IMG/VR virus record: IMGVR_UViG_3300042386_000720
Location: 1-64,000 of that record
Source: an uncultured virus (IMG/VR IMGVR_UViG_3300042386_000720)
Taxonomy: Duplodnaviria; Heunggongvirae; Uroviricota; Caudoviricetes
Reading direction: 5' to 3' (one strand)
DNA length: 64,000 bases
The translations under genes and the position numbers were made by a program. The notes below the pieces were generated by a model. That model saw nothing but the letters and a program-made list of their open reading frames with translations, made no database searches and had not been told where the DNA came from. Each line of letters opens with the position of its first letter. Position 1 is the stretch's first letter. Of this stretch, positions 1 to 64,000 are shown piece by piece.

Positions 1-344
1 TCCATAGTGTGTAGGTCTATTGGTTAGTAGACAATACAAATATAAAAAAGAAATTCCGTTTTACAATACATTTATGAAAAATTATTTTACTTTTTTTCTG
101 ACCCTGGTAATCCAAATATATTACTGGGTAATACAAGAATTCCAGTTCGGGGACCTACTGGAAATTAATACTGGGTAAACTCCCCAGTAAAGTAATACGT
201 CCGAACCGTCGCGTCGGAAATTCTAACACACACTATAAACTCCCCAGTAAAGTAATACACCTAACCGGTCGAGGACCTGAGGTATGAACAAAAAAAAGGA
301 TAGTCTTTCGACTACCCTTCTTCACCTTTCCAACCTATGTATTT

Positions 345-905
345 CTACACAACTACTCCTTCTAAATGTCGTAATACGGACTTACCTTCATCCCAACAAT
401 CGTCCTCACTATAATAACTTCCACAACATTCAACTAATGTTTTGTGTTCGTGACCTTTATTACAAGTTTCAATTTCGTAAACTTTGTATTGGTAAACTTC
501 ACCCGTTAAGTATTCATCATAAATTCTAACTTCACTATTCATAATCAAACTTAACTTTTCTTCACCCCTTTCAAATTCTTTACCACACATTAAGTTCAAT
601 TGTTTTTCACTTATGAAAACCCAACCAACTTGTCCACTATCCCATTGACAACTGAACGGACTTGTGGATATAGTTATACCACTATGGTCGTACATATACA
701 AAGGTTTAATCAAAAGGACTTTATGGTCACTTTCAATTTGTGACTTCAATTCATCCCAACTATCAAAGTCAACACTTTTGTAGTCAGTTTTGTCACCAAT
801 ATCGTACCTTTTGTGAAAACAAATCATTGTAGTAATGTTATCCCACTCGGTACGAGGATTCATTGGGTCGTTATCGTGTTCGACAACTAATTCATACTTT
901 CTCAT
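345..905 (-). CDS. Hypothetical phage protein (early-type)
   Basis: ORF MRKYELVVEHDNDPMNPR...; likely ATG at 905, just downstream of a TATATTTG promoter. Confidence 0.8.
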   Translation of the reverse strand: MRKYELVVEHDNDPMNPRTEWDNITTMICFHKRYDIGDKTDYKSVDFDSWDELKSQIESDHKVLLIKPLYMYDHSGITISTSPFSCQWDSGQVGWVFISEKQLNLMCGKEFERGEEKLSLIMNSEVRIYDEYLTGEVYQYKVYEIETCNKGHEHKTLVECCGSYYSEDDCWDEGKSVLRHLEGVVV

Positions 906-926
906 TTTAATGTTTTTTAGTGTACA

Positions 927-956
927 CAAATATACAACTAATTCGGTTATATCAAA
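927..956 (-). promoter_or_regulatory. Bacteroidota sigmaA-type promoter (TTTG...TATATTTG)
   Basis: CAAATATA at 927-934 is TATATTTG on minus, with TTTG ~18 nt upstream. The same -7 element occurs at 37, 2640, 3500, 4434, 5658, 6397 and 7377, and in the RNA island. Confidence 0.8.
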
Positions 957-1135
957 AATAAATTTGTTAAAATATTGTCAAAGAATTTTGGATACCCGTG
1001 AAGGTAAAATAATTTACTGGGATGTATGACAATGATACCCCAGTAATTTTTCGACTCTGTCTTCCTGATGATGAGGTTCTTCTTGTATTACCCAGTAATA
1101 AAAACAGATGGACGGAGATGGAGAAATTCTTGGAC

Positions 1136-1165
1136 AAAAAAAATCCACCCCTTTCGGAGTGGACT
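1136..1165 (-). terminator. Rho-independent terminator
   Basis: tccac...gtgga hairpin with poly-A on + (U-tract on minus); similar hairpins near 2145, 2880, 3695, 4695, 5980 and 7100. Confidence 0.7.
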
Positions 1166-1188
1166 TCGGTTAGTAGGGGAACTAACCT

Positions 1189-1719
1189 TTAAATGAACTC
1201 GTAAATGTTTCCGTTGTATGACACTTCTTTAACATTATCTAAACTTACCGATAAGGTTTGTACCTTTCTTTCACTCGGTTGATTTTTGTAATTGTTGGAC
1301 TTCACTAACCAACTATCAAACAAAGTTTGGTCAATAGGGTTTCCCTCAAATTCAAATTCAACTTTTGGTTTCACTTCCATAAACCACTCGTATTGAAGAT
1401 AATACTTTTTTGTATTTTCGTTGTAAAGGATAACATTGTTGATATGGTTACCAACTTTATTTTCACTTACTTGAAAATTACCTTCACCACCACCCTTAAT
1501 TTCGTTACCCTTTACTCGTTGTTCGTACTCACCACCGATTAAAACTCTAACCGATTTTTTCTTCACAACTTTTCCATAATACTTGTTCAAACCTTCCCTA
1601 CCCCCTTTGTTCATTTTTGGGATAGTGTGTGTAACTAAATTCATAAATGTAGGATTTTTAACCTCGTTCATCATTTTGATAAACTCACCTTGTAGGATTT
1701 TGAAACGATTTTTTTTCAT
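1189..1719 (-). CDS. Hypothetical phage protein
   Basis: 176-aa ORF between promoter and terminator. Confidence 0.8.
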   Translation of the reverse strand: MKKNRFKILQGEFIKMMNEVKNPTFMNLVTHTIPKMNKGGREGLNKYYGKVVKKKSVRVLIGGEYEQRVKGNEIKGGGEGNFQVSENKVGNHINNVILYNENTKKYYLQYEWFMEVKPKVEFEFEGNPIDQTLFDSWLVKSNNYKNQPSERKVQTLSVSLDNVKEVSYNGNIYEFI

Positions 1720-1796
1720 AACATTATTTTGTTTATTTTTTCAATACTCTAAATTACAACTTTTATCCAATATAACAAAATATATTTAATATTTTT

Positions 1797-1840
1797 TTAT
1801 CCACATTCTTAATTTTTTTTTGTGGACAAATTGTGGATAA
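1797..1840. promoter_or_regulatory. Three DnaA-box-like sites
   Basis: TTATCCACA 1797-1805, TGTGGACAA 1821-1829 (1 mismatch), TGTGGATAA 1832-1840. Confidence 0.6.
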
Positions 1841-2196
1841 CTTTTTTCCCCTTGATCCAGAAATAAATTACTGGGGACTCTCTGACATAAAATCTGTCCC
1901 GTTCAGGAAAACAATACTGGGGAAAACGAAAAAACATGTATCGATGTGTTGATGCAGGAAAACAATACTGGGGACGTAAAGAAAAAAAATCTGTAGATCT
2001 ACCTGTTCGATATTACTGGGGGTGTAATACGTTTTTACCCCAGGAAACTTTTCCTGGATGATCAGATTCAAGGTTCATTGTTGTGTAATACCCCAGTATA
2101 GTTTTCCTGGAGACTCGGTTCCACCCACACTTCTTAAAAACAAAAAACCCCACAACTAAAAGTCGTAGGGTTTCTAAAATAATTGTGTTGAGTCTA

Positions 2197-2406
2197 TTAC
2201 ATTATTTCAAACTTATCTTCTTCGGGAATTACGGATAAACTCCTTCCGTTATCCCAATCCACACCATAGTAACCCATATCATCAACGAATACAATCGTAC
2301 CCATTGTGTTAGGTTGAATAGGGTTTGTCTTTGGGTCATCATCCATTAGAATTAATCTAATTCTTTTACCAACTAATTGTTTTCTGATTTTTAATAGTTC
2401 AAACAT
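2197..2406 (-). CDS. DUF4314-like small protein
   Basis: GKRIRLILMDD...GTIVFVDD.G...VDWDNGRSLSVIP pattern. Confidence 0.75.
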   Translation of the reverse strand: MFELLKIRKQLVGKRIRLILMDDDPKTNPIQPNTMGTIVFVDDMGYYGVDWDNGRSLSVIPEEDKFEIM

Positions 2407-2417
2407 TGTTATAGGTT

Positions 2418-2618
2418 TTATTCGTTAGAAAATAACATTTCCAATAAACCTAAAACGACAGGATGTACCTCATTATTGTTTGAGTCCCCCCATTGTTTGA
2501 CTTCCCCATTTTCTTGGATGTGAAAGTTTGTCTTTGTACCATCGGTCAGTTTAAACCAACCCTTAACCTCATTGTTCCCAATGAAATTGAATTTTTGTGT
2601 TGTGATTTGTGTAGTCAT
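2418..2618 (-). CDS. Hypothetical protein
   Basis: ORF from ATG 2618 (MTTQITTQK), after the promoter at 2640. Confidence 0.7.
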   Translation of the reverse strand: MTTQITTQKFNFIGNNEVKGWFKLTDGTKTNFHIQENGEVKQWGDSNNNEVHPVVLGLLEMLFSNE

Positions 2619-2942
2619 TTTGTTTAAATGTTTAGTACCCAAATATACAAATATTATTTTTATATAAAAAGTTTTTTTGTTAAAATTTTGTGAAAGAATT
2701 TTTCCCGTGTTGTTACATTGCTTTTATTACTGGGGTAATACGAAGATGTAGTTTTTTACAAGCAGACGACACGACATTACTGGGAAATGTCATACGTTCA
2801 TCCCAGTAAAATTGTCCCATCTGCATTGTTGTAACGGCAGTTGCGTTTGCGCTGATTCGGTAATACACCTAAAAAGAGAAACCCCCACCATTTCTGATGA
2901 GGGCTCACTTACTAACCACACTATTAAACAAAACTATTGTCT

Positions 2943-3089
2943 TTACATATCGTACGCAAATGTAGGGATAAAAAACCAAAACATAAAGTAAAATGTTCCA
3001 ATTATTAATATCAAACTAAAAATTGCATCCCAAAATTCCCTTTTGTCTTCCTTGTAGACCTCAATAATCGTCTTTATCATATCTTTCAT
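2943..3089 (-). CDS. Small membrane protein
   Basis: MKDMIKT... with a C-terminal TM helix; directly follows the upstream gene. Confidence 0.6.
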   Translation of the reverse strand: MKDMIKTIIEVYKEDKREFWDAIFSLILIIGTFYFMFWFFIPTFAYDM

Positions 3090-3090
3090 C

Positions 3091-3450
3091 TTAATATGTG
3101 TTTTGATTATAGGTATCATACGTATTATAATTTCTTTGTCGATTGTTTTCTCGATACTCATTACGAGGAACACGTTGAGGGTATCTTGGTCGTTGTATGA
3201 AGGAGTTTTCCATTTGTTCATCAATCGGTTGAACATTCCAATCTAAATCCATTTGTTTAGAATTTGCCCAATGAATGTTATAAATTGTTTCAAGTCGTTC
3301 AGTTACAATGATATAACTATTCTCGTTGAAGTGAACTTTGGTTACAGGCTCGCCCGTATTCTTGTCAATGATTTCATACATTGAGTGCACATTTTGTGGA
3401 TTCATTACCACTGGTCGTTTTGAATTTGAATTTGTCAGTTTAATTAACAT
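3091..3450 (-). CDS. Hypothetical protein (FlbD-like N-terminus)
   Basis: MLIKLTN...PVVMNPQNV...TKVHF...IIVTE pattern. Confidence 0.65.
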   Translation of the reverse strand: MLIKLTNSNSKRPVVMNPQNVHSMYEIIDKNTGEPVTKVHFNENSYIIVTERLETIYNIHWANSKQMDLDWNVQPIDEQMENSFIQRPRYPQRVPRNEYRENNRQRNYNTYDTYNQNTY

Positions 3451-3736
3451 AACATTTACATTTTAAAGTGAATAAAATACTATTTCCTTTTTGTTGATAC
3501 AAAGATATAACAATAATATTAAACCACCAAATTTATTTAAAGAAATTTATCTAATGGTTCCGACGCCGTAAATGTATTACTGGGGAATGAGTATAATGTA
3601 AAATCTGTGGTTCCTCCTGAAATCAATTACTGGGTAATACGTCCCCCAGTAATAAATCTGAATCGACGGGAGAACAAGAAATCTTGGGCATAAAAAAACC
3701 TCCGTAGAAACGGAGGTCAGTTTTTCAAGAACAATA

Positions 3737-4405
3737 CTATTTTATTCGTCTTACAATAACCAAAACCATCGCTGCTCCCTTACTACTTCCGTTATTGTTG
3801 TCGGTATATTCGAAAATGTTCTCAATGTCATACTTGTAACCACCCTCACGATTAATAAAAGTTTTGATAACCCTCATAGTTTTACCATTGTCTTGACCTT
3901 TCGGTATTTGATAAGTGTTTAACTTATCGATAGTATTACAAAAAATTGTAGAAGGTCCTGGTGTAATTCGTTTGTTGAATGTTAGGGATATAGTACCATC
4001 CACCTCGATAATATCGTTTCTAAAAATGTATTGGAGTTCCTGGTGAAATGTACCAATTTGACCACAATAGTCCAATATCAAATGGCTATACTCCCCTTTG
4101 TTTGCATTGTATATAATATCCCCGATTGAACCAAAATAAAGTGAAGGAGTTTTCCCAACGAAATACTTCATTTTTTGTTTCTTGATATTTCGTTTTAATT
4201 TGTCGAAGGTTAGTTCATCTCGTTCGCACATAACATACCGATACTTTCTGGATACATCCTGGTAAATTGTTTTTTCAATTTCAAAATGTTCAGCTGGCAA
4301 AGATAGGATTTTGTAGTTCTTTGTTTCCGAGTTGTGGATTGCTTCGACCATTATATTCCTGGCCGTACTCTTGTTCGTTCCTTTGTGATTGTTGAAGGTG
4401 TTCAT
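3737..4405 (-). CDS. Hypothetical protein, possible SAM-methyltransferase-like fold
   Basis: 222 aa; ILSLPA...VMCERD...LILDYCG resembles Rossmann MTase motifs (weak). Confidence 0.6.
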   Translation of the reverse strand: MNTFNNHKGTNKSTARNIMVEAIHNSETKNYKILSLPAEHFEIEKTIYQDVSRKYRYVMCERDELTFDKLKRNIKKQKMKYFVGKTPSLYFGSIGDIIYNANKGEYSHLILDYCGQIGTFHQELQYIFRNDIIEVDGTISLTFNKRITPGPSTIFCNTIDKLNTYQIPKGQDNGKTMRVIKTFINREGGYKYDIENIFEYTDNNNGSSKGAAMVLVIVRRIK

Positions 4406-4740
4406 ATCATAACATTAAAGATTAAAGAATACACAAATATAAAACTAATTCCATTATATACAAAATAAATCTGTTAATCTTTTCTAAAAATTTATTAACC
4501 GGTCTGAAGGGAAATATTTTACTGGGAAAAATGAAGACGAAGAATTTCTGTAAAAATAAAAAATCATTTACTGGGATGTTCTACCCAGTAATCTAATACT
4601 GATGGTCATCGGAGATTTCTTCAGACTTCACGAAGCATAACCCAGTAAAATATCCGGATGGGAAGATGATGTAGAAATTCTTGGACATAAAAAAAGGGAT
4701 ATCATTTCTGATACCCCAATTTTCACTAACACCACAAATA

Positions 4741-4998
4741 CTAATCTTTATAAATGATTTTATTTGTAATGTCTTTTATAATCTCTCGTATTGTATTACC
4801 CTTAACCTTGTTTTCAATTAAACAACAATAAATGTCGGTTATAACTTTGTGAGTATGTTTAAAATCTTTATACACCTCACGTTTTCTATCCCCATTTTTA
4901 ATTGTTATTCTTGTACTTTCCCAAAGAGGAGTGTTATTAACGTAAATTGATATAATAAAGTTTTCGTCCGAGTAATACGACCTTCTATATCTTTCCAT
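4741..4998 (-). CDS. Hypothetical protein
   Basis: ORF directly following the upstream gene. Confidence 0.65.
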   Translation of the reverse strand: MERYRRSYYSDENFIISIYVNNTPLWESTRITIKNGDRKREVYKDFKHTHKVITDIYCCLIENKVKGNTIREIIKDITNKIIYKD

Positions 4999-4999
4999 A

Positions 5000-5635
5000 T
5001 TATTTAGTTATTATACCCAACTTATGTAGGTCGTTGTAATTAAATGTGTCGTTCAACTTCTTACCGAATATGTTTTCATAAATAATTTCCATATTGGATT
5101 TATTTAACTTCGGTTTCTTAATTCCGTACTTCTCACAAAGTTTTACAAAGTTTCGTGTATCACAAACAATATCAACATTTCTATTTTCTTCATCGTTAAA
5201 CCAATGATTACCCCACTTTGTACCAACCCCACCTACACCGATAGTACAATACTTAAACCCACCACAATCCCAATAATAATGTTTTTCAGTATTTCCGTCA
5301 TACACTTTGGTAATTAGAACAAAGGTATTCTCATTGTTCCAATGTTTTCTAACCACGATTTGACCTTCAACGAATTTTTTAGTGTCTTTCTTAACAATTT
5401 TTTTGGTTAATCTTTCCACTTCTTCTTCGTAGATTTTTCTTCTCATCATATAATTGTTGAACATATTATCCTTGATTTTATCCACTCTACTAACGAAAGA
5501 GGTTTCACTTTGATAATACTTGTTCTCCAATTCTTTGATTTTTTCTTTTGTCATCAAGATTTCATTTTCGAAATTTCTTAATGTTGTCGTTTCGTTTTTA
5601 CGAGGTCGACCAACCTTTCTTTTTAATGTTTCCAT
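5000..5635 (-). CDS. Hypothetical protein with AT-hook-like KVGRPRK and coiled coil
   Basis: 211-aa ORF after the promoter at 5658. Confidence 0.75.
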   Translation of the reverse strand: METLKRKVGRPRKNETTTLRNFENEILMTKEKIKELENKYYQSETSFVSRVDKIKDNMFNNYMMRRKIYEEEVERLTKKIVKKDTKKFVEGQIVVRKHWNNENTFVLITKVYDGNTEKHYYWDCGGFKYCTIGVGGVGTKWGNHWFNDEENRNVDIVCDTRNFVKLCEKYGIKKPKLNKSNMEIIYENIFGKKLNDTFNYNDLHKLGIITK

Positions 5636-6035
5636 TTGTTTATGTGTTTAGTGTCCACAAATATAAAACTAATTTCATTATATACAAAATAAAAATGTTA
5701 AAACTTTCTAAAAATTTATTAACCGGTAAACGGGGGATAATGTATTACTGGGGAAATGAAGATGAAGAATTCCTCAAGAGGTGAAAACGATTTTACTGGG
5801 ATGTATTACCCAGTAATTGATTTACGTCCATGATGGTCCCACGACTCGTAGTTTTCTTCACATATCCCAGTAATGTAATACCGGTGATCGTTATAAATTT
5901 CCTCAGACTCTATCTTCAATATCCCAGTAATATGTCATACCTGTCCAACAGTGTGACGGAGATTCTTCCACAAACAAAAATCCCCCGAACTAAAAGTCCG
6001 AGGGATTCAACCAAAAAACCTATGAAAACATAAAC

Positions 6036-6374
6036 CTAACTCTCAATCAACTTATCGATAACATCAACCAATTCATCAAACATAATGTCGTTGTCAATTG
6101 TTTCAATCACAACCATCATATCATTTATCAATCGAACTTCATAATAATCTAAACCATTCAAAGTAATCAATACGAATTGTTTCCACTTCATACCATTAAC
6201 TTTCAATAGAATACCTTTAACATAACCATCATCGGTAAGACCGATTCGGATAAGTTTTTTAACACCCCAACACATATAAGGTACACCCCCTTGTGTTCTT
6301 GTCAATACATACAAAGTTTGATTTGGGTCGAACTCTCGTACACCCAACTCCATTAGTGTTTGTTCAGTAGTCAT
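6036..6374 (-). CDS. Hypothetical phage protein
   Basis: 112-aa ORF after the promoter at 6397. Confidence 0.75.
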   Translation of the reverse strand: MTTEQTLMELGVREFDPNQTLYVLTRTQGGVPYMCWGVKKLIRIGLTDDGYVKGILLKVNGMKWKQFVLITLNGLDYYEVRLINDMMVVIETIDNDIMFDELVDVIDKLIES

Positions 6375-6429
6375 TTCATTTTGTTTTTAGTGTATACAAA
6401 TATAACACTATTACCAGTTTATTCCAAAA

Positions 6430-7095
6430 TAAATCTGTTAAACTTTTGTGAAGGTGAGGTTCCCATGAAATATATTCCTGGGGTAACACCCCAGTAAAGT
6501 TATTTGAAAAATCCATTGAAATTTTTTTATATCCCCCAGTAAGGTTTTTTTGAAAACCAGGAAAAATTTTTTTTTTCTTCGTAAAAATAATATTACTGGG
6601 GTGTTGAAATAAAAAAAACTCAAAAAAAATTTGGTTGTACTGGAATTAGTAAAAAATCGGAGAAAAGTAAAACTATATTACTGGGGTGACGAAATGAATA
6701 TTTTTTTTTTTAGAATATAAAGATAAAAATTTTTTTTGTTGTTTACAAACTTTTTTTATTACTGGGGTAACTTTTTTTAATGACCCAAAAATCCAGAAAA
6801 CCCTGGAAATCCGAAAACATTACTAGGGTAACTTTTTCTGATCGTCGGAAAATTTTATTAATAACCTTACTGGGTTGTTTTCCAGTTGAGTCATCTACCG
6901 GATGTCGTGAAAAACATTCCTGGGGTAACAACCCAGTAACCAATTCCTGAAATCGGAGAATTTTTTTTTCATCTCGTTGGCATTACCCCAGTAAACAAAA
7001 ACAAGGATCAGAAAAAAAATCAGGTTTCCTTCCAAAATAACCCAGTAAGGTTTCTTGTAAAAGTTACCGTGTCGTGGACGAGGAGTGGGAGAAAT
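6430..7095. other. Non-coding AT-rich region dense in TTACTGGG motifs (candidate origin/terminus region)
   Basis: No credible ORF; long A/T runs; about 10 motif copies. Confidence 0.5.
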
Positions 7096-7151
7096 AAAAA
7101 ACCCCCACCGAATTAACGATGAGGGTTAGGGGGAGGGGGAGAACTAATCTT

Positions 7152-7358
7152 TTATTTTGAATCTGTGTTAGGAACACTAATTAATATTAACAATACACCG
7201 AATAAGAATACCATTGTCCATAAGGTACCTATCCAATTATAACTACTATCAAGTTGAATACTCCCGTCATCAACCAAAAAACCGAGGAATAGGAGTAGGG
7301 AACATACGGACACCAATGTCATTCCGACATTGAACATTCTGTTATAAGTTTTTTTCAT
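7152..7358 (-). CDS. Two-TM small membrane protein
   Basis: MKKTYNRMF... with two hydrophobic helices; promoter at 7377. Confidence 0.7.
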   Translation of the reverse strand: MKKTYNRMFNVGMTLVSVCSLLLFLGFLVDDGSIQLDSSYNWIGTLWTMVFLFGVLLILISVPNTDSK

Positions 7359-7721
7359 ATCATTTGATTTAGAAGACAAAGATATAACATTAGTTTCATT
7401 ATACCAAATACTAATGTTAATGTTTTCATAAGGTTCATGGGACCTCAGGATACACAGGGGACTTATTACTGGGTAGACCTCCCTATACCCATAGGTGGGG
7501 GGTCCCCCCTCCCCGTATCCCCCCTTATATAGGGGGTATTTTGACATCCTAATAGGGGGGTCAATGCCGTAACAGAAATTTTTCCGGAAATTTTTTGAGA
7601 AATTTAAGGTTTTCCACTGCTCACATTTAAGACTTTTTACTGTGCACATTTAAGATTTAAAAATAAAAATTTTTGGGATTTTTTTGGGGAATTCGACTTT
7701 TTTGAGTATATTATATACCAT

Positions 7722-8228
7722 ATGAGAATCTGTATAGAATGTAATATTAATAAAGATTTAACTGAATATCGAGACAATCGAAGAAAATGTAAATCATGTT
7801 ATAATAAAAGACGACACGTTCAAAAGAAGAGTAGGATACAAACGGATGAAGTGTATCGTGAAAAGGTTAAGGAATGGGACCGAAAAAAAATGAAACGTAG
7901 ACGTTCTGAAACAGACACTTTATTTTATTATAAAGAAATGTGTAGAAATATTTGTAGAAATTCATTTAAACGAAAGAACTTTATTAAGACAAGTAAAACT
8001 GGTGAATTATTAGGTTGTGATTGGTTAACATTTAAAGTATACATAGAATCCAAATGGCAAGATGGAATGACGTGGGATAACCATTCTTTAAAAGGTTGGC
8101 ATATTGATCATATCATACCTATCGATTTTGGGAAGACTCCTGAGGATGTTGCTAAACTATGTCACTATACAAACCTCCAACCATTGTGGGCAGAAGACAA
8201 CTGGGAGAAGTCCAATAAAATTCTATAA
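7722..8228 (+). CDS. HNH endonuclease
   Basis: N-terminal CxxC/CxxC; WHIDHIIP...HYTNLQPLWAEDNWEKSNK. Confidence 0.9.
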   Translation: MRICIECNINKDLTEYRDNRRKCKSCYNKRRHVQKKSRIQTDEVYREKVKEWDRKKMKRRRSETDTLFYYKEMCRNICRNSFKRKNFIKTSKTGELLGCDWLTFKVYIESKWQDGMTWDNHSLKGWHIDHIIPIDFGKTPEDVAKLCHYTNLQPLWAEDNWEKSNKIL

Positions 8229-8351
8229 ATTAGAACTATATTTCTAATTCCTATAATATCCCTATACATTCGGGGGGTAAAAACTTGTAAATGGAAATAT
8301 ATGTCTAAAAAGTGAAAAAAAAATTTTCCAGATTTTTTTATATTTATTACT

Positions 8352-8837
8352 ATGAATAATAAGATTATAAGACTTACGGAATCTGATTTGAAAAGATACA
8401 TTAGTAAAATTATTAAAGAAAATACCAATAGAGTAGATTACGAAAAGAAACTATTAGAATTAAATAATACCTACAATAAACTTTTAGGTTGCCAATTTCT
8501 TTCAAACTTTGATATTAAAAAAGATTTACACTTGATTGAAAAGGATATTCCTAAAAAGGATCCACTTACAGGAAAAATGGGATTACATAAAATTTGTCAA
8601 GGTCTTATAAATGTCCCTATGAGAAATGTACCAATTAAAGATAGACACAAATCAGGAGGTAAGATATGGATTCATTTTACAAAAACAAATAAATCAATTG
8701 ATGAAATCCGTGATTTAATACAACAAGGCGATCCAAAAATTATTGGTATGATACAAAATAAAATTAAGGAACATTCAGAAAGATTTTATCAATGTAGTCA
8801 ATTCGACGATAATCACACAGATTGGGCATCAGAATAA
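8352..8837 (+). CDS. Hypothetical protein with KIIRLTESDL N-terminal motif
   Basis: ORF; TATTTAT immediately upstream. Confidence 0.8.
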   Translation: MNNKIIRLTESDLKRYISKIIKENTNRVDYEKKLLELNNTYNKLLGCQFLSNFDIKKDLHLIEKDIPKKDPLTGKMGLHKICQGLINVPMRNVPIKDRHKSGGKIWIHFTKTNKSIDEIRDLIQQGDPKIIGMIQNKIKEHSERFYQCSQFDDNHTDWASE

Positions 8838-8874
8838 AAATTTCAGGATATTTATAAAAAAAACAAATACTACA

Positions 8875-9297
8875 ATGTACAAAAACTTTAATTTAACAGA
8901 AGAGGAAAGAAAACAAATATTGGAACAACATGCCACATATGGTTATAGACAACCATTAAATGAATCAGCATCAGCAATGGCGGCAGATGCAATCGCAAAG
9001 GCGAAGAGTGGTCAGGGAAACTCATCAATTGCAGGTGAAATTACAAACTGTATTACAAGTAATGGTTATACTCACTTAGCAATTTTAACTACAGGTGCTG
9101 GAGCAACAGCACTAGGAGCGTTAGCCGCTCTATTTGCATCAGGTGCGGGTACCATTCCAGCTTTAATTATTGCAGCTGCAGGTGCAATCATGGTGACCAT
9201 TGAAGGATTTTTAACATCAAGTGGTAGTGGTTCTGCAAGTGTTACTTCAGAATTGACTGATTTACATAGTTGTTTAAAAAGTAAAAAGGTTATTTAA
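8875..9297 (+). CDS. Hypothetical protein with hydrophobic Ala/Gly-rich segment (possible virion/ejection protein)
   Basis: FNLTEEE motif, LNES site, long hydrophobic stretch. Confidence 0.8.
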   Translation: MYKNFNLTEEERKQILEQHATYGYRQPLNESASAMAADAIAKAKSGQGNSSIAGEITNCITSNGYTHLAILTTGAGATALGALAALFASGAGTIPALIIAAAGAIMVTIEGFLTSSGSGSASVTSELTDLHSCLKSKKVI

Positions 9298-9365
9298 TAT
9301 CTAAAACTAACTCCTTATATGAAAAACCCTCCTACACGGAGGGTTTTTTTATGTATTTATACTAT

Positions 9366-9596
9366 ATGACATATCAAGTGGTAGATGTTCCCAAATCAAT
9401 TAACTGTGAGAACTGTGTTCCATGTATGAGAATTAGACTCATGGAGATGGGATTTATATCAGGACAAGACATTGAGGTTGGAGAGAGGAAGTTAGGTCTT
9501 CACGTAGTTCATATGGTATCAGAAAACGGACATATTGAACAGACCTTTGCACTAAGACCAGAAGAATTGGGAAGAATTTGTTTAAATCAAAAATAA
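9366..9596 (+). CDS. FeoA-domain (SH3-like) protein
   Basis: RLMEMGFISGQDIEV...FALRPEE matches the FeoA pattern. Confidence 0.75.
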   Translation: MTYQVVDVPKSINCENCVPCMRIRLMEMGFISGQDIEVGERKLGLHVVHMVSENGHIEQTFALRPEELGRICLNQK

Positions 9597-9627
9597 TTTA
9601 TTTTTATACAAATTTTAGATATTTATT

Positions 9628-9686
9628 CTAGTATACTAGCTTCTAGAGTACTAGAACTAGAATAAAGAAACTAGAAATAATACTAG
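9628..9686. repeat. CTAG tetramer cluster (7 copies in 59 bp)
   Basis: CTAG at 9628, 9636, 9643, 9651, 9657, 9671 and 9683. Confidence 0.85.
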
Positions 9687-9751
9687 AATATACTGGGCAC
9701 AAATTTAATCCTCTCAACGTAGAGGTTTTTTTATGTATATTTATATACAGT

Positions 9752-10690
9752 ATGAAAATAATATTAACCGAACAACAAATCGAAACCCTTTCCAACACTC
9801 TTAAACCAAAGAGAGAAGATTGGAATAAGGAGAGGTTGATGAATTTGGTTAAAGATAATCCTAAGTATCTCGATGTTGAAGGTAATCCGTATGACTATAG
9901 TTTGATTCAATATGATATAAACGATAGAATTAAAGTTCGTAATGAAATACCTATCAAATGTCACGCAATATACGATTACGGTGATAAAGAAGGTCAAGAA
10001 CACGGAGTGTTCCGTAAGATATTAAGAACGTGGGTTAGTCAACCGACCGCAAGTTGTCCACAATGTTTAGCACAAAGATTACGTAATAACTTTATTGAGA
10101 AGTCACGTGAAAGTCATCTTGACCCCGATAAGTATGATTATACTATGGTGGATTTCACCGACCCACGTTATATTATACCAGGTCGAGAAAGAGACGGACA
10201 TCGAAGATTTTCCATTTTTTGTAAAACACATAATGAATTTTTTACTCAAGACGCTAATGTCCATAAAAGAGGTGGAGGTTGTCCTCCTTGTGCTGAATCT
10301 AAAGGTGAAGCCGCAGTTGCAAAATATTTGGACTCTAAAGGAATATATTATGAGAGGTATAAAAGATTTGCCGGACTTAAAAACAAATACTCACTTGAAT
10401 ATGATTTCTTTCTTCCTGACTATAAGATGTTGATTGAGTTTGATGGTGAATTACATTTTGCACCGTCCAATCACACTAACGGTGAAACCAAATTTAAAAC
10501 ACAACAAATCAATGACCGTATTAAAGATTCTTATGTTATGGATAATCCTGACATTGTTAGACTGATTCGTGTGTTTGTTAAAACCGATACTGAGAAAATT
10601 AATGACATTCCTGGTATATTGAACAAATTAATCTATATGAAAACAAACGATAAAATCGTTTATAATTCCACATATCCCAAAACCAATTAA
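9752..10690 (+). CDS. Putative endonuclease (DUF723-like Zn repeats + DUF559/Vsr-like PD-(D/E)xK domain)
   Basis: YDYS...C..HG.F...CP.C repeats; SKGE..V..YL, YDFFL, IEFDG.LHF, ND..K. Confidence 0.8.
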   Translation: MKIILTEQQIETLSNTLKPKREDWNKERLMNLVKDNPKYLDVEGNPYDYSLIQYDINDRIKVRNEIPIKCHAIYDYGDKEGQEHGVFRKILRTWVSQPTASCPQCLAQRLRNNFIEKSRESHLDPDKYDYTMVDFTDPRYIIPGRERDGHRRFSIFCKTHNEFFTQDANVHKRGGGCPPCAESKGEAAVAKYLDSKGIYYERYKRFAGLKNKYSLEYDFFLPDYKMLIEFDGELHFAPSNHTNGETKFKTQQINDRIKDSYVMDNPDIVRLIRVFVKTDTEKINDIPGILNKLIYMKTNDKIVYNSTYPKTN

Positions 10691-10699
10691 AACATTACT

Positions 10700-11431
10700 A
10701 TGAATAAAGACGAAGTAATCTATAACGTTCAATTATGTGACGTTGTATATAAAGACCAAAAAGACATTGACTTCAAATCACTTGGATTAACATCCGTTAA
10801 GTGGATTGATGATAAGAAATCAGATACCCAAGGATTTGTTGCCCTGAAAGGGAAGTCACTCTATGTGGTCTTCAGAGGTACGTCATCCAAGAAGGATGCT
10901 CAGAATGATGTGTCGATAGATAAGGTTCCATTTATCCTTGAGGGTGACAAGGTCCATATTGGGTTTAAGTCTTCTTGGGATGCCGTTAAGAACACCATCC
11001 TCAAAGACATCACCAAGATGAGTGGGTATAATAAGATTGTTGTATGTGGTCATAGTCTTGGAGCTGCAGTTGCTACTCTATGTGCTTATAACCTTTCCCA
11101 CGTATTTGAGGATACCACTATTGAATGTTGTACCATAGGGAGTCCAAGGGTCGGTAATAAGACCTTTAAGAACAACTACGACAGTAAGAAGATTAAAACC
11201 CTCAGAATCGTCCATAATAACGACGTGGTGACACGTTCTCCGAACATAGGGTACTATCACGTCAATCACATGTTACGAATCGATTATAACGGTAATATTA
11301 AGAAATTTATGATTGATTGGGAACGTGCTTGGAATTTCCTTAAATCTATGGTTACCGGAAAGAACATTAAGGACCATATGACTGCTGGTTATATGAGTTC
11401 ATTAAAGAAGTGGTACGATAAACAACCTTAA
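10700..11431 (+). CDS. Lipase class 3 family protein
   Basis: VFRGT, VHIGF, GHSLG nucleophile elbow, GSPRVGN, DVV, terminal H. Confidence 0.92.
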   Translation: MNKDEVIYNVQLCDVVYKDQKDIDFKSLGLTSVKWIDDKKSDTQGFVALKGKSLYVVFRGTSSKKDAQNDVSIDKVPFILEGDKVHIGFKSSWDAVKNTILKDITKMSGYNKIVVCGHSLGAAVATLCAYNLSHVFEDTTIECCTIGSPRVGNKTFKNNYDSKKIKTLRIVHNNDVVTRSPNIGYYHVNHMLRIDYNGNIKKFMIDWERAWNFLKSMVTGKNIKDHMTAGYMSSLKKWYDKQP

Positions 11432-11432
11432 T

Positions 11433-11777
11433 ATGAAACTGTTAGATATTATATCAGAACAACAAATTTTTAAACTTACCACACCCGAGCAAACCCTATT
11501 GGGTTTCTTAAATCGTTTCCTTAAAGGAGAAGACGGTGAATTTGAGAAAACACCTGCTGGTCAGTTAAAAAAAACCATGATGTTTAATTCTAAGACCATA
11601 TACCCTATGGCGCAGAAGTTAATCGAGAAGAAAACCACCGGTAAGAAAACCTACGACGATAAGACTTTTAATTCCCTGTTTATGGCCATGGATAAATCTA
11701 TCACGAAGGAACAAAGATATGAGTTCTTTAAGGAAGGTGGGTCCATCACTAATATAAAGTATAACTCCCAGTTCTAA
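11433..11777 (+). CDS. Hypothetical protein (MKLLDIISEQ)
   Basis: ORF within operon. Confidence 0.75.
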   Translation: MKLLDIISEQQIFKLTTPEQTLLGFLNRFLKGEDGEFEKTPAGQLKKTMMFNSKTIYPMAQKLIEKKTTGKKTYDDKTFNSLFMAMDKSITKEQRYEFFKEGGSITNIKYNSQF

Positions 11778-12271
11778 TGAAATTAATTAATACCCTATAT
11801 GAGACCGCTGTTGACCTCCACGAACTACGTGGTGGATTATATAGGGAATTGAGAAAGGAACTTCCAGATGTACCTGAATGGGTCTTTAATGACCTTTATT
11901 ATACCACCGCCAGATTTAATCCAGAGATGATGGACCCTAATCATCCTAAGTATGAGTACATGCAAGGACTTAAGAAGATGAAATGGAAATTCTTCCCTAA
12001 CCTTCATATTACCATGGATAAGTTGGATTCCGAGTCAAGACATAACATTGGACCTCGTATTAAGGGTGCAACCCTATTTGATGGTGATAAGGAACGTCAT
12101 GAGAAACAATTGGAACTCCTTAAATCCGGCAGCAAGAAACCATTGATTATGGTAATGAATCCCACCGAGAAAGGTAAATTGGAAATGTGGGAGGGTTGGC
12201 ACCGATTGATTCAGTTATTCATTATGAACCCTGACGGATTTGAATATCCTGTTTATGTTGGTATTCGTTAA
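11777..12271 (+). CDS. ParB/Srx-like domain protein
   Basis: PLIMV...LEMWEGWHRL resembles the ParB DGxHR motif. Confidence 0.55.
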   Translation: MKLINTLYETAVDLHELRGGLYRELRKELPDVPEWVFNDLYYTTARFNPEMMDPNHPKYEYMQGLKKMKWKFFPNLHITMDKLDSESRHNIGPRIKGATLFDGDKERHEKQLELLKSGSKKPLIMVMNPTEKGKLEMWEGWHRLIQLFIMNPDGFEYPVYVGIR

Positions 12272-12386
12272 TTTCTAACCTCGTACTGTCCTTTTCACGG
12301 TTTTTGTACTCCGGTACCCCCGTTCGCAATTTGTGACCCTTTAATTTTTGTGTCCCTTAATATTAATGGGATATTTATATGTGTAT

Positions 12387-13814
12387 ATGAAACTAATTGA
12401 TATTATATTTGAAACTGTTGTTGACGAAGCCGCAAAAGTTACTCAAGACGAATTTATGCAAAGAATTAAGAGTAAATTCAAGAATGATTTAGTTACACTA
12501 CCTAATGGTAAAAAAGTTCCTCGTTATGACTTTTCCAAAACAGTTTATAAAGGTTCTAGACATCCTATAACTTTTTATTGTAACAAAATAGGTGATAACG
12601 GTAAACCTCATGGTACACAACAAGTGGCTGCAATAAACAATATGATAAACAGAAACGATGGTTGTAAATTATGTGGTGCTGAGAACACATCATCTCGTTT
12701 TGGTCATAATCAAGATAAGTTTATAAAAAAGGCGGAAGAAAGATGGGGGGAGGGTAGATGGGACTATTCTAACTTAGAATACAGAGGAAGTGAAGAACCT
12801 GTAGATATTATCTGTCACAGGAAAGATGAAAATGGAGTGGAACATGGGCCATTTACTATTAATAGAGCTCAGTGGTTCTTGGCAAAGAATAACCCCATGT
12901 ATTGTAAACAATGCTCCAATGAATATCGTGCAAATGTATTTACTCAAAAATCACGTACACGTGAGGAGTTTATAAAAAGGGCTGAAGAAGTAAATGGTAA
13001 GGGTACATACGATTATAGTCAAATGATTTATAAACAAGGTAAAGGTAAAGAACCTGTGAGAAATATCATCTGCCATAAAAAAGATGAAAATGGTGTGGAA
13101 CACGGTTTGTTTAATGTGAAATTGGCACAAAGTTTAATTGCTCAAGAGAGACCTGTAGGTTGCCCCAAATGTGGAAAACTTAAGAAAACAGAAAGAGTAT
13201 CATATAAAAAAGATGAATGGATTGAATTTTCTCGTAGTATACATAAATTGAAAGATGGAACACCAAAATATACCTACGAGAAAATTGATTTGATAAAATC
13301 ACCCTATATACAATCCATTGATGATGTGATTCTAACCTGTCCAAAAAAAGGACATGGTGATTTTTCTATTAAATCGGGTGCCCATTTATATAGTAAATCA
13401 GGTTGTTCCAAATGTGCAACGTCCAAAGGTGAGGATGCGGTGGCACAATATCTTTATTCTTTAGGTTATGACACAATAAAAGATAAAAGATTTGATGACT
13501 GTACAAACGCTTGGAAAGGAATTACATGTTACAGATATAAATTTGATGCGTATTGTCCTGATTTAAACACCATATTTGAATTTGATGGTGGATTTCATTT
13601 TATAAGAACCTTTAATCAGACCGAGGAACATTTTGAATTACGTGTAATGGATGATAAATACAAAAACGACTATTGTATGAGGAAAGGGATTAAATTGGTA
13701 AGAATTGCTTATACCGACATGAAAGACATCAAAGGACAAATTGATAAGGCATTACAGAGTGATAAAATGTTATGGTTATCTGATAATTACCCTAAAAAGG
13801 GTTGGAACCGTTAA
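12387..13814 (+). CDS. Putative endonuclease (four DUF723-like repeats + PD-(D/E)xK domain)
   Basis: Repeated YDYS..Y.G...I.C...HG.F...C..C; SKGE, FDAY, FEFDG..HF, DD.YKN.YC. Confidence 0.8.
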   Translation: MKLIDIIFETVVDEAAKVTQDEFMQRIKSKFKNDLVTLPNGKKVPRYDFSKTVYKGSRHPITFYCNKIGDNGKPHGTQQVAAINNMINRNDGCKLCGAENTSSRFGHNQDKFIKKAEERWGEGRWDYSNLEYRGSEEPVDIICHRKDENGVEHGPFTINRAQWFLAKNNPMYCKQCSNEYRANVFTQKSRTREEFIKRAEEVNGKGTYDYSQMIYKQGKGKEPVRNIICHKKDENGVEHGLFNVKLAQSLIAQERPVGCPKCGKLKKTERVSYKKDEWIEFSRSIHKLKDGTPKYTYEKIDLIKSPYIQSIDDVILTCPKKGHGDFSIKSGAHLYSKSGCSKCATSKGEDAVAQYLYSLGYDTIKDKRFDDCTNAWKGITCYRYKFDAYCPDLNTIFEFDGGFHFIRTFNQTEEHFELRVMDDKYKNDYCMRKGIKLVRIAYTDMKDIKGQIDKALQSDKMLWLSDNYPKKGWNR

Positions 13815-13837
13815 TAATATATTAAAACAACTATAAT

Positions 13838-13960
13838 ATGGGAACAGCAGCAAAAAAACCACGTGCAATGAGAAGTGTACGTTCAGGAAGAAAGAAAATG
13901 GAAATCTATAAAAAGAATCAAGAAATTCTTAAGAAGTATTTGAAATTAGTTAAAGAGTAA
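13838..13960 (+). CDS. Small basic protein (40 aa)
   Basis: MGTAAKKPRAMRSVRSGRKK...; stop overlaps the next ATG (TAATG). Confidence 0.6.
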   Translation: MGTAAKKPRAMRSVRSGRKKMEIYKKNQEILKKYLKLVKE

Positions 13961-14598
13961 TGAAATTTGAACATATCATTATTGAAATGATTCAACATGA
14001 TGTTGATGAGATTGCAACGAAAGAAAAAGAACTCGTTGGTAAAGGTGCATTTCATAATGTATATCCATCCAATAAGAACCCAAACATGGTTTATAAAATT
14101 GGATTTGATGAAGACGTTAATGGTTGGGTTGATTTATTTAAAAGTCGTCCTGACATATTCCCAAAGGTATATGGTACGGGTTATGTTAATATCAAATTGA
14201 AAAAACAAGTAACGAACTTCTCTTGGAGAACTGGCGAATTTAAACCAATCACATATAACCCCGGTGATACTATTAAAGTAAAGTATGTTGCAGTTGAAAG
14301 ATTGAACACAGAGAAAGCAAAACAATATTGGAATTCATTAGCTAACGTTGTTTCAACAATGTCAGGTAAATCATTACAAACATATCTTACAAGTTTGGGA
14401 ATGGATGAGGAAATGGAGGAAGAATTCCTATCTATTGGTGAAAAAATAAAAGAAACGGGTAATGAATTCATTTACGAAATCTTTGTTGGGTTCTATAATC
14501 TTATTCATTCTGTATACGAATTGAAACCAACTGCAGATGTTCACGTCGGTAACTATGGGTATGATAAGGACGGTAATCTAAAATGTTTAGATATTTAA
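13960..14598 (+). CDS. Protein-kinase-like fold protein
   Basis: LVGKGAFHNVY Gly loop, VYK, DVHVGNYG catalytic loop, CLDI. Confidence 0.7.
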   Translation: MKFEHIIIEMIQHDVDEIATKEKELVGKGAFHNVYPSNKNPNMVYKIGFDEDVNGWVDLFKSRPDIFPKVYGTGYVNIKLKKQVTNFSWRTGEFKPITYNPGDTIKVKYVAVERLNTEKAKQYWNSLANVVSTMSGKSLQTYLTSLGMDEEMEEEFLSIGEKIKETGNEFIYEIFVGFYNLIHSVYELKPTADVHVGNYGYDKDGNLKCLDI

Positions 14599-14602
14599 TA
14601 TT

Positions 14603-14914
14603 ATGAAATTAACAGACATACTAACAGAATCAAAGTCATTTGATGAGTTTGCAGAAAAAAGAATGGGTGGTGCATCTAAGATTGCCGATAATGCTAAAGA
14701 GAAAGGTGGTCCAGCAATGTTAACCTATCACCATTTTAAGGTGAAACTTCCTTACTATAAGAAAGCATCTGAAGGTAAATTTGATATAGAAGAGTCAAAG
14801 AAAGAGTTTATTAAAACATTAAAAAGTATATCTTTAGATATGAACCAAACTGAATTTCAAATAGAGGTTGGTCGTTTAGAGGTACTTGGTGAACTTATAA
14901 TCAAACATAAATAA
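14603..14914 (+). CDS. Hypothetical protein (MKLTDILTES)
   Basis: ORF. Confidence 0.75.
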   Translation: MKLTDILTESKSFDEFAEKRMGGASKIADNAKEKGGPAMLTYHHFKVKLPYYKKASEGKFDIEESKKEFIKTLKSISLDMNQTEFQIEVGRLEVLGELIIKHK

Positions 14915-14970
14915 AGATACCTCCGGTTTGAAGACCGGACTTAGGGCCGGGACTAGTTACTAATCCCGTT

Positions 14971-15003
14971 GGGACAAGAATTCGCTACTCTTGTCCCTTT
15001 TTT
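14971..15003 (+). terminator. Rho-independent terminator preceded by two extra hairpins
   Basis: gggacaaga...tcttgtccc followed by a T-run. Confidence 0.8.
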
Positions 15004-15053
15004 ATTTAAATTATTTTAACAAATCCGTATATTTATAGAGATATAAAATCAAA

Positions 15054-15419
15054 ATGGGAAAAAAAATCAAAATCACAGAAGAACAATTAAAGAAAATAAT
15101 TGCGTCTAAACAAGTAAACGAACAATCTGCTGGTGCAGTTGGTGTTGAAAATGGTATGGATGTTGCTAGCGAAACAGAAAGAATGATTGATAGTTTTGTT
15201 AGTCAATATAAGGATTTGGTTGCGGGTTCAGAATTCGATAGTGAAGAGGCTCTATTAAATGCTTGTGACATATTAAAAAATAAGTTATGTAGTAATAATG
15301 AACCAGTAGATTACACTATGGGTAGTGATGATGAAAACATGATGCCAAACCCACCTTCAGAAATTAATATGAACGAGTCGGTAATCAAAATAAAATCAGA
15401 ATTTAATAGATTTTTATAA
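15054..15419 (+). CDS. Hypothetical protein (KIKITEEQL motif)
   Basis: ORF; C-terminal NES..KIKSEFNRFL shared with the next gene. Confidence 0.8.
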   Translation: MGKKIKITEEQLKKIIASKQVNEQSAGAVGVENGMDVASETERMIDSFVSQYKDLVAGSEFDSEEALLNACDILKNKLCSNNEPVDYTMGSDDENMMPNPPSEINMNESVIKIKSEFNRFL

Positions 15420-15673
15420 TGGCGGATAGTTTAATGAAGCAATTTGGTGGGATTAGTAAGTTACTAACTTATATGTTGAATAACCCGACCGTTAAGGAAA
15501 GGGAATTTGTTATTCACACATTAAAAACCGATGATTCTTTTTCACCCGAAGTTGTTAATTTAATTTTAGGGGAATTAACTGATAAGACAGAATACCCAAA
15601 AGATGACGATTTAAGATTTCAATACAGTCTAAACGAATCTATTAAAAAAGAATTCGATAGATTTATTAAATAA
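15419..15673 (+). CDS. Hypothetical protein
   Basis: C-terminal LNESIKKEFDRFIK. Confidence 0.75.
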   Translation: MADSLMKQFGGISKLLTYMLNNPTVKEREFVIHTLKTDDSFSPEVVNLILGELTDKTEYPKDDDLRFQYSLNESIKKEFDRFIK

Positions 15674-15776
15674 GTTTAAAACCCTCAATTATGAGGGTTT
15701 TTTTTTGACTGATGACTTTTACGTGTTCTTTAAGGAGAATATAGAGAAATGTTATCATGTATAGTATTTATACTAT

Positions 15777-16385
15777 ATGAAAATAGTATTAACCGAAAAT
15801 CAATACAAATCTATTATTCTTGAAGAGACGAATGGTATCGACTCGTTTATTGATGAGTTATTGACTGCTTACCCAAGATTGGAGTCTCACATTGATTTAG
15901 TTAAGAAATTCATAGAAGAATCAAATTGTCAAGATATTGAATTTGGTACCTTTAAATTACCAGCTGCGGGTATATCGTTACACAATAAAGTCGTTATTAA
16001 TAAAAAGGTATTACAATATACATTAGAAAATACCCTATTTGTTATTTTCCACGAAGTGGCTCATCAATACCAATATAAGAAATATGGTTCAAGTATGATG
16101 CACAGATTTTATGTTGGGGAGGTTGACATGGATGAGGCGGTTAGATTTTTAAAATATACAGAAAATGTTGCGGATCAGTTTGGGTTGAGAAAGTGTAGGG
16201 AATTTGTTAAATTAGGTTTATTAACCAAAGAATACATACCTAAAATGGGGGGATATGACAACTATAGTGATATGATGTTTGTTAACTATCTTAACACTCT
16301 TAGAAACAGGATAAAAGAAAGTGGTGAGACAGATGATGAAAAAATAAGTGAATCTCTTTATAACTGGGCCATCGTAAAATTATAA
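15777..16385 (+). CDS. Zincin-like metallopeptidase-motif protein
   Basis: HEVAH plus downstream E..AD; N-terminal MKIVLTENQ. Confidence 0.75.
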   Translation: MKIVLTENQYKSIILEETNGIDSFIDELLTAYPRLESHIDLVKKFIEESNCQDIEFGTFKLPAAGISLHNKVVINKKVLQYTLENTLFVIFHEVAHQYQYKKYGSSMMHRFYVGEVDMDEAVRFLKYTENVADQFGLRKCREFVKLGLLTKEYIPKMGGYDNYSDMMFVNYLNTLRNRIKESGETDDEKISESLYNWAIVKL

Positions 16386-16386
16386 C

Positions 16387-16734
16387 ATGAAAATAGTATT
16401 AACCGAATCACAATTAAAGTACATTATTGAATCAGAAAAAAACGGAGTCGTACATTGTGATGGTTGTGGATGGGAATGGAAGAAATCTGAGGGTGGTAAA
16501 GACCCATATACTTGTCATAAGTGTGGACATGACAATGAAAAATTGAATGAGGATGACGGAGAAAGAAAGGATGTTTATAGTTCATTGACCGATAAACAAA
16601 TTAAAAGTATTGACGATTTAAATAAGGACGCAAAATTCTTAAAATGTAAGGCGTGTAGAAAATTATATACCCAAACAACACACAAAAAGAAAAAATCACT
16701 ACCCATTTGTCCTTGGTGTGGAAAACATAATTAA
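16387..16734 (+). CDS. Double zinc-ribbon protein
   Basis: CDGC...CHKC and CKAC...CPWC; MKIVLTESQL. Confidence 0.8.
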   Translation: MKIVLTESQLKYIIESEKNGVVHCDGCGWEWKKSEGGKDPYTCHKCGHDNEKLNEDDGERKDVYSSLTDKQIKSIDDLNKDAKFLKCKACRKLYTQTTHKKKKSLPICPWCGKHN

Positions 16735-16768
16735 CGATAATTAGATATTTATTTAAAAAATAGAATTG

Positions 16769-17995
16769 ATGAAAAGAATTATTTTTACAGAAAACCAAAT
16801 GAAAATGGTTTTAAGTAACATTATAAATGAACAAGTTGGATTTGAAAGACAAGATAATGTTAATACTATTGTGTCAACAAAAGACCCTAAACACTCCAAA
16901 TTTTTTGCAACCAAAGATTTGGGTTATATGGTGAAGAGAGCAGGTTTAATGTGGAATACAAATACAAAAAGTATCGTACCCGATGAAGAAATGGATAGGG
17001 AATTTGCCAAAAATGTGGCAAATATGAAATCTATGATGGATGGAACATCCGTACAGGTTTTTGATAGCATGTTAACTAAAAATCCAAACTTTTATTATTA
17101 TTGTGTATTTCTTTTTATTAATGGTCAGTTTGGAACTCAAACTAAAAATAAAAAAATTGTTGTTGATAATCAAACAACAATAAAACAAGAGATGGTTAGT
17201 CCGGGACAAGACGGTAAGGAAATTGATATTCCAAACGTAGAACAGGGATATGAAATGGTTACTCCCCCGTCGGTTGAACAACCAATGCAATTTCAATTTA
17301 ATGAGGCGATAATGACCCCTCAATTTATTCAATACATTAATGAAACTATTTTTGGTGGTATTGATCAGGCCATTAGTAATATGACCGCTCAATTAGAAAA
17401 AGATGGTAGAAAAGCGGTGGACGTTTACATAAACAAATTACAAATTACCTCATCTAGCTCAACAATACCAAACGGACAAAGTAAACAAACTTTTCCTGGA
17501 AAAGTTCCAACATTTAAAGAATTATCAGATGCAAGAGCAAAAGTTGTGTACGATTATTTGGTAGATGGGTTAACCAAAAGAAATGCAAAATTCAACCAAG
17601 AGGGTATTGTAATTAATAGTAATGGTACGAATGCAGGTAAAATGATTAAAATTAAAAATGGAAATAAAATGATTGAGGTTGATGGGACAGGTACAAGTGG
17701 GGATGCATATGTTGGTCAGGATAAACAAGAATTGGTTAAAAATCAAAGAGTTGATATGTCATTTGCATTTGCGGTTAGAGGAACTAATCCTCCAAAAACA
17801 GGAAAGGTTACAATTGACCCGATTCCACCACAATTTGCTCCCGTAGAAGTTACCGATTTTATAATTAGATTTACTGCCACCGGTAGAAACATACTTAAGT
17901 TAAGACCTAACATTAGCCTTAGGATTACATTACCAAGAATATCGTTTGGAGGTTTCTTTGGAAGAGGAACAAGTATGCCATGTCCTAAATTTTAA
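16769..17995 (+). CDS. Protein with OmpA-like peptidoglycan-binding domain
   Basis: ELSDARAKVVYDYL...NQRVD; N-terminal KRIIFTENQ. Confidence 0.65.
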   Translation: MKRIIFTENQMKMVLSNIINEQVGFERQDNVNTIVSTKDPKHSKFFATKDLGYMVKRAGLMWNTNTKSIVPDEEMDREFAKNVANMKSMMDGTSVQVFDSMLTKNPNFYYYCVFLFINGQFGTQTKNKKIVVDNQTTIKQEMVSPGQDGKEIDIPNVEQGYEMVTPPSVEQPMQFQFNEAIMTPQFIQYINETIFGGIDQAISNMTAQLEKDGRKAVDVYINKLQITSSSSTIPNGQSKQTFPGKVPTFKELSDARAKVVYDYLVDGLTKRNAKFNQEGIVINSNGTNAGKMIKIKNGNKMIEVDGTGTSGDAYVGQDKQELVKNQRVDMSFAFAVRGTNPPKTGKVTIDPIPPQFAPVEVTDFIIRFTATGRNILKLRPNISLRITLPRISFGGFFGRGTSMPCPKF

Positions 17996-18558
17996 TTTAA
18001 AGCAATAAAACAAAAATACAGGGTTTTACTTTCATCATAACAATGTGATAAGTAAAACCTTTTTATATTGGGGTTAAGAAGTAATTCGTTATGATTTTTT
18101 GAATATTTCCATTTTAAAAAACAATATTTGGCAATATTATAATTCGATACAACCCCCATTGACATTTCATTTTTTACATAATTTAATTCTTTAAGTTCTA
18201 TTACAATTGTATCTCCCTTTTCATTTATTATTTCTTTAAAATGTTGATAGTTCGGTTTGTTTGTTAGAGTTGGGATTTTAAATAGAACAATATTTTCATA
18301 AGCCTCACTATATTTTAATCCCCTATTAAACACTTTATCTACAAACCCCCTGTGACTATAATCTTTGGTTATATCGTTACAACGTTCATCGGAAAAATAT
18401 TTAATTGACTCATCTAATGAAATTCTGTGTAGACCATTACTTATTCGATATTCATTAATAATCTCCTCAAAATGAAATATAATAGACTTTTCATTATATT
18501 CAGGATTTGAAAACCCGAATACAATTGGTAGAAACAATAGGATTAAAAATTTCGTCAT
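17992..18558 (-). CDS. CAP/SCP domain secreted protein
   Basis: Signal peptide; INEYR..NGL, YSH, ENI, W..S..HN..LL. Confidence 0.8.
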   Translation of the reverse strand: MTKFLILLFLPIVFGFSNPEYNEKSIIFHFEEIINEYRISNGLHRISLDESIKYFSDERCNDITKDYSHRGFVDKVFNRGLKYSEAYENIVLFKIPTLTNKPNYQHFKEIINEKGDTIVIELKELNYVKNEMSMGVVSNYNIAKYCFLKWKYSKNHNELLLNPNIKRFYLSHCYDESKTLYFCFIALN

Positions 18559-18666
18559 AAATCAAATTTACACAAAAATATAGAATATTTCTGATTCTAC
18601 TAAATTTTTTATGTCCATTGTCTAGATATTTATAATTAAATAAAGACTTTAAACACAAAACATATT

Positions 18667-19509
18667 ATGTTACTAAAACTAGGATCTGAAGGAGAAGATG
18701 TAAAAAAACTCCAAGTTAAATTGGGTGTTGACCCAATAGGTAAATTTGGACCAAAAACAGAAGCGGCGGTTAAAACGTGGCAATCTGCTAATGGTTTAAC
18801 TGCAGATGGTATTGTTGGTGATGGCACTTGGGGTAAGTTATTCTCTGAAGGTGTTGTAAGTGCTCCAACAATTATAACTGAACCAGCACCTGTTGCTTCA
18901 GTTGGTGGGTTAAAATTAGAAAAACTAAAGGGTCATATTCCTGATGCGGTTATTCGTCAAATTCCCGACACGGCTGCTAAATTTCAAATTAATACACCGT
19001 TAAGATTAGCACACTTCTTGGCACAATGTGGTCATGAATCAGGAGGGTTTAGAGCTACAAAAGAAAATTTAAATTATTCAGCTAAGGGATTAGTGGGTAC
19101 GTTTAAAAAGTATTTCCCAAATGAAGCAGCAGCAAAACCATACGAAAGACAACCTACTAAAATTGCAAATAAAGTTTACGGAAATAGAATGGGTAATGGT
19201 CCTGAATCATCTGGAGAAGGTGCAAAATTCTGTGGACGTGGATATATCCAATTAACTGGTAAGGAAAACTACACTGCGTTTGGTAAATCAATTAATGAAG
19301 ATATCCTATCAAATCCTGACAAGGTTGCATCAGATTATGCATTATTATCAGCAGCTTGGTTCTTCTCAAAGAACGGTCTACATAAAATGGCTGACGGTGG
19401 AGCAACTGATGCTGTTGTTACTTCAATTACAAAAAGAGTAAATGGAGGTACGATTGGATTAGCGGATAGAATTAAACACTTTAAAGAATATTATTCATTA
19501 TTATCATAA
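18667..19509 (+). CDS. Endolysin: PG-binding domain + GH19 (chitinase-like) catalytic domain
   Basis: DGIVG..TW; AHFLAQ..HESGG, ENLNYS, GRGYIQLTG, ITKRVNGG. Confidence 0.93.
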   Translation: MLLKLGSEGEDVKKLQVKLGVDPIGKFGPKTEAAVKTWQSANGLTADGIVGDGTWGKLFSEGVVSAPTIITEPAPVASVGGLKLEKLKGHIPDAVIRQIPDTAAKFQINTPLRLAHFLAQCGHESGGFRATKENLNYSAKGLVGTFKKYFPNEAAAKPYERQPTKIANKVYGNRMGNGPESSGEGAKFCGRGYIQLTGKENYTAFGKSINEDILSNPDKVASDYALLSAAWFFSKNGLHKMADGGATDAVVTSITKRVNGGTIGLADRIKHFKEYYSLLS

Positions 19510-19537
19510 ATAAAAAAGGGACTTAAAGTCCCTTTTT

Positions 19538-21313
19538 TTATATCTCTTCTTGACCATCCTGTTCAGGTTCTTGTGGTACCTGAGGATTTGGTTGTTGTAC
19601 TTTTTCTTTTTTCTTCTTAGGAGGCAACCCGTGTTGAATATCACCATATTTCCCACCTTCGTAACCAACCATAGTAGGTACTCTTTTTCCTTCGATTACA
19701 GTTAACCTATGAGATAAATCTTCTTCCCACATTTGTTTACTAACTAAATAACCTAACGCTTCACCACCGTCAGATAATGTTGGGTTATCGATTATTACGT
19801 AGAAAGCATCTCCATTATCTGCAGAATAAGATTTAACGGCATATCTTTTACCTTGCTCATCTTCAGTTCTCATCATTTTTTCTTCAGAGAATCTGTCATT
19901 ATATTCTATTTTAGTTGTACCATCCATTACCCATTCAAATGAACTGATATGATAGATACCAAATAAATGAGAAGACTTGCTTTGATAAATTCTATAATTG
20001 TCGTCTTTTTGTCCTTTTCTAACAAGAATATAATCTTTTTGCATAAAATCATTAACGAGGTATTCAATACCAGGTTTTCCGATTTGTTTTAATTTTCTAT
20101 CTAATTTTTCACGATATGGAAAATCGGGAGGACTTGTTTTTAATATTGCAGTTAATAACTTACTATTTGAAATTCTTGATGTTGCATCGTGTAATTGCAT
20201 CATCGTAATGTAAGTTGTTTTTAATTCAGGAGTCATCGCATTCCAAGAATCAACTTCTTTAATTTTACCTCCGATACCAATGTATTCGGACATTCTTTGG
20301 GGTGTTTGTGCCGAAAATTCATTAGGGTCACCTGGTGTCTCATTAATTAAATCTGTAACTTTTGCCGATTCTAATTCATCAGGAGATAACGCTCTCCACT
20401 CAATCTTTTCTCTTTCACCATCTAATTGTGGCCAAGTATTAACAATCCAATCCCAACTTCGTGTGTCATCACCATCATTAATCATTGAACTTACTGTGTA
20501 AGATCCGTAATTGTTTATTTGAATGGCGGCCATGTGAAATCTCGCCTCTTCAATACTATCACTTAGATAATTTCTATTTTCATCAATTAAAAAATAGAAA
20601 GTTTTTTTATCACGATTTCTATAGTACCCATATTGATTCGTACCATTACCGTATAGATAATTACCCTCATCGTCATTAATTGACAAAGTTCCTCTCCAAG
20701 TAACACACCATGGTGAATTTACCCTACCCTCTCTCTTTTGAACTCTAAATTTAATCCATTGATCCCTATGTAAAGATTGATAATAATAACCCATTCTTTT
20801 TGCTTGGGTTTCACTTAATATTTTATAAACCCTTACACCACCTTTATTTATAATACAATTCTCATCACTAAACCACATTGGTTTCGATGCCTCAATTTTT
20901 GCTACGTTTGGTTGATTACCATCGGATGCAAATATTGCATCAAGTTTAGCCTTTTCATCCTCAACATCGTTTTCCTTTTCTTCACCACCCAATTCAAATT
21001 TACCAAACTCAACCAAAAAAGAAACTAAGTCTTTAAATTTAAAAACTTGTATTTGTTTTAAATCGTTTAATGAATATTTCTGTTTATCTGGAAATCTACC
21101 GTCATGTCTTTTTAAAAATCTTAGGACACCAGAATTATCAATAGAAATTTGATTTTTAATGTTGCTGTGTCTATTAAAGACTTTTTCTCCTTGCTCGTCT
21201 GTTAACTCGGGAACCTCAGTTCTCCATTTAGTCATTAGTTCGTTGAAAAAGGTTTTTTGATTTGCTTTTATCTCCTCAAAAACCATATCAAATATTAAAT
21301 CATTAATCTTCAT
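19538..21313 (-). CDS. Large hypothetical phage protein (WC-motif, PcfJ-like)
   Basis: 591 aa; SPWCVT...Y..Y...TFYFLID; TATTTATA upstream. Confidence 0.8.
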   Translation of the reverse strand: MKINDLIFDMVFEEIKANQKTFFNELMTKWRTEVPELTDEQGEKVFNRHSNIKNQISIDNSGVLRFLKRHDGRFPDKQKYSLNDLKQIQVFKFKDLVSFLVEFGKFELGGEEKENDVEDEKAKLDAIFASDGNQPNVAKIEASKPMWFSDENCIINKGGVRVYKILSETQAKRMGYYYQSLHRDQWIKFRVQKREGRVNSPWCVTWRGTLSINDDEGNYLYGNGTNQYGYYRNRDKKTFYFLIDENRNYLSDSIEEARFHMAAIQINNYGSYTVSSMINDGDDTRSWDWIVNTWPQLDGEREKIEWRALSPDELESAKVTDLINETPGDPNEFSAQTPQRMSEYIGIGGKIKEVDSWNAMTPELKTTYITMMQLHDATSRISNSKLLTAILKTSPPDFPYREKLDRKLKQIGKPGIEYLVNDFMQKDYILVRKGQKDDNYRIYQSKSSHLFGIYHISSFEWVMDGTTKIEYNDRFSEEKMMRTEDEQGKRYAVKSYSADNGDAFYVIIDNPTLSDGGEALGYLVSKQMWEEDLSHRLTVIEGKRVPTMVGYEGGKYGDIQHGLPPKKKKEKVQQPNPQVPQEPEQDGQEEI

Positions 21314-21364
21314 AGTATATAAATATCCTATAAATATCTTTTTTTAGTGTTAAAATCAAGACAT

Positions 21365-21706
21365 TTATTGGGTTAATTGAGATTCCGATTTAATATATGT
21401 TTGTTTTAAATTATCCAATTCATCTAAAATAGATTTACACATCTTTTCAATCATTAATATTTTCATGAAATTATCCGCGTTAGACTTGTCAAACTCAGAA
21501 TTGTAGTTATTTAAAAGAACCATTTTCATGAGATTGTCATTCTCCGATTTTAATGTTCTTTCCTTTTTTCTTTGGAAATACTTCTTAGAATTTTCACGTG
21601 TACAATCAATACAGTAGTTACTGTGACCATCTAAAACTAACTTGTTTTTGTAAAAATTGTCAATTGTTTTGGTTGTCTTACAACCCGAACATTTCTTTTC
21701 GTCCAT
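21365..21706 (-). CDS. Zinc-finger protein
   Basis: CSGC...FYKN...DG...YCIDC, the type found N-terminal in HNH nucleases; no nuclease core seen. Confidence 0.75.
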   Translation of the reverse strand: MDEKKCSGCKTTKTIDNFYKNKLVLDGHSNYCIDCTRENSKKYFQRKKERTLKSENDNLMKMVLLNNYNSEFDKSNADNFMKILMIEKMCKSILDELDNLKQTYIKSESQLTQ

Positions 21707-21802
21707 CTTTTTATTGGTTTATTTATGATGCAAAAGTATGTATATTAAAAAAGATTACCAAATATTCTAAAAAATATTTGTGTATAACTAAAATTACGTT
21801 AT

Positions 21803-22372
21803 ATGGGAGACCCAATACTAAAAATAGGTTACTATTCAATTTATCAAATAAAGACCACTAGAGGGGTAAAATATAAAGTTGATAGTGGTAAGACCATATA
21901 CATTGAAAGGTTTAAAAAACACATCGTAAATCCGTATAGAGACACTAAGGAGTTTACTTCTCTTGAGAAGGCTAAAGAATATATAGGTCTTAAATTGGTA
22001 AAAAGGGGTCAGGACAAAAAGAAAAAACTAGCAAAATTACCAAAATCATTATATCTCGTATTAATAAAAGAAGAATCTACAGGTAAAACATTTGTTAAGG
22101 TTGGTATAACATCTAAAAGATTCATAATGAGACGTTTTAGTAAAGCGTATGGGTATGAGGGATATATTGTTGAGTCGATATTAAGAAGGATTGAAACACC
22201 AAATGCGGAAAAATTAGAAAGTGATATTAAAGAAAAACTTAATAAAAAAAGGTCTGTAAAAAAATACAGACCAATTTTAGAATCTTTTTCGGGTTATTCT
22301 GAATGTTTTAACTACGACGGATTAGACGAAATTATTAAAATTTTCGATGAATTAGTTACCAGAGGGTCTTAG
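21803..22372 (+). CDS. GIY-YIG/T5orf172-like protein
   Basis: LYLV...FVKVGIT...RRF...E...GYSECF. Confidence 0.7.
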   Translation: MGDPILKIGYYSIYQIKTTRGVKYKVDSGKTIYIERFKKHIVNPYRDTKEFTSLEKAKEYIGLKLVKRGQDKKKKLAKLPKSLYLVLIKEESTGKTFVKVGITSKRFIMRRFSKAYGYEGYIVESILRRIETPNAEKLESDIKEKLNKKRSVKKYRPILESFSGYSECFNYDGLDEIIKIFDELVTRGS

Positions 22373-22717
22373 ACTATAAGCAATAATCATACCCGGTTGT
22401 AACCCTTTAGGATTACCTTTTAATAAATCATTATCGTGTAATATATTGTAATCTGAATTTGCACCTAATTTTTGAACTAATCCACTTATTGTGTCACCGT
22501 CTTTAACAACATATAATTTGTTAGTTTTGTCTTGGTCTAACATTTTAATCATTCCAGATGAAAATGCAAATCTACCTTTTGGGTATTTTTTCATTTGTTG
22601 TGAAATTGGGGGATTACCGTATACCGCATTAAAATTGGCATCCGGACTCATTTGCTCACTTATTTGAGAGTCTATTATTTTTTTTAATTGTCCTTCTGTG
22701 AATATATATTTTTTCAT
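22352..22717 (-). CDS. LysM domain protein
   Basis: YVVKDGDTIS...N...LQPG; N-terminal KYIFTEGQL. Confidence 0.85.
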   Translation of the reverse strand: MKKYIFTEGQLKKIIDSQISEQMSPDANFNAVYGNPPISQQMKKYPKGRFAFSSGMIKMLDQDKTNKLYVVKDGDTISGLVQKLGANSDYNILHDNDLLKGNPKGLQPGMIIAYSLRPSGN

Positions 22718-22723
22718 AATGTG

Positions 22724-23350
22724 TTACTTTGATTTAAGGTATACTGATAAATATCCAGCCAAACGACTACCTCTCTCTATTAAAAAATCTTTCTGTGTTT
22801 GTGTTAGTTTCTTTTTATCTCTATAGTCCACCCCCATTGTCCCAATACATTTATCCGTTACAATATCAAATAACCCAATTACATATGATGCACTAGTACC
22901 CGTTGCATCCGCTGCGGACTTTAATCCATAAGTTGCAATGGTTGCATCTTTAAAATCGGAAATCCACAAATGTTTATTTTCCATAATGTAATTCATCGAT
23001 CTTGAATATAACGATAGTGGAATGTCTGTAAATAAATGAATAATACTACTAATACCTGGTTTAACGTCCTCATATGTTATTGAAAACTTTTGAATTGATT
23101 TGTTAGTGTGAAGAAAATGACCGCCATTGTGAAATTGACTTATCCAAATTCTATCCGCATCTAACATATCTCTAATTTCCGATATTTCGTCAAAAATAAC
23201 CAAATTTCTTTCGATGTCATCTTTGACAATGTCTTTCGATACTGGTTTGGATAGTTTAGCTTTTACATATTCAAGTCCTGCCGGACCAACTAATGCTGTA
23301 ATAACGGCCACTAAGACCATACCAATTAATTCTATTGTGTGTTGTTCCAT
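22724..23350 (-). CDS. N-terminal TM + GAF-like domain protein (possible T4 T-type holin)
   Basis: TM helix, then ADRIWISQFHNGG...IGTMGVDY. Confidence 0.55.
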   Translation of the reverse strand: MEQHTIELIGMVLVAVITALVGPAGLEYVKAKLSKPVSKDIVKDDIERNLVIFDEISEIRDMLDADRIWISQFHNGGHFLHTNKSIQKFSITYEDVKPGISSIIHLFTDIPLSLYSRSMNYIMENKHLWISDFKDATIATYGLKSAADATGTSASYVIGLFDIVTDKCIGTMGVDYRDKKKLTQTQKDFLIERGSRLAGYLSVYLKSK

Positions 23351-23581
23351 AGTAATAATTCTATAAATAGTTATATTAAAAATAAAGTTTTAAATTTTAT
23401 TACGTTTACCTCATAATAAACCGAAATTAATTTTAAACTGACAAATAGTCATTGTATTTTATGGTCTTTTTTCATATAATAGTTTATTTATTTTTGTTGT
23501 CGGGGGACAAAATAAACTTATTTAAATTTAATATACGGGAGATTTCACAAACTCCCTTTTTTTATGTATATTATGTAACAT

Positions 23582-24133
23582 ATGAGCAAGATAATTAACT
23601 TTTTTGGTGGTCCTGGTATAGGTAAATCAACACAAGCATCAGGTTTATTTACCGAGATGAAAAAACGTCACATGAGCGTCGAATATACGTATGAGTTCCC
23701 TAAAGAAGTTGCGTGGGAAGGTAACATATCTCAATTAAAAGATCAATTTTTTATTACCGCAAATCAACATAGAAACATTAGTCGTCTTTATGGTAAGGTT
23801 GATTATATAATTGTGGACTCACCGATTATTCTTGGGTGTTTTTATGAACAAAGGTATGGTGATGATTATCCTGCATCCTTTTATGGGATGACAGGTTTAG
23901 GTGACTTCATATGGAAGTTATTTAAACAATATGAAAATATAAACATAATATTAAAGAGAAATAATGAGACATATGACCCTAACGGTAGGATACAAGATTT
24001 ACAAGAGGCTGAAGAAATTGATAGGGATATTAAACTCACATTGGATATTAATAATATACCTTATAGTGAATTTAGTGTTCATAATGACACTCCTTTGGAG
24101 ATTTACAAATATTTAATAGAAAACAATTTATGA
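23582..24133 (+). CDS. NadR/AAA_28-type P-loop nucleotide kinase
   Basis: INFFGGPGIGKST; IVDSP. Confidence 0.85.
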   Translation: MSKIINFFGGPGIGKSTQASGLFTEMKKRHMSVEYTYEFPKEVAWEGNISQLKDQFFITANQHRNISRLYGKVDYIIVDSPIILGCFYEQRYGDDYPASFYGMTGLGDFIWKLFKQYENINIILKRNNETYDPNGRIQDLQEAEEIDRDIKLTLDINNIPYSEFSVHNDTPLEIYKYLIENNL

Positions 24134-24732
24134 AAAAAGGTTTACTATTAATCGTCTTTATTTTATTCAGTACAGTATTATTTGCACAAGACACTATAAG
24201 AGTTAAAAATCAAGTATTTGAGGTACTTTACTCTCAAAAATTAGAATCACCTTTATGGTTAAAGTACCGTTCAACTAATAGACCTACAAACGTAAATAGA
24301 GGGTCAATGGACTTTTATACTGAAAAGAATATACACACGTCTAACGCCGAAGATTATGCTAAAAACATATACGATAAGGGACATTTGGCGCCGGCAGCAT
24401 CATTCTCTGATAATATGGAAAATCTTAAACAAACATTTTCATATTTGAACTGTATGTTACAGGATCAACACATGAATAGAGGTGAATGGAGATTACTTGA
24501 GGAGCAGGAAAGAAAATGGGATGACAATGAGAATTTGACAATCATCATCAAAATATTTTTTGACAAACCAGTGAGAAGATTACCTACAAATTCAGCAATT
24601 CCGTCATATATGCAAAAACACATTTATTTTGAAAAACAAAAGAAGTGGAAATGCTATGTTTTTTTAAATGAAAAACCTAAATTTAAATGGGATGAACTTG
24701 AGATGATATGCCCACCTAGTGATCACAAGTAA
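24130..24732 (+). CDS. Secreted DNA/RNA non-specific endonuclease (NucA/EndA-like)
   Basis: Signal peptide; YDKGHLAPA, TF..LN..Q...NRG.W..LE. Confidence 0.9.
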   Translation: MKKGLLLIVFILFSTVLFAQDTIRVKNQVFEVLYSQKLESPLWLKYRSTNRPTNVNRGSMDFYTEKNIHTSNAEDYAKNIYDKGHLAPAASFSDNMENLKQTFSYLNCMLQDQHMNRGEWRLLEEQERKWDDNENLTIIIKIFFDKPVRRLPTNSAIPSYMQKHIYFEKQKKWKCYVFLNEKPKFKWDELEMICPPSDHK

Positions 24733-24735
24733 ATT

Positions 24736-24936
24736 ATGTTAAACAAAGAATTAGTAAACTATCAAGATAAACTATATTGGGTTTATAGAAGAATTAAACA
24801 TTCACAAGTAAAGGAAGGTTCAGTTAATGATTTAAAGGAATTTTGGTATTGTGATATGGTAGTAAGAAATAGAAATCAACAAGACGATATTTTATTGTTT
24901 TTAAGGGGGATTGAAGAGGCTAAAATAGTTTCTTAA
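24736..24936 (+). CDS. Hypothetical protein
   Basis: ORF within operon. Confidence 0.65.
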   Translation: MLNKELVNYQDKLYWVYRRIKHSQVKEGSVNDLKEFWYCDMVVRNRNQQDDILLFLRGIEEAKIVS

Positions 24937-25312
24937 TTTCTTTTAAACATAATTTAGTATATCTATCTTCATTTCTTTTCGCTTGTCTTTCCATCGGATT
25001 ATGGGAATAATATCTTGATAACTCATATTCCCTATATTTTCTACGAACTTGCAAATAATGCGTGTACTCATGGATTACGGTCGCAACTAAATCGTATATT
25101 GTATTATTATTTGGTAGATAGATTATAATTTCATTTCGATAAAAACAATAATTACCAAAAATGTCAAAATTATCCATTTTACGTTTTCTTTCACTAAATC
25201 TAAACAATAATTTACGTTTTTTTCTATCACATATGCCAAAATACGATTCACACCACTTTAAAGCTAGTGTGGCGTAACGTTTTTTGGATTCTATGTCAAT
25301 AGTTCTAGCCAT
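24920..25312 (-). CDS. HExxH metallopeptidase-like protein
   Basis: IHEYTHYLQ...NPMERQA. Confidence 0.75.
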   Translation of the reverse strand: MARTIDIESKKRYATLALKWCESYFGICDRKKRKLLFRFSERKRKMDNFDIFGNYCFYRNEIIIYLPNNNTIYDLVATVIHEYTHYLQVRRKYREYELSRYYSHNPMERQAKRNEDRYTKLCLKEIKKLF

Positions 25313-25664
25313 TATTTTGGTTATCGGTTTTTATCGTTCTTTTTGTCCTTTTAGGTGGTTTAACAAAATCGTTAATTGCGTCAAAATTGTTAGAAATGTC
25401 TTTTAAAACTGCAGCAAATTCGTAATTTTCATTGTCTTCATGTTTTTTCCACAAAACAGTAAGAAAACTTTTTAATTCCATGTCAGTTAATTGTGCTCTG
25501 GATTTTACGGAATTTTTCATTAATTTAAAAACCATATAAAGTACTGACATTTTTTTTTCTTGGGGTAATGAGAAGTAATTCTCAATAGTAACGTTAGATA
25601 AAATATTGTTACTCACAGTTTCCAAGAATTGGATAAAAGATGGATGATTTACGTTTACTTTCAT
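25305..25664 (-). CDS. UVR-motif protein
   Basis: ENYEFAAVLKD. Confidence 0.7.
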   Translation of the reverse strand: MKVNVNHPSFIQFLETVSNNILSNVTIENYFSLPQEKKMSVLYMVFKLMKNSVKSRAQLTDMELKSFLTVLWKKHEDNENYEFAAVLKDISNNFDAINDFVKPPKRTKRTIKTDNQNNG

Positions 25665-25768
25665 TATTATTTCGTTTTTAAATAAATAGTAGATGGTTTA
25701 TTATAATAAATAAAAAAAGGGATAAAATTTTAGTTTTACCCCCTTTTTTTGAATGGTAAAAAATTAAA

Positions 25769-26128
25769 TTATTTGGCCCATTTACCTCTAACAACAATTT
25801 GAGCAATTATGTTATATACTGATAAATCTTGATATGTATCCTCAATAGCCTCACCAACAGTATCTGGCTTACCTAATAACACCAATTGTTTCAATCTCTG
25901 AATCTTATCATTCATTCTGAACCAAAGTCCTGTTTGAGATAATTTAATCTCGTCAGGGGTCTCTAAACGAGTCCCTACGGATATATTATCGGGTCCATAG
26001 TTAAGTTGTTTCCTGCAAAAGGTTTCGTACTGTTCTTTTAGAATCTTTTTAAATTCTGCAGTTGTTTCTGGGTACTTTTCCTCACATAATTTGATTGGGG
26101 AAAGTTGTGGAGTGGTATCTTCTGACAT
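25769..26128 (-). CDS. DUF1599 / nucleotide-modification-associated domain protein
   Basis: KQLNYG..N...R.NDK..RL...E...DT..DL..Y. Confidence 0.8.
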   Translation of the reverse strand: MSEDTTPQLSPIKLCEEKYPETTAEFKKILKEQYETFCRKQLNYGPDNISVGTRLETPDEIKLSQTGLWFRMNDKIQRLKQLVLLGKPDTVGEAIEDTYQDLSVYNIIAQIVVRGKWAK

Positions 26129-26199
26129 ATTTTTGTGTTTTTTATTAATATAATGAATTTTATTTGTAATACAAAATATTTATATAAAAAACACATATC

Positions 26200-26448
26200 A
26201 TGGCATCAGACGCATATAAAGAAATGCAATCATCGAACGACAAACCAAGCTCAAGTCAACCAAAACATAAGCAATTGATAAAAATGTTAACATTTAGAGT
26301 TGTTCCTGCTTATTATAAGGAGATTGAGAAAGTTGCAAATAACCAAGAAGTAACTGTATCTAAATTAATTAGAAATTACATTAAAGAAGGTATGAAAAGA
26401 GATGGTGAATTAACGGATAGAGAAGAAAAAGACTTTGGTTTAGAATAA
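26200..26448 (+). CDS. Ribbon-helix-helix DNA-binding protein
   Basis: LTFRV...IEKVA...TVSKLIR.YI. Confidence 0.7.
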   Translation: MASDAYKEMQSSNDKPSSSQPKHKQLIKMLTFRVVPAYYKEIEKVANNQEVTVSKLIRNYIKEGMKRDGELTDREEKDFGLE

Positions 26449-26451
26449 TAT

Positions 26452-26781
26452 ATGGAAAAAAACATCATATCAGAAAATTTAGTCAAAGAGGCGGTTGATA
26501 AGGTCTTATTTGAGCAAATGTCGAAAGTATCTAGACAGGATTTTAGTAGAGTGCAGTTTAAAATAGAAGAATTACAAAATTCTTTAGGTGAAACAGTAAA
26601 AGAATTGAGAAAGTTGGAGGATTCCATACCTTCTGGCTTAAAAAGCACGTCAAACGCGAGAATTTCGGGAATAACTGTTAGTTTATCTAATGCTCAAAAA
26701 TTGTTAACCCAACTTAAAGACAAAGTTAGACAGTATAAAAAGTCTATATACTCCCAATCTTTGGACGAGAAGAAAAAATAA
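26452..26781 (+). CDS. Coiled-coil hypothetical protein
   Basis: ORF; NIISE...LFEQ N-terminus. Confidence 0.75.
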   Translation: MEKNIISENLVKEAVDKVLFEQMSKVSRQDFSRVQFKIEELQNSLGETVKELRKLEDSIPSGLKSTSNARISGITVSLSNAQKLLTQLKDKVRQYKKSIYSQSLDEKKK

Positions 26782-26784
26782 GAG

Positions 26785-27141
26785 TTATTTTAGTTTTTCA
26801 TCATTTTTTAACACTTTTTTACCTTTTTCAGTTAAGAAAAACATCTCTTCGGTGTTATCGTCTTCGTATGAATTTACTAAACCTTTTGTTTTTAGTTCAT
26901 TTAGTATTGTACCCGCCACAATTTCACGTAAAAGAGTTTCAAACTCATCTTCACTAAAAATTTCATCTTCAGTAAGGTCAGTATCACCATTTATGAACTT
27001 TTCAGTTAACATGTCGGATATGTGATTTTTAGCAAAATCCGTAACTTCAATTTCATAATCGAAAAAGAAATTAGTTTCCACCAAAGTTTCAATGATTTCT
27101 TTTGTTCTTTCAATAACAATAGGTTGGTATATTTTTGACAT
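26785..27141 (-). CDS. Acidic protein with C-terminal wHTH-like segment
   Basis: L..KGLV...FFLTEKGK; start MSKIY. Confidence 0.7.
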   Translation of the reverse strand: MSKIYQPIVIERTKEIIETLVETNFFFDYEIEVTDFAKNHISDMLTEKFINGDTDLTEDEIFSEDEFETLLREIVAGTILNELKTKGLVNSYEDDNTEEMFFLTEKGKKVLKNDEKLK

Positions 27142-27250
27142 GATATATGTTTGATTTTTATTAAAATATATGTAAAAAACACCAATAAAAAAAATTATTT
27201 GGTTGAAAGTATCCACATTTTTTTATATATTATCGTATAATTAAAATATA

Positions 27251-28501
27251 ATGGGTAACAACAAAATTTTCATTCAAATTGCATCTTATCGAGATCCGCA
27301 ATTAGTACCAACAATAAAAGACTGTATAAAAAACGCAAAAAAACCGGAAAATTTAGTTTTTTCAATTGCTTGGCAAAGGTCAAAAGAAGATGAATGGGAC
27401 AATTTAGATGAATTTTCAAATGACAAGAGATTCAAAATAATTGACATTAATTACGAAGATTCTAAAGGAGCATGTTGGGCTAGAAATAAATTACAACAAC
27501 AATATGACGGAGAAGAATATACAATTCAATTAGATTCTCATCATAGATTCGCGGAAAATTGGGACGAAGACTGCATAAAAATGATTAAACAATTACAGAA
27601 AAAAGGACATAAGAAACCTTTACTAACGGGATATGTATCATCGTTTGATCCCGATAATGATCCAGCTGGCAGAATCCAAGCCCCATGGAAAATGAATTTT
27701 GATAGATTCATTCCTGAAGGTGCGGTGTTTTTCTTACCTGCAACAATTGACGATTATCAAAAAAGAACAGAACCTATACCCGCTAGATTTTATTCAGCAC
27801 ATTTTTGCTTTACATTAGGTTCTTTTGTTAAAGAAGTTCCACATGACCCCGAATATTATTTCCACGGAGAAGAAATTTCAATTGCGGTAAGAGCATACAC
27901 GTGGGGTTATGATTTATTTCATCCACATAAAACCGTTGTGTGGCACGAATATACTCGTAAGGGTAGAAAAAAACAATGGGATGACGATAAACAATGGGTA
28001 ACCAAAAACGTAAGTTGTCATAAAAGAAATAGAAAATTATTTGAGATGGATGGTGAGGTAAAAGACATTGATTTTGGGATTTATGATTTTGGTAAAGAAA
28101 GAACTTTAGAGGATTATGAAAGATATGCGGGAATTTCATTTAAAAAGAGAGCGGTGCAAAAATATACGGTAGATAATAATTTAGCACCCAATCCACCTTT
28201 ATATGGTGATGAATTTAATGATTCATTTTTATCAATTTTTAAACATTGTATTGATGTTACTTTTGATAGAGTACCTGAAAATGATTATGATTTTTGGGTT
28301 GTTGCTTTTCATAATGAAAAAGATGAAACTCTTTTTAGAAAGGACGCAGATAAAGATGAAATACGAAGATTAAAAAGTGACCCTGATGGATACTGTAAAA
28401 TTTGGAGAGAATTTACAGTTGAAACAAAGCCAAAATATTGGGTTGTTTGGCCACATAGCGAATCTAAGGGTTGGTTAGAAAGAATAATCGGAGATTTATA
28501 A
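27251..28501 (+). CDS. GlcNAc transferase (GT60/Skp1 Gnt1-like)
   Basis: IFIQIASYRD, GACWAR, QLDSHHRF...WD, YFHGEE. Confidence 0.85.
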   Translation: MGNNKIFIQIASYRDPQLVPTIKDCIKNAKKPENLVFSIAWQRSKEDEWDNLDEFSNDKRFKIIDINYEDSKGACWARNKLQQQYDGEEYTIQLDSHHRFAENWDEDCIKMIKQLQKKGHKKPLLTGYVSSFDPDNDPAGRIQAPWKMNFDRFIPEGAVFFLPATIDDYQKRTEPIPARFYSAHFCFTLGSFVKEVPHDPEYYFHGEEISIAVRAYTWGYDLFHPHKTVVWHEYTRKGRKKQWDDDKQWVTKNVSCHKRNRKLFEMDGEVKDIDFGIYDFGKERTLEDYERYAGISFKKRAVQKYTVDNNLAPNPPLYGDEFNDSFLSIFKHCIDVTFDRVPENDYDFWVVAFHNEKDETLFRKDADKDEIRRLKSDPDGYCKIWREFTVETKPKYWVVWPHSESKGWLERIIGDL

Positions 28502-28509
28502 ATCATATC

Positions 28510-29265
28510 ATGAAAATTTGTTTTTTAACAGAAGCTAATTATCCTAATTACGTCAAGAGAGTAAAGGATTACAATATTAAAAGATTTTTAGAATTAGGGT
28601 TAGATATACCATTTTATATTTCAACAAATCTAAAAGAAGAATTTAGTGAGTATGAAAATCATCCACTAATAAAAGTTTTTGATATTGAAGATTTAAGAAA
28701 GGATAATGAAAAATCAAAAATAAACGAACCATTACCTGAAGACCCTTCTGGTTTATATCCTGCTAGATATCCGTGGAATTTAAGAAGGTTTATTTTAAAA
28801 AAGGCTGCCGAAGATGGTTATTTAGGTTTATATTTTTTAGAATGTGATACTAAAATAAAAGATGGAGTAACAAAAGAAGATGTTATGAATCATTTATTAA
28901 ATTTATACGAACCAAATACCATTAAAACATCTTCTGCAAGATTCGTCTACAAACACAGATACCCAACACAAGAATTATTTTATTATCATCAAAAATATAT
29001 CGATGATTTAAATCTTAATTTTAGTGAAGATGAATACGATACATTAGACGGAACAAATCAATTATTTTTTGGGGAGAGTAGGGAAAGTTTCGATAAGTTT
29101 TTTAATAATTGGGACTATATTGTGGACTACGGTTATGAAAAATCGTATGGCTATAAAACAGGGTATCTATCAAATCTATCTTTTGTAATACCAATGTCTA
29201 ATTTTAAATTAATACACACTGACACTATGTTTGTTACAAATCACGTTTATGAGGATAGATATTAA
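28510..29265 (+). CDS. Putative glycosyltransferase-associated protein
   Basis: ECD motif; within the GT cluster. Confidence 0.6.
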   Translation: MKICFLTEANYPNYVKRVKDYNIKRFLELGLDIPFYISTNLKEEFSEYENHPLIKVFDIEDLRKDNEKSKINEPLPEDPSGLYPARYPWNLRRFILKKAAEDGYLGLYFLECDTKIKDGVTKEDVMNHLLNLYEPNTIKTSSARFVYKHRYPTQELFYYHQKYIDDLNLNFSEDEYDTLDGTNQLFFGESRESFDKFFNNWDYIVDYGYEKSYGYKTGYLSNLSFVIPMSNFKLIHTDTMFVTNHVYEDRY

Positions 29266-29276
29266 AAAATATAAAG

Positions 29277-30794
29277 ATGTTTACAATACAAAATTTTAAC
29301 TTTGCAAATAATGGATATTATATTAACTTGGATTCTTCAACCGATAGAAAAAATCATATAGAAGAATTAAAGATTAAATATGACATTCAAAATCTAAATA
29401 GATTTTCAGCATTAACTGATGAAATGATACAATATTCATGTACTAAAAGTCATTTAGGGGTATTTCAAGATGCACTTAATAATGATTATGAAGTTATTTT
29501 TGTTTGCGAAGATGATATGGATATAAATGATGTTTGTTATTTACCAAATAGTCAAACTAAACCAACATTTAATGATTTAATACCTCAAATTTATAATGAC
29601 TTACAAAATGTAGAGTGGGATGTTTTATTATTTGGTTGTAATCCAAAATCAAATCTAATACCCGTCACAAATACCTTATCAAAGATTGATAGAAGTACAG
29701 GTGCATGGGCATATTTGATTAAGAAAAGGGCGTATGAGTATGTTGTTAATAATTTAAATTATAGAAAAGATTTATTGGCAATAGATGATTTTTTACCTAG
29801 ATTAAATGATGAAGGATTTGTAACTTTAACCACGGTACCGATGATTATAAATCACGCGGTGGGATTTGTTTCTACACTACAACCAAGAGGTCCTGTTAAC
29901 TATAACGCTTGGATACAAGGTAATTACGATAGATTCATTTATAGCAATTATAATATAGATTTTACTGAGGAAAAGATAGAAAAGGACGTTACAATTGTAA
30001 TTGCTGGACATTTTGTTGAAAATTATTTGTATTATTTAAATTATCTATTACATAGTTTACCTAGTGAGTTACTAAAGTGCAAATTTTTAGTTCATTATGA
30101 CGAGTCGGGTAGTAACGATATTAATTTAGAAAAATTCAAGTTAAACGCATATTTTAGAGACGCTAAAAGTGAATTAAATGTTACCATGACCACAGGATTT
30201 GGTGGTCTAATTTCAACATTTAAGAATGTTATTAGTAGAATTAAAACTCCGTATTTTATATTTTTAGAACATGATTGGGTTTTTCTAAAGAAAGATAATA
30301 TTGATTTTTTAAAATTAACTCAGTCATTTAAAAAATATGATTTTGTAAATTCGGTATGGTTCTCAAAAGACGATAATACAATGAGAGGATTCGATATTGC
30401 TAGAGATGTTGAAGATAATGTCACGCCTTTTGATAGGGAGTCTAGAATTGATGAAATCGATTTGATTACAGTATGTAGGTGGTCTAATAATCCGGCAATG
30501 TTTAGACTTAGTAAATTCAAAGAATGGTTCGACAAATACATTAATAATGAACATGTAGGTACGGTACATCAAGGTCAACATAATGTTGAGGAAACGATGA
30601 TACCTACATATAGAAAGATAATTAGTGAAAATAAATGGGAAGATATTAAAGATGATTGGGGGACATATTTGTATGGTGACATTGGAGAGGGTCCATATGT
30701 TGGTCATACAGACGCATCTAGACGTTATCAAGGAGCATCGAAATCAGGTCCCGAATATAATGGAGAAGAATACATAAAAAATAACCCTTTATAA
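29277..30794 (+). CDS. Two-domain glycosyltransferase (GT25 + GT-A)
   Basis: YINLD...DR, C..SH, EDD; second domain FLEHDW. Confidence 0.85.
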   Translation: MFTIQNFNFANNGYYINLDSSTDRKNHIEELKIKYDIQNLNRFSALTDEMIQYSCTKSHLGVFQDALNNDYEVIFVCEDDMDINDVCYLPNSQTKPTFNDLIPQIYNDLQNVEWDVLLFGCNPKSNLIPVTNTLSKIDRSTGAWAYLIKKRAYEYVVNNLNYRKDLLAIDDFLPRLNDEGFVTLTTVPMIINHAVGFVSTLQPRGPVNYNAWIQGNYDRFIYSNYNIDFTEEKIEKDVTIVIAGHFVENYLYYLNYLLHSLPSELLKCKFLVHYDESGSNDINLEKFKLNAYFRDAKSELNVTMTTGFGGLISTFKNVISRIKTPYFIFLEHDWVFLKKDNIDFLKLTQSFKKYDFVNSVWFSKDDNTMRGFDIARDVEDNVTPFDRESRIDEIDLITVCRWSNNPAMFRLSKFKEWFDKYINNEHVGTVHQGQHNVEETMIPTYRKIISENKWEDIKDDWGTYLYGDIGEGPYVGHTDASRRYQGASKSGPEYNGEEYIKNNPL

Positions 30795-30797
30795 TAT

Positions 30798-31415
30798 ATG
30801 AAAGTTAATTTATTTACGGGGTGGTTTTACGAACCCAAAAATGAAATAAGAGAATCTGAATTTGATTATTGTTATCAAATAAATAAAAATTTAAGTTTTG
30901 ATAATTACATTATTGATACATCAAAGAGACCAACTTTTAATAATTTTTTAAAAGAAATAGAAAAATATCCAAACGATATAAACATAATTGCTAATCCCGA
31001 TAATTTTTTTGATGAGACATTTTTAACTGAGTTACGTAATCTATATACGAATTACAAAGAAAAAGAAAAACTATGTTTAGGATTAACAAGATGGAATTAT
31101 GTTAATGAAAACCATATTTGGTTTTTTAATGCAAAGGATTCGCAAGATGTCTTTATATTTTATGGTTCTATTAATTTAGACGAATATGAAGAAATACCTT
31201 TTGGTGTGCCTGGAGGTGATAATAGGATGGCAGCATGGTTAATGCATAATTTTAATAAAAATGTATATAACCCAAGTAAAGATTTAAAATATTATCATTA
31301 TCATCCATCAGATGATTTAACCAGAACATATTTGGATGAAAACAGACAAAGAAAATCTTACATAACCGGACCACATGAATTTTTAATTCCATGTTCATTA
31401 AATGATATTAAATAA
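30798..31415 (+). CDS. Putative glycosyltransferase-like protein
   Basis: IIANPD, SQD, FG.PG.DNR. Confidence 0.65.
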   Translation: MKVNLFTGWFYEPKNEIRESEFDYCYQINKNLSFDNYIIDTSKRPTFNNFLKEIEKYPNDINIIANPDNFFDETFLTELRNLYTNYKEKEKLCLGLTRWNYVNENHIWFFNAKDSQDVFIFYGSINLDEYEEIPFGVPGGDNRMAAWLMHNFNKNVYNPSKDLKYYHYHPSDDLTRTYLDENRQRKSYITGPHEFLIPCSLNDIK

Positions 31416-33754
31416 TGATAGAGAATATATTATCTTTTACAAATAAAAAAATAGATTCGTCAATTATTAATGACGAACAAATAAAAAATTTGGTTTTCTA
31501 TTTGTTAGATTCTATCGATAATAATGTCGAGGGTGACGTTGTTGAGTTTGGGTGTTATGTTGGGGAGTCTAGCAAATACCTAATGAAGACATTGTTAGAA
31601 TCAAATTCAAATAAAAAACTTTTTGTTTACGATTCTTTTGAAGGTCTACCTCCATTATCTAAATGGGAAGAAAATAGCGGGTGGAGAGCCGGAACACTAA
31701 AAAGTAGTGAAGAAGTATTAATCTCAAACTTCGAACAGAATAATCTACCATTACCTATAATACATAAGGATTGGTTTAAGAACGTTCCTGAAGATAAAAT
31801 ACCTGAAAAAATATCTTTTGCTTTTTTAGATGGTGATTTTTACGATTCAATATATGATAGTTTAAGTAAAGTTTTTGATAGAGTTACTGATGGAGGTTAT
31901 ATTTGTTTTCATGATTACCAAAGAAATGATTTACCAGGCGTTCGTGCTGCAATAGAAGATGTTTTTAAAGAAAAGGGAGTTGATTATACTGTAGAAGAAG
32001 TTTGTGAACAATTAGGGGTGTATAGAAAAAATGGTATAATTGAAAATAAAATACCTAAAAGACCCAATGGTGAAGTTAAATATGGTGGGACAACAATTGT
32101 CACTGGTATTTGGGATATTAAAAGAGAAGAACTTACTGAAGGTTGGAGTAGAAAATTTGACCATTACTTAAATCATTTGTCTAATTTGATGAAGACAGAT
32201 GATAACATGATAATTTATATTGAGGAGAAGTATAGGTCATTTGTTGAGGAACGTAGAGCTAGAGAGAATACATTAATAATTGTTAGGGAACTAGAATGGT
32301 TTAAGAAAAGTGAATTCTTTGATAAGATTCAAAAAATAAGAAATAATCCAGATTGGTTTAATACATCTGGATGGTTACCTGAAAGTACTCAAGCAAAATT
32401 GGAAATGTATAACCCAATTGTCATGTCAAAAGTGTTTCTTTTAAATGATGCATCAATAATGGACCCATTCAACTCATCTCATTTAGTTTGGGTGGATGGT
32501 GCAATTACAAATACGGTACACGAGGGTTATTTTTGGAAAGATAAAATTACCAATAATATAAGTAAGAATTTCAACAAGTTTACATTTGTTTGTTTTTCAT
32601 ATGATGGTAAAGTTGAAATACACGGTTTCAAATATGATGAGATGTGTAGATATTCTGAAGACGAAGTAAATAAAGTTGCAAGAGGCGGAATATTTGGTGG
32701 TCCTAAACATATGATTAGTAAAATCAATGAAATATATTACTCATTGATGAACGACACATTATCCAATGGATTGATGGGAACTGAGGAAAGTCTTTTTACT
32801 ATTATTACATACAAGTATCCTGAATTAGTACAATATTATGAAATTGGTCAAGATGGATTATTGGGTGTGTTTTTTGAGAATTTAAAAAATGACACGTTAT
32901 TAGCAAAACAAGAAAAATCAAGTGTGGTTCAAATTAACCCACATAGTAAAGAAAATGTTGCACTATATGTAATGACATATAACTCACCAAAACAATTTGA
33001 AAAATTATGTATGTCTTTTGAATTGTATGATAGAAATTTTTTAGACAGACCAAAGAAGTTTTTATTAAATAATTCATTAAATAGAGAAACGGATGTTGAA
33101 TATTCAACATTGTGTACGAAGTATGGTTTTGAAGAAATAAAGAAAGATAATTTGGGTATTTGTGGTGGAAGACAATTTATTTCGGAACATTCGGAAGAGA
33201 ATGGATTTGATTATCATATGTTTTTTGAAGATGATATGTTTTTTTATTTAGGTCCTGATGAATTTTGTAAAAACGGTTTTAAAAGAAAAATAAAAGATTT
33301 TTACAATGTCATGATGGATATTGCTTGGACCGAAAACTTTGATTTTCTAAAATGGAATTTTACTGAATTTTTTGGTAGTAATAGTAGACAATGGTCTTGG
33401 CATAACGTATCTATTGACACTAGATCTAAATTGTTTCCTGAAAAACCTGTCAAAACGAATAATGACCACAATTACGCACCTTACACAAATTTTAAAAATA
33501 TTAAAATCCATAGATCTGTTCCATATATAACCGGTGAGATTTATTATTGCAATTGGCCTCAAGTTGTATCCAAAGAGGGGAATAGGAAAATGTTTTTGGC
33601 AATTAAATGGGATAGCCCGTTTGAACAAACATGGATGTCCCATATATTTCAAGAGACATTAAAAAACAACATAAAGCCGGGACTATTATTAGCATCCCCC
33701 ACAGAACACGATAGGTTTGAACATTATTCAAGTAATGAGAGAAGAGAAAACTAA
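31415..33754 (+). CDS. TylF/MycF O-methyltransferase + HtrL/YibB-like + GT-A fusion
   Basis: GDVVEFGC..G, DSFEGLP, LDGDFY, HDY; TIVT..WDI.R, WVDG, GG.FGG, GTEE; FFEDD. Confidence 0.85.
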   Translation: MIENILSFTNKKIDSSIINDEQIKNLVFYLLDSIDNNVEGDVVEFGCYVGESSKYLMKTLLESNSNKKLFVYDSFEGLPPLSKWEENSGWRAGTLKSSEEVLISNFEQNNLPLPIIHKDWFKNVPEDKIPEKISFAFLDGDFYDSIYDSLSKVFDRVTDGGYICFHDYQRNDLPGVRAAIEDVFKEKGVDYTVEEVCEQLGVYRKNGIIENKIPKRPNGEVKYGGTTIVTGIWDIKREELTEGWSRKFDHYLNHLSNLMKTDDNMIIYIEEKYRSFVEERRARENTLIIVRELEWFKKSEFFDKIQKIRNNPDWFNTSGWLPESTQAKLEMYNPIVMSKVFLLNDASIMDPFNSSHLVWVDGAITNTVHEGYFWKDKITNNISKNFNKFTFVCFSYDGKVEIHGFKYDEMCRYSEDEVNKVARGGIFGGPKHMISKINEIYYSLMNDTLSNGLMGTEESLFTIITYKYPELVQYYEIGQDGLLGVFFENLKNDTLLAKQEKSSVVQINPHSKENVALYVMTYNSPKQFEKLCMSFELYDRNFLDRPKKFLLNNSLNRETDVEYSTLCTKYGFEEIKKDNLGICGGRQFISEHSEENGFDYHMFFEDDMFFYLGPDEFCKNGFKRKIKDFYNVMMDIAWTENFDFLKWNFTEFFGSNSRQWSWHNVSIDTRSKLFPEKPVKTNNDHNYAPYTNFKNIKIHRSVPYITGEIYYCNWPQVVSKEGNRKMFLAIKWDSPFEQTWMSHIFQETLKNNIKPGLLLASPTEHDRFEHYSSNERREN

Positions 33755-33768
33755 TAATAAAAAAACCC

Positions 33769-33912
33769 CTATTTTGGGGTTTTCTTTTTTTCTTCTGGTT
33801 TTTGTAAACCTTTTTTTAGCTCACCTTTTTTCTCACCGTCTTTTTTCATTGCGATTTTGTGTTGATTAGAGATTTTCTTTTTCTCTTCTTCAGACATTCC
33901 AAATACTCCCAT
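33769..33912 (-). CDS. Small Lys/Glu-rich protein (47 aa)
   Basis: MGVFGMSEEEKKKISNQH...; directly follows the upstream gene. Confidence 0.55.
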   Translation of the reverse strand: MGVFGMSEEEKKKISNQHKIAMKKDGEKKGELKKGLQKPEEKKKTPK

Positions 33913-33913
33913 A

Positions 33914-34204
33914 TTAAATTGTATTAGCGTTTATTATTTCAATTGAATCGTCTTTTTTATTTTTAAGTTTTTCACATTTTTCATATTCTTCTCTTTCCTC
34001 AAAAACTAATATTAACGAATCTATTATTTCTATGTATAATTCTAAATCATTATCATATGATAAGATGGTACATGTATTATTATAATCATTTAATATGTCA
34101 TTGTCAAGAGAAGTGATAAAATCATAAATCATGATTAACTCCTCCTCATCATAATTTCCAACATTTAAAACTCTTGTTGCCTGTAATAAAAAATTAAAAT
34201 TCAT
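33914..34204 (-). CDS. UVR-motif protein
   Basis: FEEREEYEKCEKLK. Confidence 0.7.
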   Translation of the reverse strand: MNFNFLLQATRVLNVGNYDEEELIMIYDFITSLDNDILNDYNNTCTILSYDNDLELYIEIIDSLILVFEEREEYEKCEKLKNKKDDSIEIINANTI

Positions 34205-34218
34205 ATTATAAATACATT

Positions 34219-34545
34219 CTATTGTTTATCTCTTATTAATTTATCTAAGATTCTAAAACACTCTAAAAATCCATCATATTCCACCTCACTTCTGGTCGTC
34301 TTAGAATCCTGAGTTGGGCCAAATACCACCCCATTAGCCAACGATATTGAAAATACCCATTGGTGAGGGTTATACATTTCAATAGTCAAATATACACCTT
34401 CTTTATCAAAAAAATAATAAAGTTTTTTTGTGTCATAAAATTCCAAAGTTGATAAACTTAAAACTCCCACATTAGGAAACATTACATTTGTAAATTTCTT
34501 AAATGAGGAAGGATACAAATATTCAACACTATACCAATCTATCAT
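34219..34545 (-). CDS. Hypothetical protein
   Basis: ORF from MIDW. Confidence 0.7.
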   Translation of the reverse strand: MIDWYSVEYLYPSSFKKFTNVMFPNVGVLSLSTLEFYDTKKLYYFFDKEGVYLTIEMYNPHQWVFSISLANGVVFGPTQDSKTTRSEVEYDGFLECFRILDKLIRDKQ

Positions 34546-34631
34546 ATTATTAATTATAATGCATTTATAGTACTTTGTATATTGTATTTTTTGTTTTTTC
34601 AATAAAATCAATATAATTATGATTGTTTACA

Positions 34632-34871
34632 ATGATTATACACGAATTCTATTACAATGATGACAACAGGAGGTTGTACATTGAGTTTTCAACAGATGAT
34701 GATAGTGATAATTTCTATCGAGTTCTAAATCTTGGATTTGAGGATGTTGAATACTATTCTCCCGAAATAATTGTTGAGGAGGATATGGAAGATATCGATG
34801 AAGATTTTGTAAAAGAATTAATTACTCAATACGGTAAAGAAAATGATTTACCAGAAGAAAAAACTTTGTGA
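34632..34871 (+). CDS. Highly acidic small protein
   Basis: D/E-rich ORF. Confidence 0.7.
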   Translation: MIIHEFYYNDDNRRLYIEFSTDDDSDNFYRVLNLGFEDVEYYSPEIIVEEDMEDIDEDFVKELITQYGKENDLPEEKTL

Positions 34872-34883
34872 TATTTATTAAAT

Positions 34884-35252
34884 ATGGGATTTTTAACCGA
34901 CGATAATAAGGAGAAGTTAACTGCGTTCGTAAAGTTCGTAAAAAACCAATTGGAACTTAAGACAGTTCCCACTATTTCCATTAAAGGTAATAGGGATGGA
35001 TTAAAAACGACCGCAAATTATGACTATACCAAAGAAAATAAAATTATCAAGGTATATGGTAAAAATCGTGCATTGGTTGATATTATGAGAAGTGTGGCTC
35101 ACGAAATGGTTCACCACAAACAGTTCGAAGATGGTCGTTTAGAACAAAGACCTCCCGATATTGGTGGTGAAATTGAAGATGAAGCGAACGCCAAAGCCGG
35201 TCAATACATTAAATTGTATTCAAAAGAAGACCCAACCATTTACGAAGATTAA
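34884..35252 (+). CDS. HExxH metallopeptidase-like protein
   Basis: RSVAHEMVHHKQ...EDEANAKAG. Confidence 0.8.
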   Translation: MGFLTDDNKEKLTAFVKFVKNQLELKTVPTISIKGNRDGLKTTANYDYTKENKIIKVYGKNRALVDIMRSVAHEMVHHKQFEDGRLEQRPPDIGGEIEDEANAKAGQYIKLYSKEDPTIYED

Positions 35253-36085
35253 TTAATGGTTTTACTAACACCATCAATATATAAGATTTGATTATAATAT
35301 TGAGTTGGTAAATTGTTGTTTATAAATGTATTATAAATCCCCAATTTCATTTGAATTGAACACTTTGTTGGGTTACTAACTGTAGGTCGACCCTCAATAA
35401 AAAGTAACTTATCATTTACATAAACTTTAATGTATCCATCAGATTTATCCGAGACTTTAACTTCGTATTTTATGTTAATCCATTTATCATATGGGTTATT
35501 TGTTATTACATAATCATGTAAACCAATCCAAGTAAATTCTTTATGTGTTCTAATCAGCAAATTATTATTTTTTTCCATCACCAAATAAGCTAAAGAACCA
35601 ACAGTCCCGTCACCACCGTCCCAATGGACTTGACTCAATACCAATAAACCGTCTTTTGTTGGTTTAAAGTTGTTTTGGGTGGGTATAAAAACATTCTCTG
35701 TGTATATAATGGTTTTCCCAAGGACGGTAGATGGATTAACCCAATCCTCCCTAATTTCACTTCTACTTCTACCTGTTGAACAATCATCATATCCAACACC
35801 TCCACCACAATCACCCGGTTTTAATTCAAATCTGGATGATTCATTACCATCACAGACAGGATAACCATTTATTTTATTAACAATAAGCGAACCATATGAT
35901 TTATTACCATATGTGTTATTATTAACAAATCTAATACCGTTGAAAACATCATAATTGATGGTATCCGAACATGAATAACCAATAACACTATCTTTTGTTT
36001 TTTCTACAGAAACAACATTTCTTGTGTTTATATCTTCTTTTTGACAAGAAGATATTACAACTAATAAGATTAATAATCTTCTCAT
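35249..36085 (-). CDS. Polysaccharide-lyase-like (jelly-roll) lipoprotein
   Basis: Lipobox ISSC; RFEL..GD, RSE, SQ.H, DGYIKVYVN, KLGIYN. Confidence 0.75.
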   Translation of the reverse strand: MRRLLILLVVISSCQKEDINTRNVVSVEKTKDSVIGYSCSDTINYDVFNGIRFVNNNTYGNKSYGSLIVNKINGYPVCDGNESSRFELKPGDCGGGVGYDDCSTGRSRSEIREDWVNPSTVLGKTIIYTENVFIPTQNNFKPTKDGLLVLSQVHWDGGDGTVGSLAYLVMEKNNNLLIRTHKEFTWIGLHDYVITNNPYDKWINIKYEVKVSDKSDGYIKVYVNDKLLFIEGRPTVSNPTKCSIQMKLGIYNTFINNNLPTQYYNQILYIDGVSKTIN

Positions 36086-36086
36086 A

Positions 36087-36650
36087 TTATCTTGAAAAAT
36101 ATAAAGTAACTCTTACAGTTGCGGCTTTGTCTCTTGCACCATTAGACATATATAAATCCGTAACAATCGGAGGACTAAGTAATGTTAAAGTTCTTGGATA
36201 CCCTACATCATTTGCTCTATATGTATAATTTGTCACCGCACCGTTGGCGGTATTCATTACCTCTAAATTATTATCATATAACGAAAGATTTACCCAAAAT
36301 GGTTCAGGTTTAACATTACCTACCATTTGTTGATAATCGCAATACAGTTGTTTATTATTACTATCAAACTCCCATGTGGTTTTACCTTTTATAAAACGTC
36401 TATCTACTGCGGTTTTTGAATAGTCTTGTTTTAATATCAGATTACTATCGGTTAATTGTTGTATATTAAAAAAAGTAATACACACCGTATCCGTTTTAAT
36501 GACCTTAACGTTACTAATTGCACTTATAACCGTGACCTCATAGTCGGTGAATATCCATTTACCTCCCGTTAATCTGGGCGGAGATTCTAATTCATACTTC
36601 TCACACCCAAATAGGGTAAAAACAACTAAAATTGATATTAATTTCCTCAT
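36087..36650 (-). CDS. Lipoprotein (lipocalin-like)
   Basis: Lipobox LFGC; L.GGKW motif. Confidence 0.7.
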   Translation of the reverse strand: MRKLISILVVFTLFGCEKYELESPPRLTGGKWIFTDYEVTVISAISNVKVIKTDTVCITFFNIQQLTDSNLILKQDYSKTAVDRRFIKGKTTWEFDSNNKQLYCDYQQMVGNVKPEPFWVNLSLYDNNLEVMNTANGAVTNYTYRANDVGYPRTLTLLSPPIVTDLYMSNGARDKAATVRVTLYFSR

Positions 36651-36731
36651 GTCTTTATATTTTAAGCAAAAATAGGTATTTTTTGGTATATCATAATCAA
36701 TTTCAAAGATTTTTTTAGGTATTTATATATT

Positions 36732-36989
36732 ATGAGAATGGTAATTAACGAAAAACAATTAAAATTGATAGTGTCAACTGAAAATCAAGAACTTGAAGAA
36801 CAGGGGGATGTTGCTAGTGAACCGTCGCCAGGTACGTCAGGCACCCAAGCTGGTGGTCAAGGATACCCTGAGGTTGGTAAATGGGAAACTGGTATAGAAA
36901 GAGGTCCCGCCAATCAAATTGGGGTTACAAAGTGGGCTGATATTGTTGGTGCTAATTTAAAAAGAGGTAAGGCTAATCCATTAAAATAA
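36732..36989 (+). CDS. Hypothetical protein (INEKQL motif)
   Basis: ORF after TATTTATA; RGPAN/RGKAN internal repeat. Confidence 0.75.
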   Translation: MRMVINEKQLKLIVSTENQELEEQGDVASEPSPGTSGTQAGGQGYPEVGKWETGIERGPANQIGVTKWADIVGANLKRGKANPLK

Positions 36990-37027
36990 GAAATTACGGA
37001 TATTTATATAGAAATAAAAAAAAAATA

Positions 37028-38215
37028 ATGGTTTATCAAACAAGAAATATAGTAACGGAATCTGAAAGGAATAGAATCAGCTCAATACATGGATTTGTAC
37101 CAAAAAAACGTGATTATATATTTGAAGCGTGTGTTACGGTTGATGGAAGATATTTTGTTATACAAGACGAAGTATTTGACATACAAGAACAAAGAACAAT
37201 AGGAAACCTTTGGGGTTCATTAGATGTGTTTAAAACAATTTTTGAAAGTATAAAATTAGAAGATGAAGGTTATTCACAAATAAGAGAAAACATTCTCTCT
37301 TTACCAATATTAGAATCACAACAAAACCTTTATGGTTTAAGAGACATATTACTTGAATTTGAATTTTTACAAGACACTTGGTTAGGTAGACAATTTAAAA
37401 AGGCCGGAGATAGTACTGCAGATTTTCTTAAAACATCATATGAAGGTGTAAAGAAATTTGGACTTGCAGTTTCTCAGGGAGAATGGATGGGTATTTTAAA
37501 ATTATTAGGTCAGGGTGTAAAGTATGTTTTAAGAAAATTAAAAGACGCTCTATATAGTAATTTGGGTATGATTGTGGATGCAATTTTAATTGCAACGGGT
37601 GTTGGTGCCGGTGCCGCAAAAATTGCTTGGGGAATGGTTGTTGCATTAGATGCTTACCAATTAATAAGTGACGATTGGCCAGAGGAAGAAAAGAATAACC
37701 CATTTTGGTTAAAATGTTTATTTTTTGGTTTTGATATATTAGGATTTGTAAGTGCGGCAGCCGCAGCTAAAGCAGCCAAAGCGGGGATAATGCCACTTAA
37801 ATCAATTGCAAATAGTCCAGCAAGAATTGCACAATATTTTGAAAAAAACCCAAAAGTTAAAGGAATGATAACCTCAATGGTTGACGGAATTAAACAAGTT
37901 CCAGCCCTTTTACAATCAGTAATGAAAACACTTGCAACTAAATTTCCTAAAGGTGCCAGTTTTATTAACGGTATTTTAGGTGGATTAAAATCCATATCAA
38001 CAAGATTTACTGAAAGTTTACAAAGATTATTGGGACAAACTGCAGGTACAGGAGCATCTGCCGGTGTGAAGACCACTGGTGTACTTTATGGTTTTGAGAA
38101 AGTAATTGGCGGACATGAAACTAAAGGTGCGAGTGTTGCTATGGACCCTAAGATAGCGGACCAATATGCTGAATTAGTTAGAACTAAATATAATGGTAAA
38201 GATCCATTTGATTAA
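37028..38215 (+). CDS. Membrane-helix-containing putative virion protein
   Basis: IVTESE motif; hydrophobic helices. Confidence 0.75.
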   Translation: MVYQTRNIVTESERNRISSIHGFVPKKRDYIFEACVTVDGRYFVIQDEVFDIQEQRTIGNLWGSLDVFKTIFESIKLEDEGYSQIRENILSLPILESQQNLYGLRDILLEFEFLQDTWLGRQFKKAGDSTADFLKTSYEGVKKFGLAVSQGEWMGILKLLGQGVKYVLRKLKDALYSNLGMIVDAILIATGVGAGAAKIAWGMVVALDAYQLISDDWPEEEKNNPFWLKCLFFGFDILGFVSAAAAAKAAKAGIMPLKSIANSPARIAQYFEKNPKVKGMITSMVDGIKQVPALLQSVMKTLATKFPKGASFINGILGGLKSISTRFTESLQRLLGQTAGTGASAGVKTTGVLYGFEKVIGGHETKGASVAMDPKIADQYAELVRTKYNGKDPFD

Positions 38216-38233
38216 ATTTAATATTTATAATAT

Positions 38234-40075
38234 ATGAAAAATAATACAAACACAATTGACAGAATTAAATTAATGATGTCATATAATAATGAAAAAACAT
38301 TAAATGAAAATTTAAATGCTTTAAAGTTGGTAAGTGAAGATGAGTCAACTGAGGTTGAAGAACAAAGACAACAAATTGCAAATAGATTTAAAAATGCCGC
38401 TACGGGAGCCAAGGAAACTGCTATAATTTCCGCAATGGGTAAAGAATTTAAATTGTCTGATAATGTTATCGCAACAGCATTAACAAAAGACCTTACTCAA
38501 TTAACTAAAGAACTTGAAGATGCAATAAAGTTGGATTTGAAAAATGGAGTAAGAATATCAACAACAAATACATTGGGACCTGCAGCAAAGGAAGCCTCTA
38601 AATTAAAGGCAATGAAAGAAATGTCATTAAAAAGTAATGAATTAAAAGCATCAGGAAAAAATATAACAACTAAAGAAATTGATGATATAGTCTTAAGAGC
38701 ACAAACCGAATCTAAAGAGATGGCTAGAAAATTAGAAACGGGTGTTGTTAGTAAAGAAGGAAAAAAAGCGGCTAATCAAACAAAGAAAATTGCAGATTTA
38801 GAAGCGAAGATTAAACAATTAGAAACTGTTAAAACACCTCAACAAGCAGAAGCCGCAATTAAAAATGAGGTTAACATTACCATGACTCAGGGAGGTTCGG
38901 CAGGAACACAAGCAGGAGCCGCAGTAACACATGCTGAAGTACAAGCAATTAAAGAAATTGCGCCAGAAGCTAAAGTTGTTGCTCAAGAATCCAAAGCCAT
39001 TGTTGAAACAATGAAACCTTCTAAATGGCAAAAGTTTAAAGCAATTGCCGGTAGATTAAGTCCAAAATATTGGATTATGTTAGGTTTAGCTGGTGTAGGT
39101 GGTTGGTATCTTTGGAAATTTTTTAAAGGTGGAACAACAAAACCTGGAGATCAATTATTTGGTAAATGTCTAGATGATGTTATTGATGATACCGGAACAA
39201 CAATTAGAAATACAACGGGCGGAGATCCAGTAGTACAAGTTACAAAAACAGGTAATTCTGAATATGATGGAAAGGGTGGTTTATGGTTTTACAATAACGG
39301 TAGAGTATTCATGAAGGATCAATCAAAAAGAGGTAGATGGTCTTGTAAAGGTACACAAACAGTAATTGCAGAACAAGGAGATGGTAATCCAAATACAGGT
39401 ATTGGTAACATTAATATTACTTGGGATGGTGAAACCGCACCTGTTGATGGTGGCGGAGGTTCTGGAAGTGGAGGTTCTGGAAGTTCAAATCCAAACTATC
39501 AAGATTGTTCAACAAAAGATTTTCCGTTTGAATTTGGATGTATTTCACCAAAAATTGCAGAAATACAAAAATGTTTAGGTATCACACCACAAAAAGGTTA
39601 TTTTGGACCTAAGACTAAAAAAGGTTTAGAAGATTTACAATATAATTTATCTGGTGGTATTACAAAAGAAACATATGATAAGATTATTTCAGCTTGTAAT
39701 CCAGTAACAGGATCTACAACGGGTACAACCACGGGTTCTACAACAGGTTCTACCGCTTCAGTAACGGGTACAACTACAGGTTCTACAACTGGTAACACAA
39801 CAACAGCACCTATAACACCTCCAGCAGTACCTGCCGAACCTGTATACGATAGAAACAGATTACAAGAATTATTGGCTAGTAAAAATTTAGTTAAAAAACG
39901 TAATGGTGTTATTGTTAAATGGAAAGGTCCTGAATTAGAAGGTAACGACTATTACATCTTAGATAAATATTTGAAAGACCAAGGTTATATTCAAAAGAAA
40001 CAAAGAGAAACTGGAGATAGAGACGATGAAGATGTAACAATGAAATATAAGTGGAAATTACAAGGAGAAGAATAA
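38234..40075 (+). CDS. Coiled-coil/TM protein with PG-binding-like domain and Thr/Ser-rich linker
   Basis: IQKCLGI...GYFGPKT; TGSTTGTTTGST repeats. Confidence 0.75.
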   Translation: MKNNTNTIDRIKLMMSYNNEKTLNENLNALKLVSEDESTEVEEQRQQIANRFKNAATGAKETAIISAMGKEFKLSDNVIATALTKDLTQLTKELEDAIKLDLKNGVRISTTNTLGPAAKEASKLKAMKEMSLKSNELKASGKNITTKEIDDIVLRAQTESKEMARKLETGVVSKEGKKAANQTKKIADLEAKIKQLETVKTPQQAEAAIKNEVNITMTQGGSAGTQAGAAVTHAEVQAIKEIAPEAKVVAQESKAIVETMKPSKWQKFKAIAGRLSPKYWIMLGLAGVGGWYLWKFFKGGTTKPGDQLFGKCLDDVIDDTGTTIRNTTGGDPVVQVTKTGNSEYDGKGGLWFYNNGRVFMKDQSKRGRWSCKGTQTVIAEQGDGNPNTGIGNINITWDGETAPVDGGGGSGSGGSGSSNPNYQDCSTKDFPFEFGCISPKIAEIQKCLGITPQKGYFGPKTKKGLEDLQYNLSGGITKETYDKIISACNPVTGSTTGTTTGSTTGSTASVTGTTTGSTTGNTTTAPITPPAVPAEPVYDRNRLQELLASKNLVKKRNGVIVKWKGPELEGNDYYILDKYLKDQGYIQKKQRETGDRDDEDVTMKYKWKLQGEE

Positions 40076-40076
40076 T

Positions 40077-40721
40077 ATGAAAGATATTAAAAAAATAGTA
40101 AGTGAAACCCTCTCAAAGAAGCATTCTATAAACGAATCCTTTGAGAGGATTTTTCTAAATGAAAATGATGAGGATAAATTTGGTTTAACCATACAATATT
40201 TGGGTAAATTGATAGATGAGGGATATGACAATGAACAAATAGAAGGTGTGGTAAATGAACAATTTGATTGGTTAAAAAAACTATTCACACCAAACAAACA
40301 AAATCCACAAGATGCATCTACAAGAAGTGGTATTTTAGATAAAGTAGGTGGTGGGGCCATTTCACAATTTAAAGAATATGCAATAACAACATTATTAAAC
40401 CTAATAGGGTTTAAAGGTCCGTTAGTGAGTGCAATGGCAACTGCAATGAGTGAAATGACATTAAGTGATTTAATTGCTGTCTTTAGAGATAAACAAAGTT
40501 GTTCATATCATGGTAGTACTGTTGCTGATGCGTTATCAGAATCATTAGTGGTATATATTATTTCATCAAGTACTGAAGAAGATTCAATGGCTGCGAATTT
40601 CTTAAGAAATACGGTATTTGAATACATAAAATCAAGTCAATTTGGTGAAATGTTAGCAAATGCTGTTTGTAATGTTGCATATAAAACAAAATCATCAATT
40701 ATTTCAAACATTAATGAATAA
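40077..40721 (+). CDS. Hypothetical protein
   Basis: KKIVSETL...INES...VNEQ. Confidence 0.8.
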   Translation: MKDIKKIVSETLSKKHSINESFERIFLNENDEDKFGLTIQYLGKLIDEGYDNEQIEGVVNEQFDWLKKLFTPNKQNPQDASTRSGILDKVGGGAISQFKEYAITTLLNLIGFKGPLVSAMATAMSEMTLSDLIAVFRDKQSCSYHGSTVADALSESLVVYIISSSTEEDSMAANFLRNTVFEYIKSSQFGEMLANAVCNVAYKTKSSIISNINE

Positions 40722-40736
40722 TAAGATATTTATATG

Positions 40737-40830
40737 TAGAGTTTAATTGGTTTGGTCGCCATTAAACGATAATACTTATAAACGAAAAGGAGGTGTTTCA
40801 AATCTCGACAAAGGGTCTTCGGACCTTTTG
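40737..40830 (+). ncRNA. Candidate small RNA with perfect SD motif
   Basis: TATTTATA promoter at 40727, 5' hairpin, AAGGAGGTG, terminal cUUCGg hairpin plus U-tract. Confidence 0.4.
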
Positions 40831-40878
40831 CTCGTTAATAGAGACACCAAACAAAAAACCCATCCGAAGATGGGTTTA

Positions 40879-41275
40879 TGGTGGAGGTGACGGGACTCGA
40901 ACCCGTGTCTTTCCTGTTCAACAATAAATGACTACACGTTTATTCTATTAGTTCATAACAGACAAATAGAAGGTTAATTACAGGAAACCATCAATACTGT
41001 TCCTAACCGGATTTTCAAGAGCCGTCAGATTTGCTCCAACACTCTTCGGGTGGTGTTACACCTTGAAGGCTTCTGTTCCTAGGTTACATGCCAGTCGACC
41101 CGATTGTAGTTTCGCCTTAGGCTACTGCTACGTTAGAAGTTGCAAGTAAACCTGCAATTTCCATGTTGTTATAAACGTTGCCGTCTAGAATTTTCCACCA
41201 TAGATTTAAGTCATAGATGAAGTCTGACTACGTGCCACTTACCCCTGATACCTGAAATCAATGCCAAGCACCCCC
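40879..41275 (-). ncRNA. ssrA: tmRNA
   Basis: 5' GGGGGTG pairs with 3' CACCTCC-ACCA including G3:U70; T-arm GGGTTCGAGTCCC; tag ORF 41182-41117 GNVYNNMEIAGLLATSNVAVA*; promoter TACATTTG upstream, terminator 40854-40877. Confidence 0.93.
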
Positions 41276-41355
41276 GTAATAAATAGAATACAAATGTAGA
41301 TGAGAAAGGGTTAAAAAACAAATTTTAACCCTTAAATTTAATTATGTGTGATAAT

Positions 41356-41655
41356 TTACTTCTTAGCGGCTGGTTTTCTTCCTTTGCGAGAACCACCTTT
41401 AGTTGCGTTTACAACATCTTTAGATTGCTTAACAACTTTTTTAGCGGCTTCAGCAACATCCTTAGTTTCTTCAACTACTCTTTTTACTCTTTCCTTAACC
41501 ACTTTAGCAACTTCTTTAACTTCCGCCAATTTTTCTTCAACCGCATCTGGAATGTTATTACCATCTTTGTCTTCGATTTTACCTGATTTCATTAGGAAAA
41601 ATACTACCGCTCCAGCCACAACCAAAGCCAATAAAATTAAAAGTACTGTCATCAT
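41356..41655 (-). CDS. Small membrane-anchored protein
   Basis: N-terminal TM, DKDGNNIPD, basic tail. Confidence 0.8.
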   Translation of the reverse strand: MMTVLLILLALVVAGAVVFFLMKSGKIEDKDGNNIPDAVEEKLAEVKEVAKVVKERVKRVVEETKDVAEAAKKVVKQSKDVVNATKGGSRKGRKPAAKK

Positions 41656-41697
41656 AATTGTTTGTTTTATATATAAATATCCGTTATTGTGCTAAAA

Positions 41698-42381
41698 TCA
41701 ATTAACCCTTAAAGGGAAGTGTTTTTCGTATAATGCCTCAAAAAACAACTTATTTTTTTCCCATTGTTTATTTACCATACCAATGGATTTATGTGTTACC
41801 ATTATTTTAGTGGTAACCCCAACTTTAATCCCATCTAAATGGTTGTCAACACAAAACGGTAAATCATAGAAATGGAACCCTGTAAATTCTTCATTAAACT
41901 TATGTTTAATTCTATCTTTATGAACCATAATAAATAACCCATCAACAATAACCACTTCTTTTGGTTTGTCACCAAATGATTGTTTTGAGTAGTGATTTAC
42001 ATGTCTTTTACCTTGATGTTCATGACCAACAACACCATACATAGATTCTTTATCCTGCCACCACATTCCACTCATTAAATTATTAGTACCGGCCAATCCT
42101 ATTATGCCATATTCAGGATTCTCCTCAAATAATCTAATAACTTTTGGTGTGATATTAGGGGTTTCCAAAATAAGATCGTCATGCATAAACACCACAATAT
42201 CATTTTCGGAATCTTGTAATCCTAAATTATAAATTTTGGGTAATGAATCCACACCATCATTCTCATAAATTAATATTTGAGTTTTAGGGTGTGAAAACAT
42301 TTTCTCAACGTGTTTTAAATACGTATCATCTATTTTTCGTGTTGAAATGACAACACTAATTGGTCCATTATATTTCGACAT
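41698..42381 (-). CDS. Glycosyltransferase family 2-like
   Basis: YN.G...VFMHDD, IIGLAG, VDGLF, FHFYD. Confidence 0.85.
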   Translation of the reverse strand: MSKYNGPISVVISTRKIDDTYLKHVEKMFSHPKTQILIYENDGVDSLPKIYNLGLQDSENDIVVFMHDDLILETPNITPKVIRLFEENPEYGIIGLAGTNNLMSGMWWQDKESMYGVVGHEHQGKRHVNHYSKQSFGDKPKEVVIVDGLFIMVHKDRIKHKFNEEFTGFHFYDLPFCVDNHLDGIKVGVTTKIMVTHKSIGMVNKQWEKNKLFFEALYEKHFPLRVN

Positions 42382-43117
42382 GAGTTGCAATTATTTCACC
42401 ATAAACTTCTTGTAAGTCTATGATTATTGGTTTATTTATTGGTTCGTATTTTGAGTTACAAGTTGATGCATTTACGAATAATGTTTTATTACCGAGCTCA
42501 ACACCATAACCTTCGTGAATATGACCAAATACACTTACTAATGGATTTATTTCTTCTATTCTATTTCGTAACAACTCACAACCTACGTTTGTATTTGGTT
42601 GTCGCCAATTATTAACTAAATCTCCGTATCCATTTGGTGGTCCATGTGTTATTAATACATCAGTATCTTCTGAAATCATATTCCACTTTTCTTGTAACTC
42701 AACCCCAAATCTTGGTAAGTTAAAAGCCCAATCATAAAAATTTGGTTGCCAAGGACTTCCGTAGATTTTAATTGGTCTTGAAAATTCAGGTGACTCAATA
42801 GTCATAAAATTATCTTCCAAATAAGTCACATTGGATTGAGATAGATTTTCAGGAGTCATTAGATTGTTTAACCAATCGTAGTCGCCTTTATGGTGCGGTT
42901 GATTAACCCGCTCAAAACAGAAATCGTGATTACCCGAAATAAAAATTTTAGAGTCAAACCCTTCTATGTTTTGAAACCAATGAATAAATTCTGTCACATC
43001 TCTTTCTCCACCTCTATTTGATAAATCACCCGCATGTATTAACACATCACCTTGTGGTAATTCGTGGGTCATACCTCTATGTAAGGCATGTGTGTCGGAT
43101 ATACAAACTATTCTCAT
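42368..43117 (-). CDS. Metallophosphoesterase (calcineurin-like)
   Basis: ISDTH, HAGD, GNHD, THGPP, GHIHE. Confidence 0.92.
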   Translation of the reverse strand: MRIVCISDTHALHRGMTHELPQGDVLIHAGDLSNRGGERDVTEFIHWFQNIEGFDSKIFISGNHDFCFERVNQPHHKGDYDWLNNLMTPENLSQSNVTYLEDNFMTIESPEFSRPIKIYGSPWQPNFYDWAFNLPRFGVELQEKWNMISEDTDVLITHGPPNGYGDLVNNWRQPNTNVGCELLRNRIEEINPLVSVFGHIHEGYGVELGNKTLFVNASTCNSKYEPINKPIIIDLQEVYGEIIATHVEI

Positions 43118-43150
43118 AATATCAAATATAAGTAAAATTTATTTAAAAGC

Positions 43151-43177
43151 AAAAAAAAAGTCAGAATAAATCTGACT
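43151..43177 (-). terminator. Terminator of the large ncRNA
   Basis: agtcaga...tctgact hairpin plus A9 on +. Confidence 0.8.
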
Positions 43178-43184
43178 AATCTTT

Positions 43185-44055
43185 TTTGGGCCGAACGGTT
43201 TTAAAACGTTCCAATTCCACCACTTTGTTTTACTAAACAAAGAAAATAAAACACTGAGAATACATGTCTTAATAATTGACTTAGGGACATTATTTGTTTC
43301 TTCCCTTTTCCACTACCTTTTGAGTAGTACCAATCAGCGGCGGTCAATTAGATTAACCAATCCTTGAGTCGTTATATACTCTTTTAATACTCATTACTCA
43401 TCAAAGATGCCTCCCTGATTCAACCTTGCGGGTTTAGAGAACTTTTTTAAAAATCACATTGGGCTTGAGACCCTTTGTGGCCGTGAACCCCTCACGACTA
43501 TGTAGCCACCTGTCTACAACGACTGACGAACACTTCTTCTTGTATGATTTTAAGTTGTTAAACCAAAATTAACAAAATTTAGTTATCCGAATTTGGAAAG
43601 TAGTGGTTCGTCACCTAGCCAAGCCACCTTTTGAGCGACTCGATACTAAACTACTCTCTGTAACATCCCTGCTACCATATTTTTGGACCCCTTCAGAACT
43701 AAACCCTTGGTAGAGTTTAATAAAGGATGATAACGACACCACTCGTACTTCACCATACCTTTCGGTTTTAAGATTCCCATTATATTGAATCACGCAATTG
43801 TAAAGTCGGATAACGATACTTCTCACAATAACTCTATGGATTATTCTTATTGGTGTCCCCACCTCAACCAAACAACTCGGATTGCTTAGTCATCAAACCA
43901 CTTTCCCTAAAGTGTTACCCTCAGTACTTAAGGTTCAACGATACTCCACTTGCCTACTCAAGTTCCATTACTGAAACCGCAACTTACCCCAACCAAGGGT
44001 TTGTCACTTTATCCCACTTTCATGGTTTATTTTAATCGACCATAGGCGGCCAATA
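43185..44055 (-). ncRNA. Large structured ncRNA, GOLLD-like
   Basis: ~870 nt without a credible ORF, bounded by a promoter (~44111) and terminator; many helices, GNRA loops, two CUCAAAAGGU hairpins; next to tRNAs. Confidence 0.65.
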
Positions 44056-44170
44056 TTTTTAAATCAAAGAACTTTTTCTTACTACGAAACCACCTTTGTG
44101 ATTTCTTTTACAAATATACAATGAATATTTTAAAAAACAAAATAAATCATCAAATATTTTTTATTTTTTT

Positions 44171-44392
44171 TTATTCAGAAGTTTTTTTCTTCTTTAATTG
44201 TTTTTTAGAAGAAACTTTATCATCAGTTTTCTTAGTTTTATAGTCTGGATTTTTGTAAAGTTTATATTCGGTTTTTGGTGCAAATGACCAATAACCACCT
44301 TTAACTCTTAAATCCGCTTCGTTATCTTCTACTCTTAAAACTTGACCAATTTCATGACCTTTACTTGCTTTAATTAACTTAATACATTTCAT
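44171..44392 (-). CDS. Small basic hypothetical protein
   Basis: ORF with its own TATATTTG promoter (~44416). Confidence 0.7.
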   Translation of the reverse strand: MKCIKLIKASKGHEIGQVLRVEDNEADLRVKGGYWSFAPKTEYKLYKNPDYKTKKTDDKVSSKKQLKKKKTSE

Positions 44393-44456
44393 AATTTTAA
44401 TCTTTAATTGTTTTACAAATATACATAATAAATTTCAAAAAACAAAATTTAATTTG

Positions 44457-44607
44457 CTGTAGTGGATGGGTTCGAACCACCAAGTGGAGATTCAACTGAT
44501 AACATGACGCTTGCAAGCTGGTGGTCTACCCCCTAATATTATCAATCTATTTCTTTGTCCACACCCCCGAGACAGGAGGGTACGTTTGCCAATTTCGTCA
44601 CACTACA
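44457..44607 (-). ncRNA. tRNA-Asp(GUC)-like RNA with ~80-nt variable-arm insertion
   Basis: Acceptor TGTAGTG/CACTACA-G, class II-like D arm, anticodon loop CTGTCTC, T arm GGTGG-TTCGAAC-CCATC. Confidence 0.75.
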
Positions 44608-44799
44608 ATATAACACCCTTTTATCAGCCGAAGCCTCACATAACCTTAGTGTGGAACCACCGGTAGGTGTCATGAATGATTACCAATGAGAATGTAGATT
44701 TTCACTAACTCGATTTAGCGGTCTCTATGGTAATTTTTTGATGGATGAAAAACATCTATTTTTCTTGCGGACTTCCATCGGAGACCCATAACTTAAAAG

Positions 44800-44873
44800 T
44801 GGACCAGGTAGGAATCGAACCTACTACCTTCACATTATGAGTGTGCCGCTCTAACCGAGTGAGCTACAAGTCC
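44800..44873 (-). tRNA. tRNA-Ile2/Met (CAT)
   Basis: Cloverleaf, loop CTCATAA; body resembles Ile2. Confidence 0.85.
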
Positions 44874-44883
44874 AAAATTTACG

Positions 44884-44957
44884 TGATCCCGTTTGGATTC
44901 GAACCAAAGACCCACATCTTAGAAGGATGTTGCTCTATCCAACTGAGCTACGGAACC
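44884..44957 (-). tRNA. tRNA-Arg (TCT)
   Basis: Cloverleaf, loop CTTCTAA. Confidence 0.93.
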
Positions 44958-45074
44958 AAGTTAATGTAATGTCTGTACGGTTTGTTTCTAATCAGCACCT
45001 TTGTACGTGCATCAAAAGTTTCCATTTCATACGTAGCGTCCGTTCCGTCACTCATTTCTGAGTCATTACATTTG

Positions 45075-45159
45075 TACCTGAGGCGGGACTTGAACCCGCA
45101 CGAGCGTTTCTGCTCAACAGATTTTAAGTCTGTCATGTATACCATTTCATCACTCAGGC
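45075..45159 (-). tRNA. tRNA-Leu (TAA)
   Basis: Class II cloverleaf, loop CTTAAAA. Confidence 0.93.
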
Positions 45160-45280
45160 ATTTTGTTTTTCCAATACATCAAAGAACTATAACTCAAACA
45201 TAAACAAAAAATGTGATATAAAAAAACCCCGAACAATTTTTTTAGTTTGTTCAGGGAATTAACTTAACTAAAATTTTATT

Positions 45281-45730
45281 TTATTTTACTTTATACGATA
45301 ATCCAAGTCCTAATGTAAAATCACTACCGACTAAATTACCAATTGTCCATAAATTTATAACAGTACTTGGCCTAAGTGGATTGTACATTATAAGAAAATT
45401 TGGTTTATTACCATCAAGTGTTGGCTGTAATCCAAATCCAACAATCGCCTTGTCTTCTTTTAATTGTCTAAGAACACCAAACTTCATGTTATCGGACACA
45501 TTTCCTGTATTGGTGTTAACACCAGGGGGAATTGAAATTCCGCCATTTGGGGTTTTTATTTCACCGTATGGAAGTCCCGCATAAAACCCCCAACCTTTTT
45601 TCATAAAACCACCTGTTATATAACCGTCTGATGGACCGCCTTTTCGAGTGGCGGTTATAAACCACTCTTGTCCATTTGCTACGACTTCCACTCCCAAAAG
45701 TAACGTTAGCACTAAAAAAATTTTTTTCAT
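45281..45730 (-). CDS. Secreted outer-membrane beta-barrel-like protein
   Basis: Signal peptide MKKIF; alternating beta strands ending LGLGLSYKVK. Confidence 0.65.
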   Translation of the reverse strand: MKKIFLVLTLLLGVEVVANGQEWFITATRKGGPSDGYITGGFMKKGWGFYAGLPYGEIKTPNGGISIPPGVNTNTGNVSDNMKFGVLRQLKEDKAIVGFGLQPTLDGNKPNFLIMYNPLRPSTVINLWTIGNLVGSDFTLGLGLSYKVK

Positions 45731-46029
45731 TTTTTTGATTTGGACAAGGAATCTTCCGTTGCCCATTTCTCTTTTAATTTTGCAACCTTCTCAATCTTTA
45801 CAATTTTACCATTCAATTTGGTAATCTCGTCCGTGATTTCTTTGGTTTTGACGGCCCTGCTAGCGTAATTCTCATCTGTTACTTCAACCCATTCAATCTT
45901 TCTTTCAAGGGATTTAATCTCTTTTTTTATTTGATTGACTGACTTTCTTTCATCAGAAAGACTTGGGTCGATAGATGATGTTAATGTGTTAAAAAATAAC
46001 ATTAACGATAATGTGATTTTATCTATCAT
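45727..46029 (-). CDS. Secreted coiled-coil protein
   Basis: N-terminal hydrophobic segment, coiled coil. Confidence 0.7.
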   Translation of the reverse strand: MIDKITLSLMLFFNTLTSSIDPSLSDERKSVNQIKKEIKSLERKIEWVEVTDENYASRAVKTKEITDEITKLNGKIVKIEKVAKLKEKWATEDSLSKSKK

Positions 46030-46205
46030 ATATTATAAATATTAATAATATGACAAATATACAGAATAAAATGTTGGAAATCAATATCTTAATATAAAAA
46101 AAATATTATATATTAAAAATTAACATTGCTATCAGGGTTTAAATGGCTCACAGATAAATCTGGAATCACCACCTACTGGTTTTACAGTATCTTAGTTAAT
46201 TCTTG

Positions 46206-46290
46206 CAGAGAGTTAGGGATTCGAACCCCAGATACCTTTCAGTATGCCAGTTTTCAAGACTGGTGCCATCAACCACTCGGCCAACTCTCT
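46206..46290 (-). tRNA. tRNA-Ser (TGA)
   Basis: Class II cloverleaf, loop CTTGAAA. Confidence 0.93.
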
Positions 46291-46556
46291 AAAAATTGAT
46301 TCTAACTCACCTTAAGTTGCACCATCCGAGTCACTGCTCTGGTTGACAAAGTCCTCGTTGAGTTAGTTTCAAAAAGTTACAGGTTTTTCGTACCATCTAT
46401 GTACATCATAACAGACATAGTCTGCGGTTACATTTTCGTATTGGGGTAATTATTCCCGACTTATAGTAACTCTACCCTCACCGCCCTACCTCGCGAGTCA
46501 GACGGATCTTTTGGGATTCATAGACAGTGGGGTTACACCACCGTCGTCACCTGTTG

Positions 46557-46630
46557 AGCCCAAACTCAGATTCGAACTGAGGACCTACTGATTACAAATC
46601 AGTTGCTCTGGCCAGCTGAGCTATTCGGGC
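46557..46630 (-). tRNA. tRNA-Thr (TGT)
   Basis: Cloverleaf, loop TTTGTAA. Confidence 0.93.
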
Positions 46631-46780
46631 TACTATGGAAAACAGAAGATGGGGGTGTGGACATCTGTTTTTATGATTGGCGTTTCTCGCTATTCGCTAG
46701 CCCCGTTAAATCCCAATCAACCATTGTTTAACAAAGATAATAAATAATTTCAGATATTCCAAATTATTTTAAAATCTTTT

Positions 46781-46853
46781 TGGTTGCGGGGCCGGTAGTC
46801 GAAACCGGAAAAGACACAGCTTATGAGACTGGTCGGGTACCCTCCTCCCCGCA
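46781..46853 (-). tRNA. Atypical tRNA-Met (CAT) with reduced D arm
   Basis: TGCGGGG/CCCCGCA-A-CCA, loop CTCATAA, T arm CCGGT-TTCGACT-ACCGG. Confidence 0.7.
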
Positions 46854-46858
46854 ATATG

Positions 46859-46929
46859 TTGTCCCTCGTGGGCTCGAACCACAGCTAGATGGACCAAAAC
46901 CATCTGTACTACCACTATACTAAAGGACA
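46859..46929 (-). tRNA. tRNA-Gln (TTG)
   Basis: Cloverleaf, loop TTTTGGT. Confidence 0.9.
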
Positions 46930-46934
46930 ATATG

Positions 46935-47014
46935 TACCCAAGGTCGGACTCGAACCGACACGCCTTTCGACACGGTTTCTAAGACCGCTGTGTATACCAT
47001 TCCACCACTCGGGT
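46935..47014 (-). tRNA. tRNA-Leu (TAG)
   Basis: Class II cloverleaf, loop CTTAGAA. Confidence 0.93.
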
Positions 47015-47021
47015 ATTGTTG

Positions 47022-47093
47022 CACGCATGTAAGGACTCGAACCTTCATCTTCGGTTTTGGAGACCGAAATTCTACCAATTGAACTACACACGC
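47022..47093 (-). tRNA. tRNA-Trp (CCA)
   Basis: Cloverleaf, loop CTCCAAA. Confidence 0.93.
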
Positions 47094-47099
47094 ATTTTG

Positions 47100-47171
47100 C
47101 GCTGATTCAGAATTACGATATCTGGACCCCGAAGTTAACAGCTTCGTGCTCTACCTCTGAGCTAAATCAGC
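47100..47171 (-). tRNA. tRNA-Asn (GTT), non-canonical T loop
   Basis: Loop CTGTTAA; T loop ATCGTAA. Confidence 0.8.
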
Positions 47172-47176
47172 GTTTG

Positions 47177-47251
47177 TAGGGTAAAGAGGACTCGAACCTC
47201 CATGATGCCTTGCTCCCAAAGCAAGTGACTTAGCCATTAGTCCATTACCCT
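47177..47251 (-). tRNA. tRNA-Pro (TGG)
   Basis: Cloverleaf, loop TTTGGGA. Confidence 0.9.
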
Positions 47252-47260
47252 ATTTGTATA

Positions 47261-47298
47261 AAACAAAAAACCTCGAGATTTTTAAGTCCCGAGGTTTT
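47261..47298 (-). terminator. Terminator (attenuator) directly upstream of the tRNA operon
   Basis: Minus strand AAAACCUCGGGA-loop-UCUCGAGGUUUUUUGUUU. Confidence 0.85.
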
Positions 47299-47321
47299 CT
47301 AATATTTTAAGTTAAACTAAA

Positions 47322-47417
47322 TTAACCAACATCAGTATCATCGAGACATATGCGCATAGGTTGCTCATTCCAATTTAGTTGGTTTGATGTCGACGTTATG
47401 TTTGTTAATTGTCTCAT
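47322..47417 (-). CDS. Putative attenuator leader peptide (31 aa) MRQLTNITSTSNQLNWNEQPMRICLDDTDVG
   Basis: Short ORF between promoter TATCTTTG (47447-47454) and terminator; stop codon lies inside the predicted antiterminator. Confidence 0.7.
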   Translation of the reverse strand: MRQLTNITSTSNQLNWNEQPMRICLDDTDVG

Positions 47418-47603
47418 TGAATTTAGTTTTATCTTTTTTTCTTTTACAAAGATATTAATAAATACGTATATAATCAAGAAAAGTTAAAAACTTTTTTTTG
47501 TCAGATGTATAAAGTGTTGATATTTATAAGGGACAAATAAAAATTATCTCTCTCCTGACTCTTTTCATATGAAAATTGCCAGGAGTACTTTAAAAAATTT
47601 CAT

Positions 47604-48254
47604 ATGGAAAGAATTAGAACATTATCACTTAATTTAGGCAATATATTATTTTGGGTATTTTTAAGATTAGTAGTATTTTGGATAGTCTTTGCCCTTTGTT
47701 TTCAATTATTCTTTGTTTATTTAGAGTTTTCCGGCAAACATGAGTTGCAACGAAATATCGTTAATTGGATTTCGTGGAGAATTGATGGAACATTCAAAAA
47801 CTCTCCAGAAAACATTTGGTATAATGCTGAAGACCATATTTGGGTTGAGAGTGTAACCAATGAGGTTAAAATTGGTAAATTGGCTGGTAACAGAAATTTA
47901 GCATTCGGGGTTAAAAACATATTAGAAGAGTTTTTACAAGAAAAAGGCTACGATTTATCGGCATCATCTCCTTACAAATTAAAAGTACAAATTGTTTATT
48001 TAGATGTTCTTACAACAAAGAAGAACATATCTGTTTTCCATTCTAATCAGGAGGAAGTGGTTATTAGATTGAAGGGAACATTAACAAAAGACGGTAAAAA
48101 AGAAAAAGAATTTGTTGTTGAGGAATCATCATCTGAAGTTTCTATGTCGACGCTTATTGTCGATGAAGGGGGGTCGTTTAACCAAACATCTTTAAGTAAT
48201 GCACTTAAAAAGGCTAGTGAAAAATTAATAAATAAATTAATGGATAAAAAATAA
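47604..48254 (+). CDS. Membrane-anchored protein, CsgG/LptE-like alpha-beta fold
   Basis: N-terminal TM; V.N...GVKNILEE...C-terminal ALKKASEKLI helix. Confidence 0.6.
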   Translation: MERIRTLSLNLGNILFWVFLRLVVFWIVFALCFQLFFVYLEFSGKHELQRNIVNWISWRIDGTFKNSPENIWYNAEDHIWVESVTNEVKIGKLAGNRNLAFGVKNILEEFLQEKGYDLSASSPYKLKVQIVYLDVLTTKKNISVFHSNQEEVVIRLKGTLTKDGKKEKEFVVEESSSEVSMSTLIVDEGGSFNQTSLSNALKKASEKLINKLMDKK

Positions 48255-48269
48255 AAAAAAAATAATAAA

Positions 48270-49922
48270 ATGAAAAAACTACTCTCTCTTAGCTTTTTTT
48301 TATTGATCGCCTTTACATCATTCGGTCAATTAACAATTAGTCAATCAATAACACCAACTACTGGATTAAAAGTAGGAGACACACTAACGGTTAAATATAA
48401 CTTAACAAAAGGTACTGTAATTAAAAACCCTCGTTATCTTTGGTTTAGATATCAATTTAATAATAAGGCATTATCATATGTGTCAACCGCATTTAACCAA
48501 GGCACGTCTGCCCAAACATTTTACACTGGATGGAGTAACTATAAGTTTACACCAAACAGCACTACGAGTGATAATAATTTAGATCTTCAATATGGTTTAA
48601 CTCCTTGGGGTTATGCGGTAAATGCTGATTGGAATGTTGGACAATTAACCGTTCAAAGAGCTGATGCATCTATTAGTGGTTTAATTGCGACTCAAAAATA
48701 TGTTTTAAAAGACCAAAATACATATAACAATATTTTCAAAATAGATTTGGCAACGGGTACCGACACTGCCGGTGCAAATGTTGGGACTATCTTTGGTGGT
48801 GGTTGGTCATCTGTAAGTAATGTTGTTGGTAACACGTCACAATTCAAAGTAAAAGTATTATATCCACAAGGATATACTATTACCGACCATAATGTTCAAT
48901 TGATGAAATTGAAATCAAATGGTAGTGGTGAAATTGATTGGTCACAACAACCTATTGCACAATTACCATTGGATGCAAGTGGTGAAGCGTTATTCACAAC
49001 ACAAGTTAAAGTGGGTGATTCAGTTGGGGTATTCGTTGGACCCGCGTTTCAAAAAACTTGGATGAACAACATTGTAACCGTATCAGATGCCTATAAAGCA
49101 TTCTTAGGACACTCACAAACTGATATTAGTGGTACCGCGAACTTCTTTACTCTACCAGCATTGGAAAAGAAAGTTGGTAAGGTAACCAATAACCAAAACG
49201 CGTTTGGTGAAGGAGATTCATACGCATTATTTGCACATGTAATGGGACAAAATACTGACTCAAACGCAATGATTCCAACAAACACATCAACATCAGTAAG
49301 ATGGTATAGTGGTTTATTGAATCAAAGTTGGTTAGATGGTGTGGTTAAGAATAGAGTATTAATTGATTCACCTACAAAAGAGGTTTATGCTGTATTTGCG
49401 TGGGGTGGAGACTTAAACTGGTCACATTCATCCGACCCAGCGGTAATTGCAACTAAAATAACTGCAGGTCAATTTACAAATTCTGTAAATGATAAAGCAA
49501 CTAGTTCTATAAAATCTATGAGTACTGCCCCGATGGCTTATCAAACTTTAGCAGTGGAAAAGGCAACATTAGGTATTACATCAACATTAGAGGGTGGTAA
49601 GGTTGTATTAACCACTACATTAACAAAGACAGAATTAGCAGGTTTACAAGTAATAATGAATTATGATGAGTCTAAATTAACTTTGGATAATATCATATTT
49701 GATTCAGGTTCAACTATCACAAACTTTTCTACACATAAAGATGGTAGATTAACGTTTGGTTCTATTGACCAATTGAAAAGTGCGAGAATTAAAGTAGGTA
49801 CTCCATATAAATTAATATTCACACCAAAAACTACTTTAACAAATACTGCGGGTTTATTCTACTTTGTTTTATCGGATGCTGTTGACGCGAAAGGAAATAA
49901 AGTTGATTTAACCATTGAGTAA
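48270..49922 (+). CDS. Secreted cohesin/dockerin-like protein
   Basis: Signal peptide; IVTVSDAY...GDSY; C-terminal AGLQV.MNYD.SKL cohesin-like domain. Confidence 0.7.
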   Translation: MKKLLSLSFFLLIAFTSFGQLTISQSITPTTGLKVGDTLTVKYNLTKGTVIKNPRYLWFRYQFNNKALSYVSTAFNQGTSAQTFYTGWSNYKFTPNSTTSDNNLDLQYGLTPWGYAVNADWNVGQLTVQRADASISGLIATQKYVLKDQNTYNNIFKIDLATGTDTAGANVGTIFGGGWSSVSNVVGNTSQFKVKVLYPQGYTITDHNVQLMKLKSNGSGEIDWSQQPIAQLPLDASGEALFTTQVKVGDSVGVFVGPAFQKTWMNNIVTVSDAYKAFLGHSQTDISGTANFFTLPALEKKVGKVTNNQNAFGEGDSYALFAHVMGQNTDSNAMIPTNTSTSVRWYSGLLNQSWLDGVVKNRVLIDSPTKEVYAVFAWGGDLNWSHSSDPAVIATKITAGQFTNSVNDKATSSIKSMSTAPMAYQTLAVEKATLGITSTLEGGKVVLTTTLTKTELAGLQVIMNYDESKLTLDNIIFDSGSTITNFSTHKDGRLTFGSIDQLKSARIKVGTPYKLIFTPKTTLTNTAGLFYFVLSDAVDAKGNKVDLTIE

Positions 49923-49923
49923 T

Positions 49924-52212
49924 ATGAAGAAACTATTAGTAATATGTTTTTTACTAATTTCATTTTTAGGGTTCGGACAGAGTGTATCTGCTCCGGACTC
50001 TAAATCATTTTTACCATCTACATCTGGACAAGATGCAAGTGGATTTGTATTGAGTGGGTTCGGTTCAACCGCAACTTTATTAGCATCAATTAGTTTAGTT
50101 AATCCACCAACGGGTACAACATTTAACCTAACTACAACAACAGGTTTAACCGCAGCAAGTGGATTTACTTTAAGCGGTAATAAAACTCGTTTGGTGGTAA
50201 CGGGAACAATGGCGAATATCAATACTGCTTTAGCATCTCTAAAAGTAAATACAGGTTCGGTAAGAGGTAATGTTGCATTATCCGTGGCTGCAACAGTCAA
50301 TCCAACAGGATATTTTTATAACGGAACAAATGGACACTTTTATAGACCAATATCAACCGGAGCAACTTATACAAATGCTAAAACACTATCATCACAACAA
50401 ACATTCAAAGGACAACAAGGATATTTAGTAACAATTACTTCAGCGGATGAAGATGCTTTTATTTTTAACAATGTACCTCAAACAAATATATGGTTCGCAT
50501 TATCCGATGCTGCAAGTGAAGCTAGATGGACAATTGATGCAGGTCCTGAAGCTGGAACTTTAATTAAAATAAATAACGGACAACTAAACGGAAATATTCC
50601 CGGTCAATATAATAACTGGGCACCTGGTGAACCAAACGATAGTGGTAACGAAGATTATGCAGTAACCAAATGGAATGGTTCTCAATGGAATGATTTACCA
50701 AACCATTTTGCAAATCCTTATGTGGTTGAATTTGGAACTTGGACTAATCCTGATGATGCAACGTTCACAGAGTTTTATACCAATTCAGTAACTCACTCAA
50801 ATGGTGAAGTTCTAACTGCTAGATTTAATTTTGATTTTGGTAGTAACGTGGATGAGACCAAATTCTCAGCAAAGGCAAACAGATATGTAAATAATGTATG
50901 GAGTACAACAACCAACACATCAAGAGCAATAAGTGGATTAGGTAAAGTTGATATTACAAATGATTTAGATACCGCAAAGGTAAGTGGTGTTGGGGTTAAA
51001 GCAACTACAACCGCCGGACAAGTTGAATGGGCAATAATAAATCCATATGATGCAAATTTAGGTGGACACCAATTGTTAATAGATGAAAGAGAATTTGATG
51101 GAACGGGAGTATCCCCAAACAATGTAACATCGGTTAAATTATTTGACATATATGATGGACCGGTTACCATTAATAATGTAAGTGGATTTTGGAAAACGTA
51201 TATAATGCCAGGTAATTTGACAACCAAAATAACTTCATCCACATTTCAATCTCAATTACGATTACAAGATGGGTGGTACGGAACAAAGGCAGAATTTACA
51301 TTCTCACCAATTCAAAGTTATAAACAACACGGAATCGATTTATCATATACCAACCAAACTGATTTAAACACTCTATATAATAGTATTGTAACGGTATCGG
51401 ATGTGTTTATCGCATTTAAAGAATTATCAAATGGTGGTATATTTGGAAATGAGAGTGGGTTGGAATTTACATCGGGGATTCAATATATGAACGCAGATGT
51501 GGATGGTAATGGTATATTTAATGAAGCAGATACATACAAATTATTACAACATTTGACAGGAGCCGCACCACTAACACAATACTCGGTATTAACCTATTTG
51601 ATTAAGTTATATAGTAAGTCAGAATATGATGCGGTAACAAAATCTAATTGGAGTACACAATTTAACTCTACCAGAAGTTTATTCCCTTTTAGTTTGAATA
51701 CGAGTACACTTAATAATACTTACAATGTGAACGCAACTTGGGTAGGTGATGTAAATCTATCACATTCGGCACAACAAAGTGTAAGTGGTGTTACAAGTAA
51801 TTCAATTAGAACTATGAGTTTAAATACCAATTCAGTACCAAACGAAATAAATGCATATTTGATGGGTGAAAACATTGGTGGTAAATTAGTAGTAACGATT
51901 TCGGTAGACCCATTACAACAAGAGGTAGTTGGTACTCAATTTAACTTGAACTATGATAACACATCATTGAAATTTGAAAAAGTAGAATTCACCACAAAGG
52001 GAACTCCTACCAATTTTGGAACTAATAGAGGTTCATCAATAACATTAGGTTCATTGATTACCGATGGTTCAACATTATTGGATAAAACAACAGAATATAA
52101 AATAACATTTTTACCATTAATAGGACTGAGTGGTACTTTGGGTTTAACTTCAATATCAACAACCGATGCAGTTAATAAAAATGGAACACAATTAAAAGTA
52201 AAAATGAACTAA
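49924..52212 (+). CDS. Secreted C-type-lectin + dockerin-like + cohesin-like protein
   Basis: GHFY...A......GYLVTITS..E, YNNWAPGEPN...WND; ADVDGNGIFNEADTY; GTQFNLNYD. Confidence 0.8.
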   Translation: MKKLLVICFLLISFLGFGQSVSAPDSKSFLPSTSGQDASGFVLSGFGSTATLLASISLVNPPTGTTFNLTTTTGLTAASGFTLSGNKTRLVVTGTMANINTALASLKVNTGSVRGNVALSVAATVNPTGYFYNGTNGHFYRPISTGATYTNAKTLSSQQTFKGQQGYLVTITSADEDAFIFNNVPQTNIWFALSDAASEARWTIDAGPEAGTLIKINNGQLNGNIPGQYNNWAPGEPNDSGNEDYAVTKWNGSQWNDLPNHFANPYVVEFGTWTNPDDATFTEFYTNSVTHSNGEVLTARFNFDFGSNVDETKFSAKANRYVNNVWSTTTNTSRAISGLGKVDITNDLDTAKVSGVGVKATTTAGQVEWAIINPYDANLGGHQLLIDEREFDGTGVSPNNVTSVKLFDIYDGPVTINNVSGFWKTYIMPGNLTTKITSSTFQSQLRLQDGWYGTKAEFTFSPIQSYKQHGIDLSYTNQTDLNTLYNSIVTVSDVFIAFKELSNGGIFGNESGLEFTSGIQYMNADVDGNGIFNEADTYKLLQHLTGAAPLTQYSVLTYLIKLYSKSEYDAVTKSNWSTQFNSTRSLFPFSLNTSTLNNTYNVNATWVGDVNLSHSAQQSVSGVTSNSIRTMSLNTNSVPNEINAYLMGENIGGKLVVTISVDPLQQEVVGTQFNLNYDNTSLKFEKVEFTTKGTPTNFGTNRGSSITLGSLITDGSTLLDKTTEYKITFLPLIGLSGTLGLTSISTTDAVNKNGTQLKVKMN

Positions 52213-53105
52213 TGAAAAAACTATTATTAATCATATCGTTAGTTTTAATTGGATTTGTGTCAAACGCACAAATACCTGCACCCGATACATTACAACTATC
52301 ACCAAAAGAATTATTTGGAGAAAGTGATGATTGGAACGATGTGGGTATATTGCAATCATATGTTAATTTTTCAAAAGATGTACTTTCATCTTCAAACTTA
52401 TCAGTTGGTATAATTGGAAGACAGGTATCTACTACTCTTAATTTGGGGTATCATAAATCATCTATGAATGGACAATGGGGACATACATTCGCAACATCAA
52501 TAAACCCTATATGGAATTATTATGGTGTGGGTTATGGACTTAGTAAAAATACCGAAAAGAGAACTACAACAATACAAACATTTTTTTCAACCGATTTTGA
52601 TTTCCAAAAAGATATTACATTATCATTTATAGATGTATTCAGAACTAAAAAGTTTGGAACATTTGGTTATAGTTTAACTGCGTCAAAATCATTTTGGGGA
52701 ACTTATCAGGGTGAATGGGAAGGAAAATATACGGTAGATGAAAATGGTGATTTTAAAGATTTAATATATCCACAAATGCCATCATCATCCGAACTTACTT
52801 ATAGAGGTATGGTGATGTACACGTATACATTGAAAACGAAGAGGGTAAACATTTCACCACAAATATTTGCTATGAGTGATGTATATAAAGTATTTAAAGA
52901 TGGTACTGAATCGGATTTGACATATATAGATGATTTCAATTTGGACTTATATTATGGAACATCTATTGATTGGAAAATAACTAAAAGATTTGTGTTAAAT
53001 ACTAATATCAGATATAACACAACTTGGGATAAATTATCAGAATCAGTTGGTTATAAAAAAAGTAATCCAATAATGTTTATGATAGGAACAAACTTTCAAT
53101 TTTAA
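52212..53105 (+). CDS. Outer-membrane beta-barrel-like protein
   Basis: Signal peptide, amphipathic strands, C-terminal GTNFQF. Confidence 0.7.
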   Translation: MKKLLLIISLVLIGFVSNAQIPAPDTLQLSPKELFGESDDWNDVGILQSYVNFSKDVLSSSNLSVGIIGRQVSTTLNLGYHKSSMNGQWGHTFATSINPIWNYYGVGYGLSKNTEKRTTTIQTFFSTDFDFQKDITLSFIDVFRTKKFGTFGYSLTASKSFWGTYQGEWEGKYTVDENGDFKDLIYPQMPSSSELTYRGMVMYTYTLKTKRVNISPQIFAMSDVYKVFKDGTESDLTYIDDFNLDLYYGTSIDWKITKRFVLNTNIRYNTTWDKLSESVGYKKSNPIMFMIGTNFQF

Positions 53106-53449
53106 TGAAAAAATTAATATTAATATCATTTATTTTATTAACGGGATGTGTTAAACCCGAATTACCGATGCCCGAGGTGGTTGCGAAAGATAATATCTTT
53201 AATGTAACAGAAAGTAAGGTAACAAACGGACAATCTATCTATTTTGATTTACCCTCCGCAGGTACGTATACATTGACCTTAATAGATGTGACAACAAATC
53301 AAGTTATTAGTCGAGAAAAATTTATTGGACAAAATGGTGAAAATGTGAAGAAGATTTATACCAATTCCCTACCTAAAGGATATTTATATTTAGTACTTAA
53401 AGGTGTGGATGGAAATGAATTGAAAAAAACAAAAATAATAGTAAATTAA
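53105..53449 (+). CDS. Lipoprotein with T9SS-CTD/Ig-like domain
   Basis: Lipobox LTGC; L.D...Q...G.N...IYT..LPKG..YL.L. Confidence 0.7.
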   Translation: MKKLILISFILLTGCVKPELPMPEVVAKDNIFNVTESKVTNGQSIYFDLPSAGTYTLTLIDVTTNQVISREKFIGQNGENVKKIYTNSLPKGYLYLVLKGVDGNELKKTKIIVN

Positions 53450-53451
53450 AA

Positions 53452-53832
53452 ATGACAAAAATGAAAAAAATTCTCTCAATGGTGTTATTATCCACAATTT
53501 TAACAGGATGTTACAAAGATGACATTTTACCAGCCCCTCAATCGATATCGGAAGATCTTAAAATGACAAATTCAGTCGGTATTAAATTACAAACTGTTTT
53601 TGTAACCTCTGAGGTGGCAATGAATGTTAAAACCGAAACTGCGGGTTCAGTGACGGTTAAAATATTCGACATTTCAAACAGAGTAGTATCTAAAGAAACG
53701 ATGAATGTAGTTGCCGGTGATAATCTTTTAAAGGTATACACTAACGCGTTACCATCATCAGCATATAGAATAGGGTTATTCGATTCTAACAATAAACAAT
53801 TAGGAATAACAGATTTCAATAAAATACAATAA
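53452..53832 (+). CDS. Lipoprotein with T9SS-CTD-like domain (paralog of the previous gene)
   Basis: Lipobox LTGC; VKIFDISNRVV...GDN...YT.ALPSSAY. Confidence 0.7.
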   Translation: MTKMKKILSMVLLSTILTGCYKDDILPAPQSISEDLKMTNSVGIKLQTVFVTSEVAMNVKTETAGSVTVKIFDISNRVVSKETMNVVAGDNLLKVYTNALPSSAYRIGLFDSNNKQLGITDFNKIQ

Positions 53833-53849
53833 ATTAAAAAACAAAAATT

Positions 53850-54569
53850 ATGGCAGACAGAAACGGAGACGGAGTTGTTTATCATCGCTCGGATTGTGGT
53901 GATAACTATGTAAGATGGTATGGATTCGGAGGAGATGGACCTTGTTCGGCGTGTGATACGTGGGGATTAACCAATAAAGCAATAAGATACATTCACGACC
54001 ATCCTGAAATAAATCATAGAGTTGAAGATGTGGTAGGTAGAGAATGGGAAGAAGAAGTTATGCCGGTACTTATTAATGTTGGAAATCAAATAGAATCTGG
54101 TGTTAAAGAGGGATATGAAGTGGTAAAAGATGGTGCTGTGATGGCATATAACTGGGCGGACGAAAACGCTTGTAATATAGCAATAACCGCACTAATCTCT
54201 GCCGGTGTTGTTGCGGCATTTACACCAGCGCAACCTGCTGGAGCGGCAACTTCAACTACATTATCGTTGATGGCTACGCCTGTTCTTTACATTGCAGATA
54301 CGGCAGCTAAAATGGCGGTATCAACGGCAATGGGTGTAATAGTGGCAGATGGATTTTTATCAATACCTGGTGTTGGTGAAAATATTGATTCAGAATTATT
54401 AAGAAACGTATGTTCAAATTGTATCTATCATAGTTTAGATTCGGCGGCATTATGGGCTACCCCTGCTGGAGTTGGTATTGCAATCGGAACTGCAGTAGCA
54501 CCTATTATAGCAGATTTGATATGTACTAGAACTTGTCCTAATGGATTCAGTAAAGCATTGGGTGCGTAA
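53850..54569 (+). CDS. Cys-containing protein with hydrophobic helical C-half
   Basis: 239-aa ORF. Confidence 0.75.
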   Translation: MADRNGDGVVYHRSDCGDNYVRWYGFGGDGPCSACDTWGLTNKAIRYIHDHPEINHRVEDVVGREWEEEVMPVLINVGNQIESGVKEGYEVVKDGAVMAYNWADENACNIAITALISAGVVAAFTPAQPAGAATSTTLSLMATPVLYIADTAAKMAVSTAMGVIVADGFLSIPGVGENIDSELLRNVCSNCIYHSLDSAALWATPAGVGIAIGTAVAPIIADLICTRTCPNGFSKALGA

Positions 54570-54607
54570 TATTAATAAAATAAACTAAAAAACTAAAAAC
54601 AAATACA

Positions 54608-54919
54608 ATGTCAGAAGAAGTAGAACAATCAGAAGGAACTTGGTCGGGTTTAAAAAAGACAATAATTGGGGTTGCAGGAACATTAGTGACCGCGGCGGGA
54701 GTATGGTTATCAACACTTTTAGGTGGTGGTGATAAAGCAGAACCGGCACCACAACAAGCGGCACCAGTAATAAACATTACAAATTCACAAACTCAACAAC
54801 AATCGGCGGGTGGTGGTAAGACTGTAATTATTAAAGAAAAAGAAACAGTTAAAGAAAAACCAGCTCCTGTAAAAAAGAAAGAAGGTGATGAGTTTAAAGA
54901 AGAGGCTCCTAAATGGTAA
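54608..54919 (+). CDS. Single-TM protein
   Basis: TM helix plus low-complexity tail. Confidence 0.8.
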   Translation: MSEEVEQSEGTWSGLKKTIIGVAGTLVTAAGVWLSTLLGGGDKAEPAPQQAAPVINITNSQTQQQSAGGGKTVIIKEKETVKEKPAPVKKKEGDEFKEEAPKW

Positions 54920-54928
54920 AAATTTAAA

Positions 54929-55084
54929 ATGGAACAGGGATTAAGTTTTATAGCGGTAATCGTATTATGTATGATAGCTATGTTTGTATTTAATTCCCAA
55001 TCGATGTTTTTAACATTTTTTATTGGGGGTTGTAGTTATTTATTAATAAGAGGTAGAAAAAAGGGATGGTCTTGGAAAAGATAA
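54929..55084 (+). CDS. Small membrane protein (51 aa)
   Basis: MEQGLSFIAVIVLC...; fills the gap between neighbours. Confidence 0.55.
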   Translation: MEQGLSFIAVIVLCMIAMFVFNSQSMFLTFFIGGCSYLLIRGRKKGWSWKR

Positions 55085-55098
55085 AAAATAATAATAAT

Positions 55099-55344
55099 AT
55101 GAATAATATAAAATACTACATACTAAGATATTGGGTTTCTATAATTTTTTTAGGATTAGCGATCTATTTTTACGAACCAATACAATCAATAACACATTGT
55201 TCACCAAACACATTAAGTAGTGATACTCCTAAAACCATTTTGGGTTTGGGTGAAATGACTTTAATGTGGATACTAATGGCAATAGCTCACGGTGCTAATT
55301 CCTGTTATTGTGATATAAAATCTCTTTTAAAAAAAAATAAATAA
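55099..55344 (+). CDS. Small membrane protein
   Basis: MNNIKYYIL..., two hydrophobic segments. Confidence 0.6.
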   Translation: MNNIKYYILRYWVSIIFLGLAIYFYEPIQSITHCSPNTLSSDTPKTILGLGEMTLMWILMAIAHGANSCYCDIKSLLKKNK

Positions 55345-55346
55345 AA

Positions 55347-55976
55347 ATGGCAGAAAACAAACAACCACCAAGTGGTTTTAAAGATTTATTAAGTAATATG
55401 ATGGCCAGAAGATGGTACATCACCGCATTGGTATTGGGTGGATTCATGTTTATTATAGGAGGAATGTTCTTTGCTATATTAAATAAATCAGCAATAGAAG
55501 GAGAATGGAAAGAACTTCTTCTATTATTGTTAGGAGCTTTCATCGGTTCTTATGGTAAAATAATTGACTATTGGTTTAGTGATACCGATAAGGATAAGAT
55601 GTTAGTTCAGAAAATGGATGAAGAAGATGGCACATCATTAAGCAATACCGCCGATTTACCACCAACTCCACCAAACAACACTCCAATCATACCAGAGGAG
55701 TTTCAAACCGCTATTGAAAACTCAAAAATAGAAAAGGTAAATGATACGTTTGAACAAGTACCAACCGTTCAACCAAGAACTGGTGTTGAAGTTGATGAAG
55801 ATGGTGATGGTACAATGGATGGTATAGATTTTGATGGTGATGGTAAAATTGATATGTATTTTGCACATAGACAATGTGAACACGTTTGGGGTGACTTGGA
55901 TGGTGACGGAATCGAGGAATGTTTAAAGTGTGGTAAAATAAAAGATGAAAATGCAGAAATGCATATGGAAGGATAA
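55347..55976 (+). CDS. Two-TM protein with DxDxDG Ca-binding loops
   Basis: IIDYWFS; DEDGDGTMD, DFDGDGKID, DLDGDG. Confidence 0.8.
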   Translation: MAENKQPPSGFKDLLSNMMARRWYITALVLGGFMFIIGGMFFAILNKSAIEGEWKELLLLLLGAFIGSYGKIIDYWFSDTDKDKMLVQKMDEEDGTSLSNTADLPPTPPNNTPIIPEEFQTAIENSKIEKVNDTFEQVPTVQPRTGVEVDEDGDGTMDGIDFDGDGKIDMYFAHRQCEHVWGDLDGDGIEECLKCGKIKDENAEMHMEG

Positions 55977-56001
55977 TAAATAAAATTAAAACAAGACAAA
56001 A

Positions 56002-56250
56002 ATGAATTTTAAACAATGGGTAATCGAACTCTTCAAAGATGAAAGAGGTTCAATATCGGTAAAACCGGTAATAGCAATGATAGGTGCTTTATTCCTATGT
56101 ATAACGATGATTTTAAATTCGTTCTCTCATGCGGATTTTGCCCCGTCACCTGAATTGGTGAATGCAGTGATGTTAATCACGGGAATTGGAATGGGTGCTG
56201 ACACTTTGGATAAGTTCTCTCACAAAAAGAAAGATGAGATGGAAGGTTAA
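56002..56250 (+). CDS. Two-TM holin-like protein
   Basis: FKDERGSIS.K followed by two TMs. Confidence 0.65.
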   Translation: MNFKQWVIELFKDERGSISVKPVIAMIGALFLCITMILNSFSHADFAPSPELVNAVMLITGIGMGADTLDKFSHKKKDEMEG

Positions 56251-56310
56251 TATTAAGGAGGGATAAAACCCTCCTTTTTAATAAAAATTTATTTAAAAAA
56301 TTAATTAAAA

Positions 56311-56478
56311 ATGGAAGAAAATAATGAAATTGTTACTGTTATTGAAGAAATAATTACGGAACCTGAAATTGTTTCAGTTGTTGAGGAAGTTATTCCTGAA
56401 CCGGAAATTGTTGTTGTAGAAGAAATTATAAATAACACACCTAAAAGAAAATCCCACCCAAAAAATTGGAAGGGTTAA
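56311..56478 (+). CDS. Small acidic protein (55 aa)
   Basis: MEENNEIVTVIEE with EPEIV repeats. Confidence 0.55.
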   Translation: MEENNEIVTVIEEIITEPEIVSVVEEVIPEPEIVVVEEIINNTPKRKSHPKNWKG

Positions 56479-56488
56479 GATAAAATGT

Positions 56489-57211
56489 ATGAAAAAATTA
56501 TTAACATTATTAAGCGTTTTTTTACTAAGCGTTGTTGTTGTTAACGGACAAACAATAGGTAAAACTAAAACAGAAGACTACAAGGCGGACTTCGAAAAGA
56601 AAAGAGATATTAGTGATTATATGGATTACGACGGTCCACAAATTCCAATTCAAATATTAAAGGCAGGAATTTCTGATGAGATGTATGAAATGTATCCTGA
56701 ACTAAAAGAAAAACGTGTTGGTTTGGGGGTTGCTAATATTTCAATGGAATATCTTGAAAACTTAAACAGATTCAAATTTACTGAGGATAAAACAGAAATT
56801 AAGAATCGTATGGTAAAGCAATTCCAAGCATCCCAATCTGGTATTTCCGAGAATAAATTAGATGGTCGTGGTAAAATAAATTTGGCAAAGTATTTTGTCA
56901 CTATTGAGTGTTATGATTACTCGGTGTCGGAAGATGAAACCATCAACCTTAAAAATGGTATACAAGACAATATGGTGACTCGTATAGGTCTTCAGGTTAG
57001 ATTTACAGATGCTGAAACAGGTGTTGTATTTGGTGGATCGGGTTTAGGTGAGGCAACCACAAAAAGAGAGTTAACCCTTTTATCTGATGCAACTGTAGAC
57101 CCAATAAAATTTAATCAATCAACAATTTCCATAGCAACTAAAAAGGCTTTAGATATTGCATGTGCTAACATCCTTGATAGAATGATTAAAAAAGGAATAT
57201 TCACAAAATAG
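56489..57211 (+). CDS. CsgG/HfaB-family-like protein
   Basis: Signal peptide; GLGVANI..E.L...RF, A.YFV....YD, RFTDAETG. Confidence 0.7.
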   Translation: MKKLLTLLSVFLLSVVVVNGQTIGKTKTEDYKADFEKKRDISDYMDYDGPQIPIQILKAGISDEMYEMYPELKEKRVGLGVANISMEYLENLNRFKFTEDKTEIKNRMVKQFQASQSGISENKLDGRGKINLAKYFVTIECYDYSVSEDETINLKNGIQDNMVTRIGLQVRFTDAETGVVFGGSGLGEATTKRELTLLSDATVDPIKFNQSTISIATKKALDIACANILDRMIKKGIFTK

Positions 57212-57288
57212 TTTAATTACATTAAGAATTATTTAAAAGGAGGTGTAATAACCTCCTTTTTTTATATTTATAATAAAAGAATAACCAT

Positions 57289-58122
57289 ATGAAAACGTTA
57301 TTAATATTATTATTACTTATCCCAACTATCGTGTTAGGACAAGTCTCATCATGGAGAAGTAATCCACCTACACCTCAAAGGTCAACACCATCAATACAAC
57401 CACCAACTCCACAAAGAAATGATGTTAGTAATTGGAGAAATCAACCACCATCAAATGGATATGATAGACCTCTAAGAACAAGACCAGGTTCAAACATAAT
57501 TGTAAGAGACCCATGGTTAATGAATAATTTTGGATGGGGATGGAATAGATGGGATATGTGGGGAGCACCTGCATTTGGTTGGAACTTTTGGAACCCAGGC
57601 TTTTACTTAAACGATTGGGGTTATAGACAACCTGCAAGAGTGTATGTTTATGATAATGGAAAATTGGACACCATTAAAGGTAAGAGACCAATCGTCAGCT
57701 TTGGTATTCAGAAAACAGGTGGTAATCAGATTGGTGGATTTTTTACAATAGGGACTAAAGCATATTTTATTGCTGAATATAACTCAACATTTGAAAGAGA
57801 TAATTCAACATTCTTTCCTTATGGTAATATAACACAAGTCGATTTTCCAATGGTAAGTGATTTGATAGAACAAAGAAATTTCTATGTTGGTGTTGGTAAG
57901 AGGATTAAAAGAACGGGTATTCACCTTATGATTGGTAGTGTGACGGAAGATGTGAAGTGGAGAGGTAAAGATGATATTGGATATATTACTTTCCCAAAAT
58001 ATAAAGATAGATTCGCAACTGTTAAAGTTGGAATATTACACGATTTCAAAAATATAACAATAAAGTATGACTATGACCCGGTAATTCGTAACGGTACCTT
58101 TGGTTTAGGTATCAATTTTTAA
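57289..58122 (+). CDS. Secreted protein, Pro/Trp-rich N-region + beta-barrel
   Basis: Signal peptide; ends FGLGINF. Confidence 0.75.
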   Translation: MKTLLILLLLIPTIVLGQVSSWRSNPPTPQRSTPSIQPPTPQRNDVSNWRNQPPSNGYDRPLRTRPGSNIIVRDPWLMNNFGWGWNRWDMWGAPAFGWNFWNPGFYLNDWGYRQPARVYVYDNGKLDTIKGKRPIVSFGIQKTGGNQIGGFFTIGTKAYFIAEYNSTFERDNSTFFPYGNITQVDFPMVSDLIEQRNFYVGVGKRIKRTGIHLMIGSVTEDVKWRGKDDIGYITFPKYKDRFATVKVGILHDFKNITIKYDYDPVIRNGTFGLGINF

Positions 58123-58123
58123 A

Positions 58124-59581
58124 ATGAAAAAATATATTATCTCTCTCCTAATATTGTTTTTTTGTGGTAAATCTTTTGGACAAACGTACACTCAAACATT
58201 TATTGATAAATGTAGTGGTGAAAAAAAGATAGCAACAACAACCATCATAAATGGTAATGCTACTGTGTCTTTTTACAATCAAGTAAGAACATTTTCTCCT
58301 ATGGAAGTACAAACGGGAGTTGTACAGACTTGGTTATTTACAACTAAAGCAACATATGAGGCATTAACTTGTCCTGTAATTAATAATCCAATTGTTCAAC
58401 AAACGGTAGCAAATGCGGCTGCACAAACCGCAAGTAATGCTGCAGCATCGGCAGCATCTGCAGCCGCTAGTTCTGCTGCAAGTGGTGCGGCAAGTAGTGC
58501 TGCATCATCATCGGCAAGTTCTGCTGCTAGTTCAAGTGCAAGTTCAGCTGCCGCAAGTTCCGCCGCGTCAACACCACCACCCACTACTCCACCACCAACA
58601 AGTAGTAGTTCATCAACACCTCCACCACCAAGTAGTGGAAGTTCATCATCTTCATCAAGTGGTTCGTCATCAAGTGGTGGATCATCCTCATCTTCTGAAA
58701 CTAAAACAGAAACAAAAACCGAAACTAAATCGGAGACTAAGTCAGAATCAAAAACCGAAAGTAAATCTGAATCAAAAGAAGAATCTAAATCTGAAAGTAA
58801 ATCCGAAGAAAAGAAAGAGGAATCTAAATCGGAAGAGAAAAAAGAAGAAAAGAAAGAGGAATCTAAAGAAGAAAAGAAGGAAGAGGAAAAGAAAAAAGAA
58901 GAGAAGAAAAAAGAAAAGGCGGTCGCAACAAATCCTATGTTATTATCTTCTGATTTATCAACAATAGAATCACCTGACGGTAGATGGTTACAATCGGCCA
59001 CTATTGGGGTATCTAAATCATCCTTGATGGGGGATAAAAGTTATTCCGCAAATACGGTTATTATGAGTGACCTAAAAACATTTATTGTTAGTGGTGGATA
59101 CACTAAGATGGATTTCTCAGAAGGTAAATTAAAAGCAATACACTCATATTCTACCGCATTTGCTTATTTGAATGGGAACTACATGAATTTATTAGGTTAT
59201 ACATATATTAAACCAACACCAAAGCATGGTGTATTTGGTTATAATTTAGGATTGATAAATTTATTTCTTAAAAATGAAAAAGATAACTATGATTATAACA
59301 TGTCGTCATCGGTAGTCGCTTTTTGGACTAAACCATATCAATATAGTAAAAAGTTGACGGTGTCTCCACAAATATTTACAATGTTTGCACCATTATCTTG
59401 GAACACTGTTGCAGGAACGTCCACCGTTAATCGACATATGGGATTCTTATTAGGTAGTTCGTTTGATTACAAGTTGAGTAAACGATTTGGGTTTAGTTTT
59501 AACTACAAATTGAGTGGAAACACATCTCCAGGTTCACCTTGGTTAAGTAATTTCTTAATAGGGTCAAGAATGGTACTATAA
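58124..59581 (+). CDS. Secreted protein with Ser/Ala/Pro and Lys/Glu linkers + C-terminal beta-barrel (autotransporter-like layout)
   Basis: Signal peptide; low-complexity stalk; amphipathic strands similar to 52212. Confidence 0.75.
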   Translation: MKKYIISLLILFFCGKSFGQTYTQTFIDKCSGEKKIATTTIINGNATVSFYNQVRTFSPMEVQTGVVQTWLFTTKATYEALTCPVINNPIVQQTVANAAAQTASNAAASAASAAASSAASGAASSAASSSASSAASSSASSAAASSAASTPPPTTPPPTSSSSSTPPPPSSGSSSSSSSGSSSSGGSSSSSETKTETKTETKSETKSESKTESKSESKEESKSESKSEEKKEESKSEEKKEEKKEESKEEKKEEEKKKEEKKKEKAVATNPMLLSSDLSTIESPDGRWLQSATIGVSKSSLMGDKSYSANTVIMSDLKTFIVSGGYTKMDFSEGKLKAIHSYSTAFAYLNGNYMNLLGYTYIKPTPKHGVFGYNLGLINLFLKNEKDNYDYNMSSSVVAFWTKPYQYSKKLTVSPQIFTMFAPLSWNTVAGTSTVNRHMGFLLGSSFDYKLSKRFGFSFNYKLSGNTSPGSPWLSNFLIGSRMVL

Positions 59582-59651
59582 AAAAAATCCCCGATGATTA
59601 AAACCAACGGGGATGTGACAAAAATGAAAATGTACCTCTCTCCTGATACAA

Positions 59652-60002
59652 TTAAATTATAGACAATTCTTTTTTATTTGTCAATACTTCATATAAATTT
59701 TTTATTTCTGAACATTTTTCATAATCCTCAATACTTTCAAAATACGGTAATACGTCTCTTGTTAAAACAATTGTGTCAGTTCTATTAAATTTAAACTCGG
59801 TATCCCATTCCAAACCTTGTATAATCGCTTGAATATAAAGTGTTAATACTCTTTTTTTATTGTCTTTGAAACCATAAAAAACCTCCAAAATATTTTCATA
59901 AATTGATTTTTTATTAATATCATAAAAATCAGTGAAATCTTCATATTTCCCCTTTATGTACATTTTTTTATATGGTGTTCTTGTTTTTTTTGTGTAAGCC
60001 AT
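59652..60002 (-). CDS. UVR-motif protein
   Basis: YFESIEDYEKCSEIK. Confidence 0.7.
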   Translation of the reverse strand: MAYTKKTRTPYKKMYIKGKYEDFTDFYDINKKSIYENILEVFYGFKDNKKRVLTLYIQAIIQGLEWDTEFKFNRTDTIVLTRDVLPYFESIEDYEKCSEIKNLYEVLTNKKELSII

Positions 60003-60053
60003 TGTCTAATATTTGGTTAGTGTAATATAAATAATTTTTTTTTAAAATAAAAA

Positions 60054-60539
60054 TTAATTTTCCTTACTTCTATCCCATTTTGCTTTTCTGGCTTCTGGAG
60101 AAAGTATCATTGGCTCGTCTATTGTGTGTTCAATTTTAACCCTAATACAGGTTTGGGGTAAACCACAGTTCATTAAATAATTATTAATATATCCCATCAT
60201 ATTAGCACTACCGATTGGATTTGCGGAATGAACATAAATTTGGGGAAGGGGTATCTTTTTGGACATACTTTCAGCCACTAAAAATTTACAACAATCATAT
60301 CCTGTTTTTTCATTAACTATGTTGTCATAATTTAAAACATAATTATTTTTTACATTTGTATAGTACTCAATCATAGACTCATCACCTAAATCATGGTCTA
60401 ACGAAATAACATCAAAATTTTCTAACCCATATAATCTAATGGTAGAAACAAAATGTTCATAATTTCTTATAATAACCCAATCAGTTCCAATTGGTGTTCT
60501 AACGTCGTCTAAGTATAATCTTTTTTTCTCAGTTTTCAT
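60054..60539 (-). CDS. Cyclic-phosphate-processing receiver-domain protein
   Basis: LYLDDVR, ISLDHDLG, TGYD, VHSANPIG. Confidence 0.85.
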   Translation of the reverse strand: MKTEKKRLYLDDVRTPIGTDWVIIRNYEHFVSTIRLYGLENFDVISLDHDLGDESMIEYYTNVKNNYVLNYDNIVNEKTGYDCCKFLVAESMSKKIPLPQIYVHSANPIGSANMMGYINNYLMNCGLPQTCIRVKIEHTIDEPMILSPEARKAKWDRSKEN

Positions 60540-61737
60540 CTTTCTTAAATGGTTTTGAATATTCTGGTTTAACTATTTTCCAAATTATGTCATCGACTTT
60601 TTCATTATTTCCATTCCACATTGCGAACATAATCGCATGTAAAACTTTTTGTTGTTTCATAACAAATTCGGCAAATTCTTTTTTAGATGGCTCAGGGCCC
60701 CTGTCATTAAATTTTCCATATCTAAAACCATCATGTAATTTACCTGCACGTTCTCTTAGTTGAAAACAAGCATATCTTAAATCTCGAACAGTTTCTTTAA
60801 CCCATTGATTAAATTCGTCCGGAACTTTTTCAAGTAGTTCATCAAATGGTTTATTATCTTTCAAATATTCCCATATATCTCTATTTGATACGTTGGTTAA
60901 AATTTTGTGAAGTCTAACATATTCTTCTCCTTTAATTTTCATACGGAAACCATTATTGAAACGAATGACATAACCTTCCTTGTCTTTAGATATTTCTTCT
61001 TTCAATAAGTCATATCCTTCGCCCCAAGTTTTGTACGTTGTTACAACTTCAAAACCTTGTTCTTGCATAAAAAATATTGAACTATTGGGTAACTCCTCAC
61101 CACTATCGGTATCTATAACACCAAGAAGAACTAACTTTTCTTCATTACCATAATTAACAACGATACGATTTTCGGGATAAATAATCTCAAACAAATAGGT
61201 TCTTTTTTTACTTAAAGAACTTACATCATATTTGTTATCAAGAATTTCTTTTCCCTTAATTGCTTGTGGTGATGTGAATGACCCACGAGTTGCCATTATC
61301 CATTCACCCTTAGTCTTTGGTGTTGGTTCATAATATGAATTATCATAATCAGGTAAGTTGTTCGGGTCAAAAAACCTTTCCATGCCCGTTTCGTAATTAT
61401 TATTAAACCATATGTTGTATCTCCTTTCATCACTCAATTCGTATTCGTAATAAAAGAGAATACCTAAAGAACCATCCATTTTTTCATAGACAACATAATC
61501 TTCATTTGGGATGTCTTCTGATTTATGTTCTTCGTAGTTGAAGAATTTCTTAAACGGTCTTGCAACAATTTTTCCTTTTGAGTTGGTTACCAATCCACGA
61601 CATTGCAAAGTAATCTCATCCCATAATCTTTCATACTGAACTTTTGGTGAATAATTCCAAATAGTTAAATCAAGAGTTGGGTGAGTTTGTTTATGTAACA
61701 AACCATCAGTATGGTATTTCTGTAAAATTTCCAACAT
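60529..61737 (-). CDS. RNA ligase, T4 Rnl1-like
   Basis: CRGLV, ARPFKKFFN, EKMDGSL, TRGSF, FEII, EGYV, KIK..EY. Confidence 0.92.
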   Translation of the reverse strand: MLEILQKYHTDGLLHKQTHPTLDLTIWNYSPKVQYERLWDEITLQCRGLVTNSKGKIVARPFKKFFNYEEHKSEDIPNEDYVVYEKMDGSLGILFYYEYELSDERRYNIWFNNNYETGMERFFDPNNLPDYDNSYYEPTPKTKGEWIMATRGSFTSPQAIKGKEILDNKYDVSSLSKKRTYLFEIIYPENRIVVNYGNEEKLVLLGVIDTDSGEELPNSSIFFMQEQGFEVVTTYKTWGEGYDLLKEEISKDKEGYVIRFNNGFRMKIKGEEYVRLHKILTNVSNRDIWEYLKDNKPFDELLEKVPDEFNQWVKETVRDLRYACFQLRERAGKLHDGFRYGKFNDRGPEPSKKEFAEFVMKQQKVLHAIMFAMWNGNNEKVDDIIWKIVKPEYSKPFKKDEN

Positions 61738-61982
61738 TATCTAATAGGTTTATAAAATCCAACATTGTAAGTCCATTTTAACCAATTAAAAGACAAGTAC
61801 ACCGCACATATTTTATTTTCAAGTAATGTTTTATGTGATTCTGGTTCACATGTTTCAAAATAGATATATGCAAAAGGTAATGGGTATACAGCCCATTGAT
61901 TTTTAAATAAGTGTGAACTAAATTTCATTTTTGTTTTTTTTTGTGAGATTATTTTAAAATAAGATTCAATAAATTGACTCAT
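61737..61982 (-). CDS. Hypothetical protein
   Basis: ORF within operon. Confidence 0.55.
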   Translation of the reverse strand: MSQFIESYFKIISQKKTKMKFSSHLFKNQWAVYPLPFAYIYFETCEPESHKTLLENKICAVYLSFNWLKWTYNVGFYKPIR

Positions 61983-62411
61983 CTATAATTTAATTTCAAA
62001 CCTATTCTTCATTTGTTGAAGTTTATCTTTTGGGACTCCGTGGATATTTTCATTACCATGCCTATTCTCTACAATTATTGTATGAACCCTATAATTGTAC
62101 CTTTCAGCCATTTTAAAATATTCATCCATTTCCCACTCCTGTGTAAATGTATTTGCAACCACAATTCTCACTTTTTGTTGTCTCATTCTTTCGGAACATC
62201 TAAATTGACAATAATTGTGTGCTTCTTTTAATTTTGTTGGGTCGAAATTATATTCACCATTTTCATCCTCAAAAAAATCATCTGCAGACAATATTTCTTG
62301 TGGGTTGTTATTTGGTTGTTGTAATATAACATTGGCAAATGTTGTTTTACCCGAACCAGGAATACCTCTGAGAAGTATTAAATCGCCTTGTTTTTCTGTA
62401 TTTGTATCCAT
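61983..62411 (-). CDS. Polynucleotide-kinase-like P-loop protein (AAA_33)
   Basis: LRGIPGSGKTT, SADD, VANTF, HGVP. Confidence 0.88.
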   Translation of the reverse strand: MDTNTEKQGDLILLRGIPGSGKTTFANVILQQPNNNPQEILSADDFFEDENGEYNFDPTKLKEAHNYCQFRCSERMRQQKVRIVVANTFTQEWEMDEYFKMAERYNYRVHTIIVENRHGNENIHGVPKDKLQQMKNRFEIKL

Positions 62412-62466
62412 TGGAGAGAGATTTAAAAATTAAAAATAAGGTCGGATTGGTTACCGACCCCAATTT

Positions 62467-62646
62467 TTATTTTACGGATGAACCGTCTGCAGGAATTTGT
62501 GCAGTTGTTGAATCTGTCGCAGATACTGCGGCAGTGTCTACTTGAACCGCAGTTGAGTCAGTTGTTTCAGTTGCGGTTGACCCTGAACCACATGCAGTTA
62601 GTGTAAGTGCTACACCAAGTGCTAAGATAAATGTATATTTTTTCAT
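62467..62646 (-). CDS. Small lipoprotein
   Basis: Lipobox LTAC; DST repeats. Confidence 0.75.
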   Translation of the reverse strand: MKKYTFILALGVALTLTACGSGSTATETTDSTAVQVDTAAVSATDSTTAQIPADGSSVK

Positions 62647-62834
62647 ATAATGTAAATATACGAAAATCCGTTGATAAAACCAAATTTTAATAAAAAACCC
62701 CAACGAGATGTCGGGGTTTAAGGTCTTTGGGTGGGTTCAACCCCACTTACTTATGAAAATAAAACGAAAAGGTAATCGACAAAGAGAACCTCCAAGAATA
62801 TAAATATATATAACTTTAATAAAAAGTCAACTAT

Positions 62835-64000
62835 TTATAACAATTTTTTTGAAATTGTTAATTTTTCATCTTTATATTTAAGAGTTATTGGTTCGTTTTC
62901 CTTTATATTTCCTCTTAGTATTTCTTCACTTAAAAAATCTTCACAAAGATTTTGAATGATTCGTTTTAAAGGACGAGCACCATATTCTTCTTGACTGTTT
63001 AATTCAAAAATTCTATTTGTAACGGTTTTATCAAAAGTTACTAAGAAATTTTTATCTAACAATCTACTGTTTAATTTACCAACCTCTATTTGAATTATTT
63101 TCTTAAGAGTTTCTTCGTTAAGTGCATTGAATAATATTACGTCATCAATACGATTTAAAAATTCAGGATTGAATTGTTGTTTTAATGCCTTTTGTATCAT
63201 TGATTTTCTTACCTCATACTTTTGAGTTTCGCTCGATGATGTATTAAAACCAACACCTCCACCAAATTCAGAAACTCTTTTAGCTCCTAAATTGGATGTC
63301 ATGATAACCAAACAATTTGTGAAGTTTATTTTTCGACCAAATGAATCTGTTAAATGTCCTTCATCTAAAATTTGTAATAATAGATTAAAAACGTCTTTAT
63401 GTGCTTTTTCAATCTCATCAAATAAAATAACAGAGAATGGGTTGTTTTTAACCTTTTCAGTTAATTGACCACCTTCATCGTATCCAACGTAACCCGGAGG
63501 AGAACCGATTAATTTAGAAACATTGTGTCTATCCATAAACTCACTCATATCAACACGAATGATTTTTTCAGGGTCACCAAATAAAAGATTGGCTAATGAT
63601 TTCGCTAAATGTGTTTTACCAACACCCGTAGATCCTAAAAAGATAAATGAACCTATAGGTTTATTTGCATCTTTGATTCCAACACGATTCCTTCTAATTG
63701 CTTTTGATATTGTTGTAATTGCTTCTTCTTGTCCAATTACTTTATCAGTCAATAAGGTTTCCATTTTTAACAGTTTTTCTGTTTCCTTACTATCAAGTTT
63801 AGTAATTGGTACACCAGTCATTTCGGAAACTATGGTATAAACATCATCAACGGACACAGGAATTTTATTCCCCTTTTGTTTTTCTGACCATTTTACCTTT
63901 TCGTTTTCAAGTTTATCAAAAATTTTCTTTTCTTCATCTCTTAATTTTGCCGCTTGTTCATAATTTTGAGATTTAACAACTTGTATTTTTCTTTCTTTTA
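62835..64000 (-). CDS. clpC: ClpC-type ATP-dependent chaperone (5' part outside window)
   Basis: UVR M-domain QNYEQAAKLRD; GSTGVGKT; LIGSPPGYVG; GARPL. Confidence 0.93.
   Translation of the reverse strand, partial: KERKIQVVKSQNYEQAAKLRDEEKKIFDKLENEKVKWSEKQKGNKIPVSVDDVYTIVSEMTGVPITKLDSKETEKLLKMETLLTDKVIGQEEAITTISKAIRRNRVGIKDANKPIGSFIFLGSTGVGKTHLAKSLANLLFGDPEKIIRVDMSEFMDRHNVSKLIGSPPGYVGYDEGGQLTEKVKNNPFSVILFDEIEKAHKDVFNLLLQILDEGHLTDSFGRKINFTNCLVIMTSNLGAKRVSEFGGGVGFNTSSSETQKYEVRKSMIQKALKQQFNPEFLNRIDDVILFNALNEETLKKIIQIEVGKLNSRLLDKNFLVTFDKTVTNRIFELNSQEEYGARPLKRIIQNLCEDFLSEEILRGNIKENEPITLKYKDEKLTISKKLL

What the first reader, a model, noticed from the sequence alone, without database searches (positions are those of the whole stretch)
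47177..47466. Leader-peptide attenuator that could switch on phage tRNA genes when those tRNAs are depleted
Seen (minus strand): promoter TATCTTTG (47447-47454), a 31-codon ORF (47417-47322), an intrinsic terminator (47298-47261), then tRNA-Pro, with no other promoter visible in between. An alternative three-helix hairpin sequesters the terminator 5' arm: GUCUCGA(47347-41)/UCGGGAC(47292-86), CUGAUGUU(47335-28)/AAUAUUAG(47306-299) and GGUUAA(47327-22)/UUAACU(47315-10). This hairpin contains the leader stop codon. Codons 2-17 (AGA CAA TTA ACA AAC ATA ACG TCG ACA TCA AAC CAA CTA AAT TGG AAT) are all decoded by tRNAs in this island: Arg-TCT, Gln-TTG, Leu-TAA, Thr-TGT, Asn-GTT, Ile2-CAT, Ser-TGA, Leu-TAG and Trp-CCA. 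Common codons such as AAA, GAA, ATT and TTT are absent there. Established: this is trp/his-type attenuator geometry, and phage tRNAs can counter host anticodon nucleases. Inference: a multi-codon sensor, in which ribosome stalling after tRNA cleavage or depletion causes read-through into the replacement tRNAs. I know of no described example. Caveat: Leu-TAA, Arg and Ile2 lie in a separately promoted block, and Thr and Ser have an extra internal promoter.
Basis: partly seen in the sequence, partly recalled or inferred. Interest (0 to 1): 0.93.

Follow-up and report, generated by a model that had tools for sequence, protein, structure and literature searches.

The report
Codon-matched attenuator gating phage tRNAs
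A tiny translated test gene, spelled in the codons that the tRNAs behind it read and wired to a switchable transcription stop, probably lets this lake phage make those tRNAs only when ribosomes run short of them; the same layout sits unannotated in two cultured phages, where it can be tested.

Summary
Confirmed, as a conserved ribosome-dependent attenuator. All parts lie at the stated coordinates. In 106 distinct homologues the frame is open, and the 7-bp antiterminator pairs fully in 92 (shuffled 65), with A-U/G-C swaps. Across 65 leader-array combinations, 420 of 423 first-block tRNAs have a cognate codon in the ribosome-sensitive part of the leader (shuffled 298; within subtype 398; tail codons at chance). 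A paralogous second leader in relatives uses the complementary isoacceptors (CUN, AGY, AUA, AGR). That points to tRNA supply as the signal, not amino acids. Corrections: only one helix competes with the terminator; the sensor runs to codon ~21; AGA/UUA/AUA match a separately promoted block and are probably not its signal. The terminator wins at equilibrium, so read-through must be kinetic; no expression data exist. Induction by anticodon nucleases is inference. Non-homologous leaders of the same design precede the tRNA arrays of cultured Cellulophaga phage phi10:1 and Tenacibaculum phage Gundel_1. Ten literature searches found no published account. This scan noted the same system earlier on other DNA.

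The parts
47447..47454 (-). Promoter -7 element TATCTTTG (Bacteroidota consensus TAnnTTTG, recalled)
   Evidence: a TAnnTTTG lies 16-33 nt before the leader start in 90 of 108 homologues
47322..47417 (-). 31-codon leader ORF
   Evidence: Open in 106 of 106 full-length homologues (27-36 codons); both other frames carry stops in 106 of 106; shuffles stay open 16% of the time
47410..47416 (-). Region 1 (UGAGACA), candidate protector that pairs with region 2 when the start is ribosome-free
   Evidence: In the MFE fold; core pairing possible in 77 of 106 homologues
47355..47414 (-). Sensor codons 2-21: a ribosome stalled here leaves region 2 free
   Evidence: Folding with a footprint; codon-tRNA matching
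47341..47347 (-). Region 2 (GUCUCGA), antiterminator 5' strand
   Evidence: Starts at ORF nt 71-74 in 101 of 106, in two reading frames (81 and 25); covaries with region 3
47299..47335 (-). Inner hairpin holding the stop codon; brings regions 2 and 3 together; compatible with both states
   Evidence: -8.9 kcal/mol; median z -2.0 over 75 distinct homologous segments, 39 below -2
47286..47292 (-). Region 3 (UCGGGAC), shared by antiterminator and terminator
47261..47298 (-). Intrinsic terminator (regions 3:4 and U-tract)
   Evidence: first tRNA starts within 20 nt of the U-tract start in 90 of 104 homologues with a called tRNA
47176..47251 (-). tRNA-Pro(TGG), first gene of block 1
47099..47171 (-). 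tRNA-Asn(GTT)
47021..47093 (-). tRNA-Trp(CCA)
46934..47014 (-). tRNA-Leu(TAG)
46858..46929 (-). tRNA-Gln(TTG)
46781..46853 (-). Divergent tRNA with CAT anticodon, last gene of block 1
   Evidence: Called only at a relaxed ARAGORN score and by likeness to homologues; coordinates
46732..46739 (-). Internal promoter element before the Thr/Ser sub-block
46556..46630 (-). tRNA-Thr(TGT)
46205..46290 (-). tRNA-Ser(TGA)
45220..45256 (-). Remnant terminator of the second attenuator; its leader is replaced here by the 3' end of a 161-aa gene
   Evidence: 25 distinct relatives have a leader and antiterminator strand at this place
44799..45202 (-). Separately promoted block: promoter element 45202-45195, tRNA-Leu(TAA), tRNA-Arg(TCT), tRNA-CAT (probably Ile2)
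   Evidence: AUA in 25 of 25 second leaders supports Ile2

Best explanation
A ribosome-dependent transcription attenuator that acts as a feedback sensor of tRNA supply. RNA polymerase starts at the 47447 promoter and a ribosome follows on the leader. If codons 2-21 are read fast, the ribosome covers region 2, regions 3:4 fold and transcription stops before tRNA-Pro. If a tRNA needed there is scarce, cut or uncharged, the ribosome lags, region 2 pairs with region 3 before region 4 is made, and polymerase reads into Pro-Asn-Trp-Leu(TAG)-Gln. The new tRNAs speed the leader and shut the switch again. With no ribosome, region 1 can take region 2 and termination is favoured. Shown: parts, conservation, covariation, codon-tRNA matching, folding order. 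Inferred: translation, kinetics, the physiological trigger, the Bacteroidota host.
For: Open frame in 106 of 106, stops in both other frames. Region 2:3 fully paired in 92 of 106 against 64.8 (max 78) in 10,000 shuffles; last pair A-U 65, G-C 29, G-U 6, A-C 6; on 15 chosen rows 97% of cells paired, 0 of 500 shuffles, slid controls 4-54%. Region 2 keeps its distance from the start while changing frame. Before region 4 exists the antiterminator has probability 0.85-0.99 for A-site codons 2-21 except codon 9 (0.19-0.64), and exceeds 0.5 in 102-104 of 106 homologues. 420 of 423 block-1 tRNAs have a cognate sensor codon; shuffles 297.6 (max 354), within subtype 398.3 (max 409), random codons 192; tail codons 105 against 100.5. 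Fixed windows agree: 290 of 290 at 300 nt, 401 of 408 at 1 kb. Isoacceptor split between leader 1 (n=36) and leader 2 (n=25): CGH 36 vs 1, AGR after codon 2 0 vs 25, AUY 36 vs 5, AUA 4 vs 25, AGY 1 vs 25, CUN 0 vs 25. In the window's subtype CUN is in 11 of 11 leaders with Leu-TAG in block 1 and 2 of 11 without. Same design in 3 of 3 other phage records opened.
Against: No expression evidence. At equilibrium the terminator wins (0.99) at every ribosome position, so the switch needs kinetic trapping, which I did not model. Loss of the antiterminator past codon 21 follows from the assumed footprint. With the ribosome on the stop codon the model lets region 2:3 re-form (0.26-0.73). One regulatory codon among many gives low sensitivity in theory (PMC1183508 passages). 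Codons often outlast their tRNA (Ala 9, Lys 9, Ile 11, Phe 17, Trp 3 of 65). Homologues are related: tree-independent pairs are 1-5 per anticodon, none significant alone; pooled 21.8 same, 0.5 opposite, 27.7 ties, and not independent between anticodons; region 2/3 change 4.5 of 5 pairs, median p 0.06. For the second attenuator a promoter-like motif lies behind the terminator in 31 of 32, so there it could only boost.
Confidence: 0.8

Rival explanations
1. Same attenuator, but the signal that matters is amino-acid starvation (uncharged tRNA), as in trp, his and thr leaders.
For: The mechanics cannot tell an absent tRNA from an uncharged one; the window's leader scores weakly on Rfam His_leader (25.2 bits, E 0.89).
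Against: Matching is by isoacceptor, not amino acid; no run of one amino acid; more tRNA does not cure lack of an amino acid (inference).
Confidence: 0.08
2. A general sensor of slow translation or a timer of infection; the codon match is inherited or only serves as shut-off.
For: Any stall at codons 2-21 gives read-through in the fold model; single codons are weak sensors; unmatched codons persist.
Against: Codons were re-tuned after arrays were rearranged, within subtypes too (100 of 101 vs 89; 288 of 288 vs 280.6); tail codons do not track.
Confidence: 0.07
3. Not ribosome-controlled: a leaky terminator, a protein- or tRNA-binding (T-box-like) antiterminator, or a peptide acting in trans.
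For: Terminator dominates at equilibrium; base -3 is U, not the A usual for Bacteroidota starts (recalled).
Against: No T-box or riboswitch family in Rfam; peptide tail changes frame and sequence while RNA strands stay; codon match confined to the footprint-defined part.
Confidence: 0.04
4. Chance ORF and hairpins in AT-rich DNA.
For: 5 of 14,073 real coding windows reach 16 of 16.
Against: Conservation, covariation and tracking.
Confidence: 0.01

Closest known systems
Leader-peptide attenuators of amino-acid operons (E. coli trpL, hisL, pheL; multivalent thrL and ilvGMEDA leaders; pheM before pheST, recalled)
   Same: Short ORF with regulatory codons, regions I-IV, mutually exclusive II:III and III:IV hairpins, I:II protector (scheme read in PMC1183508 passages)
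   Different: Controls tRNA genes, not enzymes; about one or two codons for each of 5-12 isoacceptors instead of runs for 1-3 amino acids; the output is the sensed molecule itself; phage-borne; Rfam His_leader 25.2 bits against cut-off 49
Anabaena 26-tRNA trn operon under TrcR (PMC8421152, PMC10272220)
   Same: A silent tRNA array switched on by translational stress (abstract of PMC10272220)
   Different: A protein repressor at initiation; 'attenuat' and 'leader' occur 0 times in the main text of PMC8421152; no codon matching
Phage tRNAs against tRNA-cleaving defences: T5-like tRNA-Tyr versus retron-Eco7 and tRNA-Lys versus PrrC (PMC11555353), PARIS (PMC11464382), anticodon-loop evasion (PMC10264068)
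   Same: A plausible reason to supply tRNAs on demand
   Different: There a strong promoter overexpresses the tRNA (passages); no sensor is described in what I read; the other two seen only as listing and start of abstract
T-box riboswitches (recalled)
   Same: Terminator/antiterminator switch that reports tRNA state
   Different: They bind uncharged tRNA directly with no ORF; no Rfam T-box match here

Membership tests
Ribosome-dependent leader-peptide attenuator | Short conserved ORF between promoter and terminator | tested here: met
   106 of 106 open, 27-36 codons
Ribosome-dependent leader-peptide attenuator | Mutually exclusive 2:3 antiterminator and 3:4 intrinsic terminator | tested here: met
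   Shared region 3; 92 of 106 fully paired with compensatory change
Ribosome-dependent leader-peptide attenuator | Regulatory codons placed where a stalled ribosome leaves region 2 free, cognate to the operon's product | tested here: met
   420 of 423; tail at chance
Ribosome-dependent leader-peptide attenuator | 1:2 protector or pause hairpin | tested here: inconclusive
   Pairing possible in 77 of 106, long-range, no pause evidence
Ribosome-dependent leader-peptide attenuator | Read-through depends on leader translation | not testable with these tools
   Only RNA contigs, no raw reads
Amino-acid operon leaders (trp/his/phe/thr/leu/ilv) | Run of codons for one to three amino acids, upstream of biosynthesis or synthetase genes | tested here: not met
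   Mixed single codons; downstream genes are tRNAs
Amino-acid operon leaders (trp/his/phe/thr/leu/ilv) | Rfam gathering score | tested here: not met
   His_leader 25.2 against 49 bits
T-box riboswitch | Stem I with specifier loop and T-box bulge | tested here: not met
   No T-box match to E 1 in 40000-48500

The most novel reading that the evidence does not exclude
An RNA-only sensor of anti-phage immunity: the leader audits one codon per tRNA isoacceptor, so that cleavage of any of them by a host anticodon nuclease (or bulk tRNA decay in infection) switches on the block that holds the replacement, and the leader is rewritten whenever the array is rearranged; used by unrelated Bacteroidota phages from 54 kb to 635 kb.
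Probability: 0.4. Interest if true: 0.92.

Novelty: new variant of a known kind. Interest (0 to 1): 0.8.

Why it matters
Why phages carry tRNAs is a long-open question, with codon compensation, host tRNA decay and anticodon-nuclease evasion as rivals. A regulator that reads tRNA supply says the genes are used on demand, and turns the question into a reporter assay: which insult opens the switch. It also extends attenuation to a new output (tRNA genes, self-feedback) and a many-input logic. The two cultured phages make it testable now.

Tried and rejected
No whole genome is held. The leader was too short for a protein-to-locus search, so a neighbouring gene and DNA patterns were used. RNA runs: 13 listed, all with small shares; 4 laid, all contigs; one 231-nt contig at depth 2.4 spans leader to tRNA-Pro with 6 differences, but contigs show no strand, ends or level and may be DNA, so it counts for nothing. 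The exact terminator pattern gave 4 hits in GTDB genomes, none read as a leader before tRNAs; this narrow search does not exclude host versions. No INPHARED record holds the leader itself; 43 records matched, the 20 listed nearly all in the tRNA part. Equilibrium folding shows no switch. Per-anticodon tree tests lack power. Rejected: a three-helix competitor, sensing of Leu-TAA/Arg-TCT/Ile2 as the main role, T-box, chance.

Full report
Setting. The window is 32% G+C, encodes an endolysin, HNH and homing endonucleases, an RNA ligase and a glycosyltransferase among 41 ORFs scanned against PHROGs, and holds ten ARAGORN tRNAs, a tmRNA and a GOLLD RNA. Relatives of the gene next to the finding lie on IMG/VR contigs up to 336 kb. 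Many genes follow TAnnTTTG, which I recall as the Bacteroidota promoter element. So: a large phage, host probably Bacteroidota (inference). No whole genome is held.

Observation. Promoter element, 31-codon ORF, terminator and tRNA-Pro are at the stated places, and no second TAnnTTTG lies between. Codons 2-17 are 16 of 16 in the array's set against 0.321 expected (P=1.3e-8); codons 2-20 give 18 of 19 under whole-box wobble (P=1.7e-6), 10 of 19 for block 1 alone (P=5e-4); codons 22-31 give 3 of 10; 5 of 14,073 real coding windows also reach 16 of 16. Whole-box reading by U34 tRNAs is an assumption.

Homologue set. Searches gave 294 loci. A nucleotide profile found 258 hits in 236 sequences, 126 distinct after 5 hits without a terminator were dropped. 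I kept 108: those with E below 1e-15 and two weaker ones followed by tRNAs; the 18 dropped were unrelated terminators, second-attenuator hits and reverse-strand echoes. Two were cut by contig ends, leaving 106. Three were corrected by hand (terminator of L151, start of L113, region 2 of L183). Searches selected on the terminator only; on leader letters. Near-identical sequences remain, so rows are not independent.

The ORF. All 106 have an open frame of 27-36 codons; both other frames have a stop in all 106; dinucleotide shuffles stay open 16% of the time. Region 2 begins at nt 71-74 in 101 of 106 but in two frames (81 and 25), so the tail is constrained as RNA and the front as codons.

The switch. 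Region 2 pairs fully with region 3 in 92 of 106 (shuffled partners 64.8, max 78); the last pair is A-U 65, G-C 29, G-U 6, A-C 6. On 15 chosen rows 97% of cells pair, 3 pairs change on both sides, 0 of 500 shuffles match the covariation score, slid controls pair 4-54%. On a tree of the 5' part only 5 supported independent pairs exist; 4.5 go the same way (median p 0.06). Folding the transcript as it stands when region 3 has emerged, with a footprint of -12 to +13 around the P site, gives antiterminator probability 0.85-0.99 for A-site codons 2-21 (0.19-0.64 at codon 9, where region 1 competes), 0.14 or less for 22-31 (by construction) and 0.26-0.73 on the stop; once region 4 is present the terminator has 0.99 everywhere. 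The switch must therefore be kinetic: region 3 is taken before region 4 exists. Region 1 (start codon plus AGA CA) can pair with region 2 in 77 of 106, which matches the I:II helix of the classical scheme (PMC1183508 passages) and explains AGA CAA in leaders whose block lacks Arg-TCT and Gln.

Codons follow the tRNAs. 71 of 106 had a first block whose end was seen (first internal promoter or first CAT tRNA; rule set after viewing the data), 65 distinct. Leaving CAT tRNAs out, 420 of 423 block tRNAs have a cognate sensor codon; shuffles give 297.6 (max 354), within subtype 398.3 (max 409); tail codons 105 against 100.5. Fixed windows give 290 of 290 (300 nt), 334 of 337, 401 of 408, 432 of 439, 484 of 503 (2.5 kb), each above all 2,000 within-subtype shuffles. 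Arrays opening Ala-Ile-Phe-Lys have leaders such as MRQFTHTMSFTICSKWADER; those opening Pro-Asn-Trp-Leu-Gln, like the window, have NQLNWNEQP. In the window's subtype CUN is present in 11 of 11 with Leu-TAG in block 1 and 2 of 11 without (both have it further down); CGU in 4 of 5 with Arg-ACG and 0 of 17 without. Against: codons often outlast a deleted tRNA (Ala 9, Lys 9, Ile 11, Phe 17, Trp 3), three tRNAs lack a codon, and tree-independent pairs are too few per anticodon (pooled 21.8 same, 0.5 opposite, 27.7 ties).

A second leader as control. Before tRNA-Leu(TAA), 25 of 39 distinct upstream regions carry a paralogous leader (MKNINNILTSTRPLNNGNGYGVQPL type) with its own antiterminator strand. 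It matches 164 of 164 tRNAs of its own block, 295 of 300 canonical block-2 and 34 of 200 block-1 classes; leader 1 of the Ala subtype gives 287 of 288 and 106 of 432. The split is by isoacceptor: CGH, AUY, UCN in leader 1; AGR, AUA, AGY, CUN, UUR in leader 2. This favours tRNA supply over amino-acid supply as the signal, and Ile2 for the CAT tRNA of block 2. In the window this leader is gone: a 161-aa gene ends at the remnant terminator. A promoter-like motif follows terminator 2 in 31 of 32 (relaxed motif), so block 2 has its own start; attenuator 1 leaves 20 nt or less before the first tRNA in 90 of 104.

Other phages. I opened three records, picked as best tRNA matches, and all three show an unannotated leader of the same design but unrelated sequence. 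Cellulophaga phage phi10:1 (KC821618, 31467-31532): MLKKWSYSCFSYSFKNGEVIL before Tyr, Trp, Phe, Ser-TGA, Cys. Tenacibaculum phage Gundel_1 (MT732474, 72937-72999): MKTKLYSYSCFSSWFKNRAG before a Tyr-like gene (anticodon read by eye), Trp, Phe, Ser-TGA, a Cys-like gene, Ser-GCT; 10 of codons 2-15 cognate against 0.18 (P=1.9e-5, window chosen after looking). LR745206 (635 kb): a Pro/Gln/Asp-rich leader before Pro, four Asp, Pro, three Gln. In each the antiterminator forms (0.9 or more at most positions) while the ribosome is on the matched codons.

What is known. It works like trp/his/thr leaders and meets the testable features of a ribosome-dependent attenuator, but is not a member of the amino-acid leader families (no codon runs, tRNA output, Rfam His_leader 25.2 against 49 bits). 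The Anabaena tRNA array is induced by translational stress through the repressor TrcR (PMC10272220 abstract; PMC8421152 term search). Phage tRNAs counter tRNA-cleaving defences by strong promoters (PMC11555353 passages). Theory says a small share of regulatory codons lowers sensitivity, so the leader should answer best to severe loss of one tRNA or a joint fall of many (inference). PMC4833913 passages add nothing on tRNA genes. Ten searches of open PMC and bioRxiv text showed no account of attenuators before tRNA genes; I read listings and the passages named, no supplements, and subscription papers are not covered. Earlier notes of this scan describe the same system in other genomes; I tested it afresh here and count them as no support.

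Verdict. Real, conserved, most likely a tRNA-supply attenuator (0.8); the anti-defence trigger is open (0.4). New variant of a known kind; interest 0.8.

Noticed in passing
L297:1247-1312 (KC821618.1 31467-31532) and L295:3651-3713 (MT732474.1 72937-72999): Unannotated codon-matched leader, antiterminator and terminator before the tRNA arrays of two cultured phages, Cellulophaga phi10:1 and Tenacibaculum Gundel_1.
   Followed up: yes
L296:7169-7330 (LR745206.1): Same design in a 635-kb uncultured phage, with repeated Pro, Gln, Asp codons before repeated Pro, Asp, Gln tRNAs.
   Followed up: partly
window 44454-44609 (-): tRNA-shaped fold with a GTC anticodon and a very long insert at the variable arm; missed by ARAGORN and Rfam.
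   Followed up: partly
window 46781-46853 (-): Divergent CAT-anticodon tRNA ending in CCA, without the three G-C pairs of an initiator (recalled feature); identity unclear.
   Followed up: partly
window 46645-46725, 46295-46555, 44700-44790, 43660-44060 (-): G+C-richer non-coding stretches between tRNAs, two of them seen again in relatives (L014, L018), with no Rfam family at gathering score; candidate structured RNAs.
   Followed up: no
window 45179-45188 and 44064-44073 (-): AGTTCTTTGA just behind promoter elements of RNA-gene blocks, conserved before tRNA-Leu(TAA) in relatives; resembles the boxA antitermination element (recalled).
   Followed up: partly
window 43251-43658 and 40879-41275 (-): GOLLD RNA (303.7 bits) and a tmRNA with tag ATSNVAVA.
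   Followed up: no
L235, L227, L189, L255: Arrays that lost the Ala-Ile-Phe-Lys tRNAs but keep most of the old leader codons: recent deletions with a lagging leader.
   Followed up: partly
window 60532-61737 (-): RNA ligase family gene, of possible bearing on tRNA repair.
   Followed up: no
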